This document shows positions 1 to 64,000 of a DNA stretch of 64,000 nt, piece by piece. The translations under genes and the position numbers were made by a program. The notes under the pieces were generated by a model that did no database searches, was not told the DNA's origin, and worked only from the letters and a program-made list of their open reading frames with translations. Source of the stretch: Macrostomum lignano. Lineage: Eukaryota. The stretch is from assembly GCA_002269645.1 (NCBI GenBank), contig NIVC01000260.1, forward strand, positions 434,001-498,000, written 5' to 3'. How positions within the stretch are numbered: position 1 is the stretch's first letter; every line of letters begins with the position of its first letter.

Positions 1-1800
1 CCACCATGTCGAACATTAAAGAGCCACCATGTCAAACATAAAACAGATACCATTTCGAAAATGAAAGAGCCACCATTTATCAAACATTAAAGAGCCACCT
101 TGTCAAATATTAAAGAGCCACCATTTCAAACCTAAAAGAGCCACCATGTCAAACATTAAAGAGCCACCATGTCGAACATAAAAGAGCCGCCATGTAGAAC
201 ATAAAAGAGTCACCATGTCAAACCTAAAAGAGCCACCATGTAAAACATTAAAGAGCCACCATGTCGAACATAAAAGAGGTACCATGTCAAACATTAAAGA
301 CCCACCAGGTCAAACATGAAAGTGCCACCATATCAAATATTAAAAAACCACCATGTCAAACATTAAAGAGCCACCAGGTCAAACATGAAAGTGCCACCAT
401 GTAAAACATAAAAGAGCCACCATGTCAAACATTAAAGAGCCACCAGGTCAAACATATACATGACTCCATTTCAAACATTAAAGAGCCACCATGTCGAACA
501 TAAAAGGGCCACCATGTCAAATATTAAAGAGCCACCATGTCAAACATTAAAGAGCCACCAGGTCAAACATGAAAGTGCCACCATGTAAAACATTAAAGAG
601 CCACCATGTCGAACATTTAAGAACCACCATGTCATACATAAAATAGCCACCATGTGAAACATATACGTGACTCCATGTAAAACATTAAAGAGCTACCATA
701 TCAGACATATACATGACTCCATGTCAAACATATACGTGACTCCATGTTAGACATTAAAGAGCCACCATGTCGAACATTAAAGAGCCACCATGTCGAACAT
801 TAAAGAGCCAACATGTTAAAAATACAAGAGCCACCATGTCAAACATATACATGACTCCATGTCAAACATTGAAGAGACACCATGTCGAACATAAAAGAGC
901 CACCATGCAAAACATAAAAGAGCCACCATGTCGAACATTAAAGAGCCACCATGTCAAACATAAAACAGCCAACATTTCGAAAATTAAAGAGCCACCATGT
1001 CAAACAATAAAGAGCCACCATGTCAAACATTAAAGAGCCACCATGTCAAACATAAAACAGACACCATGTCGAACATTAAAGAGCCACCATGTCAAACATA
1101 AAACAGCCAACATTTCGAAAATTAAAGAGCCACCATTTATCAAACATTAAAGAGCCACCTTGTCAAATATTAAAGAGCCACCATTTTAAACCTAAAAGAG
1201 CCACCATGTCAAACATTAAAGAGCCACCATTTCAAACCTAAAAGAGCCACCATGTCAAACATTAAAGAGCCACCATGTCGAACATAAAAGAGCCACCATG
1301 TAGAACATAAAGGAGTCACCATGTCAAACATTAAAGAGCCACCATGTAAAACATTAAAGAGCCACCATGTCGAACATAAAAGAGCCACCATGTAGAACAT
1401 AAAAGAGGTACCATGTCAAACATTAAAGACCCACCAGGTCAAACATGAAAGTGCCACCATGTCAAATATTAAAAAGCCACCATGTCAAACATTAAAGAGC
1501 CACCAGGTCAAACATGAAAGTGCCACCATGTAAAACATTAAAGAGCCACCATGTTAAACATTAAAAAGCCACTTTGTCAAACATAGAAGAGCCCCCATGT
1601 CAAACATAGAAGAGCCACCATGTCAGACATTGAAAAGCCACCGTATCAAACATAAAAGAGTTACCATGTACGAGCGTAGAACAAAAAGAGCCACAATGTA
1701 TAACATAAAAGAGCCACAATGTATAACATAAAAGAGCCACAATGTATAACATAAAAGAGCCACCCTGTTAAACATAAAAGATACACAATTTCAAACGTAA
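1..1800 (+). repeat. 23-bp minisatellite (consensus AAAGAGCCACCATGTCAAACATT) with higher-order duplication
   Basis: Unit visible throughout. The variant block CACCATTTATCAAACATTAAAGAGCCACCTTGTC occurs at ~71 and ~1131. Confidence 0.95.
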
Positions 1801-1879
1801 AAGTAAGCGAATTTTAAAGGAGCCGCTATAATGCTAAGGAAATTGTCGCACTAGCTACTTATTGTCTGGTGGATGCTTG

Positions 1880-2268
1880 CTATTTGGGGATGCTATCTAT
1901 CTTGGGGATGCTTACTATCTTGGGGATGCTTGCTATCTGGGGGATGCTTGCTATCTTGGGGATGCTTGCTATCTGGGGGATGCTTGCTATCTGAGGGATG
2001 CTTGCTATCTGGGGGATGCTTGCTATCTGGGGGATGCTTGCTATCTGGGGGATGCTTGCTATCTGGGGGATGCTTGCTATCTGAGGGATGCTTGCTATCT
2101 GGGCGATGCTTGCTATCTGAGGGATGCTTGCTATCTTGGGGATGCTTGCTATCTTGGGGATGCTTGCTATCTGGGGGATGCTTGCTATCTGGGGGATGCT
2201 TGCTATCTGGGGGATGCTTGCTATCTTGGGGATGCTTGCTATCTGGGGGATGCTTGCAGTCTTGGGAT
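1880..2268 (+). repeat. 18-bp tandem repeat GGGGATGCTTGCTATCT(G/T)
   Basis: About 21 near-identical units; explains the 6-aa periodic ORFs (LGDACY etc.). Confidence 0.97.
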
Positions 2269-3039
2269 GATTTCTTTTTGCAATGCACTTCATTTGAGCA
2301 GTTTGTCTGTTGTCTTTTTGAAGGATTTTTGGCTGTCTTTTTGTTACTTGTAGAAAACAGAGATTCTATCCAGATGTCCCCCATCGGGGGGCGAAGATTG
2401 CTAGTAAATAACTATTATCCTCCAATATACTAAAAATGGTCTGTCTGTGTCTATGTGATCGATTAGAGAAAAAATGGCTGGACCGATTTTGTTCGAACTT
2501 GCACTGTTCGATCAGAAATTTTCCCGTGACTGTACATGCATCGTGGCTAAGAAATTGCTCGATGCTAAAGGCATTAAATATTCGAAAAACATGCTTTTTT
2601 GCAAAGGTCAAGCAAACTTTTCGACTTGAAATGTATTGTAGCTCGTAAGAATGCTAGAGAAAAAAACTGACTGGTTGAATTCTGACTCTGAAATAGATTG
2701 CATCATAACTGAATTGTAACTTCGACTTGAATTGAAAATGCAGTGTGGAAGCGTAGCACCAGACTTGATTTAAATTGCGTAACCATATTGTTAACTGATA
2801 CTGACTGACTGAGAAACTGATTATGTCATAACTGCTTCGTGTGATTTACTCTATGCTTGGATTTTAGAGTGTTGAATTATATAAGTGAAAAATTTGATGA
2901 TATCAAAACGATGAGAGCTAGCCTAGAGGTGAACAAATTGAACTGCTAAATGCAGCGACGATGGTGCGAATTTTCATAGTGTATAATTTTTTTAATTAAA
3001 GCTTTTCAACGTCAGGAAAACTAAAAGACTTTTAAAAAG

Positions 3040-4710
3040 AATCGTCATGTAAAAATCATAGAAGCGTCATGTAAAAAATCGTAGAAGCGTCATTTAAAAA
3101 ATCATAGAAGCGTCATATAAAAATCATAAATGCGTCATTTAAAGAATCATTGAAGCGTCATGTAAACAATCATAGAAGCGTCATGTAAACAATCATAGAA
3201 GCGTCATGTAAAAAATCATAGAAGAGTCATGTAAAAAAATCGAAGCGTCATGTAAATAATCATAGAAGCGTCATGTAAACAATCGTAGAAGCGTCATATA
3301 AAAATCATAGAAGCGTCATGTAAAAAAATCATACAAGCGTCATGTAAAAAAAGTATAGAAGCGTCATGTAAACAATCATAAAAGCGTCATGTAAACAATC
3401 GTAGAAGCGTCATATAAAAATCATAGAAGCGTCATTTAAAAAATCATAGAAGCGTCATGTAAACAATCATAGAAGCGTCATGTAAATAAGTCATAGAAGC
3501 GTCATGTAAAAAATCATAGAAACGTCATGTAGAAAAATCATAGAAGCGTCATGTAAACAATCATAGAAGCGTCATGTAAAAATCGTAGAAGCGTCATTTA
3601 AAAACCTAGAAGCGTCATTTAAAAAAATCATAGAAGCGTCATGTAAAAAAGTCATAGAAGCGTCATGTAAACAATCATAGAAGCGTCCTGTAAACAATCA
3701 TAGAAGCGTCATGTAAAAAATCATAGAAGCGTCATGTAAACCATCATAGAAGCGTCATGTAAACCATCATAGAAGTGTCATGTAGACAATCATAGAAGCG
3801 TCATGTAAAAATCATAAAAGCGTCATTTAAAAAATCATAGAAGCGTCATATAAAAATCATAAATGCGTCATTTAAAGAATCATTGAAGCGTCATGTAAAC
3901 AATCATAGAAGCGTCATGTAAACAATCATAGAAGCGTCATGTAAAAAATCATAGAAGAGTCATGTAAAAAAATCGAAGCGTCATGTAAATAATCATAGAA
4001 GCGTCATGTAAACAATCGTAGAAGCGTCATATAAAAATCATAGAAGCGTCATGTAAAAAAATCATACAAGCGTCATGTAAAAAAAGTATAGAAGCGTCAT
4101 GTAAACAATCATAAAAGCGTCATGTAAACAATCGTAGAAGCGTCATATAAAAATCATAGAAGCGTCATTTAAAAAATCATAGAAGCGTCATGTAAACAAT
4201 CATAGAAGCGTCATGTAAAAAAGTCATAGAAGCGTCATGTAAAAAATCATAGAAACGTCATGTAGAAAAATCATAGAAGCGTCATGTAAACAATCATAGA
4301 AGCGTCATGTAAAAATCCTAGAAGCGTCATTTAAAAACCTAGAAGCGTCATTTAAAAAAATCATAGAAGCGTCATGTAAAAAAGTCATAGAAACGTCATG
4401 TAAAAATCATAAAAGCGTCATGTAAAAAATCATAGAAGCGTCATGTAAAAGATCATAGAAGCGTCATGTAAAAACATCATAGAAACGTCATGTAAACAAT
4501 CGTAGAAGCGTCATGTAAAAATTACAAAACTTATACAAAACTTATTACAAAACTTATATAAAAACTAATGGAAGTGTCATTTAAGAAATCATAGAAGCGT
4601 CATGTAAAAAATCATAGAAGCCTTATATAAAAACTAATGGAAGTGTCATTTTAGAAATCATAGAAGCGTCATGTAAAAATCAAAAGAAGCGTCATGTCAG
4701 ACATGAAAGA
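3040..4710 (+). repeat. 23-bp satellite AAACAATCATAGAAGCGTCATGT inside Helitron copy 1
   Basis: Tandem units with an internal ~730-bp higher-order duplication (3121 vs 3854). Confidence 0.95.
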
Positions 4711-5535
4711 AGTGTCATGTAAAAATTAAATGAAGCTATTGTGCTGTGCTGGGGAGAATTACTGAGATGTCAAGGCTCACGGAGAATAACTGAGATTAGG
4801 GGGGGGGGTTTCTGAGATGTCAAAGCAAAAGTCAGAAGCTACTTCAAAGTACATGTAGTTTACTCAATTTTTTTATTTTTATTACCTTCTTTGTTGGCTC
4901 GCCACGGGGGGGGGGCGCTGATAGAAGAAGAGTCATGTAAAAAGAAAAGAAGCACTATGTATACATAAAAGAAGAGTCATATCGAAGTTAAAATATTCAT
5001 TTGGGAATTGCTACGATGTCAAGGCTTGGAGGGAATCGCTATAGTGCTGTGATTCTTAAAGAAGGAATCACTAAAATGCCAAGGCTTAGGGGAGAAGAAT
5101 TGCTGAGATTTCAAGGCTTTATGTTGGGTTAAAGTTAGGTTTAGTTCCGGTGTGGGTTGAGGGTTAGATTTTAGCGGGTTTCAAGGTTAACAGGGGATTT
5201 TTCAGATATCAAGGTTTATGGGGGGCATTGCTGACATTTCAAGGCTTACGAGGGGAATAGCTGAGATGTCAAGGCTCATGGGGGAATAAATGAGATGTCA
5301 AGGCTAAAGTCAGAAGCTTCATGTAGTCTATTGAAAACTTTTTTTCATTATTTGTTGGCTCCTCACGGGAGGGATCGCTGATAGAAAAAGCGTAATGTAA
5401 AAAATAAGAAGCTTCATGTCGAAGTTAAGAGATTCATTTGGGAATCCCTACGATGTCGAGGCTTGCAGGGAATCGCTATAATGCTGTAGTAGTGCTATAA
5501 TGACTCTTAGAGAGAATTACTGAAATGTCAATGCT

Positions 5536-5573
5536 TTAGGGTTAGGTTAGGTTAGGGTTAGGGTTAGGGTTAG
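5536..5573 (+). repeat. Interstitial telomere-like (TTAGGG/TTAGG)n
   Basis: Direct reading. Degenerate tracts also at ~5140-5165, 5878-5960 and 6092-6110. Confidence 0.9.
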
Positions 5574-6819
5574 AAAGTTGACAGATTTTTTTAGATTTCA
5601 TGGCTTATGGGGAGCATCGCTGAGATGTCAAGGGGAAGTTGAAATGTTAAAGCTTGTGGGGGGGGAATTACTGACATGTCAAGGCTTACAAGGGACTGCT
5701 TGCAAAGCAGTATATTATTGCAAAGAGATGCAAATATTGCAGAGAGATATTGCAAAGAGATGCTACATGTAGTTTATTACAAAACTTGTACTGCATTTTT
5801 TGGCTCCCCAACGCTAAGATACTAAGCTAAAAAAATACTACTAGCGCTTCACAAACTTATACAGATGTAAGGCTGTAGGGTTAGTGTTAGCGTTGGTGTT
5901 AGGGTATATGGTTAGGGTTAGGGTTATAGCGTTAAGATTCGGGTTAGTGCTAGGGTTAGGGTAGCTTATAACTTAGCTCATGTAGCTTATTAAAAATGTT
6001 TAGCATAGAAGCGTCATGCAAAAATCATGGAAGCGTCATTCAAAAAATCATAGAAGCATCATGCAAAAACTCATGGACAAAATATTAAATTTAGGGTTGG
6101 GGTTAGGGCTATTAGAAGTTTGACAGGAGATTTTTTAGGATTTCAAGGCTACATGTAGCTTATTAAAAAACGTGTATTCATTTCTTTAGCTCCCCAACGG
6201 GGGGCGTAGATTGCTAGTCCTATATACTAAAAATGAGTTGTTTGTTTGTACGAAATCGATTAGAGAAAAAATGGCTGGACCGATTTTCATGAGACTTGCA
6301 CTGTTCGATCAGAAATTTTCCCGTGACGGTACATGTGTCTTAGCTAAGAAATTGCTTGATGCTAAAGGCATTAAATATTCGAAAAACATGCTTTTTTGCA
6401 AAGGTCAAGCAAACTTTTCGACTTGAAATGCATTGTAAGAATGCTAAGAGAAAAATTGACTGGTTGAATCTGATTCTGAAATAGATTGCATCATAACTGA
6501 ATTGTAACTCCAACTTGAATTGCGTCTTAGTATTGAAAATTCAGTGTGGAAGCGTAGCACCAGACTTGATTTAGATTGCGTAACCATATTCTCAACTTTA
6601 ATTGAGACTGATACTGACTTGCCTGGGAAATTGATTATGTCATAACTGCTTCGTGAGTGAGTGTTGAATTATATAAGTGCTACAATTTCATTTATAAATT
6701 CGATAAGAGCTAGCCTAGATGTGAACAGACTGGACTGCAAATGCAGCGACCTGGGTTCGAATCTTAGTAGTGAAAAGTTTTTTATTAAAAGCTTTTATTC
6801 AAGGACAAATAAAGGACAA

Positions 6820-9215
6820 AAGGCGTCATGTAAAAAATCATTGAAGCGTCATGTAAACAATCATAGAAGCGTCATTTAAAAAATCATTGAAGCGTCATGT
6901 AAACAATCGTAGAAGCGTCATGTAAACAATCATTGAAGCGTCATGTAAAAAATCATAGAAGCGTCATGAAACAATCATAGAAGCGTCATGTAAACAATCA
7001 GAGAAGCGTCATGTAAAAAATCATAGAAGCGTCATGTAAACAATCATAGAAGCGTCATGTTAAAAATCATAGAAGCGTCATGTAAACAATCATAGAAGCG
7101 TCATGTTAAAAATCATAGAAGCGTCATGTAAAAAATCATAGAAGCGTCATGTAAACAATCATAGAAGCGTCATGTAAACAATCATAGAAGCGTCATGTAA
7201 AAAGCATAGAAGCGTCATGTAAAAAGCATAGAAGCGTCATATAAAACTCATAGAAGCGTCATTTAAAAAAATCATAGAAGCGTCATGTAAACAATCATAG
7301 AAGCGTCATGTAAAAAATCATAGAAGCGTCATGTAAACAATCAGAGAAGCGTCATATAAAAATCATAGAAGCGTCATTTAAAAAAATCATAGAAGCGTCA
7401 TGTAAACAATCATAGAAGCGTCATGTAAAAAATCATAGAAGCGTCATGTAAACAATCATAGAAGCGTCATTTAAAAATCATAGAAGTGTCATGTAAAAAA
7501 TCATAGAAGCGTCATGTAAAAAATCATAGAAGCGTCATGTAAAAATCATAGAAGTGTCATGTAAACAATCATAGAAGCGTCATGAAAAAATCATAGAAGC
7601 GTCATGTAAACAATCATAGAAGCGTCATGTAAACAATCATAGAAGCGTCATGTAAAAAGCATAGAAGCGTCATGTAGAAAGCATAGAAGCGTCATATAAA
7701 ACTCATAGAAGCGTCATTTAAAAAAATCATAGAAGCGTCATGTAAACAATCATAGAAGCGTAATGTAAAAAATCATAGAAGCGTCATTTAAAAATCATAG
7801 AAGTGTCATGTAAACAATCATAGAAGCGTCATGTAAAAATCATAGAAGCGTCATGTAAACAATCATAGAAGCGTCATGAAAAAATCATAAAAGCGTCATG
7901 TAAACAATCATCGAAGCGTCATCTAAAAAGTCATAGAAGCGTCATGTAAAAAATCATAGAAGCGTCATGAAAAAATCATAGGAGTGTCATGAAAAAATCA
8001 TTGAAGCGTCATGTAAACAATCATAGAAGCGTCATGTAAACAATCATTGAAGCGTCATGTAAAAAATCATAGAAGCGTCATGAAACAATCATAGAAGCGT
8101 CATGTAAACCATTATAGAAGCGTCATGTAAAAAATCATAGAAGCGTCATGTAAAAATCATAGAAGTGTCATGTAAACAATCATAGAAGCGTCATGTAAAA
8201 ATCATAGAAGCGTCATGTAAACAATCATAGAAGCGTCATGAAAAAATCATAAAAGCGTCATGTAAACAATCATCAAAGCGTCATCTAAAAAGTCATAGAA
8301 GCGTCATGTAAAAAATCATAGAAGCGTCATGAAAAAATCATAGGAGTGTCATGAAAAAATCATTGAAGCGTCATGTAAAAAAATCATAGAAGCGTCATGT
8401 AAACAATCATTGAAGCGTCATGTAAAAAATCATAGAAGCCTCATGAAACAATCATAGAAGCGTCATGTAAACAATCATAGAAGCGTCATGTAAAAAATCA
8501 TAGAAGCGTCATGTAAACAATCATAGAAGCGTCATATAAAAATCATAGAAGCGTCATTTAAAAAAATCATAGAAGCGTCATGTAAACAATCATAGAAGCG
8601 TCATGTAAACCATCATAGAAGCGTCATGTAAAAAATCATAGAAGCGTCATGTAAAAATCATAGAAGTGTCATGTAAACAATCATAGAAGCGTCATGTAAA
8701 AAATAATAGAAGCGTCATGTAAAAAATCATAGAAGCGTCATGTAAAAATCATAGAAGTGTCATGTAAAAAATCATAGAAGCGTCATGTAAAAAATCATAG
8801 AAGTGTCATGTAAACAATCATAGAAGCGTCATGTAAAAAATCATAGAAGTGTCATGTAAAAATCATAGAAGCGTAATGTAAAAAATCATAGAAGCGTAAT
8901 GTAAAAAATCATAGAAGCGTCATTTAAAAATCATAGAAGTGTCATGTAAACAATCATAGAAGCGTCATGTAAAAATCATAGAAGCGTCATGTAAAAAATC
9001 ATAGAAGCGTCATGAAAAAATCATAGAAGCGTCATGTAAACAATCATCGAAGCGTCATCTAAAAAGTCATAGAAGCGTCATGTAAAAAATCATAGAAGCG
9101 TCATGAAAAAATCATAGGAGTGTCATGAAAAAATCATAGAAGCCTCATTAAAAACTAATGAAAGTGTCATTTAAAAAATCAAGAAGCATCATGGTAGAAT
9201 AAAAGAAGCGTCATG
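6820..9215 (+). repeat. Same 23-bp satellite inside Helitron copy 2 (longer array)
   Basis: Roughly 100 tandem units. Confidence 0.95.
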
Positions 9216-10053
9216 TCAGACATGAAAGGTGTCATTTAAAAATTAAATGAAGCTATAGTGCTGGGCTAGGGAGAAAAACTGAGACGTCAAGGCTCACAGA
9301 GAATAACTGAGATTACGGGGGTGGGGTTTCTGAGATGTCAAAGCAAAAGTCAGAAGCTACTTCAAAGTTCATGTACTTTACTCAATTTTTTTATTACATT
9401 CTTTGTTGGCTCGCCACAGGGGGGGGGCGCTGATAGAAGAAGAGTCATGTAAAAAATAAAAGTAGCACTATGTATACATAAAAGAAGAGTCATGTCGAAG
9501 TTAAAAGATTCATTTGGGAATTGCTACGATGTCAAGGCTTGGAGGAAATCGTTATAGTGCTGTGATTCTTAAAGAAGGAATCACTAAAATGTCAAGGCTT
9601 TGGGGAGAAGAATTGCTGAGATTTCAAGGCTTTATGTTGGGTTAAAGTTAGGTTTAGGTCAGGTGTGGGTTGAGGGTTAGATTTTATCGGGTTTCAAGGT
9701 TAACGGGGGGTTTTTTAGATTTCAAGGTTTATGGAGGCCATCGCTGACATGTCAAGGCTTACGGGGGGAATAGCTGACATGTCAAGGCTCACGGGGGTAT
9801 AAATGAGATTTCAAGGCTAAAGTCAGAAGCTACATGTAGTTAATTGAAAACTTTTTATTACATTATTTAATGCCTCCTCAGGGGAGGGATCGCTGATAAA
9901 AAAAAGCGTAATGTAAAAAATAAAAGAAGCTTCATGTCGAAGTTAAGAGATTCATTTGGGAATCCCTACGATGTCGAGGCTTGCAGGGAATCGCTATAAT
10001 GCTGTAGTAGTGCTATAATGACTCTTAGAGAGAATTACTGAAATGTCAATGCT

Positions 10054-10138
10054 TTAGGGTTAGGTTAGGGTTAGGGTTAGGTTAGGGTTAGGGCTAGGGT
10101 TAGGGTTAGGGTTAGGGTTAGGCTAGGGTTAGGGTTAG
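10054..10138 (+). repeat. Interstitial telomere-like (TTAGGG)n, expanded at the position equivalent to 5536
   Basis: About 14 hexamer-like units with the same flanks as 5536 (AATGCT...AGAA). Confidence 0.9.
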
Positions 10139-10384
10139 AAGGTTGACAGATATTTTTAGATTTCCAAGGCTTATTGGGGGCATTGCTGAGATGTCAAGGG
10201 GGGAAGTTGATATGTTAAAGCTTGTGGGGGGGAATTACTGACATTTCAAGGCTGACAAGTTTTGACAGGAGATTTTTAAGATTTCAAGGATACATGTAGC
10301 TTATTAAAAAAACGTGTATTGCATTTCTTTGGCTCCCCAACGGGGGCGTAGATTGCTAGTTACAAACTATAAACACAGTCAAAT

Positions 10385-12545
<2,161 letters not shown>

Positions 12546-13264
12546 TCCTACAATTGTGGTCCGCGCAGCTTCATGCCAATTGCCATTAAGGAGAACTAGA
12601 AGTTACAAAAAAAATAAAAAAACAACGGTAACTTCTAGTGGTCCTTGCTTCCTGCTGGCTCAGGGCGAGTTGTGCAGGAGAGCTGCCTCATTGTTGGGAA
12701 TACATAAATAAACTAAAATTAGCTCATAAAATTAATGTGGTCCCTAATTATCCCCTTGCTTATTCTCCCTTATTCCAAGTCCAAATTTTGTCGGTTTTTG
12801 CCAAACCCAGCTTTCTGGTATCACTGTGAGCAGAATGATGTATCATTTGTGTACATAAGCGGCTCGGGCTCCATTTTTATGAGCTTATAAGTGTGGTTGA
12901 CAGGCCCTAATGTATTTACAAGTCATTTACGTTTATATGATATAAATTGTATTATATAAATCGAGTATAGCTAGATCACGCAAACTATTAGTACATATAT
13001 CTGAATCTTATTGGTGATTGATTTGATAGGTGAGAGCATCGATCGGTGATGATTACTGAGGGCGATGTACATGCAACGCAGTACAAAGTACCAAGTGTCG
13101 TCACCAAAAACTCATAACAGTAAGAGTATATACAGTTAGAATAAAAAATAAAAAATAAGTTTGCAGCTCTCACATTTCTTGCGAATTCACGTTGAAATTT
13201 TTGTTATAACGTTTATTAACAAAATTTTGCATTAACTTTCAATTAAATTTGACTTTGTAACAAA

Positions 13265-13524
13265 GGGCTTTTTCATATTACCAATTCCAGAACCAGAATC
13301 GGTTCGGAATTCCAAGAAAAACAGCAGTATAACTATTAAACTCTGTTAATATTTGACTGCCTTAACAACCTAACTTAGCACAATTTTTCACTTTCTTCTT
13401 GGCGATTGTCATTCAATAATAAAAACTTTATAGCACGTATCTCCCTCTAGTTATGGAGACAAAAAGTTATACTTCACAAATTGGTTCTGGTTCTGGAACC
13501 AGAGCAAGCAATATGAAAAGGCCC
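13265..13524. mobile_element. 260-bp MITE (possibly PIF/Harbinger-type)
   Basis: TIR GGGCTTTTTCATATT vs AATATGAAAAGGCCC (14/15). Subterminal inverted TTCCAGAACCAGAA / TTCTGGTTCTGGAA. AAA flanks both sides (candidate 3-bp TSD). Confidence 0.65.
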
Positions 13525-14787
13525 AAAGTTTCCTATTTCAAGATTATTTCTGAATTTTTTACAATGTCCATTCGGCATTCACCATAATAGACCATTTGAC
13601 GAGCCAATGGACTTCAAGTGTGAGCGTGAGTGCAATATTACACGAATTCATTGACTTTAACTCGAAGTACGAGTACATAACATAGCACTTAAAACAACAA
13701 ATAATAGCTAAAGCCTATAGTCATTTTGCTTTAGCTTTATCTTCCCTGAAGGCTGAGTTAACCACTCAATAGTTATAGTTGTGGGCATAAACCACACGAG
13801 CGCTAATGAATGATACTCCCGAAAGTCTCCTTTTTTAATTTTGACGCTTCTACAATTCGTTTTTTTCAATCTCGCTAGTTATTCTTGGCAATAAAAATAT
13901 TCTAATGACAGAATTATTACTATGAATGATTGTTATTATTATGATACTGAATCTATAATGGAATTTAGTTGCCTTACAGAATTATAGCTAATGGTTAACC
14001 TAATTTATGTCCTGTTTTAAAAAGGGGCCTATTTTGTGTGTCTTGGCCTAAGTTAATAGGCTTGTTATTTTCCACTTGTTTGATATTTTATGTATAATAT
14101 TTTCTCTGTGCATATTTTATAGAATTGTTCTATTTGAAAAATTTTGCAGCCCTATGCTATACCTGGTTTTATTAATTTACCAAAAAGCTACTCTTAGTAA
14201 AATAAAAGTTGCATAAGTAAACTAAATTATAAAATGTATTATTTATATTTTCTATTGACTTTGATGCTTAACAGTATATGACATAGAATAGAAAAGATTG
14301 GGATCTCTAGCTCATATTTAATATATATTTATAGGTTCAAATTAATTTCCATGTAATTAATCCTACTTTAAGTTTTAAATTTAAACTTAAGCATATAAAA
14401 TATGTCCCTTTTAAGAAGATTGCAATGGTATAAACTTTTAACATGTCTTACTAGCAAGTAATATTAAAATCAGGTATGAAAAAAACTATGCAATTAAAGT
14501 ATAAATTAGGCTTAAAAGATAGACCACTAATCTATAATATTAAATTACACTTTTAGATAACATTAATCTATGAAGCCAATAGTCAAGTTTTGGGACTTAG
14601 TCTGTTTTGTTAGGAATTCTAGGCCCTATTAAGATGTTTAGCTAATATACTTTAAAAAATTTTTACTGAGTATTTCGATAAGCTAAAAGTGGCAATTATT
14701 AGTTGATAATAGGGCTTAAAATCCATTAAATTGAAAGATTTCACTGCAAGTTTGTCAAATTGATCATATAAAATTCATGCCGCTAAG

Positions 14788-15540
14788 ATGGAATCAAGGG
14801 CAAAGGAGTTCTGGAAACCAGAATGGAAAATAAAGGATGAATTCACGCAAAGAACAAATGAAAAAATTGACCAAAATGAGACCATGAACTCAACTGACAC
14901 AGTGATTCTTGAAGGTCGCGAGTTCGCCGTTCATCCTGGCGTTTTCTCGCCATCAATTTTCATTGGGTCGAAATTTTTGTGCAACAAGCTGTGCGAGTTC
15001 CTGCCGGACTCTGGCACCTTTCTTGAAATCGGCAGCGGCTGCGGTTGCGTGGCAGTTCTGGTGGCTCAGAATCGGCCTCGGCTTCGCATATTTGCCGTCG
15101 ACATCAGTCAGAGTGCGTTGGAGAACACGCTGGAGAATCTGAAGCGTCACCGACTCACTGACAGGGTGAAGGTCACCCAGAGTGACGTCATGGACGCCTT
15201 CGTTGACGCGGGAGAAGTCGAGAAGTTTGACTGCGTCTTCTGGAACTATCCGTTTCATCACACAGACAAGTCGATCGGTCAGCTGACAATGACCGAACGC
15301 GCCATTCGCGATCCGAACTACGCCTGCCTGCACAAACTGTTTGATCAGGCCAGCCAACTAGTGTCGCCTGGCGGGAAAGTCCTGATCGGATTTTCTATTA
15401 AAATGGGCATTGTCGAGGCTCTGGTAGCCATAGCTAGGCATTACGGTTGGCAAACGCAAGAGAAAGCAAACGGGCTTGACTTTGAAGGAGAGAGGACTTC
15501 GATGGCCATCTTTGAGTGCGTTCGGTTCAATGACGCTTGA
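14788..15540 (+). CDS. Intronless class I SAM-dependent methyltransferase, HemK/PrmC-like (250 aa)
   Basis: FAVHPGVFSP; motif I FLEIGSGCG; AVDIS; motif IV FDCVFWNYPF; uninterrupted ORF. Confidence 0.85.
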   Translation: MESRAKEFWKPEWKIKDEFTQRTNEKIDQNETMNSTDTVILEGREFAVHPGVFSPSIFIGSKFLCNKLCEFLPDSGTFLEIGSGCGCVAVLVAQNRPRLRIFAVDISQSALENTLENLKRHRLTDRVKVTQSDVMDAFVDAGEVEKFDCVFWNYPFHHTDKSIGQLTMTERAIRDPNYACLHKLFDQASQLVSPGGKVLIGFSIKMGIVEALVAIARHYGWQTQEKANGLDFEGERTSMAIFECVRFNDA

Positions 15541-16065
15541 TGACTAACGAATGGAGAATTCACTAGTGACGAGACAGTGAGCATAAACTGGCCCTATCTA
15601 TTAGCAATAGTATAGTTATAGTAGTATTTTACAGCCAAGTATATTTTTTAAACTTTTTTATTTGACAGACAGTGAGGAAAAGCACTTCAACTCAATGTTG
15701 TCAAGAGTTGCCAATGTCTTGTCATTTTTTATCATCTATATACTTTCAAAGCTACCGGTTGCTATTGGTGCTATAAAGGATACAGTAACTCCTGTCGGTT
15801 TGAGTTTGTTTTGAGCACTGGTCCGGCTCGTACAGGAGCTATAGAGTCCATGGAAACCCTGGTAAATTAATAGATCTTCTGATGAAATTAATCCAATTGT
15901 GACAAGTCTTAGTCAACTTTGCTGTCAAAATCCATACAAGATTTTCTTATATAAATTGTTTTTGTATTTTGGCACATTGTCAACTATTTTCGATGCACAC
16001 GTACAGTAACGGGACTAAAATATTACGTAATTAGAACCTACATAGAAATACAGAGTCTTGATGTT

Positions 16066-16130
16066 CTCCACCTGAGCGTCGGTGAACAACAGCAGGTAGC
16101 AGTCTCTCAGCTTGCTGTTGTACAGCACGT
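16066..16130 (-). pseudogene. Inverted 65-bp copy of the 3' (PAN) part of the lectin gene
   Basis: Reverse complement matches 18181-18245 at 60/65 nt (hand alignment). Confidence 0.85.
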
Positions 16131-16149
16131 ACCTGCTCTAACGCAGTGC

Positions 16150-16232
16150 GTTTTTGCTAAAATCGATCACACACATACCGACAGACCATTTTTAGTATAT
16201 TGGACTAGCAATCAGCGTCCATCGTTGCGGAG
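16150..16232 (-). mobile_element. Helitron head-to-tail junction remnant
   Basis: The minus strand reads CTCCGCAACGATGGACGCTGATTG-CTAG|TCCAATATACTAAAAATGGTCTGTC. The 25 nt after the junction (16204 downward) are identical to 2421-2445. Confidence 0.8.
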
Positions 16233-16914
16233 ACAAGATTGAATGGAATAACTGTTTTAATCTTTGAGTCTGTGTATCTCAGCAATTCATCTAAAATACA
16301 ACAGAGTATACTGTTTCGGATGCTAAATTAAAGAAGTGATGATCTTCACTTGCCCCGGATCAAATGCAAATCGTTGATTTTGTGATTAAAAAAAGATTTC
16401 GATCCCTAATCTTCGCAGTTTAGCTATTTTTTTAGGAAATTGGCCTCCAAAAACTTACACGATCTTAAAAGTTTTTTGTCCTGTTATATACTACAGTAAA
16501 ATAACCATCAGCCAGGAGGTTGTTGTCACCAAACCATCCAGATATTGTCTAAACTGACTGATACAGACAGAATTGCATGCTTATTTAGCAACTGAAAGCT
16601 AGTAGCGACTCTCGTCAAACCCAGTCAACGGAAGAAGATGGACGGGCAAGCCAGTCAACAGATAATCAAGCCGGTTTTCGATTCCGCGCTTGCATAGACT
16701 CCAAAACCAACATGAGCTGATTTAGCGGACTGGCTGAAAAGCGGGAAAACCTACATGTATTTAAGGTGGAAAGGAAGTCAGGCGACGCGAAGTATAGTCA
16801 ACAGTCACCCAGCAAAGCTGACAAATCATTTTTGGAAGCAAGCAAAGCATGTTTCCTGCGAGTTCACTCATTTCCGGAAAAAATTACTAGCATTAGAATT
16901 CGGTATGAGGCTGC

Positions 16915-16985
16915 AGCAGTCCCTGGACCTGCTGTCGTGTCCCCGCACCGTTTCACACCCCTGCAGGCTGGTCTGTGCCTGTTCA
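16915..16985 (+). pseudogene. Degenerate copy of the 5' part of the lectin gene
   Basis: CAGTCCCTGGACCTGCTGTCGTGTCCCCGCACCGTTTCACACCCCTGCAGGCTGG aligns, with indels, to 17614-17660 (CPAPFTMQAGRCFF vs ...PLQAGLCLF). Confidence 0.6.
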
Positions 16986-17561
16986 CACCGTTGTTTGCGG
17001 GTGGTTCGGTTGAATCACTTCTTTAAATCGATTTTTTTGCTCCGTCGACAACCTTTAATCCATAAATTGATCCCATTAGCTCGTAAATAATGCTTTTATA
17101 GGTTTTATTGTTTCACAGGTAGACATGCATGCAGAGACAGAGGCTTTTCTTGTTTACAGAGGTTGCTTGAGCGTCTGCAGCGTCTCCCAGTCTCAAATGC
17201 TCGCAACCACATTAATGTGCAAACTTGAACAGCCTCAGCTTCTGGGTACTGCACTGCTTGGAGTGTAAGTTAAGTTAGAGCCAAGCTTTGATTAGTCAGG
17301 CGGGACAGACAGATTCCGATTCGAGAGAGAAGCCTCAATGCTACTAGATGGACTTGAGCGTTAAGCCAATGATGGGAGCAGTCAGAGGTACAAAATCAGC
17401 TATTTAAGATACGCCTGACGCTGGCTGAATGCATCTTAACTCATTGTAGAGACGCCACAGTTTTGCACCTTGAGCATTGGTAACGTTTGCCCCGGGAGTT
17501 GAACTATTTTCTAATTAGGAAAACAGCAGAAGAGCACCCAATCTATAATTTGTGAGCGTCA

Positions 17562-18293
17562 ATGATGCAGCCATTGCTGCTGCTGCTGCTCCTACTGAGA
17601 TGCCAGCTGCTGCAGTCGCAGGGCCTGCCGTGTCCCGCACCGTTCACCATGCAGGCTGGACGGTGTTTTTTTGTGAGCACAACTCAAAGCCACAGCTGGT
17701 GCTCAGCCAATCGGCAGTGCGCATCGATCGGAGGCGAGCTCGTCAACTCGCACAGCTCCATCCAGAAGTTTCGAAAGGGGAGAATCCGCGGTGCCAACTG
17801 CAGCTGCAACCTGTGGGTCGGGCTGAGCGACCTGGCCGATGAGAGAAACCGGAACAGAGCCGGCTGGCAGAGGGTCAACGGATACGGCATCTTCCCGGGG
17901 GACGGCAGCCTGTTTAGGAACAGTGAGCCGAATGGCGGAGTTATCGCCAACTGCCTCCGACTGTACAACGGCAGTTACTTGGCTGACAAAAGTTGCAAAT
18001 CGAACTTCGGGTTCACCTGCGAGCTCACGGCCGGTGCCCGACCGCCGACTGCCGGCGTCTGGACGCCTACCGCCTTCAATCGCCAGAGCTTCAACACCGA
18101 GTACTGCTTCACCGATGTACCGAATGTGAGCAGCGCTTTTGAATGCTTTGCAGCCGCTATGATTGACGGCAGCTGCAGACACGTGCTGTACAACAGCAAG
18201 CTGAGAGCCTGCCGCCTGCTGCTGTTCACCGATGCTCAGGTGGAGGTGGAGATCGAGACGAGCGCCGACTGGGTCAAACTGCAACTGGTCTAA
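17562..18293 (+). CDS. Secreted C-type lectin domain + PAN/apple-like domain protein (243 aa, single exon)
   Basis: Leu-rich signal peptide; CPAPF...GRCFF, LWVGLSD, EPN motif, C-type Cys pattern; C-terminal SAFECFAAAM..C..VLYN...CRLL (PAN-like). Confidence 0.85.
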   Translation: MMQPLLLLLLLLRCQLLQSQGLPCPAPFTMQAGRCFFVSTTQSHSWCSANRQCASIGGELVNSHSSIQKFRKGRIRGANCSCNLWVGLSDLADERNRNRAGWQRVNGYGIFPGDGSLFRNSEPNGGVIANCLRLYNGSYLADKSCKSNFGFTCELTAGARPPTAGVWTPTAFNRQSFNTEYCFTDVPNVSSAFECFAAAMIDGSCRHVLYNSKLRACRLLLFTDAQVEVEIETSADWVKLQLV

Positions 18294-18850
18294 CATTACT
18301 GCTTGGATTTTCCTTTTGAAAAAATATTTAAGATCTTATTGATTCGCAAATCGACTTACAAAAAGACACGAATAAAATGGCGTTTGCACGAAACGGATGT
18401 GCAACTAGAGAACAAGGACGATCGGAAATTTTCGGCAAAGTTGCAGCTCTTCCTGTCTCTCTATTGTACTTTTCTAGCGAGGAATTAGTCTATGGCAAAA
18501 CTCCACCCAGCTCTGTTTAGAAAACGCAACTGTACATGTCATACAAGTTAGGTCAACGTATAAAATTCAGATAGGTAGAGGTGACGTGTATGCAAAAAAG
18601 TAGGACAGCAAATTAAATAACGCACAGCGACACACTATCTTTGCTCTAAACTGTTGAAAATATCAACGGCGAACCAACAGCGCTGATTACGAGCACAGAT
18701 AACACGAAAGATTAGTAGTGAGCTCGAACTAAGCTGAGACTCGGACTTATAAGCGTTTCTCATAGCCTTTAATTCGAGCTTTCAAGTGAGAAGTGTTTTC
18801 AAACTGCAATCACAGTACATGGTGAACAGCTGCAGGTGCACAATAATCGC

Positions 18851-21800
18851 ATGGCTCTGGAACGTACCAGCAACAGCTTCCACTGGGCAGACTACGTCAT
18901 CCTAGTCTTGTCGTTGCTCATTTCGTGCTCAGTGGGGATCTACTTTGCCTTGTCGGGCGGTAAGCAGAAGACAACAGCCGAGTATCTCATGGGAGATCGC
19001 AGTATGAGACTGGTGCCAGTGTCCGTGTCTCTGGTGGCCAGCTTCCTGTCCGCCATCCTCATCCTGGGCCATCCGGCCGAGATCTACCTGAACGGCATTG
19101 GGTTTCACTTTCACCTGATCGGCGCAACCATTGCGTACCTGACGACAGCGTTTCTGTTCGTTGGACTGTTCTATCAGCTGCGAATAACCAGCGCCTTCGA
19201 GGTAACTGGAGGCATTTTTCGATAAAGCTGCTTGTAGTTATTTTCTGCGGTCTGCGACTGCCGCAATTTGATTGCCAGTGACAATTTGACTGTCAGTGAC
19301 AATTGACTGTCAGGTGACAATTCACTGTCAGGTGATAATTCACTGTCAGGTGACAATTCACTGTCAGGTGACAATTCACTGTCAGGTGACAATTCACTGT
19401 CAGGTGACAATTCACTGTCAGGTGACAATTCACTGTCAGGTGATAATTCACTGTCAGGTGACAATTCACTGTCAGGTGACAATTCACTGTCAGTGACAAT
19501 TCACTGTCAGGTGATAATTCACTGTCAGGTGACAATTGACTGTCAGTGACAATTGACTGTCAGTGACAATTGACTGTCAGTGACAATTGACTTTCAGGTG
19601 ACAATTGACTGTCAGTGACAATTGACTGTCAGTGACAATTGACTGTCAGTGGCAATTGACTGTCAGTGACAATTGACTTCAGTGAAATTGACTGTCAGGT
19701 GACAATTGACTGTCAGTGACAATTGACTGTCAGGTGACAATTGACTGTCAGTGACAATTGACTGTCAGTGACAATTGACTGTCAGTGACAATTGACTGTC
19801 AGGTGACAATTGACTGTCAGTGACAATTGACTTTCAGGTGACAATTGACTGTCAGTGACAATTGACTGTCAGTGACAATTGACTTCAGTGAAATTGACTG
19901 TCAGGTGACAATTGACTGTCAGTGACAATTGACTGTCAGGTGACAATTGACTGTCAGTGACAATTGACTGTCAGGTGACAATTGACTGTCAGTGACAATT
20001 GACTGTCAGTGACAATTGACTGTCAGTGACAATTGACTTCAGTGAAATTGACTGTCAGGTGACAATTGACTGTCAGTGACAATTGACTGTCAGGTGACAA
20101 TTGACTGTCAGTGACAATTGACTGTCAGGTGACAATTGACTGTCAGTGACAATTGACTGTCAGTGACAATTGACTGTCAGTGACAATTGACTGTCAGTGA
20201 CAATTGACTGTCAGTGACAATTGACTTTATCCTGTGCCTTTTCGTATGTCACGGATTTCTGCCAGAAACAGTATCGCACTGCTCAAACCAAACCCATCTC
20301 AAACACAAAACCAGTATCTGGAGCAGAGATTCCAATCTAAGCTGGTGCGCTGCATCGGGACCCTCCTGAATTTGGTCATCATGGTAAGTCATAGCGAGTT
20401 GGTACAATTAATAAAATCGAATTTGCTGTACTAACTGATTAAAACAAGATGGATTTCAGATCATGTACGCTGGCAGTGCCATATTTGCACCATGTACAGC
20501 CACTGAGAGAGGTAACAAAATTATTCGGCACCTATTTTATGAATCTATATTAGAGGAATTAAAAACAAAACATGCAAGGACTACTCAAGTAGCATACATA
20601 GGACGCAACACTCGATATCTGTGGTAAATGTTTTGAAGGCAACTTTTCGCCGAAACTACACTACGGAGATAGGAAATATCACGATTTTCAACACTGAAAC
20701 AGTGATTGGGTCTCTTAGCAGTGTCAGAGAAAGTTCTAATCACACTATTCTGTGCCTCACATGCTGCTCTAACGATTTTTCATGTTAAATTGGTCTCGTC
20801 ATTATTTTTAAAGTTTTCTCAAATGAAGCTTTATGAATATCGATAGAGCAATAAGAAAGGCACAGCATATCAAAAGATGAACACTGGATCTGCCTCCTAT
20901 CCAAAGCAATAACAATTTTTATGCTGAAAAAATTAAAACCTCCTATCTCTGTAGTGTATTTATAGATTTCGAGTGTTGCGTCCTTTTACTTAAGTTGTCC
21001 TTGTACATGTGAAAGTCAACAGTCAAGGATGGTGGAGAAGTTAGATGGAGAAGAATGAAGGGAGAAAAGCTCACGGATAGGAAGAGTGCAAGGATGGGGA
21101 AGGAATGGAAAAGTGGACAGTGTGTTCAGAATACAGGGGAGCAAGAGCATCTCCCAGCGGCCCATTCTCCACTGCAACCACTTGCAGTCACGGACAGCGC
21201 AGTCCGTCGCGAGTACGTGATAGCCGCCTGCGGCATAATCGGCACTTTTTACACTCTGCTCGGCGGCATGAAGGCGGTGGTCTGGGTTGATGCCATCCAA
21301 GCTGGCATCATGCTGGCTGGCACTGTGGCTGTTGCTGTCAAGGTGATCAACTACCTGAGTCTCCACGGTCTTTTAGTATTATGACATGAGCAGAGTACGT
21401 TAGAAATGAAGATTGTAACTTGTGAAGATTGTAACTTGTGAAGATTGTAACTTGTGAAGATTGGAACTTGTGAAGATTGGAACTTGTGAAGATTGGAACT
21501 TGTGAAGATTGTAACTTGTGAAGATTGTAACTTGTGAAGATTGTAACTTGTGAAGATTGTAGGTTGTGAAGATTGTAGGTTGTGAAGATTGTAGGTTGTG
21601 AAGATTGGAGCTTGTGAAGATTGTAGGTTGTGAAGATTGGAGCTTGTGAAGATTGTAGGTTGTGAAGATTGGAGCTTGTGAAGATTGGAACTTGTGAAGA
21701 TTGGGGCTTGTAAAGATTGAAGCTTGTGAAGATTGGAGCTTGTGAAGATTGTAGGTTGTGAAGATCGGAGCTTGTGAAGATTGTAGGTTGTGAAGATTGG

Positions 21801-24800
21801 AGCTTGTGAAGATTGTAGGTTGTGAAGATTGAGGCTTGTGAAGATTGGAGCTTGTGAAGATTGAGGCTTGTGAAAATTGGAGCTTGTGAAGATTGAAGCT
21901 TGTGAAGATTGTAACTTGTGAAGATTGTAGCTTGTGAAGATTGTAAGTTGTGAAGATCGGAGCTTGTGAAGATTGTAAGTTGTGAAGATTGGACCTGTGA
22001 AGATTGGGCTTGTGAAGATTGGAGCTTGTGAAGATTGGAGCTTGTGAAGATTGGAGCTTGTGAAGATTGGAGCTTGTGAAGATTGTAACTTGTGAAGATT
22101 GGAGCTTGTGAAGATTGGAGCTTGTGAATATTGGAGCTTGTGAAGATTGTAGCTTGTGAAGATCGGAGCTTGTGAAGATTGGAGCTTGTGAAGATTGTAG
22201 CTTGTGAAGATTGGAGCTTGTGAAGATTGGAACTTGTGAAGATTGGAAATTGTGAAGATTGGGGCTTGTGAAGATTGAAGCTTGTGAAGATTGGGGCCTC
22301 TGAAGTCTCGTGCTTGTAAAGTTTAGAAATTCACCAGCAGATGTCACGAGCATTCTCTTTACAGTTTTCTTTCATATCCCTCAGGCCGTGGTTGATTCAG
22401 GCGGGTTTGGCCAAATGTGGCAGCTGAACATGGACTACGGCAGGCTGCAGTTGCCACCGTTGACTGCGGACCCGAGGGAGCGCCACTCGCTGTGGGGCAT
22501 GATCTTCGGCCAGGCGATGTACTGGCTGATTCAGGTGGCCGTCAGTCAGCCGTCTGTGCAGCGGTACTGCTCACTGCCAAGTCTCCGAGCTGCTAAGTTG
22601 TGAGAACTGATGAGCTCTTTGAGCTTCTTGTCGGTGTCTAAGGCTTGTAGCCCAGTGGTAAGAGCGTCGGGTTCACGACTGGAAGGTCGGGGGTTCGATT
22701 CTCAACCTACTCGGAACAACTTGTGTCTTTAAGCTTAACTCTGCATTGCTTCAGTTCACCCAGCTGTAAAATGGGTGCCAGCATTAGCTGGGGTAATTGA
22801 GGCTGTGTGTGGCGACCCCCAAGCCCCCCAGACCTTGGACTGAACAGCCGCACGCAGCCTTCAGATGCGCCGCGCAATAGCTGCGCCTGAGCTGTCGGTT
22901 GCACATCTGGCACATTGGGACAGGCGTAATCAATTATTATTATTATTAATATTATTATTATTTTATTGTTTCTAAGAATATTTGAAGGCTTGCGATTCAA
23001 GGTTAATGGGATAAAAGAAACAGCCTGTTTATCGGTTTTCTGTGTGGCTGTTTCATTCCTTTAACTACATGGCTGTCTGTCGAAGGAACAATTTCATATT
23101 GAGTTTATAGTCAACAAGTACCTGCGCTTTAACAAATCAATAAGAGCAAGGCTCGCTTGTATTGAAAATCATCACATTATGTAGATAAACTAAATAATCA
23201 AAAACATGCTTCTTAAAACAACCCAGCTCCCTAATAAACGCGCTAACTCCTAAGTAGACTGTCAATAAACACACCTTCTTGATTAGTACAGCTTAATGAT
23301 TACAACAAAATCTAAACACGCCTGAATATAAACACAAATAAATAAGTACACACGTAAATTTAAACACAACAAAATATAAACACATTTGAATATAAACACA
23401 ATTTAAACGCACCTAAAAAGCACAACTCCGTGATAAACAACCCCAGCAACGCCATCCCGCAGGAGCGTGGTGTTCGGCCTCGTCGGCCACTGGATCATGG
23501 TCAGCGTGTGCACCCTGGTGGGGCTGGCGATCTTCGGCCGCTACGCCTCCGTGGCCTGCGACATCCACACCGCAGGCTGGGCGGACACCAACCAGATCGT
23601 CACCTACTACGTGATGGAGCGAATGAGCGTACCCGGATTTCCGGGTTTGTTCACGGCCGCTCTGCTGGCTGCCGCTCTGTCGTCAGTGTCCTCGTCGCTG
23701 AGCTCCGTGTCCACCATCGCCTGGACCGACCTGCTGCGGCCGTACGCGTGCAAGAAGGTGACCGGCGGTGCACCTTGGCAACCCATCTGCTATATTGTTT
23801 ATACTGTTTATACTATATATTGTTTAAAGCCTCCCCTTCCAGCACCAAACCTAAACCAAAGCCTACACCAATATCTACTAGACCTACACCAGAACCTACT
23901 AGACCTACACCAGAACCTACTAGACCTACACCAATATCTACTAGACCTACACCAGAACCTACTAGACCTACACCAATATCTACTAGACCTACACCAGAAC
24001 CTACTAGACCTACACCAGAACCTACTAGACCTACACCAATATCTACTAGACCTACACCAGAACCTACTAGACCTACACCAATATCTACTAGACCTACACC
24101 AGAACCTACTAGACCTACACCAATATCTACTAGACCTACACCAGAACCTACTAGACCTACACCAGAACCTACTAGACCTACACCAGAACCTACTAGACCT
24201 ACACCAGAACCTACTAGACCTACACCAGAACCTACTAGACCTACACCAGAACCTACTAGACCTACACCAGAACCTACTAGACCTACACCAGAACCTACTA
24301 GACCTACACTAGAACCTACTAGACCTACACCAGAACATACTAGACCTACACCAGAACCTACTAGACCTACACCAGAACCTACTAGACCTACACCAATATC
24401 TACTAGACCTACACCAGAACCTACTAGACCTACACCAGAACCTACTAGACCTACACCAGAACCTACTAGACCTACACCAGAACCTACTAGACCTACACCA
24501 GAACCTACTAGACCTACACCAGAACCTACTAGACCTACACTAGAACCTACTAGACCTACACCAGAACATACTAGACCTACACCAGAACCTACTAGACCTA
24601 CACCAGAACCTACTAGACCTACACCAGAACCTACTAGACCTACACCAAAACCCTACTAGACCTACACCAGAACCTACTAGACCTACACCAGAACCTACTA
24701 GACCTACACCAAAACCTACTAGACCTACACCAAAACCTCCCAGCTGCCAGAATCCCGGGCTACACTGGTTGCCAAGTCGCTGGTAGCCGCTGCCGGTCTC

Positions 24801-26127
24801 CTCAGCACGGCGGTGGCGTACATCGTGGCCCAGTTAGGCGGCACCATCATCCAGGCGGTGACCACATTCCTAGGCGCGGCGGCGGGCCCCAGCGTCGGCT
24901 TGTTCCTTCTTGGCTGCCTGTTCCCCTGCGCAAACTGGCTCGGGGCCGCGGTGGGCCCCCTGGTGGGCCTGGCCTGCTCCATGTGGATCGGCATCGGGGC
25001 CTACAGTATCAGCAGGGAGAATGTGAGACTGCCCGCCAATATCACCGGCTGCCAGTTGGAACAGCAGTTCTCTACTACCGATACTACTGCTGCTAGTAGT
25101 ATCATGACGAGCAGCCTGGACTGGGGCAGCACAGAGGGAGGATTGACTGAGAAGTCTTCGAGCGGGTGAGCCTGTAGATGCCAACCTGCAGACGGAGAAG
25201 CTGTGTGAGTGTGAGTTGCGGAAGTGTGAGCTGTGTGAGGGGTGTGAACTGTGTGAAAGGAGTGTGAGCTGTGTGAAGGGTGTGAACTGTGTGAACAGAG
25301 TTGTCGGGGGAGGGTGTGGGGAGGGAGAGTGCGGGGAGGCGGGGAGGGTGTGGGGAGGCAGGGGGTGGAGAATTGGGTAGGGTGTGGTGAGGCAGGGGGT
25401 GGGGAGTCGGGGAGGGTGTGGGGAGGCAGGGGGGGGGTCGGAGAGGGTGTGGGGAGGCAGGGGTGGGGAGTCGGAGAGGGTGTGGGGAGGCATGGGGGTG
25501 GTTAGTCGGAGAGGTGTGGGGAGGCAGGGGGTGGGGAGTCGGGGAGGGTGTGGGGAGGCAGGGGGTGGTTAGTCAGAGAGGGTGTGGGGAGGCAGGGGGG
25601 TGGGGAGTCGGGGAGGGTGTGGGAATATTAAAATGAAATCAGTGGGAAACGCCAGAACAAATCACAAACGCACCAAATTCACCCAGGTTTCTTCAAGAGT
25701 ACATCTACACAATCAGCTACGTGTGGACCCCAGTCGTGGGTGTTCTGGTCACAGTGTCTGTTGGACTTGTCTGCAGCTGCTTGAGTAAGTGCTGCAGATA
25801 CTACTCATACCTAGTAGCAGGCACCTTCATCCCAATCCAGCCTCATTTCCTGTCTCTGCCGTCATTAAAGCCTGGCGCAGCTCGTGGCTGAAGTGCGGCA
25901 TCGAGCCGATAAAAGTGCAACGCCGACATCTGCTGGCCGGCGTGGCTCGCCTGTACGAGGCGGCGGGCTGCGGAGGCTGCTTGGCGAAGGATGAGGCGGC
26001 GGGGGTGGGCAATCAGGAGGCTGAGGATGGCAACCTGGAGAAGAGAAGGAGCAAATCTGCGGTGGGAGCTCGGGTTCATGTAAGCAGCTGTTGCTGGATT
26101 GTGGAGGTTGCGTTTGATGTTATATGA
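18851..26127 (+). CDS. SLC5 sodium:solute symporter (SMCT/SMVT/NIS-like), 9 exons, 647 aa
   Basis: Exons 18851-19201, 20315-20383, 20460-20511, 21188-21342, 22385-22599, 23463-23757, 24744-25165, 25687-25784, 25841-26127. All GT-AG and phase-consistent (1944 nt). Motifs [43 protein letters not shown]. Confidence 0.9.
19277..20226 (+). repeat. 17/18-bp dyad-rich minisatellite CTGTCA(G)GTGACAATTGA in SLC5 intron 1
   Basis: Tandem units containing TGTCA-G-TGACA and CAATTG palindromes. Confidence 0.95.
21405..22295 (+). repeat. 16-bp minisatellite TTGTGAAGATTGGAGC in SLC5 intron 4
   Basis: About 55 tandem units. Confidence 0.95.
22641..22975 (+). mobile_element. tRNA-derived SINE in SLC5 intron 5
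   Basis: A box TAGCCCAGTGG, B box GGTTCGATTCT. Central TTGCTTCAGTTCACCCAGCTGTAAAATGGGT resembles conserved SINE central domains (CORE/Deu-like). (ATT)n tail. Confidence 0.8.
23850..24738 (+). repeat. 21-bp minisatellite ACCTACACCAGAACCTACTAG in SLC5 intron 6
   Basis: About 42 units; source of the spurious PTPEPTR ORF. Confidence 0.95.
25200..25625 (+). repeat. GT-rich then G-rich degenerate repeats (GGGAGGGTGTGGGGAGGCAGGGGG) in SLC5 intron 7
   Basis: Direct reading; many GGG runs. Confidence 0.85.
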
Positions 26128-26134
26128 TCATCGC

Positions 26135-26950
26135 TGAACCCCCTCCCTGAAGTTTTGCTTCAGTTTCCAAAGCCCCCCCTGAAGTTTTATTTCAGTATCC
26201 AAACCCACTCCCTGAAGTTTTGTTTCAGTATCCGAAGCCCCTGAAGTTTAGTTTCAGTTTCCGAGCCCTCCCTGAAGTTTTTTCTCAGTTCCCGAACCCC
26301 CACCCTGAAGTTTTGCTTCAGTTTCCAAAGCCCCTCCCGGAAGTTTTTTTCAGTTTCCAAAGCCCCACCCTGAAGTTTAGTTTCAGTTTCCGAGCCCTCC
26401 CTGAAGTTGTGTTTCAGTTCCCAAAGCCCCTCCCTGAAGTTTTGTTTCAGTATCCGAACCCCCTCCCTGAAGTTGTGTTTCAGTTTCCAAAGCCCCTCCC
26501 TGAAGTTTTGCTTCAGTTTCCAAAGCCCCTCCCTGAAGTTTTGCTTCAGTTTCCAAAGCCCCTCCCTGAAGTTTTTATTTCAGTTTCCAAAGCCCCTCCC
26601 TGAAGTTTTTTTTCAGTATCCGAACCCCCTCCCTAAAGTTTTTTGTTCAGTTTCCAAAGCCCCTCCCTGAAGTTTTATTTCAGTTTCCAAAGCCCCTCCC
26701 TAAAGTTTTATTTCAGTATCCGAACCCCCTCCCTGAAGTTTTTATTTCAGTTTCCAAAGCCCCTCCCTGAAGTTTTATTTCAGTATCCGAACCCCCTCCC
26801 TGAAGTTTTTTTTTCAGTTTCCAAAGCCCCTCCCTGAAGTTTTATTTCAGTTTCCAAAGCCCCTCCCTAAAGTTTTATTTCAGTATCCGAACCCCCTCCC
26901 TGAAGTTTTTTTTCAGTTTCCAAAGCCCCTCCCTGAAGTTTTATTTCAGT
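26135..26950 (+). repeat. 33-bp minisatellite CAGTTTCCAAAGCCCCTCCCTGAAGTTTTATTT
   Basis: About 24 units starting just after the SLC5 stop codon. Confidence 0.95.
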
Positions 26951-27290
26951 TAAACCTTCCCTTGCGTTTACAAGAATTTTCCAATCCGTCTCTGATGAGG
27001 ATACACTTTCACAAGCCAGCACTGAGATGCCTCTCAATCAATTTTTCCCTTTCATTTGCAGCCGCTCGAACAGCCGTCGAAAATGCGTCGAAAATCGACC
27101 GACGGAATTGAAGCAGTCGGGATTGGCGACTCATTGCAGCTCAGGAATATTTGACAGACAGTCATGAGATCTATTTTATTTTATAACTCTGAATCCATTG
27201 GTTCCAACAAACTTAAAATTGAGTCTTTGAAAGAGCAATATATGACTGTGATAATACATCTTCATTTGCCTCTTGTTGTCGAAGTTGAGG

Positions 27291-28073
<783 letters not shown>

Positions 28074-28469
28074 AGAGAGAGAACAAAATGAACAATTGCA
28101 AACATATTTTCGTCCAATTACGGGCTAGACAGTTCCAGCTATTTCCAATAAAATATTTTGCATTGCTAAGAATCAACAATAACTTAGGGTGTCTATTTAA
28201 AAATTAAACTCATTGTCGACAGAAAGTGAAGCAAAAGATTGATATCTGGTATAGATAACTGTATGATAGCTGTATAGATAGTTGCAGAGATAGCTGTATA
28301 GATGCCAATCAGGGGTCAAAAATCAGGATGTCACTTTGAAAGTCAAAATGCCGGATGCTATGGCGTATCTGATAAAGAAACCCTGGCTGTATATGGTAGC
28401 CCCACCAATAGCTGACCACCTTCCAAAAACTTTAGAAATATTTTCTAGGTCAACTTTCAAAGTTTGAAA

Positions 28470-29155
28470 CTGCCGCAGGCACTCATTTTGGCGCCGCAGA
28501 CACTCATTTTGGCGCCGCAGGCACTCATTTTGGCGCCGCAGACACTCATTTTGGCACCACAGGCACTCATTTTGGCACCACAGGCACTCATTTTGGCGCC
28601 ACAGGCACTCATTTTGGCACCACAGGCACTCATTTTGGCGCCACAGGCACTCATTTTGGCGCCACAGGCACTCATTTTGGCGCCACAGGCACTCATTTTG
28701 GCGCCACAGGCACTCATTTTGGCGCCACAGGCACTCATTTTTGCGCCGCAGGCACTCATTTTGGCACCACAGGCACTCATTTTGGCACCACAGGCACTCA
28801 TTTTGGCGCCACAGGCACTCATTTTGGCACCACAGGCACTCATTTTGGCACCACAGGCACTCATTTTGGCGCCACAGGCACTCATTTTGGCGCCACAGGC
28901 ACTCATTTTGGCGCCACAGGCACTCATTTTAGCACCGCAGGCACTCATTTTGGCACCACAGGCACTCATTTTGGCACCACAGGCACTCATTTTGGCGCCA
29001 CAGGCACTCATTTTGGCGCCACAGGCACTCATTTTGGCGCCACAGGCACTCATTTCGGGGCCGCAGACACTCATTTTGGTGCCGCAGACACTCATTTTGG
29101 TGCCGCAGACACTCATTTCGGTGCCGCAGACACTCATTTCGGTGCCGCAGACACT
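28470..29155 (+). repeat. 21-bp minisatellite CAGGCACTCATTTTGGCGCCA
   Basis: About 32 units. Confidence 0.97.
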
Positions 29156-29231
29156 CTCTCAGCGCAGTAGGCGCAAAAAGTCGCAGATAGAATCGCTTTG
29201 AATGTCCAATCAAAAGTGACAGCTCAGCTTC

Positions 29232-32200
29232 TCAGCACATAGTATGCAGCAGCTCAATCTTCACTGACCCGTGATTCTTGCCGGATTTGGAGTTGCCGCC
29301 TGTGACGCCAACGCAGCCGCTGCCGCCGCAGTAGGAGCCGCCGCCGCCTCCGGCAATGCCTTCGGCCAGCCCGGCTCCACCGCCGCTGTAGCCGCCGCCG
29401 CCGCCGCTGGCTCCGTTGTGGCCGCCACCTCCGCCGCCGCCGAAGCCGCCCTTGTAGACGTGTTCGGACCCAGCCTCACCGCCCACCCAGCCGTTCGCCA
29501 GGCCGCTTCCAGGCTCTCCATCGTAGCTTGAGTTCCGGGTCATGTTGGGCCTTCCAAGCCAGCCGGCTCCCGAGCCTCCGTGACGCTCACCAGTTGGCGC
29601 CGCATCCGTCTTCGTGAACCCCGGCTGGCCGTTCGAGCCGCCGAAGCCTTTGTTGGGAGAGTCCGGCACGGAGTCCGTTCCGCTGGTGCCACCCTGGCCG
29701 TCCGCGCCTGCAGTTTGCAGTTTGCCTTTCAGATTTGACGCCGATTCTCCTACAGTCCCTCAGATTCGGCGCCGATTCTCCTACAGTTTCTCAGATTCGG
29801 CGCCGATTCTCCTACAGTCCCTCAGATTCGGCGCCGATTCTCCTACAGTCCCTCAGATTCGGCGCCGATTCTCCTACAGTCCCTCAGATTTGACGCCGAT
29901 TCTCCTACAGTCCCTCAGATTCGGCGCTGATTCTCCTACAGTCCCTCAGATTCGGCGCCGATTCTCCTACAGTCCCTCAGATTCGGCGCCGATTCTCCTA
30001 CAGTCCCTCAGATTCGGCGCTGATTCTCCTACAGTCCCTCAGATTCGGCGCCGATTCTCCTACAGTCCCTCAGATTCGGCGCCGATTCTCCTACAGTCCC
30101 TCAGATTCGGCGCCGATTCTCCTACAGTCCCTCAGATTCGGCGCCGATTCTCCTACAGTTCCTCAGATTCGGCGCCGATTCTCCTACAGTCCCTCAGATT
30201 CGGCGCCGATTCTCCTACAGTCCCTCAGATTCGGCGCCGATTCTCCTACAGTCCCTCAGATTCGGCGCCGATTCTCCTACAGTCCCTCAGATTCGGCGCC
30301 GATTCTCCTACAGTCCCTCAGATTTGACGCCGATTCTCCTACAGTCCCTCAGATTCGGCGCTGATTCTCCTACAGTCCCTCAGATTCGGCGCCGATTCTC
30401 CTACAGTCCCTCAGATTCGGCGCCGATTCTCCTACAGTCCCTCAGATTCGGCGCCGATTCTCCTACAGTCCCTCAGATTCGGCGCCGATTCTCCTACAGT
30501 CCCTCAGATTCGGCGCCGATTCTCCTACAGTCCCTCAGATTCGGCGCCGATTCTCCTACAGTCCCTCAGATTCGGCGCCGATTCTCCTACAGTCCCTCAG
30601 ATTCGGCGCCGATTCTCCTACAGTCCCTCAGATTCGGCGCCGATTCTCCTACAGTCCCTCAGATTCGGCGCTGATTCTCTTACAGTCCCTCAGATTCGGC
30701 GCCGATTCTCCTACAGTACCTCAGATTTGACGCCGATTCTCCTACAGTCCCTCAGATTCGGCGCCGATTCTCCTACAGTCCCTCAGATTCGGCGCCGATT
30801 CTCCTACAGTCCCTCAGATCCGGCGCCGATTCTCCTACAGTCCCTCAGATTCGGCGCCGATTCTCCTACAGTCCCTCAGATTCGCAGACTTGGATCACCT
30901 TTAGAGCCTTTTTTGCTGGCGCCGCCGCCACCTCCGGCAGCTAGCAGCAGGGTCTCCTCGGGCTTCGTGTACACGAAGCTGCCTCCGCCGCCGCCAGCAT
31001 TGCGTCTGTAAACAAAAGACAATAATCCACAATCGCTGCCTCTCTGCCCCACAACAACGGACAGAACCGTGCCCGCTGTCAGGCTGAAGTTGCCGCTCAT
31101 TTTGGCACCGTTGCCTCCTCTAGTGAAGCCTACAGAACCGCCGTCAGCGCCCAGAGCCTCGATCCGGTAGCAGCCGGTGAACGGCAGCTGCACTGATTGA
31201 ACCGAACCGTTGCGGCCATCGTGCGAGGCTTTGAGCAGGAAAAGAACAGTTGTTTGTCAAAGAAGAGAGAAAGGGCCTGTCAACTTGAGCTCATACGAGG
31301 GGCATTGCAAAAGTTCTTAGCTACATCTAAACAGAAGCAGCTATGAAGCTGAAATTTTCACAGCTTCTCAAAGTAGTCTCCACCAGCCTGGATGCAGCGC
31401 CACATCCTCTCAAACCAGGTGACAAAGCAGTGGGGGGGGTGCCACTCGGAAGTTGACACCTCTTCCACCATCTTGTCGAATGCATCAGCAGCCTCCTCTG
31501 CAGTCGAAAATCGCCGGCCAAGCAGCGAGTCCTTGACTTTAGGGAAGAGAAAAGTGCTCTTCCCTAAACGGTGCCAGATCAGGCGAGTATGGCGGGTGAC
31601 TGGTCAGCTGCAGTCCCTGAGTCTGCAGCAACTGCCGTGTTGCCTGAGCCGTGTGAGCGCTCGGGCTGTCCTGATGCAGCGTCAGGCCTCGGACACCTGA
31701 CTTCGGACGCGTCCTGCTCAGGCTGTGGATGACCTGTGGCAAGCAGACGCCGGTATACCAGGCCGCAGTCACCGTGCGCTGGACCATTTGCTTGCCGGTG
31801 CTCCAGCCTCGCACGAGCTTCGTTGGCGGCACCTCGTCTGAAAACGCCCGCACCTGCGACTGGCACTTGCGCTCTGGCTCGTAGCAGTACACCCAAGTCT
31901 CGTCGCATGTCACGATGTCGGCGACCGCCTTCAACGCTCCATCGCTGTATTTCTGTAACCTATCTACACAAATGAAACATCATCCTGCTCATAGTGACAC
32001 CAGGAAGCTGGGTTTGGCACCTTTTGTCACATCACTTTTTGCCAATCCCGGGATCCCGACGAATTGGATTGAAAAAGTTTCTAATCTTTGTTGCTGAAAT
32101 TTTGGTTTACGAAGCCATCTAATCTGATTTTAAAGGGCTTTCAATAATAAAAGTAAAACAGAACAAAATATTTTGCAAACATGAAACGGACAGTGTGCCC

Positions 32201-35085
32201 TGAATTCGAGTGTGATGCACGGGCTGGCGTAATAGACGTGCTTTTTTACATGCCAGTATCAGCTCAAGAAAATCACACCTGATCGTGATGTGACCTGGGG
32301 AATGATAGCTTACAGAGCTATGACCCGGGTGTAGAAGGGGATCAAACCTCACCCTCCCAGGGGCACCCGCCCTAGATGGAGAATTGGTAGCTTGGGTTGT
32401 GGTGCGATAGCAAGGTCCCACTGTTCTAATCCCAACTACGGCCCAGGAGTTTTAAAGGTAGGGACTGCTTAAAGTACATGTAGTTCTGCCACCACCCCTA
32501 TGCTGGGCATCAGAAGGGTGTTCTGACAGTGCTGAGAATGAGGTCTTTCACATAGGGGGGGGGGGTTTCTGATCTGCGCAAGGTCGAGACCGCCTGATAT
32601 ATTCAAGCAAAATATACAAAATCAGGGCAACAGCATCGGGAAAAAGGCTGAGCCATAGCCAGAATCAGACCACCAGATTCCCCCCCTCCAAAAAACTCAC
32701 CAGAAAAAGTCTTCTCAAATGGCGGTACCAGGGCGGCCAGCCGCATCTCCAAGTCGGCAACTTTCCACAGCCAATCGGACGGCCCAGCTTCGATGTGTCG
32801 CCGGACGCGACTCGCGTTCGAATTCGGCGGCAGTTGGGTGAATTCGACTATACAAATCATTCGGCAGAGTTTGGAGCCTTTGGCCACGCTGGCTACTGAG
32901 CAGCCTCTCTGCATGCAGGCGGTGGCGCACTCGATCTCAGACCTGACGCCGGTCACATTCAGCTCGAAGCTGCTCGTCACATTGTCGATGAAAACCGAGT
33001 CGGTTCTGACCAGCTCGTCCTGGTTCACGTTGGAGCCGATGCTGGAGGCTGGAATGGCCACCCGTTCGAGTACTTCATTTCGGAGCTATCGATCACTGTT
33101 ATCTAGCGTCACCAATGACCATTTAGCGTCACTAATTACCATTTAGCGTCACTAATGACCATTCAGCGTCATCAATGACCATTTAGCGTCACTAATGACC
33201 ATTCAGCGTCACTGATGACCATTTAGCGTCACTGATGACCATTCAGTGTCACTGATAACAATTTAGCGTCACTGATGACCATTTAGCGTCACTGATGACC
33301 ATTCAGCGTCATCAATGACCATTTAGCGTCACTAATGACCATTCAGTGTCACTGATAACAATTTAGCGTCACTGATGACCATTCAGCGTCACTGATGACC
33401 ATTTAGCGTCACCAATGACCATTTAGCGTCACTAATTACCATTTAGCGTCACTAATGACCATTCAGCGTCATCAATGACCATTTAGCGTCACTAATGACC
33501 ATTCAGCGTCACTGATGACCATTTAGCGTCACTGATGACCATTCAGTGTCACTGATAACAATTTAGCGTCACTAATGACCATTTAGCGTCACTGATGACC
33601 ATTCAGCGTCACCAATGACCATTTAGCGTCACTAATGACCATTTAGCATTACTGATGACCATTTAGCGTCACTGATGACCATTTAGCGTCACTAATGATC
33701 ATTTAGCGTCACTAATGACCATTTAGCATTACTGATGACCATTTAGCGTCACTAATGATCATTCAGCGTCACAAATGACCATTCAGTGTCCCTGATAACA
33801 ATTTAGCGTCGCTAATGACAATTCAGTGTCACTGATGACCATTCAGCGTCACTGATAATAATTTAGCGTCACTAATAAACATTCAGCGTCACTGATGACC
33901 AATCAGGGTCACTGATGACTTTTTATCGCCCCCAATGACCATTCAGCGTCACCATGACCATTCAGCGTCACCAATGACCATTCAGCGTCACCATGACCAT
34001 TCAGCGTCACTAATGACCATTCAGCGTCACTAATGACCATTCAGCGTCACCAATGATTCAGCGTCATCAATGACCATTTAGCGTCACTAATGACCATTCA
34101 GCGTCACCAATGACCATTTAGCGTCACTAATGACCATTTAGCATTACTGATGACCATTTAGCGTCACTGATGACCATTTAGCGTCACTAATGATCATTTA
34201 GCGTCACTAATGACCATTTAGCATTACTGATGACCATTTAGCGTCACTAATGATCATTCAGCGTCACAAATGACCATTCAGTGTCCCTGATAACAATTTA
34301 GCGTCGCTAATGACAATTCAGTGTCACTGATGACCATTCAGCGTCACTGATAATAATTTAGCGTCACTAATAAACATTCAGCGTCACTGATGACCAATCA
34401 GGGTCACTGATGACTTTTTATCGCCCCCAATGACCATTCAGCGTCACCATGACCATTCAGCGTCACCAATGACCATTCAGCGTCACCATGACCATTCAGC
34501 GTCACTAATGACCATTCAGCGTCACTAATGACCATTCAGCGTCACCAATGATTCAGCGTCATCAATGACCATTTAGCGTCACTAATGACCATTCAGCGTC
34601 ACCAATGACCATTTAGCGTCACTAATGACCATTTAGCGTCACTAATGACCATTTAGTGTCACCAATGATTCAGCGCGTCATCAATGACCATTCAGCGTCA
34701 TCTATGACCATTAAGCGTCATCAATGACCATTCAGCGTCATCAATGACCATTCAGCGTCATCTATGACCATTAAGCGTCATCAATGACCATTCAGCGTCA
34801 TCTATGACCATTAAGCGTCATCAATGACCATTCAGCGTCATCTATGACCATTAAGCGTCATCAATGACCATTCAGCGTCATCTACGACTATTAAGCGTCA
34901 TCAATGACCATTCAGCGTCATCTATGACCATTAAGCGTCATCAATGACCATTTGTCTCCATCAACCCGGTTCCACAGATGGAATCTGGGTCTTGCCCCTC
35001 AGCCTAGCAGCTGCCTGCCTGCCAACTTACCCAGTGAACAGCTGCACAGGAGCAGCAGCAATCCAGTGTGTACGATTGGAATCAT
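29232..35085 (-). CDS. Secreted protein: signal peptide + PAN/apple-like domain + ALK/LTK-type glycine-rich domain (4 exons, 405 aa)
   Basis: Exons 35085-35031, 33048-32701, 31228-30890, 29707-29232; all introns phase 1, GT-AG (1218 nt). MIPIVHTGLLLLLCSCSLA; SEIECATACMQRGC; GSVQSVQLPFTGCYRIEALGADGG; VVVGQRG; GGGGGSFV; LLLAAGGGGG; GGGGGYSGG; GGGGSY; HGSVKI. Confidence 0.8.
29730..30885 (+). repeat. 31-bp minisatellite GATTCGGCGCCGATTCTCCTACAGTCCCTCA filling intron 3
   Basis: About 37 near-identical units starting a few nt from the GT donor at 30889. Confidence 0.97.
31296..31940 (-). mobile_element. 5'-truncated mariner (DD34D) transposon remnant
   Basis: IVTCDETW, LHQD, HPPYSPDLAP, then FLFPKVK...RRF...GGDYFEKL*. 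Terminal TA|CGAGGGGCATTGCAAAAGTT at 31294-31315. Confidence 0.9.
33101..34950 (+). repeat. 20-bp minisatellite TGACCATTCAGCGTCACTAA filling intron 1
   Basis: About 90 units with ~300- and ~480-bp higher-order duplications. Confidence 0.96.
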
Positions 35086-35649
35086 TGAAAATTTCTTTTT
35101 TTAATTAATAAATTTAATTTAAGAAAATTTTCCTTAACAGCACTGCTGGCGCACCAGTCAATCAAGTTTTTCGCTTTTTTATGCAACATTTTAAGCCCTC
35201 GCACTCATCCGTTCCCCTAGTCCACTCAAATCCAGTGTTGCAGCTGTACTCTGCACTGGCTAAAACTCCGAGAAAGTTTAGTTGCTATGGTAGCTAATTG
35301 AATTGCAAAATTGTGTCATCTCCAACGCGCCAAATTAAATTATGAGTACAAACACAAGCAGACGAATGTTTGGCATCCTTTTAAAGTAAGCTGTTAATCT
35401 TGTTGGATATTTAACCTACGCAAACGATAATGGACCTCTCAGAATAATTTCCGTATTTGACTTTGAGCCTGTCCGTCAGGCACTCAGCTCTAGCCTAGCT
35501 TTCTGTGAGAGCAAATACTGAAGCATTAGATAGGATGCTCCAAAATTGCTAACGCCAGGAATGAGTGACTATTGAGCAAACAGCCAACAGACAACAGACA
35601 CACAAACAGAGAGACATACAGACAGAAAGACACACTGAGACAAACAATC

Positions 35650-36896
<1,247 letters not shown>

Positions 36897-37309
36897 TACT
36901 AAAAAGGACTAATCAACACCGCTAACAGAATGATTAAACTTGCATTCGTCAAGCTTCAATGCGCAGCATAAGCAGTGCACCATTAAGGTAGCGGGCTCAA
37001 CAGTACAGTATATTTTACACAGCAGAGGCGTGGACTCCGAGCATGCCAAAGAGCAGAACAAACAATACCAATTAATGAGCAAAAGACAAACAAGCCAAAT
37101 GCCTAGAAATTCATCCAGCACACAAAATATGAACTACTTGAACTTCTCGCACTTCAAGTTATTCGACATTTTTTTCTTAAAGACTGACTTTTAAACAAAC
37201 ATAGTTAAATTGATTAGCAAAACTTGTATTTATATATAGGCAGCTTCTTCAATGTAGACAAAATTATGAACTATGGAGCTAGAAAGGTGACCAGCAGGAC
37301 TTTTCGGCA

Positions 37310-37595
37310 TTGGTGGGTTGTGAAATTTGTGGGTTGTGAAGTTTGTGGGTTGTGAAGTTTGTGGGTTGTGAAGTTTGTGGCCTGTGAAGTTTGTGGGTTG
37401 TGAAGTTTGTAGGTTGTGAAGTTTATGGGTTGTGAAGTTTGTGAGTTGTGAAGTTTCTGGGTTGTGAAGTTGTGGGTTGTGAAGTTGTGTGTTGTGAAGT
37501 TTGTGGGTTGTGAATTTGTGGGTTGTGAATTTGTGGGTTGTGAAGTTTGTAGGTTGTGAAGTTTGTGGGTTGTGAAGTTTGTGGGTTGTGAAATT
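37310..37595 (+). repeat. 16-bp minisatellite TTGTGAAGTTTGTGGG
   Basis: About 18 units; related to the array at 21405-22295. Confidence 0.93.
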
Positions 37596-37690
37596 CGAGG
37601 CCCACTAGTGTAAAGACTCGACAAGATGCTGATTTGAACTTAAAATCCTTCTCAAACGCATCGTTGAATATCTTGACCACTCCGCCGAAG

Positions 37691-38924
37691 TCAGGCCTGC
37701 TCTCTTGCAGCGCTCAGCTTCGCCATCAGCCGGGCATCCCGCTCGCTCCGTTCGGTCAATCGGTACCGCCGCATCTCCTCGTAGGTCAGGCCGCAGTACA
37801 GCTGGATGCCGTACACCACTGTCCCGACCACGGCGCCAAGGAAGCCACCCAGAACGGCACCGCCCAGCATCGGCTGGAGGCCGTGGGCACCGCGAACGCA
37901 GGCGCCGGCTGCGATGCCCGACGGCAAGAAGTCCAGCGGCGAGGAGCGGCCGCGCACGGCCGAGATGCACTGGGCGCCGCCGAGGAACAGCGGAGCAAAA
38001 ATCAAAGAGCTGGCGGAGCGCTTCAGGCCCAGGCGGAGGGCGCGCATTGTGATGTAGTCCATCTTGCGGCGGGACGCCTGCGGTTTGAGGGGCGATTCTC
38101 TGGGGCTTGAGGGGCGATTCTCTGGGGCTTGAGGGGCAATTCTCTGGGGCTTGAGGGGCGATTCTCTGGGGTTTGAAGGGCGATTGTCTGAGGTTTGAGG
38201 GGCGATTCTCTGGGGCTTGAAGGGCGATTCTCTGAGGTTTGAGGGGCGATTCTCTGGGGCTTGAGGGGCGATTCTCTGGGGTTCGAAGGGCAATTCTCTG
38301 GGGTTTGTGGGGCGATTCTCCACGAGGTTAGAGGGGCGATTCTCTAGGGTTTGAGGGGCGATTCTCTAGGGTTTGAGGGGCGATTCTCTGAGGTTTGAGG
38401 GGCGATTCTTCGAGGTTTGAGCATATTTGGTTAATTCACAAAAATAAAATCCCCACCTGCTGCTTGGAGGCGAACACAGTCAGCTTATTTCTATCCTCAA
38501 AGCTGACCCCAGCCAGCCGCCTCTCCTGCACAGTGTAGCGAACATTCAAATACGTAAACGTTGCCATAGAAACCAGCATGACGCTGGCTAGCTCATAGGA
38601 AGGCTCATTATCTTCGTTAAGCGCGTAGAGATCCTTAAGCCTGTCTAACGGACCTTCGCTAGCCATGATCTGGTCCACCTGGCTGTCAGTCACCAGGGTG
38701 CTGCGGGCCACGGTCTCAGCGGAGGGTGAGCCCAGCGACCTCAGGTAGGCGTCCCGGTGCCGAAGCTCCAGCTCCATGGCCCCCAGATCGTCTGCCAGCA
38801 GGGACTCGTCAAGACCATCGACTGGCGCCGGAGGGAGGCTGTGCGGCGGCGATGAAGCTCGGCAGTGGATCGGCGAGGCGGCTGCTCGAAAGCCGCGAAG
38901 TCTGATCAGGTCGGAGAGGCTCAT
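37691..38924 (-). CDS. TIMMDC1: Tim17/22/23-family complex I assembly factor, TIMMDC1-like (2 exons, 284 aa)
   Basis: Exons 38924-38457 and 38077-37691, phase 0. EGPLDRLKDLY, ASRRKMD, SAVRGRSSPLDF..GIAAGA, GAVLGGFLG, GLTYEEMR. Confidence 0.8.
38082..38420 (+). repeat. 22-bp minisatellite GGGGCGATTCTCTGGGGCTTGA in the TIMMDC1 intron
   Basis: About 15 units abutting the acceptor. Confidence 0.93.
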
Positions 38925-39052
38925 TGGGAGCTCGATGTGGAATGTCACAAAATTGGTTTGTAAGGCAGCAAAAGTGAATGCAGGATTTGATTCTAAACGG
39001 ATTTTCATTTTGCTTTGGAAGCAGTAGGATATAATCCAAAGCTTTTATTCTG

Positions 39053-39840
39053 GCTTGAGTCAGTGGATTCAAAATCTCACCCTGGATTGAGTCAGTGGAT
39101 TTAAAATCTCACCCTAGATTGGGTCAGTGGATTCAAAATCTCACCCTAGATTGGGTCAGTGGATTCAAAATCTCACCCTAGATTGAGTCAGTGGATTTAA
39201 AATCTCAGCCTAGATTGGGTCAGTGGATTCAAAATCTCACCCTAGATTGGGTCAGTGGATTCAAAATCTCACCCTAGATTGAGTCAGTGGATTTAAAATC
39301 TCAGCCTAGATTGAGTCAGTGCATTCAAAATCTCACCCTAGATTTTGAGTCTGTGGATTCAAAATCTCAACCTGGATTGAGTGAGTGGATTCAAAATCTC
39401 ACCCTAGATTGAGTCAGTGCATTCAAAATCTCACCCTAGATTGAGTCAGGGCATTTAAAATCTCACCCTAGATTGAGTCAGTGCATTCAAAATCTCACCC
39501 TAGATTGAGTCAGTGCATTCAAAATCTCACCCTGGATTGAGTCAGTGCATTCAAAATCTCACCCTGGATTGAGTCAGTGCATTCAAAATCTCACCCTGGA
39601 TTGAGTCAGTGCATTCAAAATCTCACCCTGGATTGAGTCAGTGCATTCAAAATCTCACCCTGGATTGAGTCAGTGCATTCAAAATCTCACCCTGGATTGA
39701 GTCAGTGCATTCAAAATGTCACCCTGGATTGAGTCAGTGCATTCAAAATGTCACCTATATTTTGAGTCTGTGGATTCAAAATCTCACCCTAGATTGAGTC
39801 AGTGCATTCAAAATCTCACCCTAGATTGAGTCTGTGGATT
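39053..39840 (+). repeat. 32-bp minisatellite GATTGAGTCAGTGGATTCAAAATCTCACCCTA
   Basis: About 24 units between TIMMDC1 and the kinase gene. Confidence 0.96.
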
Positions 39841-40037
39841 CAGTAAGCTTGGTCAACGAGCATAAAGATGTACAGAATTATTACATGAAAATCAGAACAT
39901 GGTGCACATCATTATATTTATATATCTCTAGCTACAGATAACTATAGCCGGTGTAGAATAAGAACAAAGTTAGCAGCACCTCAAAAACATATTTAAATAA
40001 ACAAAAAATTAACAAGTTGGCAGTTAGTTAGCTGCAG

Positions 40038-42137
40038 TTAACGCCGCCCAATTCTAATCAAAGCCGAGGCGAGCCAAGCTTTAAAGTGCTCCGTCAGCTC
40101 TGCGGCTGCGGAGCCGGACAGGTTCGCGAACTTCGCGTAGAACGGGCAGCTCTTTATGGTCAGCTTGGATGGCCGGTGCTTCGCTTTGCGTTGCAAGCTG
40201 TGAAAATAAGCAGTTGAAAATGGCTTTTTAGGATATTAAATACCTAGATTATCTAATCTAGATGATCTAATCTAGTGTATAGTCTATATGATCTAAACTA
40301 GTGTCTAGTCTAGATGATCTTATCTAGTGTCTAGCCTATGATCTTATCTAGTGTCTAGTCTAGATAATCTTATCTAGTGTCTAGTCTAGATAATCTTATC
40401 TAGTGTCTAGCCTATGATCTAATCTAGTGTCTAGTCTAGATGATCTAATCTAGTGTCTAGTCTAGATGATCTAATCTAGTGTCTAGTCTAGATGATCTAA
40501 TCTAGTGTCTAGTCTAGATGATCTAATCTAGTGTCTAGTCTAGATGATCTTATCTAGTGTCTAGTCTAGATGATCTAATCCAGTGTCTAGTCTATATGAT
40601 CTAATCTAGTGTCTAGTCTATATGATCTAATCTAGTGTCTAGTCTAGATGATCTAATCTAGTGTCTAGTCTAGATGATCTTATCTAGTGTCTAGTCTAGA
40701 TGATCTAATCTAGTGTCTAGTCTAGATGATCTAATCTAGTGTCTAGTCTAGATGATCTAATCTAGTGTCTAGTCTAGATGATCTTATCTAGTGTCTAGCC
40801 TATGATCTTATCTAGTGTCTAGTCTAGATAATCTTATCTAGTGTCTAGTCTAGATAATCTTATCTAGTGTCTAGCCTATGATCTAATCTAGTGTCTAGTC
40901 TAGATAATCTTATCTAGTGTCTAGTCTAGATGATCTAATCTAGTATCTAGTCTAGATGATCAATCTAGTGTCGAGATGATCTAATCTAGTGTCGAGATTA
41001 TCTAATCTAGTGCCTAGTATAGATAATCTAATCTAGTGTCTAGTCTAGATGATCTTCTCTAGTGTCTAGTCTAGATGATCTTATCTAGTGTCTAGTCTAT
41101 ATGATCTAATCTAGTGTCTAGTCTAGATGATCTAATCTAGTGTCTAGTCTAGATGATCTAATCTAGTGTCTAGTCTAGATGATATAATCTAGTGTCTAGT
41201 CTAGATGATCTTATCTAGTGTCTAGTCTAGATGATCTAATCTAGTGTCTAGTCTAGATGATCTAATCTAGTGTCTAGTCTAGATGATCTAATCTAGTGTC
41301 TAGTCTAGATGATCTAATCTAGTGTCTAGTCTAGATGATCTAATCTAGTGTCTAGTCTATATGATCTAATCTAGTGTCTAGTCTAGATGATCTAATCTAG
41401 TGTCTAGTCTAGACGATCTAATCTAGTGTCTAGTCTAGATGATCTAATCTAGTGTCTAGTCTAAATGATCTAATCTAGTGCCTAGTATAGATGATCTAAT
41501 CTGGTGTCTAGATGATCTAATCTGGTGTCTAGATGATCTAAGCTACTATCTAGATGATCTAATCTAGGGTCCACAAGATCTAATCAAACATTCAGAAGAT
41601 CTGATTGATCTGTCCAAATTGCCTCCGAACACACAGGGAGACCCAACAAACTAAGCCAAAGCCCCAAAGCTCACCAAGCAGTGTACATGGCGTGGAACTC
41701 GGCGGACAATGCCTCAGCAATATCCGCTCGCATCCGCGGCACCCGAGCTTCGCGGATGTCCGCCAGCATCTGGCCGAGCAGCGCGCCGCGACCGCCGAAG
41801 GGCCGCTGACCGCAGGCCAGCTCGTACAGCGCCACGCCGAGGCCCCACACGTCCGCCCTGTGCCCGTAGCGCTTGGCTCGGACCCTTTCCGGCGACATGT
41901 ACTCGTAGCTGCCGCAGAACGAGCTGGCCAGGCAGGTGGACACATAGGCGGCAGCGTCTTGACCGGCTGGCGCCGCCTCCTTGGCCAGGCCGAGGTCGCA
42001 GATTTTCACGCGGCCTGAGCGGCAGGCCAGGATGTTGGCCAGCTTCACGTCCCGGTGCACAATGCACCGCTGCCACAGGTAGGCCAGGCCGTTCACCACT
42101 GACACGGTGACGAAGCCTGACAATTGCGAGCTTGTGT

Positions 42138-42191
<54 letters not shown>

Positions 42192-42192
42192 C

Positions 42193-42231
<39 letters not shown>

Positions 42232-42248
42232 GGCACATACAGACAGAC

Positions 42249-42297
<49 letters not shown>

Positions 42298-42338
42298 GGC
42301 ACATACAGACAGACAGACAGACAGGCAGACAGACAGAC

Positions 42339-42391
<53 letters not shown>

Positions 42392-42436
42392 GGCACATAC
42401 AGACAGACAGACAGACAGGCAGACAGACAGACAGAC

Positions 42437-42487
<51 letters not shown>

Positions 42488-42542
42488 GGCAGACAGACAG
42501 GCAGACAGGCAGACAGACAGGCAGACAGACAGACAGACAGGC

Positions 42543-42579
<37 letters not shown>

Positions 42580-42582
42580 GGC

Positions 42583-42619
<37 letters not shown>

Positions 42620-45600
42620 TAGACAGGCACAGACAGGCAGACAAACACCGACAGACACCTACAGACAGGCACAGACAGACACGGACAGGCACAGACAGGC
42701 ACAGATAGGCAGACACAGGCACAGATAGGCAGACACAGGCACCACAACAGAGCTCTGACTAACCGAGAACTGGATCGTCGGCGATCCCCAGCTTATCCAG
42801 CGAACCGGCGTCCATCACCTCCGTGCAGATGAACAGCCGGCCCCGCGACTGCTCAAAGAACGAGCACAGGTAGCTGATGATATTGTCGTGCCTGCAGTCG
42901 GCCAGCAGCTTCAGCTCCAGCATCAGCCGTTCGATCTCCGCCTCGTCTAAGCGGCCAGCATTGCCGCCCATGTTGCCGAGGGCGCACAGGTCGATGGACT
43001 TCAGAGCGACCGGCTTGTTGGTCACCCTGAGTGGCCGGGGGTGGGGGCTTAAGGACTGCTGATACTGTCTGCATTTTTGCTCCCCCATCTCCCTCTTGCC
43101 CATCTCTCACTCTCCCAGTCTCCCATCTTCCAGTCTCCCACTCTCCCATCTCCCAGTCTCCCATCTTATACTCTGCCATCTTCCAGTCTCCCATCTCCCA
43201 CTCTCCCATCTCCCAGTCTCCCATCTCCCACTCTCCCATCTTCCACTCTTCCACTTTCCCATCTCCCACTCTCCCATCTTCCACTCTCCCACTTTCCTAT
43301 TTCCTAGTCTCCCATCTTCCACTCTCCCAGTCTCCCATCTTCCACTCTCCCACTTTCCCATCTCCAATCTCTCACTTCCCATTTCCCATCTCCCAGTCTC
43401 TTATCTTCCACTCTGCCATCTCTCACTCTCGCATCTCCCAGTCTCCAACTCTCCCATCTTCCACTCTCCCATCTCTCACTCTCCCATCTTCCACTCTCCC
43501 ATCTCTCACTCTCCCATCTTCCACTCTCCCATCTCTCACTCTCCCATCTTCCACTCTCCCATCTCTCACTCTCCCATCTTCCACTCTCCTATCCTCCCAT
43601 TTCTCACTCTCCCATCTCTCAGTCTCCAACTCTCCTTCTCCCATTTCTCACTCTCCCATCTCTCAGTCTCCAACTCTCCTTCTCCCATTCTTTCACTCAC
43701 CCATCTCCCACTCTCCAATCCCCACTCTTCCTTCTCCCAGTCTCCCATTTCCTGTCTCTCAATCTTCTATCTCTCAGCTCCCAGTCTCCCATCTCCCAGT
43801 CTCTTATCTTCCACTCTGCCATCTCCTATCTCTCACTCTCGCATCTCCCAGTCTCCAACTCTCCCAACTCTCCCTCTCCCATTCTTTCACTCTCCTACTC
43901 TTGCATCTCCCACTCTCCACTCTCCCATCTCTCATCTCCCATCTACCACTCTCCCATCTCCCATCTCCCACTCTCCCATCTCCAATATCCCACTCTCCCA
44001 CTCTCCCATCTCCCACATCCCACTCTCCCATCTCCCACATCTCACTTTCCCATCTCCCACATCCCACTCTCCCATCTCCCACATCCCACTCTCCCATCTC
44101 CCACATCTCACTTTCCCATCTCCCACATCCCACTCTCCCATCTCCCACATTCCACTCTCCCATCTCCCACATCCCACTCTCCCATCTCCCACATCCCACT
44201 TTCCCATCTCCCACCGCTCACTTGCACATAGCCATGTACACGGTGCCAAACTGACCAAAGCCAAGGCAATTTCTTTCCTGACCGAAGTCAAAGTCATCCA
44301 AGCACCATTGTCTAGCGGCCAGGGCTTCCTCAGACTGGCCGGGTTCAGCCGCAGCTGCAGAACAGGCTGCTGCCGCTGAGGCTGGCTGACTTGGCATCTG
44401 CACGGAGCCAGCGCTGCCTCCTGCTTGACTGTAGAATTGAAACTGGCAGCAGCAGGGAGACGACGAGCTGCGAATGCTGGCGTAGGCGGACTCGCTTCGA
44501 ATGGCTGTTTGCATGCCCGAACTGCTGCAGGGTGGCATGCGGATGGATTATTGGGGCGATTATTGTGGCGATTATTGGGGCGATTATTGGGGCGATTATT
44601 GGGGCGATTATTGAGGCGATTATTGAAGCGATTATTTGGGCGATTATTGGGGCGATTATTGGGGCGATTATTGTGGTGATTATTGGGGCGACTATTGACG
44701 CGATTATTGGGGCGATTATTTGGGCGATTATTTGGGCGATAAATGGGGCGATTATTTGGGCAATTATTAGGGCGATTATTGGATCGGTTTTTGGGCGATT
44801 ATTGGGACGATTATTTGGGCGATTATTGGGGCGATTATTAAGGCGATTATTTGGGCGATTATTGGGGCGACCATTGTGGTGATTATTTAGGCGATTATTG
44901 GGGCGATTATTTGGGCGATAAATGGGGCGATTATTTGGGCAATTATTGGGGCGATTATTGGATCGGTTTTTGGGCGATTATTGGGACGATTATTTGGGCG
45001 ATTATTGAGGCGATTATTAAGGTGATTATTTGGGCGATTATTGGGGCGACTATTGTGGCGATTATTTAGGCGATTATTGGGGCGATTATTGAGGCCATTA
45101 TTTGGGCGATTATTGGGGCCGACTATTGCGGCGATTATTGCGGCGATTATTGGGGCGATTATTGCGGCGATTATTGTGGCGATTATTTTGGCAATTATTG
45201 TGGCGATTATTGTGGCGATTATTGGGGGGTTATTGGGGCGATTAATGTGGCGATTATTGGGGCGATTATTGTGGTCATTATTTTGGCGATTATTGGGGCG
45301 ATTATTGGGGCGATTATTGTGGTGATTATTGGGGCGACTACTGACGCGATTATTTGGGCGATTTTTTGTTGCGATTATTAGACCGGTTTTTTGGGCGATT
45401 ATTGGGACGATTATTTGGGCGATTTTTGGGGCAACTATTGAGGCGATTATTGGGGCGACTATTGTGGCGATTATTGGGGGGATTATTGTGGCGATTATTG
45501 AGGTGATTATTGGGGCGATTATTGGGGTGATTATTGGGGCGATTATAAGAGCGATTTTTAGGTTGATTATTGGCGACTTTTGGGCGATTTTTCAATTTGG

Positions 45601-46954
45601 GCGAAGCAATTTGTAGGGCGATTATCGGGGCGATTTTAGGGCGATTATTGTGGAGATCCAAGGCAATTATTGGGGCGATCCAAAGTGATTATTGACACGA
45701 TTTTTGGTCTCCAGCTCTGTCACTATACCTCTGTTACCTCGTCATTCACTTAAGTCAAGCCTGCAACTTGCAATCGCTGGATTCATCAAAAGTATGCCGG
45801 TGTCGGTAAAAGAGAAAATTTTTCAGGCCTCATTACATAGCGTAGGGTAGTCTCAGGCCATGAGTGTCGCCTAGAAGAGTCAATTTGAGTCGATTATTGG
45901 GGCGATATTGTCTGCTACTCTAAAACGACTCTGGGGACAATTTGCCAGACAAGCCTCGTATTTGGCATGCAAATGCTTGAGGTGTTTCAATCGAAACCAC
46001 ATCGCACCATTCTGTATACTAATCAGGTAATTATCAGTGTGCTTACACAGAATTCTCGGAGCACAACTGACACTGCCCATTGGACATTGTGGTGAGCAGT
46101 TCGGGTGCTAGGTTGGCACCGGCAACAGCGCAGGTCTGGCCAAGCCTAGTCAGAATGTCAGCACAAGCGGAGGTCAGCTCATCGAATTGCAGAGCTCTGG
46201 GCGCTAGCAGGGCGACCCCGCCGCACAGCCAGACAGTCACGTGATGCGGGAGACGGCCCCAGCGTTGCCGAGTCTGCGGCTGCTGATGCTGCTGCGTTTG
46301 GTGCAGCTTAACGAAACTTCGTAGTGTGGGAGAAGTCATTACATAGTTTAGTTATTAAAGCTATATTCTGTAAGCTTGGTATAAATCATAAATTACCTGT
46401 CTATCAGTGAGTCAAAAATCATAACTGCACATGTGCATCAGTCAGTCATAAATCATAATTTCACATGTCTATCAGTTAGTCATAAATCATAACTGCACCT
46501 ATCAGTCAGTCATAAATCATAACTGTACCTGCTCATCAGTCAGTCATAAATCAAAACTGCACCTGTGCATCAGTCAGTCATAAATCATAGTTCCACCTAT
46601 CAGCTAGTCAAAAATCATAAATCAGGTGCACTTGACTTATTTTATAGTGAGATTAGTGAAAAAAATTCACACTTACCTATGCCAATAGTAGACCTGCCTT
46701 AAATCTTCATCAGTTTTAACTGTCATTAAGTGACCTTCCTTGTCAATTAGTATCACACTTGGATTATTAGGTGGCAATGTAAAACCTATTACTGAACTCA
46801 ATAAATCAGCCAATTGCAACAGGCCAAAACTGTGAGGAATAAGTGCAATTGAGCTGTTGCAAGATGCTGAATAGAACTGAATTGACAGATGGTTTGGCAC
46901 TGATATATTGAATTGTAGTTTGTTCTCATCCAGAATTGTGAAGCTAAATGTCAT
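40038..46954 (-). CDS. MAP2K5: MAP2K5/MEK5-like kinase with N-terminal PB1 domain (449 aa in the simplest model)
   Basis: Exons 46954-46677, 44428-44222, 43026-42764, 42116-41675, 40197-40038 (1350 nt, phase-consistent). PB1-like [17 protein letters not shown]; GFGQFGTV; VALK; [11 protein letters not shown]; GLAYLW..IVHRDVK; DLG; YMSPER; DVWGLG. The N-terminal splicing is uncertain. Confidence 0.78.
40245..41570 (+). repeat. 26-bp CTAG-rich minisatellite TGATCTAATCTAGTGTCTAGTCTAGA in the last kinase intron
   Basis: About 50 units, three CTAG per unit. Confidence 0.96.
42141..42740 (+). repeat. (CAGA)n microsatellite in a kinase intron
   Basis: Direct reading. Confidence 0.97.
43083..44215 (+). 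repeat. Degenerate CT-rich repeat (CCACTCTCCCATCT) in a kinase intron
   Basis: Direct reading. Confidence 0.92.
44545..45700 (+). repeat. 12/13-bp minisatellite GGGGCGATTATT
   Basis: About 90 degenerate units. Confidence 0.95.
46047..46339 (-). CDS. Candidate alternative first (or internal) exon of the MEK5-like gene
   Basis: GC-rich open frame from ATG 46339 to a GTAAGC donor after 46047. Phase 2, compatible with acceptors at 44524/44521/44428. Confidence 0.45.
46380..46625 (+). repeat. Degenerate ~31-bp repeat ATCAGTCAGTCATAAATCATAACTGCACCT
   Basis: About 7 units. Confidence 0.8.
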
Positions 46955-48022
46955 GCCTAAAATGGGATTAATAGGGTATATTTATATTTAAAACAATAAA
47001 GCAAACAATAGGATAAAATTTAGACTACTATAGAAAGTTAGTCATAGTTTATTCAAAAATTAGCAATTTGTGTAAGTTAAAAAATTTAAAACATTTATTT
47101 ATATGCTTTGCAATATAGAATATAGTTGATTATATTTCTATGCAAACTTTTTTCTTCATATGGCATTTTAGCTTTAAAAATGTCCCATAAGCCTAGCTAA
47201 AACTATGAAAATAAAGCTTTTGCTTTTGATTTTTGATTTTATATAGAAATTCCATACTAGTGTGCCAAGGGCTTTTTTCAAGTGGATATTAATATATATT
47301 ATTAACAATAACAATAAAAGCAAGAACTAGAAGGTATTTAAAGAAATAAAAATAAAACAATGATAAAGCATCATTTTTAATTACCTTTAAAAACACAAAT
47401 AAAAACTTATTAATAATAGACACTCAATCTTCCATACATATTTAGTACCAAAGTAGGCCCTAACTTGTCACCAAAATAAATGTTTTTTAAAATGACTATT
47501 ACCAAACTGACTAATACTAAAGTATCTGGTTCCTACTATAAAGGCTTAGACTTTAATGAAAACTAAATATGGTAGGTTCTGGTTTTATTAATACTAATAT
47601 TAATAGTATACCTATGCATTATGAAGCCCTATTAGAGTACAAGTTTAGATCCTGCAAATAAGTGACACAGGTCAATAGTTAGGAAGATTTCAGAGCAAAA
47701 AAGGGTTGAACTTGAATGTGTGCTATATCAGTACATTCTGGTGCAATAGTAGAAAAAGAAAAATATCTAACATAGTAAAGTGTAGGGCTAACAAAAATAG
47801 TTCCAATTCATGGTGCAAATACAAATAAACTTATTCTAGTATTAGGCCCTAGCATACTATAGATAAGCACTATAGGCATAGGTTTATTTATAATTTATAA
47901 ATTATATGCATCATGCTTAGATGCTATAGATGTTTATCACAAAATTATAGCACCACAATAGCTTTTGCCAAGGTGCAATAGATAGCAGACTTTAACTTTT
48001 AAAATAAATTATAACTCTAAGA

Positions 48023-50032
48023 TAGGGACTCCAGTGAGATTTTGAAACTTTAAAATTTATATATTTTCAGATATGTATCTGATAGAGGACAATAACAGCA
48101 TCACAAAATAGCTTCACTTATTAAATTTGGTTGAGTAATAAAAAAGTTATAGCATTTTTTTTCCCCAAAAAATTACGTTTTTTAGATAGGAAAAATACAT
48201 TATAGATTGTTGCCATTAGATGTACGAAAACAAAATTTTTCACTTTTTATTGTCATATCTTTTTTGCTATTCAACATACAATATTGAGTCTGGTATCATT
48301 TTAAAGACCAAGCAGTTCTACATAAGATTAACAAATTGTTTTTATTCTTTCTAATGTATCTTTCTTGTGGTTTGCATTTGAATTTTTCAAAAGTGAAAAA
48401 TGCACATCAAAAATAGAGCAAAATTAAAATTTCAAATGACTATTATTTAAAAGTTAATTGCTTTTTCTGAAATCTTTTTTATTTGTTTACTCCACAACAT
48501 ATAAAAGTATATATATTTTTATACCATTTTTTCCTATATATTGACAAAGGTTAAAAAATTCACCAATTTTGTGACTTTTTTGCTACTGGAACTTGATAGC
48601 ATATCTTAAAATTGCACATTTTTCAACTTTGAATGATTATATTTTTTAGACTAATGAATATATATAAAGTTTGATTTGTTTTTTTAATGAAAAACATATG
48701 AAAATGTTTTTTTTGTGTACTTTAATTTATTTAAAAGCTCTTGTTCTTTTTTTCCAATATTATTGCTTGTTGAGTAGCTGCAACTAAAGACTGAAGTTAG
48801 CATATATTTAATGCTTATTGTCTTTACACACATAATGTATATTGTCTGCTTTGCTTTTTAACTGTAAAACATATAGGTAAATAATTGTTGATACTATTGT
48901 CTTGTATATTTTTTGATTGAGCCTATCCTTATTGTAAAATTGTATATTGTGAATAAAGTTACCGATGAACATTTATATCTGTAAACAAGTGTAAAGAAGT
49001 ATTTAAAAATAAATTGTACTTAAAATTGTATATTGTGAAGTTGCTTATTAAACTTACAAATGGAATAAACACAATTTCTTATGAAATTCAGTTCATTTTT
49101 ATGGGAGTTTGAATTGCAGACCAAGGTTACGTGCATTCAAGGGGTCACTTATTGGGATTGCAATTGCTATAGCTCAATAAGCTAAAGCATACATTTATTT
49201 GTATTATTTTGCCTTCAAAACTAATTTGCAATGGTAAAACATCTTCTTTTTGGTTAAGAAAAGCCATAATAAGCCACTTTTTATATAAGTAGTATGTAAG
49301 TAGTATTGCTACTAAAAAACTAACATTGCTGCTGCTCCTCGGCGGATGTATGTGGAAAGATATAAAAGTGCTGTGAAGAATTCCTATAAGTTCCTCTATT
49401 AAATGCAGTAGAAGAATAGTCTTCGGAAATTACTGCTAGAAAAAAATTTAAATTTTCTGTTTTATCCGTCTATTTTACACTGAAGAGATAGGCAAAAAAC
49501 AGGCTTCAATAACTTTTTGGCGGATGTAGATTGACATGTGCGGTTTTTTTAAATGTAATCATATTACGGAGTAGTATTCATTTCCGGGTTTTACTAAGCT
49601 TCGGAAATACGGGTACGATTTTTATTCAACTTTAATTTTTTTATACTGTCTAAATAGGGAGAAAATAAAAAAAATTCTTCTCAAAATGTCAAAAAATGTT
49701 TGTAAATATAGTTGTTTGTATCAATAAATAGTTATATTTTGTTAAAATAATTGCTTTCCAACAAAAAAACGAACTTTCGAAAGTCACTTTTTTTGGCAAC
49801 AAAACGAGTGTATTAAAAAAAAGACGAAGTTCAGTGGGACATTACTCGGCATAAAATGTATATATTTTTTGTTTCTTTATCTCATTAAAAAGAATAGAAA
49901 CTCTTCTTTAACATGTATATTTTGTTTTTACTGTAAACATTTTCTATGCTTGGCAATTTCATTTTAAAAAAACATTATTTTACGATTTTTCGTGTAATTA
50001 TCAGCTTTACAGTAACCTCACTGGAGTCCCTA
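48023..50032. mobile_element. 2.0-kb AT-rich non-autonomous TIR DNA transposon with 7-bp TSD
   Basis: Perfect 16-bp TIR TAGGGACTCCAGTGAG (48023-48038) / CTCACTGGAGTCCCTA (50017-50032). TCTAAGA flanks both sides (48016-48022, 50033-50039). Confidence 0.85.
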
Positions 50033-51172
50033 TCTAAGACAACAAATATTAAAATATTATTAAATTTAATAAAAGAAATGATTAATATATCTGAATGGGA
50101 AATACATATCATAGTCTCTACAACCAACTCCAAAAAGTTCTATGAAGACTTTTTGGAGTCTTAGTGTTGCTTTTAGGGTTGTTTGTGCCTATGTATACCC
50201 ACCAAAGCCAAAAAGCACATTTTGAAATCTCAATTTTTATTCATTGACATTATGTGGCATGGCATTGAATTTCAATTTGAATATATGCCAAAATTAAAAA
50301 AAATGAATAAAAATTTTAAGCAAGTTTAAACCAAGTTTCTTATTACTTACAGCCAATATGATATGTCAGTAGAACATTATGCCAACTATATGCCAACTTT
50401 CAATTACAAACCAGAACCCACATTGTCAGATATGATCTCTAGTCTATTGTATTGTAGATATATCATAGGTATTAGGGCCTAATAGATAAATTATAGAAAC
50501 AAAAAATACATAAATCAAAGCTTACCGTGATATTGAGTTCTTGATTAATGTAATTTAAGGTAACACGGGAAACTGTTAAATGATTTGAAAAAAAAATTAA
50601 ATTCTGCTAAATGAGAATGAATGCTAAAACTGCAACAGCAACCTATATTTATTAAAAGGATGAGACGTGATAAAATGTCTAGTTATATTTGCTTGCAAAG
50701 ATGCAAAAAAATTAAACCAAGACATTTCAAGACAGTTTATTTTATAACACAGTATCAGTATCAGTATTTAAGTTTCGGTTTTTCAGTTTCGTTTTGTGCA
50801 ACGAGTGACGCAATTTGCAAAGTTAATGTGTATCATGGAAAGTTGGCCTTTCAAAATGCCCACAAAAAGTTGGCGATGTAAACTTTAAACATAACGACAG
50901 TCGTTAGTTTGTACTAACAAGATACGGGAAGTCAAACCAAACTGAATAGATTTTGCAAGCTAACCTAAAAATAACAGCTTTTACGCAGTCGACTGTTTTG
51001 AATACTTTTTTGCAATGTAAAGGCGAGTTGAAAGTAAATTACTGGTTACTATATATAAATTTATCCCCATATGCATGATATGCGCTAAATCTAAAAGGTA
51101 TCATATGCTCATCAAAGGGCATGTACATGACAATGTCAAATGTACATGTAAATACAACGGGTTCAAAAACTA

Positions 51173-51469
51173 CGAGGGGTGTCCCAGAATTAGTGTCACG
51201 TTTGCTTGCTTCAATGTGTGTTTAACTCTGTGCTTGATCAGCTGTACTTGTGGCTGTCTTCTGAGCGAGCACTATGCGGTGTGTATTTCTATGGCTAAGG
51301 GTATGCGAACAAATGCATGCTGCTTACAGCAGGAAGCACTTATAAAGATCGGACTTTCGTGGCATGAAAGCTAAAATAAGCCGCTAACTTTTAAGGCATA
51401 TGATTTTTAAACACACATTAATACTTGTGGAAGCAAGCAAAAGTGACACTACTTCTGAGACACCCCTCG
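51173..51469. mobile_element. 297-bp Tc1/mariner-type MITE
   Basis: TA|CGAGGGGTGTCCCAGAATTAGTGTCACGTTTGCTTGCTTC ... GAAGCAAGCAAAAGTGACACTACTTCTGAGACACCCCTCG|TA; ~40-bp imperfect TIR, TA TSD. Confidence 0.9.
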
Positions 51470-52931
51470 TATTCTAGAAATTGTATAAAATGGAGCTGAC
51501 GGAGCTAACATTAAATCTACAGTAACTTTAAAATCGAAAGTCAAAAAAATTTATTGTGCGCGTAACTGTTCGCAGACTTCTTTTTATAAACCGACCGTTA
51601 TTAGCTTTGCGACCTTGAAGATGTTAAAGGCGGTCATTTCTTTTGTTTTAAACGTTTCGTTATATATATATTTAGACATAGAAGATATATATATAGATAC
51701 TATAGATATAAGCTGGAATAAGCAAGCTGTTTAGGTAACTAATAACAAAACGACTAGTCCATAAAAATAAGGAGATTTTATAACAATCGGAAATTTGAGT
51801 CCTTTTAAACTGGAAAACTGAAAACTTTGTTGGTCTGAAAATCAACTAATTATCGAAAAATCTGCTGATAAGCGGGATCTTAGATCTTAGATCTTAGACA
51901 ACTATTATTGAAATACTTTGACCTACTTTATATGAAGTAAACACGCTTGAAAATGATTGCGAAAACGCATATTTACTATATAGATTCTAGCATGGAAGCC
52001 TAAGAAACATTTTAATAAGTGTTGAACCAAAGCAGTAACCTAGTAAAATATTCAAACTTGTTTTAAAATGGACTGATAAAACGTGCGTCTATTTTATTGC
52101 ACTTGGGACATCAATATTGCACATCAACTGAACGCTCATAGCGTTATGGACTAGAAACAACGATTTGAACTTTTCTCATATAGATTACCACACTTTTAAA
52201 GACCTACTTGAAAGTAGCATTGGATTAGAACGAGTATAATGACAGAAAAAGCGAACAAGCAAATCATAAAGCAATTAGCATGTAGTAATGGTTCGACCGG
52301 CAATAATAATTAAGGATGACAAAAGAAACACAACTTAAGCGAATAAATAGGTATCAAGCTTGTTAAAGATATTAAATATTATAGAAATTAATGGACACAA
52401 ACAGTAGACAAACAAAAACTATATAAACGTGACCAATAGTTAATATAAGCTGTGACAATAATTTCCGCTTTTTATTCATTTTTACGCCATTGGGATTAGC
52501 AGAGTAAATAATAACAATCAGAATAATTAAGTTTTAATAACATTATACTGCGTGTTCGCAAGACTACTAGTAGTAGTTGCATACACTGCACTGTCATTTT
52601 AACTGTCTAACGGAAGTCATGCTGTCCCTTTTCTTAAATTAAATCTGATTCAAATTCGCGCCAAAATGGGACTTAGTTTAACAAAATGCTTTCGAACGCC
52701 TAATAAGGCAAGCAAGATAAGTGAGCACGTTCAAGGTTTAACAAATGCTTATAACTAGGCGTTCTTATGGCACGAATTTAAATTGGATTTAACATTTTAT
52801 TGAACGAACGAAACTGGGCATATTCATAATCGCAAAAACAGTCGAATAAGTTGAGAGTGCAGCGCCGGCCTTCTACTAAAAGACGTTCTTGAAGAGTTCT
52901 AAATTTTCAAACTACCACCAACGCAGTTTAG

Positions 52932-53348
52932 TTAAGCCGTATTAAGCTTCCTATAGGCACGGGTGCAGACCACGTCACCAGCCTTGACTGTGCACACCAT
53001 CTCGTTGTCGCCATCGCCCTGCAGCTTGCGTTCAATAACGGTCTCTGGCTCGCTGGCCTGCTTGTGCACCAGCTCGCCACCCTCGGTCATCGTCATCGTG
53101 CTCCGCACCTTCCTACCATCAATGGTGGTCTCTTCGAACTCTTTGTCCAACTCAAACGTGATCTCCGAGTTCTTAAACGTAGAGATGGTCTTCATAGTGC
53201 AGGTGCCGTCCTCGTTGCGCAAAAACTGCACATCCGGCTTGACCGTGTTGCCAACTTTGCGCAATACAAAGCCAACTCCGATTGCTTTCATGTAGGCGTC
53301 GAAATTCTCTGACGACTCCAGGCGCCAGGTACCGATGAACTTCTCCAT
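52932..53348 (-). CDS. Fatty acid-binding protein (FABP/iLBP family), no CDS introns, 138 aa
   Basis: FIGTWRLESSENFDAYMKAIGVG, KTISTFKN, FELDKEFEETTIDGRK, VVCTRAY. Confidence 0.95.
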   Translation of the reverse strand: MEKFIGTWRLESSENFDAYMKAIGVGFVLRKVGNTVKPDVQFLRNEDGTCTMKTISTFKNSEITFELDKEFEETTIDGRKVRSTMTMTEGGELVHKQASEPETVIERKLQGDGDNEMVCTVKAGDVVCTRAYRKLNTA

Positions 53349-53544
53349 TGATTAAGACTTGATAGTTTATTCTTTAATTGATTATAATTGTGGCGTGACA
53401 ACTATCAGGTCAACAAGTTAGTTAAACTGTAATAAAATGTTTTTAAAAAGGTTTTGTTAATAAAAAATTTACTGCGGGTGCTGTTTAGTTAAATTCCAGT
53501 CCGTCTTGACGTATAGCAAATGGACGGGACACTTTGCCTATCAA

Positions 53545-53552
53545 TATTTATA
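53545..53552 (-). promoter_or_regulatory. Candidate TATA box (TATAAATA) of the FABP gene
   Basis: Exact motif ~200 bp upstream of the ATG; a CCAAT sequence lies ~55 bp further upstream on the opposite strand. Confidence 0.45.
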
Positions 53553-54429
53553 CACGCTTCTCATTGTACGCTTCAGCGCAAAGCTGAATACACACTATTT
53601 GGTCTATCCAATGGAGGTTGGATATAGATACTATCATTGCAAGCCTCACTGTGAATAGAGACACAGAATGAAGAAAATCATGCTGACCAAGTTAGGTACG
53701 GATCAATGATAAATAAATGAGTCAAATGTCAGCACTCAGTGTAAACTTTATTAAGCATAGATACACAAAAATTAGTGCCTAAGACCTAAACAAAGCTTAA
53801 TTAATACAGATTTAAAGCTATCAATGTCTAATTCAATGAACTGAACAGAACTGATTATTAATAACTTTGAAATCAAAACTTGAAGTCCTACAAGACCCAA
53901 CAGGGATCCTTGTTGACTATAGCAACAGAGCTAGGCCTACAACCCTTCCCTAATTCAACGTGGATTATCTTCACAAGATCGAGATTTTAGTTGGCTAGTG
54001 TAACGTTTTGTGTTCTTAGGCCGTCATCCCGATCCATCCATACATCCACACTGTTATTTTAGCAGCTAAAATTAAAAAAAATAATTAAAACCAATACACT
54101 TAGCAACATGTGAGGAGGGCGATGCAATTCCGGGGTTTACATTATGTATTTCAATAATTTGGCAGTGCAGTCAATGATACAGACTAGAGCCATAGGGTTT
54201 TTATAGTCTCAAAAAATACCGGTACCTTGCTAATACCTGCTAAATAGCTATAGTGGCACATATTGTGAAATTGCTCTGGCTGGCAACCAAGTGTGCGCAA
54301 AACAGTCATTGCATTTCACATTTCACATTTCTGATTTATAACTTCAGTCTCTATTGCCAGTACAGCGCTAAAATTAGCTAACATCAATTAAAACTGGAAT
54401 ATGGGATTTCAAACATGTTATCCGATCCT

Positions 54430-54786
54430 TTTTTTTAGAGGCAGGGGGGTTGTGTGCACCCTGGCGCAATTTAAGCGTCATTGGCACACAACCGGCGAGA
54501 GGCATTACTGCCCATTCCGCCGACTCCCCTGAGCAGGCATACAAGCGCGCGGATACGTTACGCAGGCACACACTCACACAGGAGTGTACAGCGGCCCTAA
54601 CTTTATCGATTGTTAGGCATGTACACTTCACTGCGCCTTGGGGGGTTGGCTCTCAAGGCCGTTAATTGCACAAGCGAGCCAAGCCAAGATTCCAATCCAG
54701 CCCCAAATTAATGTGGCTGCACTTGGAATCGAGCCTGGGTCGCGGCACACCAGAGCAGCTGCGCTACCGCTGGGCTACGGCCCCCC
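54430..54786 (-). mobile_element. Full-length tRNA-derived SINE with poly(A) tail and TSD
   Basis: Starts GGGGGGCCGTAGCCCAGCGGTAG (A box), GGCTCGATTCC (B box), ends in an A-run. TCCGATCCT (plus strand) flanks both ends (54421-54429, 54792-54800). Confidence 0.88.
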
Positions 54787-55039
54787 TTTATTCCGATCCT
54801 ATAATTGGTGTCCAAAAAAGCGTTTAACTTCTAGATGGAAAACATTTACAGACTAACACAGGGTAGCAAATAGGCTATTTGTTATATGACAGGTATCTTG
54901 CTAAAAAATCAAGTGCTTCTTCTTCTGCTTCTGACGTAGCTGGAATCATACGAAAATCCCTGAGGTTTTCGGATTTTTCTTCTGCTGATTCCCAGAGCAG
55001 AATCATCCCGATCGAGTGCTTTTTGTTGAAAACGTTACC

Positions 55040-55640
55040 GTGACAAGAATCGCCAAAGAGTCATCTCATCGCAAACAACTCACTATAGTGACTCAAACGA
55101 CTCTGGGGCGACTCTTACTTTTTAACGACTCAAACGACTTCAATGCGACGGAGAGGCGACTGATGAGTCACAAGAGCCCATCACGTGAGTTATAGAATCA
55201 TGAGAGTCGTGAAAAAGTCGTCCAAAAGTCGTCTGTGTTAGCGCTTAACTTTCTACTGACTCAAGTAGTCTAAATAGAGTTGTTATAAATGCGAAATGCG
55301 GTTCTAATGCATAAAGTGACGCAAATGCCCTCTAGACGCAACTCAGTGATTCTACAGCGACTATGGCATGTCTCAATATGACTCTACGGCCCCAGAGTCG
55401 TTTCAGAGTCGCAGACAATAAAAGGCCTCAAATTGACTCTTCTAGGCGACTCTTTGATGACATTTTTTGCGCCTTGTACTCGTACCGTGACATTTCGGCT
55501 TTTTTACAGTTGTCTCGAGTCCATTTCTTTCCTATTTAACCTGCGTTACCTGCAGCGACTATAAAACAACTCTGAGGCGACTTGGTCTAGTAGGTACGGT
55601 TTTCATCTAGCTTCCTTAGTGCCGTTTCCCAGTAAAGAAT
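55040..55640. repeat. Dispersed repeat rich in GCGACT/GAGTCG motifs, probably a non-autonomous DNA element
   Basis: 55390-55452 has an inverted homologue at 45866-45936. Boundaries and family are unclear. Confidence 0.5.
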
Positions 55641-56489
55641 CATCACAAATAGCTACGACTGCTTTTTTAGTTCATTTTCTGCAAGCATCGCGGATCCTAG
55701 CCCGAGTCACGCAAAGAAGCAGCCAAATCTTTTAGCGGGCAAGCAACAAGAAATGCTTACGCTAAAAATATGGTCCAGTGGAGGGAGTGAAATCAAAAAG
55801 AAAGGTTGCTACGTACAATCAAATAGCTAACATTGACTTCGATAAAGTACACAGATTTAAAAACACACAAGTTTTCACCCCGAAACCAGTAGTCAAATTA
55901 TCCTCAGTTGACAAAATTCACTTTGTCATCTCAACTTTGTCGTCACAAAGCCCCAGCTTAGGCTGGTGAGGAGACAGTGGCAGAGTTACGAGTTATGGCC
56001 ATGGAGTTGGATTAAAGCTGCCATCTGTTAACTGGTTTCGGGTAGAATTCTTTTAACGTGGTTGCTGAGTGTACACAAGTAGTACATCTTGCACAGAAGT
56101 TATATCTATTTATCAATGTCTATCAAATCTTAGATCTATGGATACTCGTAAGTTAACTATTTAAACGAAAGATACTAAGAAAATTAAGGCAATTAAGGAT
56201 ACATTATTCTTAAAGCTAAATGTAACATCAATTTGAAGTTAGCTAACAAATATGAAAGTACTATATGTACTAACAAATTGTCTGATTTATCAAAACAAGC
56301 AAATTAATTAAAAGCAGTATAAAAACGGTCCGTTTGCTCAGACAATTAGACATACATCAGTAAAACAAAATTTCACACTGCAACTCGGAAAAAAATAAAT
56401 TTAAACTAAAACCTATATGATAATTGAGATTTTGAGTTTTTGAAGGAAACAATGAAAAAACCACTTAGAGAGAGCAGAGGCGCAAATAT

Positions 56490-56725
56490 ATCTGACAGTC
56501 ACAGATAGAAATGGCTGACATCCTGGCAATTGACATTAGATATCTGACAGTCAGGCTTAGATGTGTCTGACAGTCAGGCTTAGATGTGTCTGACAGTCAG
56601 GCTTAGATGTGTCTGACAGTCAGGCTTAGATGTGTCTGACAGTCAGGCTTAGATGTGTCTGACAGTCAGGCTTAGATGTGTCTGACAGTCAGCCTTAGAT
56701 GTGTCTGACAGTCAGGATTAGATGT
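56490..56725 (+). repeat. 23-bp minisatellite TCTGACAGTCAGGCTTAGATGTG
   Basis: About 9 units downstream of the G6Pase stop codon. Confidence 0.93.
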
Positions 56726-56800
56726 GGCACTAAGAGTCTCACTATAGGCCAAGGCAAGCAGGAGCTCTAATAAATGATCGCCAGGCATTCAACAATCGAT

Positions 56801-57928
56801 CTAGCGCTCCTTCTTAGCAGCGGACCGTTTACCGGCAGGTTTGGCAGCAGCCGTGGCGGTACCGTGTCTGGCAGCGTGTGGCCTGACGGCGTGGTGACTG
56901 CCGCGGCCTGCGCTAGCCAGCCGACGCGAGTCCAGCTTGGCTGCCAGCACCGGCAGCACAATAGTGACAATCAGCGGCATCAGGGCGTACTTGAATGCGG
57001 CAAACAGATAAGTCTGTAGATCGGAGAAGCCTGGCTTCGGCTGGAATCGCTTCTCCAACAATACGCAGGCGCACATTGACAAGAATCCTGCGAAGCACTT
57101 AGTCACGGTTCTACTAGGAGCCGGAACAGGCAGCAGGCTGGCCAGGAAGCTGGAGAAAGCGGCGCCAAGGATGGCACCAATATCGCGGTGGATGCTGAAT
57201 AGCGGCGTAGTGTCAATGCTAACCCACTCCGAGCTGGCGCAGTGCCGTTCGGCCAGCCGGATGGACCAGTCGGGATCGAGGCCCAGCTGACGCAGACAGT
57301 GACTAACACCCAGGGAGCTGCTGAACATTAGGAAGGCCAACAATAGCAGAGCAAACGGGCGAAGTATCTGGCTACCCATTTTCACGGCCACAATTGACAG
57401 CAGACAGCCGGTGATCACTCCGCCAACAGCCTGATGCGGAAAGTGAGTTGCTAAGAAACAGCGCGACACGCCCAGGGCGGTGATGCCAGCAAAGTAGGCG
57501 TATCTGACAGCCAACCTGGACTTGGTTGGCAAGCTCTGGCTGGCGTACAGCACAGGGATGTACCAGGAGGCCGCTGCCACCATGCAGTGACCGGACGGAG
57601 ACCCCGGGCCAGTCTCGCAGGTCTGAGGAAACTGGGCCAGAGTGAGATTCACTTGGCGCAGCCGCTCGCCAACCCACCAATAGGGCCGCTCTCCGTGCAG
57701 AGCCCATTTTAACAAGCCATTGAGCCACTCGGAGAAAGCGGCCGACCACAATACCGTGAGGCCCAGGTGCGAGTTCAATGCGTAGCACAATGGGAAAGCA
57801 ATTATAAATGCGCTGACGGGATGCCCAAAATCAGATAGCAGCATTAGAGGCTGGGCCAGCGGCATCAAGCCGGTCTGTAGGCCCGAGACGGCTCGAGCGC
57901 CGGACAGATGAAGCGAATCGAATACAGA
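56801..57928 (-). CDS. G6PC: Glucose-6-phosphatase (PAP2 family), single coding exon, start codon unresolved
   Basis: KWALHGERP (Kx6RP), GPGSPSGH, SRCFLATHFPHQ, TTPLFSIHRDIG, C-terminal KKER (KKXX-type ER retrieval signal). Confidence 0.92.
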   Translation of the reverse strand, partial: SVFDSLHLSGARAVSGLQTGLMPLAQPLMLLSDFGHPVSAFIIAFPLCYALNSHLGLTVLWSAAFSEWLNGLLKWALHGERPYWWVGERLRQVNLTLAQFPQTCETGPGSPSGHCMVAAASWYIPVLYASQSLPTKSRLAVRYAYFAGITALGVSRCFLATHFPHQAVGGVITGCLLSIVAVKMGSQILRPFALLLLAFLMFSSSLGVSHCLRQLGLDPDWSIRLAERHCASSEWVSIDTTPLFSIHRDIGAILGAAFSSFLASLLPVPAPSRTVTKCFAGFLSMCACVLLEKRFQPKPGFSDLQTYLFAAFKYALMPLIVTIVLPVLAAKLDSRRLASAGRGSHHAVRPHAARHGTATAAAKPAGKRSAAKKER

Positions 57929-57999
57929 CTCCAGCAAGGTTAATTATTCGGCTTGGTTTTAGCGAATCTTTTGCCTAATTAGGGCAGTTGGTACTGCCG

Positions 58000-58330
58000 G
58001 CAAACAGTAATGAGCACTCCCCTGACCCCTGAACAGACACACGCTCACACAGGGTGTACAACCAGTCCTGCCTGCTCAAGGTTTGTGTCTCTTCTCAGTT
58101 TTCTTCTCTCACCTCTCTTCTTATCTCTCCTGTCATCTCCCTTCTCCTCTCTTTTCCCTCCTCTTTCCTTTCTCCTCCTTTTCCTCTATTTTCTTCCTCC
58201 TTTCCCTTCTCTCTCCTTTCTCCTATTTCTCTTCTCTATTCTCTCTCCTCTCTCCCTTCCTCTGGCCCACAGTCATGCGCCAGGTTCTCGATCTGGCCCT
58301 TGAGGTAAAAAGTCTGCCAACCCTGATCTA
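58000..58330 (-). mobile_element. Degenerate SINE-like remnant split by a CT-rich tract (58095-58260)
   Basis: CACACGCTCACACAGGGTGTACA and ACTCCCCTGA match the SINE body at 54520-54590. Confidence 0.5.
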
Positions 58331-58819
58331 GATGGTCTTTCCTACAGGTAGATTACCTTGGCCACAATTCATTCTATTGAATGTGGTAAAACTACAATTT
58401 TAACAATTCTATGATTAATGCATGGCTGAGCTTCCCTGTGGTACCTTTGTTGGAAACTAGAAATCAAATGGCGCCTATTCAAATGCAGAAATTCTTAGAA
58501 ATTTAAAACCAAAGTCAAACTGCATTAATATACAATGCTTAATCATATAGAATGTTACCAGTTTAATTTGTATAAAAATATATAATAATATTGCCTATAT
58601 TGGTGATAAATAGGTACAGTAAAAGCACTAATTATCTAGCTTAGAGTGTAAATTTGTCGATAGAAAAGTACAACAAAAAATGAAAAAACTAGAACCGGTA
58701 GAAAATATTATTATTCTCGATTTGTGCACATGTTAACTTTATAAACTCCAGCTGAGCATTTTAACAATTATTGCAATGTAGTAGAACTTTACGATAGCTA
58801 AACAGACTTAGATTAAATT

Positions 58820-59841
58820 TCAAATAGCAACGCCTTTGGTGATAATGATGTTAGCATACTGGGCCAGCTCCCCCGTATGGACAACACAGTAGGCCCTCTC
58901 CGCTGCTCTGTAAAACTGTTCGCGAGGCAATAGTTGAACCCGACTTTTGCCGCTGCTGCTGGTCAATAAGCTAAAGTGCGGGTGCACTTTTGCATAGTCC
59001 GACCAGATTGGCGGGTTGGGACTGAATTTGTCAGCGTCTGATGGCTCAACCTGCCAATTGAAATATGATGCTTAATGCCTCCACATACTGTCTCACCACA
59101 CCCGTTCAAAATGTATTTCCCACCCTCTCCGTCTCCCCACCCCTCAACGTCTCATCACCCATCTCCGTCTCCCCACCCTCTCCGTCTCCCCACCCCTCTC
59201 CGTCTCCCCATCCCTCTCCGTCTCCCCACCCTCTCCATCTCCCCATCCCTCTCCGTCTCCCCACCCTCTCCGTCTCCCCACCCCTCTCCGTCTCCCCATC
59301 CCTCTCCGTCTCCCCACCCCTCTCCGTCTCCCCACCCATCTCCGTCTCCCCACCCTCTCCGTCTCCCCACCCTCTCCGTCTCCCCACCCTCTCCGTCTTC
59401 CCATCCCTCTCCGTCTCCCCACCCCTCTCCGTCTTCCCATCCCTCTCAATCTCCCCACCCCTCTGTCTCCCCATCCTTCTCCGTCTTCTCACCCCTCTCC
59501 ATCTCCCCACCCCTCTCCATCTCTCCACCCTTCTGCATCTCCCCGCGCCCACTGTGCCAGTCTCCCTCAGCCTCAACATAACCACCAAGCAAGCAACGAA
59601 CCTGCATGAGTGCGATGGGACTCTCAATATAGGTATCAATAGGCAGCACAGACATGATGGCTTCCAATAGTTGAGGCATTTCGACACCATCATAGCGAAT
59701 GACAGAACATCCAGCCCGCCGGGCAATACTGTGGCTAGGAAAATGGGCATCAGCCAGTACCAGAGTGTCGCCATGGCCCATCTCTGCTAGGCACTTCAGC
59801 AGTTCAGGCGACAACAGACTGGGTATGCCTAACAGAGGCAT
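58820..59841 (-). CDS. FUOM: L-fucose mutarotase (RbsD/FucU family), 2 exons, 156 aa
   Basis: Exons 59841-59602 and 59050-58820, phase 0. LSPELLKCLAEMGHGDTLVLADAHFP; REQFYRAAERAYCVVHTGELAQYANIIITKGV. Confidence 0.95.
59120..59545 (+). repeat. 18/19-bp repeat CCACCCTCTCCGTCTCCC in the FUOM intron
   Basis: About 22 units. Confidence 0.94.
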
Positions 59842-62744
59842 CTGAGCTGGAAGATGCAGTAAAATAAAACTCTAAAGAATAAGCAGTGACCCCAAGTGTT
59901 TGGCACAATGGGTTGTGCTATATGCTATTTTTCACTTCTAGCACAATTTTTCTGACAAGTTCCATGACTAATAAACATGCATATTGCACACATTAGGCAC
60001 ATGTCAGGAGTTGCTGTCAATGCATTTGCAGTGGAAACAAGGGTCTTTTCACCATGAAATAATCCTGTTTGGACAACTCTTTACACTATTAAAAATTTAT
60101 CTCCTAGCTATTGCCATACTCTACACATTGCAAGTTCACAAGAGCAAGTAATAGACAACAGAATTGGTTTTGAGATTCAACAAAGTTGATATATAAATAT
60201 TTCAATCATTAGCTAAGCATTTTATACTATATAATACTATATAAACAAAGCTTTGAAGCTCATTGCATCAAAGAAACAACCAAGTCATTAATGGTAGGTA
60301 AAACCAAGCAATGAAAAATGATTTATAATTGTGAATAACCAAAACTTAATAATTTATGCCAAAAGAGGTCTAATAGTTTATAGCATGCCTTTACAATTTG
60401 CATGATTATGGCTCTAAGAGCAATCAGACAAATGATCATACATGCGCAACTTTGGGATTCACCCGGCCGTTTCTATTGGCAACACACATATGTAAGTCGC
60501 TATTGGACAGAACAGTAGTCACGTGACTGCTCTCACGTTGCGCCCAAGGTTGCGCCCAAGCAAGCAAATGATATGCTATTCTACTTATAATGACATTAGA
60601 AAACTGGGTTTGGAAAAAAAACAATAAAAATTAGACATGGGATAAAGGAGAACAAGCAAGGAAATAATTACTTTTTGACCAAAAATTCTTACCTATAAAA
60701 GAAACCTTAAGCAAAATTAACATAATTTTGGGTAAATGGTGGGAATAAATAAGACTATTATTAAGACAAAATGCCTTATCATTTACTTAGTATAGTAAAA
60801 TAGACATTAGCCTATGTCTATTTTTTGGGTGGGTATTATTGCAACTTACCTTAGCTTGGCCCACACTTTTCAAGGTTACTAGTACACTAGAAATTTCTAT
60901 TCTAAAGATTTTGGCATAACAATTTATTATCTTGGCATACCACTTTAAGCTCACGTAAATTTTTTGCACACCAACTTATGCTTACAAAAACTTTAAAACT
61001 TTGATGAATAAAAAATTACACATTGCAATAATTTATCTTTTTTAGAATGTAGGCCTATATGCTAGGTCTATGAGAATTACTTACACACAAATTGTTTGCA
61101 AAAGATTTGCCCATTGAGATTTGCTTACTAAGCTTTTCTTGCCAAGATTTGCCTGCAATACATTTTGCCTTTGAACAAATTGCCTATAGAGATATTTTTG
61201 CAATGCAATTTTCCTGCAAGTGAATTAATTGCCTGCCAAGTTTTTTCTCACTGAGGTTTGCCTATAATACTTTTAGCTATATAGCATATTTTTCAGCTAG
61301 ATTCTATTTGTATTGCCCCTCTCTAAAAATATGCATTTGATATGCAGTTATTTCCAAAATGTTTTGATTGGATAAATCTCTTTATTAAGACTTACTAAAC
61401 ATTAGGGAGGCAATACAAACAAAATCTACTGCATGGAAATCCATTGCAAGAAAAAAGCATTGTGGACAAACCTTGGCAGACAATTTATTTGTGGGCAAAT
61501 TGCATTGTAGGCAAATCTCAGCAGGCAATTCTTATTAGAAATCAAGGTATCACATTAGAAATTAAAACCAAGGTCTAAGACAAGACAACTTGGGAACAAT
61601 GGTGCAATTATTAGGAATTAAAGCATATTATTATTATTGGGGATTGGGTATATAGAAATATTTTACTAATAATGATAAACAAAAAATAATAGTATAAAAA
61701 TGTTCAAAAGTTGAGTCAAAAATATAATTTTTTTGTAAAGTTAGGCCTATACTAATAAGACTAAGAATAATATGCAAACTAGGGCCTAGGCCCTTACATA
61801 CATCTTAGACCTAGGCTTATTAATATTAGTCTAATATAACTTAAGAGCATTGTACTGTACAGGCCTACTATAGGCCCTATTTCTATAGCTTAAGCCATGC
61901 ACAACAATACATAACTTATGTCATAAGAAGCCATTGCCAATGATAAATTGCAAATTGGTATAAAATTATGACCCACACTTTTGTTCCAGATAGAAAAGCA
62001 TTTGTTCAACTTTACCCCCACTAATAGTTTAATAGCAAAAGATTTTAAAACATCTATCTATAGACCTAGGCCTATACATCTATTATTGGCACCATCTGCA
62101 GTGAAGCATAGTGACAAATATAAAATATGCTAATCGCTAGGCCTAGAGGGACAGTCAGTGGGACTCGTGACGCCAGTTCCCTTTTACACTCATGACTCAC
62201 CCCTTTCAAAAGGGTAAACTCAGGCCTATAATAAAATAAATTAGTGCTACGTGCTACATGTAACTGTTTACATGGTTCAAATTGCTGTTGGTTCGGCCGT
62301 TTTGGCGACAGATTTCAGATAACCTTTGGCAATAACTGATGTAAGTTTCGCCATTTGGGCAACATTGTTATATATGAGGTGGGGGCGGAGAAAAGTTATG
62401 GGAAAACGGCGGCAGGCAGCGGTATAGTCTCTCTGTGCTGTACTGTACCTACCTAGGTTTACACCGAGCGAGAGCAAAGAGCTCGAGTAGTAGTAGTAGT
62501 AAGTTGGCTCAGGCAAGAAGCCTGTTTGGCCAATTATATTTCTGTGTATTTTAAGATTACTTCAGGTCCAGGAACAGAAGGTAATATTTTAGGATAAGTT
62601 ATTTACTACGATTACAAGTACGAGTTTTGCAATATGGTATTTGAAAGGATGCGTAAATTTTGTTGACGAAACTATGGACGACTAGCGAGGTGAAAGAAAG
62701 AGCAAGGAGTTAAAAAAGTATTGCGTGAAATTAAGTTCTATAAT

Positions 62745-63480
62745 AAGTAGTAGTAGTAGTAAAGTAGTAGTAGTAGTAAATAAAAAAATTTAGTAATAAA
62801 ATGCGATTCAGAAAAGGTAGTTAAATATTATTTTGTCAATATAACAAATATCTAGTATAATTAAGGATTGTTCTCAATAATAGGCGATTTTTGTAAAAAG
62901 ATATAGTATTTTTGAAAGCGCGTGATATTTCAAAGCGTGAAAAACGAGCATAAACACACTTCGAACGAACTTAACGACTAACGATTAACGACGAATAAAT
63001 AGGAAATTAAAAGACAGTAAATGAATAAGCAACTGAAAAGCGGATTTATTACACTGCTGATGTATCTGTTTCAGTTTGCATAACTGTTTTAGCTATTCAT
63101 GACTTCATATATTTTAGCTACACCAGTGAGCTCTTTTCTGACTCTTTTTTCATTTGTAGCATATCCTATCTTGTGTACTTGCTTGTCATTTAAGAGGTAT
63201 TGACAGAAGTATTTTTTCTGATCTTTTCAGTTTGTGGACATTCGGTCAAGTAGTGTAGGATATCGGAACCATTTCTCGCTCCACACAGTTTACATGCTTC
63301 TTGAGAGAAAATGTTGGGTGTTGTGACGTTGTCAGTTTAAGGTGGTCCCGAAAAGGGCCGTTGGACTGCTGTTCTCCATAGTCATTCAACCCTTCAGTTT
63401 CACCGTTTCAACTAAACTTTTCCATTCGTTTATTGCGACGTTTACTTGTAGTAGTGCCCAACGATTTTGTGGCAATTTCT
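62745..63480 (-). mobile_element. Degraded 3' end of a non-LTR retrotransposon
   Basis: The minus strand encodes CKLCGARNGSDILHYLTECPQTEKIR (63294-63217), a CCHC motif typical of LINE ORF2 C-termini. In-frame stop upstream; (TAC)n tract at ~62748-62778 may be the tail. Confidence 0.55.
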
Positions 63481-64000
63481 AATTCACTGTATATTTTGCT
63501 ATCCTCTCTCGCGACCGTATAAAATTGGCACGATCGATAATTTTAAGTTCTCTCGCCAGCCAATGAAATCACTCGTGCTCGCGCTACCCCCCCTCTGCGC
63601 TCTTTTATTAAACCCCCCGCCTGGCGGCGGGCACCCCTCACCCCTTTTTCGTCTCTCCCCGCTTGTCCCTTGTTTCCTTCCCTGCGGCCTCTTAGCTGTC
63701 TTATCTGTTTGTCTGGCTGCCTCGAGCCTCCTTTTTCTCCCCACGGTCCTTCTGTCTGGGCCAGCCTGCTCACACACTTACTTGACTGTTTCACGCCACG
63801 ACCGACGCCAACTCACCACTACGTTTCACTGCCTTCACTGTGCTCATAGCCACTGCTCACGTCACGTCGCCATTGTGTCATTCGCCTGCCACTTGACTTC
63901 ATATCCAAATTATTTTCAACCCATTGCTGCAGCCGCCAGTGCCCAGGAAGCTATAGTCTGTTTATTGCCAGTAACAACCAAACTTAATACTGATATTAAC

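What the first reader, a model, noticed from the sequence alone, without database searches (positions are those of the whole stretch)
57865..57945. Glucose-6-phosphatase with a conserved N-terminus but no ATG: start codon probably donated by the flatworm spliced leader
Seen: the frame is closed by TAA just upstream of 57937 and its first ATG is at 57865. The 21 codons before that ATG encode SVFDSLHLSGARAVSGLQ, matching the conserved G6PC N-terminus (D-x-LH-x2-G-x5-LQ), so they are probably translated. A phase-0 acceptor with a branch-like TTAAC (TTAACCTTGCTGGAG|TCT, AG at 57930-57929) lies directly before them. Established: platyhelminth spliced leaders end in AUG, which can act as the initiator. 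Inference: SL trans-splicing at 57928 gives M-SVFDSLH..., a 376-aa enzyme whose translation depends on trans-splicing. The acceptor is GAG rather than YAG, which weakens the case.
Basis: partly seen in the sequence, partly recalled or inferred. Interest (0 to 1): 0.8.

Follow-up and report, generated by a model that had tools for sequence, protein, structure and literature searches.

The report
Flatworm G6Pase gene lacking start codon
A glucose-6-phosphatase gene of the flatworm Macrostomum lignano has no start codon of its own and most likely borrows the AUG at the end of the trans-spliced leader. This trick is already documented in flatworms, so it is a new example and not a new mechanism.

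Summary
On the minus strand an intronless PAP2/glucose-6-phosphatase ORF runs 57928..56801. It is closed upstream by TAA (57946-57944), and its first in-frame ATG is at 57865. The 21 codons before that ATG encode the conserved N-terminal helix of the family (18.4 bits against a profile of homologue N-termini; 0 of 20,000 shuffles reach this).

The window is Macrostomum lignano (Mlig_3_7, NIVC01000260.1). This flatworm's published 35-nt spliced leader ends in ATG. AG 57930-57929 is the only acceptor at which the leader's ATG opens the full 376-aa ORF.

All three genomic copies lack an ATG and are annotated as 5'-partial. The diverged homeologue's GenBank CDS (PAA93593.1) begins exactly after this AG, and no model has an upstream exon. 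Window versus homeologue gives dN/dS = 0.086, so the gene is under constraint.

I found no SL-junction read, so the splice event is inferred and not shown. The acceptor is a weak GAG in the window; the homeologue has TTGCAG|GAG.

The mechanism was established in Schistosoma (Cheng et al. 2006). Verdict: interpretation supported (about 0.7), a new member of a known kind, of modest interest.

The parts
56801..57928 (-). Intronless glucose-6-phosphatase coding exon: 375 codons (SVFDSLH...KKER) plus TAG. With a donated Met the product is 376 aa.
   Evidence: The PAP2 signature is present: K-x6-RP (KWALHGERP), PSGH, and SR-x5-H-x3-Q (SRCFLATHFPHQ).
57929..57943 (-). Putative trans-splice acceptor region TTAACCTTGCTGGAG, with AG at 57930-57929 in phase 0 with the ORF.
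   Evidence: It is the only AG upstream of the conserved N-terminus at which SL-ATG opens the full ORF. The homeologue L002 has TTGCAG|GAG here.
57944..57946 (-). In-frame TAA closing the reading frame upstream.
   Evidence: It is TAC in L002, where the next in-frame stop lies 18 nt further upstream and there is still no ATG.
57866..57928 (-). 21 codons before the first genomic ATG. They encode the conserved luminal amphipathic helix LH1, including the invariant Gln (human Q20).
57863..57865 (-). First in-frame genomic ATG (rival start). It would give a 354-aa protein without LH1.
   Evidence: The context is gcttgATGc: pyrimidine at -3, C at +4.
57932..57937 (-). Near-cognate TTG and CTG codons (rival non-AUG starts). 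They would be removed if the SL is spliced at 57928.
   Evidence: CTG is CAG in L002; TTG is conserved.
57876..57881 (-). CTACAG, made by the conserved Leu-Gln codons. It matches the published [T/C]TNCAG trans-acceptor motif and is in frame. SL-ATG here would give a 358-aa product lacking LH1.
58269..58276 (-). It is conserved in L002 but has a weak donor, GTGGGC.
58107..58136 (-). The best-scoring alternative cis 5' exon: ATG..GAG|GTGAGA (MTGEIRRE), inside a GA-rich simple repeat. It is not conserved in L002.
58101..58263 (-). GA-rich (minus strand) low-complexity tract in the putative outron or intergenic region.
58820..59841 (-). Upstream same-strand fucose mutarotase (FucU) gene: exon 1 at 59841-59602, intron at 59601-59051, exon 2 at 59050-58820. 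Its stop lies about 890 nt from the G6Pase acceptor.

Best explanation
The gene is the glucose-6-phosphatase of Macrostomum lignano, and it has lost its own initiator codon.

Proposed mechanism:
- The pre-mRNA starts somewhere upstream. It either has its own promoter in the roughly 890-nt spacer or is co-transcribed with the fucose mutarotase gene.
- The pre-mRNA is trans-spliced at AG 57930-57929 to the 35-nt spliced leader, whose last three bases are AUG.
- The junction ...UUGCAUG|UCUGUAUUC puts that AUG in phase with the ORF.
- Scanning ribosomes therefore start on the leader's AUG and make a 376-aa enzyme, M-SVFDSLHLSG..., with an intact N-terminal luminal helix.

Shown here: the organism, the SL sequence, the absence of a genomic ATG in all copies, the phase-0 AG, the conservation and constraint of the N-terminus, and gene-model 5' ends at or near the AG.

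Inferred: that the SL is actually joined there, and that the SL AUG is the codon used.
For: - Organism and SL. Searches place the window in Mlig_3_7. The SL ends in ATG and 30-39% of genes are trans-spliced.
- Acceptor. AG 57930-57929 is the only upstream AG that gives a full-length SL-ORF.
- Copies. All three copies lack an in-frame ATG between the upstream stop and the conserved N-terminus. No other M. lignano G6Pase appeared in the protein search.
- Gene models. The GenBank CDS of homeologue L002 (PAA93593.1, 'partial') starts exactly at TCT after the AG. The window and L001 models start +15 and +12 nt downstream, and none extends upstream or has a 5' exon. The annotation pipeline cuts transcripts at SL-read peaks and maps reads end-to-end, which explains one exact and two ragged starts.
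- Homeologue acceptor. L002 has a consensus TTGCAG| acceptor 3 nt upstream, also in frame.
- Selection. Window versus L002 gives 20 synonymous and 5 non-synonymous differences, dN/dS 0.086 (0.021 in the core). The first 21 codons have 0 non-synonymous changes (P = 0.05 if neutral at the synonymous rate).
- N-terminus. It is family-specific and predicted as a confident helix (pLDDT above 90). It contains the invariant Gln equal to human Q20, which bridges LH1, TM4 and LH2; Q20R abolishes function.
- Precedent. In S. mansoni the SL AUG is in frame in 28% of trans-spliced mRNAs and is required by more than 40 cDNAs (Cheng 2006). Outron acceptors are more permissive than cis acceptors.
Against: - No SL-containing read, EST or cDNA for this gene could be reached.
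- The window's acceptor is GAG, whereas the enriched M. lignano trans-acceptor motif is [T/C]TNCAG (44% of sites).
- The window's own gene model starts 15 nt downstream of the AG, not at it. A 5'-partial model can also simply be truncated: the FucU models in two copies start 9 nt after a genuine ATG.
- A consensus-like, in-frame CTACAG| lies 52 nt downstream and could compete.
- At the upstream non-coding substitution rate, the lack of non-synonymous change in 21 codons is not significant (P = 0.2).
- The SL AUG has a weak Kozak context (U at -3, U at +4).
Confidence: 0.7

Rival explanations
1. Translation starts at the first genomic ATG (57865). The mRNA is either not trans-spliced (a start site just upstream, for example downstream of the TATA-like AATAATTAA at 57949-57941) or is trans-spliced at another site, such as CTACAG| at 57876. 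The product is a 354-358-aa protein without the N-terminal helix, and the upstream 21 codons are a relic.
For: - The ATG exists and is conserved.
- The window and L001 models begin at 57913-57918, compatible with a start site there.
- CTACAG matches the published acceptor motif.
Against: - It would delete LH1 and the invariant Gln (human Q20; Q20R, M5R and T16A are pathogenic).
- The 21 codons keep every family-conserved residue and show 0 non-synonymous changes between homeologues.
- All models include sequence upstream of 57876.
- The ATG context is poor (pyrimidine at -3).
Confidence: 0.1
2. A short cis-spliced 5' exon supplies the ATG and is joined to the same acceptor at 57928. The candidates are ATGACT|GTGGGC at 58276 and ATG..GAG|GTGAGA at 58136.
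For: - Both candidates are in phase.
- The 58276 candidate is conserved in L002.
- The 58136 candidate has a donor matching GT[G/A]AG.
Against: - None of the three RNA-seq-guided gene models contains such an exon. All are 5'-partial.
- The 58276 donor is weak.
- The 58136 candidate lies in a simple repeat and is destroyed in L002, where there is no ATG and a stop comes before the donor.
Confidence: 0.08
3. Non-AUG initiation at TTG (57937) or CTG (57934) on an mRNA whose leader is not removed.
For: - Both codons are in frame after the TAA.
- TTG is conserved in all copies and has A at -3.
- Near-cognate initiation is documented in SL organisms.
Against: - CTG is CAG in L002.
- No gene model includes these codons.
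- Near-cognate starts are inefficient compared with an AUG supplied by the SL.
Confidence: 0.07
4. The gene is a decaying or non-functional copy whose start codon has been lost.
For: There is no ATG, and GenBank marks every copy partial.
Against: - dN/dS is 0.086 between homeologues, and 4 of the 5 replacements are in the disordered C-tail.
- The catalytic motif is intact.
- No other G6Pase of this species was found.
- RNA-seq-based models exist for all copies.
Confidence: 0.03

Closest known systems
Schistosoma mansoni mRNAs that use the spliced leader's 3'-terminal AUG as initiator (Cheng, Cohen, Ndegwa & Davis, J Biol Chem 2006; cited in PMC9851317, PMC12582326, PMC5832876)
   Same: The SL ends in AUG. 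The acceptor is in phase with an ORF that has no AUG of its own ahead of conserved N-terminal residues. Translation then depends on trans-splicing.
   Different: The species and clade differ: a free-living macrostomorph, not a parasitic neodermatan. The gene differs. Here the junction and the initiation are inferred, not demonstrated. The acceptor in the window copy is GAG.
slORFs: ORFs created by SL addition in nematodes, Oikopleura and trypanosomes (slORFfinder, PMC9851317)
   Same: A start codon is provided by the leader sequence.
   Different: Those mostly use NUG codons inside the SL and often create new or alternative ORFs. Here the canonical conserved ORF itself appears to depend on the SL AUG.
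G6PC family enzymes with a genomic start codon (human G6PC1, PDB 9j7v; mollusc and cestode G6Pases P0002, P0010, P0028, P0077)
   Same: The fold is the same (TM 0.81-0.86). So are the PAP2 catalytic motif, the N-terminal LH1 helix and the invariant Gln.
   Different: Those proteins start M-D-x-L-H from a genomic ATG. The M. lignano gene has V/F at that position, no ATG, and is intronless.
M. lignano operons resolved by SL trans-splicing (PMC8629364)
   Same: A same-strand upstream gene (FucU) ends about 890 nt away, about 730 nt after subtracting the simple repeat. This is under the published 1-kb criterion if the downstream gene is trans-spliced.
   Different: No polycistronic transcript is shown. 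GenBank gives the two genes different name prefixes, but that prefix only labels a cluster of similar transcripts, so it says nothing for or against co-transcription.

Membership tests
Flatworm mRNAs initiated on the spliced-leader AUG | The organism performs SL trans-splicing with an SL that ends in AUG. | tested here: met
   The window is M. lignano Mlig_3_7. The SL is ...TTATTGCATG.
Flatworm mRNAs initiated on the spliced-leader AUG | An AG acceptor in phase 0 with the ORF, with no stop between the junction and the conserved coding sequence. | tested here: met
   AG 57930-57929 gives SL-ATG + a 375-codon ORF. It is the only such AG. The same is true in L001 and L002.
Flatworm mRNAs initiated on the spliced-leader AUG | No genomic in-frame AUG upstream of conserved N-terminal residues. 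| tested here: met
Flatworm mRNAs initiated on the spliced-leader AUG | Transcripts carrying the SL joined at that acceptor. | not testable with these tools
   The evidence is only indirect: the GenBank CDS of L002 starts exactly after the AG, and the annotation pipeline cuts at SL-read peaks. No reads or cDNAs were reachable.
Flatworm mRNAs initiated on the spliced-leader AUG | Translation actually begins at the SL AUG. | not testable with these tools
   This needs Ribo-seq, N-terminal proteomics or a reporter.
Glucose-6-phosphatase catalytic subunit (PAP2 superfamily) | The signature K-x6-RP / PSGH / SR-x5-H-x3-(D/Q). | tested here: met
   KWALHGERP, PSGH and SRCFLATHFPHQ are in the translation. 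The motif definition comes from PMC11789071. These residues are invariant in A3.
Glucose-6-phosphatase catalytic subunit (PAP2 superfamily) | Full-length nine-TM G6PC fold, including the N-terminal luminal helix. | tested here: met
   phmmer E = 6e-45 to 9j7v over residues 5-347. AF2 pLDDT 88.4. Foldseek TM 0.81/0.86 to 9j7u.
Glucose-6-phosphatase catalytic subunit (PAP2 superfamily) | Hydrolysis of glucose-6-phosphate. | not testable with these tools
   An enzyme assay is needed.
M. lignano SL-resolved operon | Adjacent same-strand genes less than 1 kb apart (repeat-adjusted), with the downstream gene trans-spliced. | tested here: inconclusive
   The distance criterion is met: about 890 nt, including a 163-nt simple repeat. 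Trans-splicing of the downstream gene is the point at issue, and no polycistronic RNA has been seen.

The most novel reading that the evidence does not exclude
The only glucose-6-phosphatase of M. lignano has transferred its start codon to the spliced leader in every genomic copy, so the enzyme can be made only after trans-splicing.

The copies differ in how this works. Two use a non-consensus GAG acceptor. The homeologue has a CAG/GAG tandem acceptor that would give M-E-S... and/or M-S... N-termini.

The neighbouring fucose mutarotase gene has its genomic ATG directly abutting an acceptor, which would give SL-AUG-AUG. This may be the intermediate evolutionary state, and the two genes may form an operon.
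Probability: 0.3. Interest if true: 0.4.

Novelty: new member of a known kind. Interest (0 to 1): 0.27.

Why it matters
- Annotation. In GenBank all three copies are 'hypothetical protein, partial'. If the SL supplies the Met, these are complete genes, and many other 'partial' M. lignano CDSs are probably complete too. A rule that prepends the SL ATG at annotated trans-splice sites would repair them.
- Biology. This is an example outside the parasitic flatworms in which a conserved metabolic enzyme depends on trans-splicing for translation. M. lignano is transgenic-tractable, so the dependence on the SL AUG, and the use of a weak GAG acceptor, could be tested directly.
- Limits. It does not open a new mechanism.

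Tried and rejected
Searches for direct RNA evidence all led nowhere:
- Supplements of PMC8629364 (none held), PMC5730564, PMC5173321, PMC12732829 and PMC12896417 do not mention the gene.
- Full-text searches for Mlig010597 and for Macrostomum + glucose-6-phosphatase gave 0 papers.
- An exact-match scan of metagenome contigs for the exon start gave 0 hits.
- A look-up of the ATG-57865 product gave no record.
- The 90% cluster holds only the three genome-derived proteins and no transcript-derived member.
- Wasik et al. 2015 is not held.

Other dead ends:
- No orthologue from another Macrostomum species is in the protein collection; the best non-self hit is 37% identical. The 'missing ATG in related flatworms' test could therefore be done only on the within-genome homeologue.
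- A search with the FucU first exon did not return the M. lignano proteins. They were recovered by reconstructing the spliced CDS instead.
- The gene-name prefixes turned out to be similarity clusters, not transcription units, so they say nothing about an operon.
- Look-ups of two other window ORFs, to calibrate annotation starts, found nothing.
- The bacterial promoter/terminator scan is irrelevant for a eukaryote.
- No SL RNA gene and no Rfam family is in the window.

Self-correction: I first took the 75-kb contig (L001) to be the window. One search shows the window is identical to L003 (NIVC01000260.1). An apparent duplication of FucU exon 1 was an artefact of that wrong mapping.

Full report
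**What is in the sequence**

On the minus strand an uninterrupted reading frame runs from just after a TAA at 57946-57944 to a TAG at 56803-56801. Its first ATG is at 57865-57863. Between the TAA and that ATG lie the codons TTA ACC TTG CTG GAG and then 21 codons, TCT..TTG (57928-57866), encoding SVFDSLHLSGARAVSGLQTGL. TCT to the stop is 375 codons, so a donated Met gives 376 aa.

**What the ORF encodes**

The product is a glucose-6-phosphatase catalytic subunit.
- Pfam PAP2, E = 6e-17.
- About 100 G6PC hits, the best named ones from molluscs at about 37% identity.
- phmmer E = 6e-45 to the cryo-EM structure of human G6PC1, aligned from human residue 5.
- An AlphaFold model with pLDDT 88.4 and pTM 0.84, whose best PDB match is G6PC1 at TM 0.81/0.86.
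- An intact K-x6-RP / PSGH / SR-x5-H-x3-Q signature (motif definition in PMC11789071).

**Is the N-terminal resemblance real?**

Yes. In alignments of 17 and 28 homologues, the Gln of 'LQ' is invariant and the Gly of 'LHxxG' nearly so. The homologues' initiator Met aligns with V/F of SVFDSLH, and the Bulinus protein starts MFDSLHLWG.

A profile of the homologues' N-termini scores the 21-residue peptide at 18.4 bits. None of 20,000 shuffles exceeds 12.1, and none of 5,799 stop-free 21-mers from the rest of the window exceeds 6.2.

The segment is modelled as a confident helix (pLDDT 91-97). In human G6PC1 it is the amphipathic luminal helix LH1. Q20, the residue aligned with the invariant Gln here, bridges LH1, TM4 and LH2. 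M5R, T16A and Q20R cause GSD-Ia (PMC11789071 and PMC12264158). A protein started at 57865 would lack all of this.

**Organism**

The window is base-for-base identical to NIVC01000260.1 of assembly GCA_002269645.1. This is the Mlig_3_7 assembly of Macrostomum lignano (PMC5730564), and the sister-copy proteins are named M. lignano in GenBank.

M. lignano trans-splices 30-39% of its genes to a single leader, CGGTCTCTTACTGCGAAGACTCAATTTATTGCATG, which ends in ATG (PMC8629364, PMC5730564, PMC5173321).

**Comparison of the genomic copies**

The assembly holds three copies.
- The window.
- A near-identical duplicate on a 75-kb contig (L001). It has 0 differences in the CDS and none for 1,009 nt upstream.
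- A diverged homeologue (L002).

Window versus L002 shows 20 synonymous and 5 non-synonymous differences: pS 0.069, dN/dS 0.086, and 0.021 outside the disordered C-tail. The gene is therefore under purifying selection and is not a relic.

None of the copies has an in-frame ATG ahead of the conserved N-terminus, and no other M. lignano G6Pase turned up. In L002 the TAA is TAC, and CTGGAG is CAGGAG. That copy therefore carries TTGCAG|, a perfect match to the published trans-acceptor motif [T/C]TNCAG, 3 nt upstream of the GAG and also in frame.

In the first 21 codons there is one synonymous change and no replacement. This is unlikely under neutrality at the synonymous rate (P = 0.05) but not at the lower upstream non-coding rate (P = 0.2), so this particular test is weak.

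**Where could the leader's AUG work?**

I joined ATG after every AG from 58150 to 57860. Only AG 57930-57929 gives the full ORF; every other upstream AG gives 2-48 codons. One downstream AG is also in frame: CTACAG| at 57881-57876, made by the Leu-Gln codons. It would give a 358-aa product without LH1.

**Indirect transcript evidence**

The GenBank annotation was built from RNA-seq by a pipeline that trims SL-containing reads, maps them, and cuts transcripts at the resulting peaks. ORFs come from TransDecoder, and ordinary reads were mapped end-to-end.
- All three G6Pase CDSs are 5'-partial.
- The homeologue's CDS (PAA93593.1, BOX15_Mlig010597g1) starts with SVFD, on the first base after the AG.
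- L001 starts 12 nt downstream, and the window's own model starts 15 nt downstream.
- None reaches upstream of the AG, and none has a 5' exon.

This is what is expected if the mature mRNA begins at 57928 and SL-bearing reads are lost from end-to-end mapping.

The neighbouring fucose mutarotase gene shows the same pattern. One copy starts exactly at its ATG, which directly follows ctcag|, and the two others are 5'-partial, starting 9 nt later.

The caveat is that ragged partial models also occur through plain truncation. An exact coincidence with an AG has a chance probability of roughly the AG dinucleotide frequency. The evidence is good but not decisive.

**Rivals**

1. Initiation at 57865. 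This conflicts with the conservation and function of LH1.
2. A cis-spliced ATG exon. A better donor, ATG..GAG|GTGAGA (58136-58107), sits in a simple repeat and is destroyed in the homeologue. No gene model supports either.
3. TTG/CTG initiation on an unspliced leader. CTG is not conserved, and no model includes these codons.
4. A dead gene. This is contradicted by dN/dS.

The weak points of the favoured model are as follows.
- The acceptor in the window is GAG, although outron acceptors are known to be permissive in S. mansoni (PMC5832876).
- The TTAAC lies only about 11 nt from the AG.
- No junction read is available.

**Comparison with what is known**

All reported flatworm SLs end in AUG. 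Cheng et al. (2006) showed that this AUG serves as an initiator. It is in frame in 28% of trans-spliced S. mansoni mRNAs and is required by more than 40 cDNAs (as summarised in PMC9851317 and PMC12582326).

The M. lignano papers I could read describe the SL, the acceptor motif and operons but do not discuss SL-AUG-initiated ORFs. No held paper mentions this gene. This is therefore a new example of a known mechanism, in a free-living early-branching flatworm, and it explains why GenBank calls these proteins 'partial'.

By the published distance rule (under 1 kb, repeat-adjusted), FucU and G6Pase would count as an operon if G6Pase is trans-spliced. No polycistronic RNA has been shown.

**Verdict**

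The novelty is a new member of a known kind, and the interest is modest (0.27).

Noticed in passing
window 59839-59843 (minus strand); L002:3366; L001:6908: The ATG of the fucose mutarotase (FucU) gene sits immediately after an acceptor-like ctcag|. Two of its three annotated copies are 5'-partial, starting 9 nt after the ATG. This suggests the gene is trans-spliced there too, which would put the SL AUG and the gene's AUG in tandem and in frame. The L002 copy has CAA instead of CAG.
   Followed up: partly
window 56543-56726: A 23-nt tandem repeat (TCTGACAGTCAGGCTTAGATGTG) lies just downstream of the G6Pase stop. Its copy number differs between copies: 8 in the window, about 23 in the near-identical 75-kb contig, and 2 in the homeologue.
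   Followed up: partly
window 59119-59544: An 18-nt repeat array (CCCACCCCTCTCCGTCTC, about 24 copies) lies inside the FucU intron. It creates long spurious ORFs on both strands, such as 59065..59670 (+) and 59106..59774 (-).
   Followed up: partly
window 57876-57881 (minus strand): The conserved Leu-Gln codons spell CTACAG, a perfect match to the published M. lignano trans-splice acceptor motif, and they are in frame. This is a possible source of an N-terminally truncated isoform.
   Followed up: no
window 46952-46960 (minus strand): The annotated protein kinase gene (571 aa) starts at ATG 46954, preceded by ttttag|GC. If the SL were spliced there, its AUG would open a 2-codon uORF (AUG GCA UGA) overlapping the real start.
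   Followed up: no
whole window versus L001/L004 (NIVC01003824.1): A 75-kb contig of the same assembly duplicates this FucU-G6Pase-FABP-kinase region almost exactly. The G6Pase CDS has 0 differences, and the contigs differ mainly in repeat copy number and intron length. It is either an assembly haplotig or a very recent duplication.
   Followed up: partly
window 56801-57928: The G6Pase coding region is a single exon. From my own knowledge, not tested here, vertebrate G6PC genes are split by introns. The last roughly 30 residues are Ala/Lys/Arg-rich, predicted disordered (pLDDT below 50), and hold 4 of the 5 amino-acid differences between homeologues.
   Followed up: partly
window 21400-22353 (minus strand) and 23430-24659 (+): Long repetitive ORFs give nominal Pfam hits (Motilin_ghrelin, herpesvirus gp350 C-terminal) with no individually significant stretch. 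These are most likely low-complexity artefacts.
   Followed up: no
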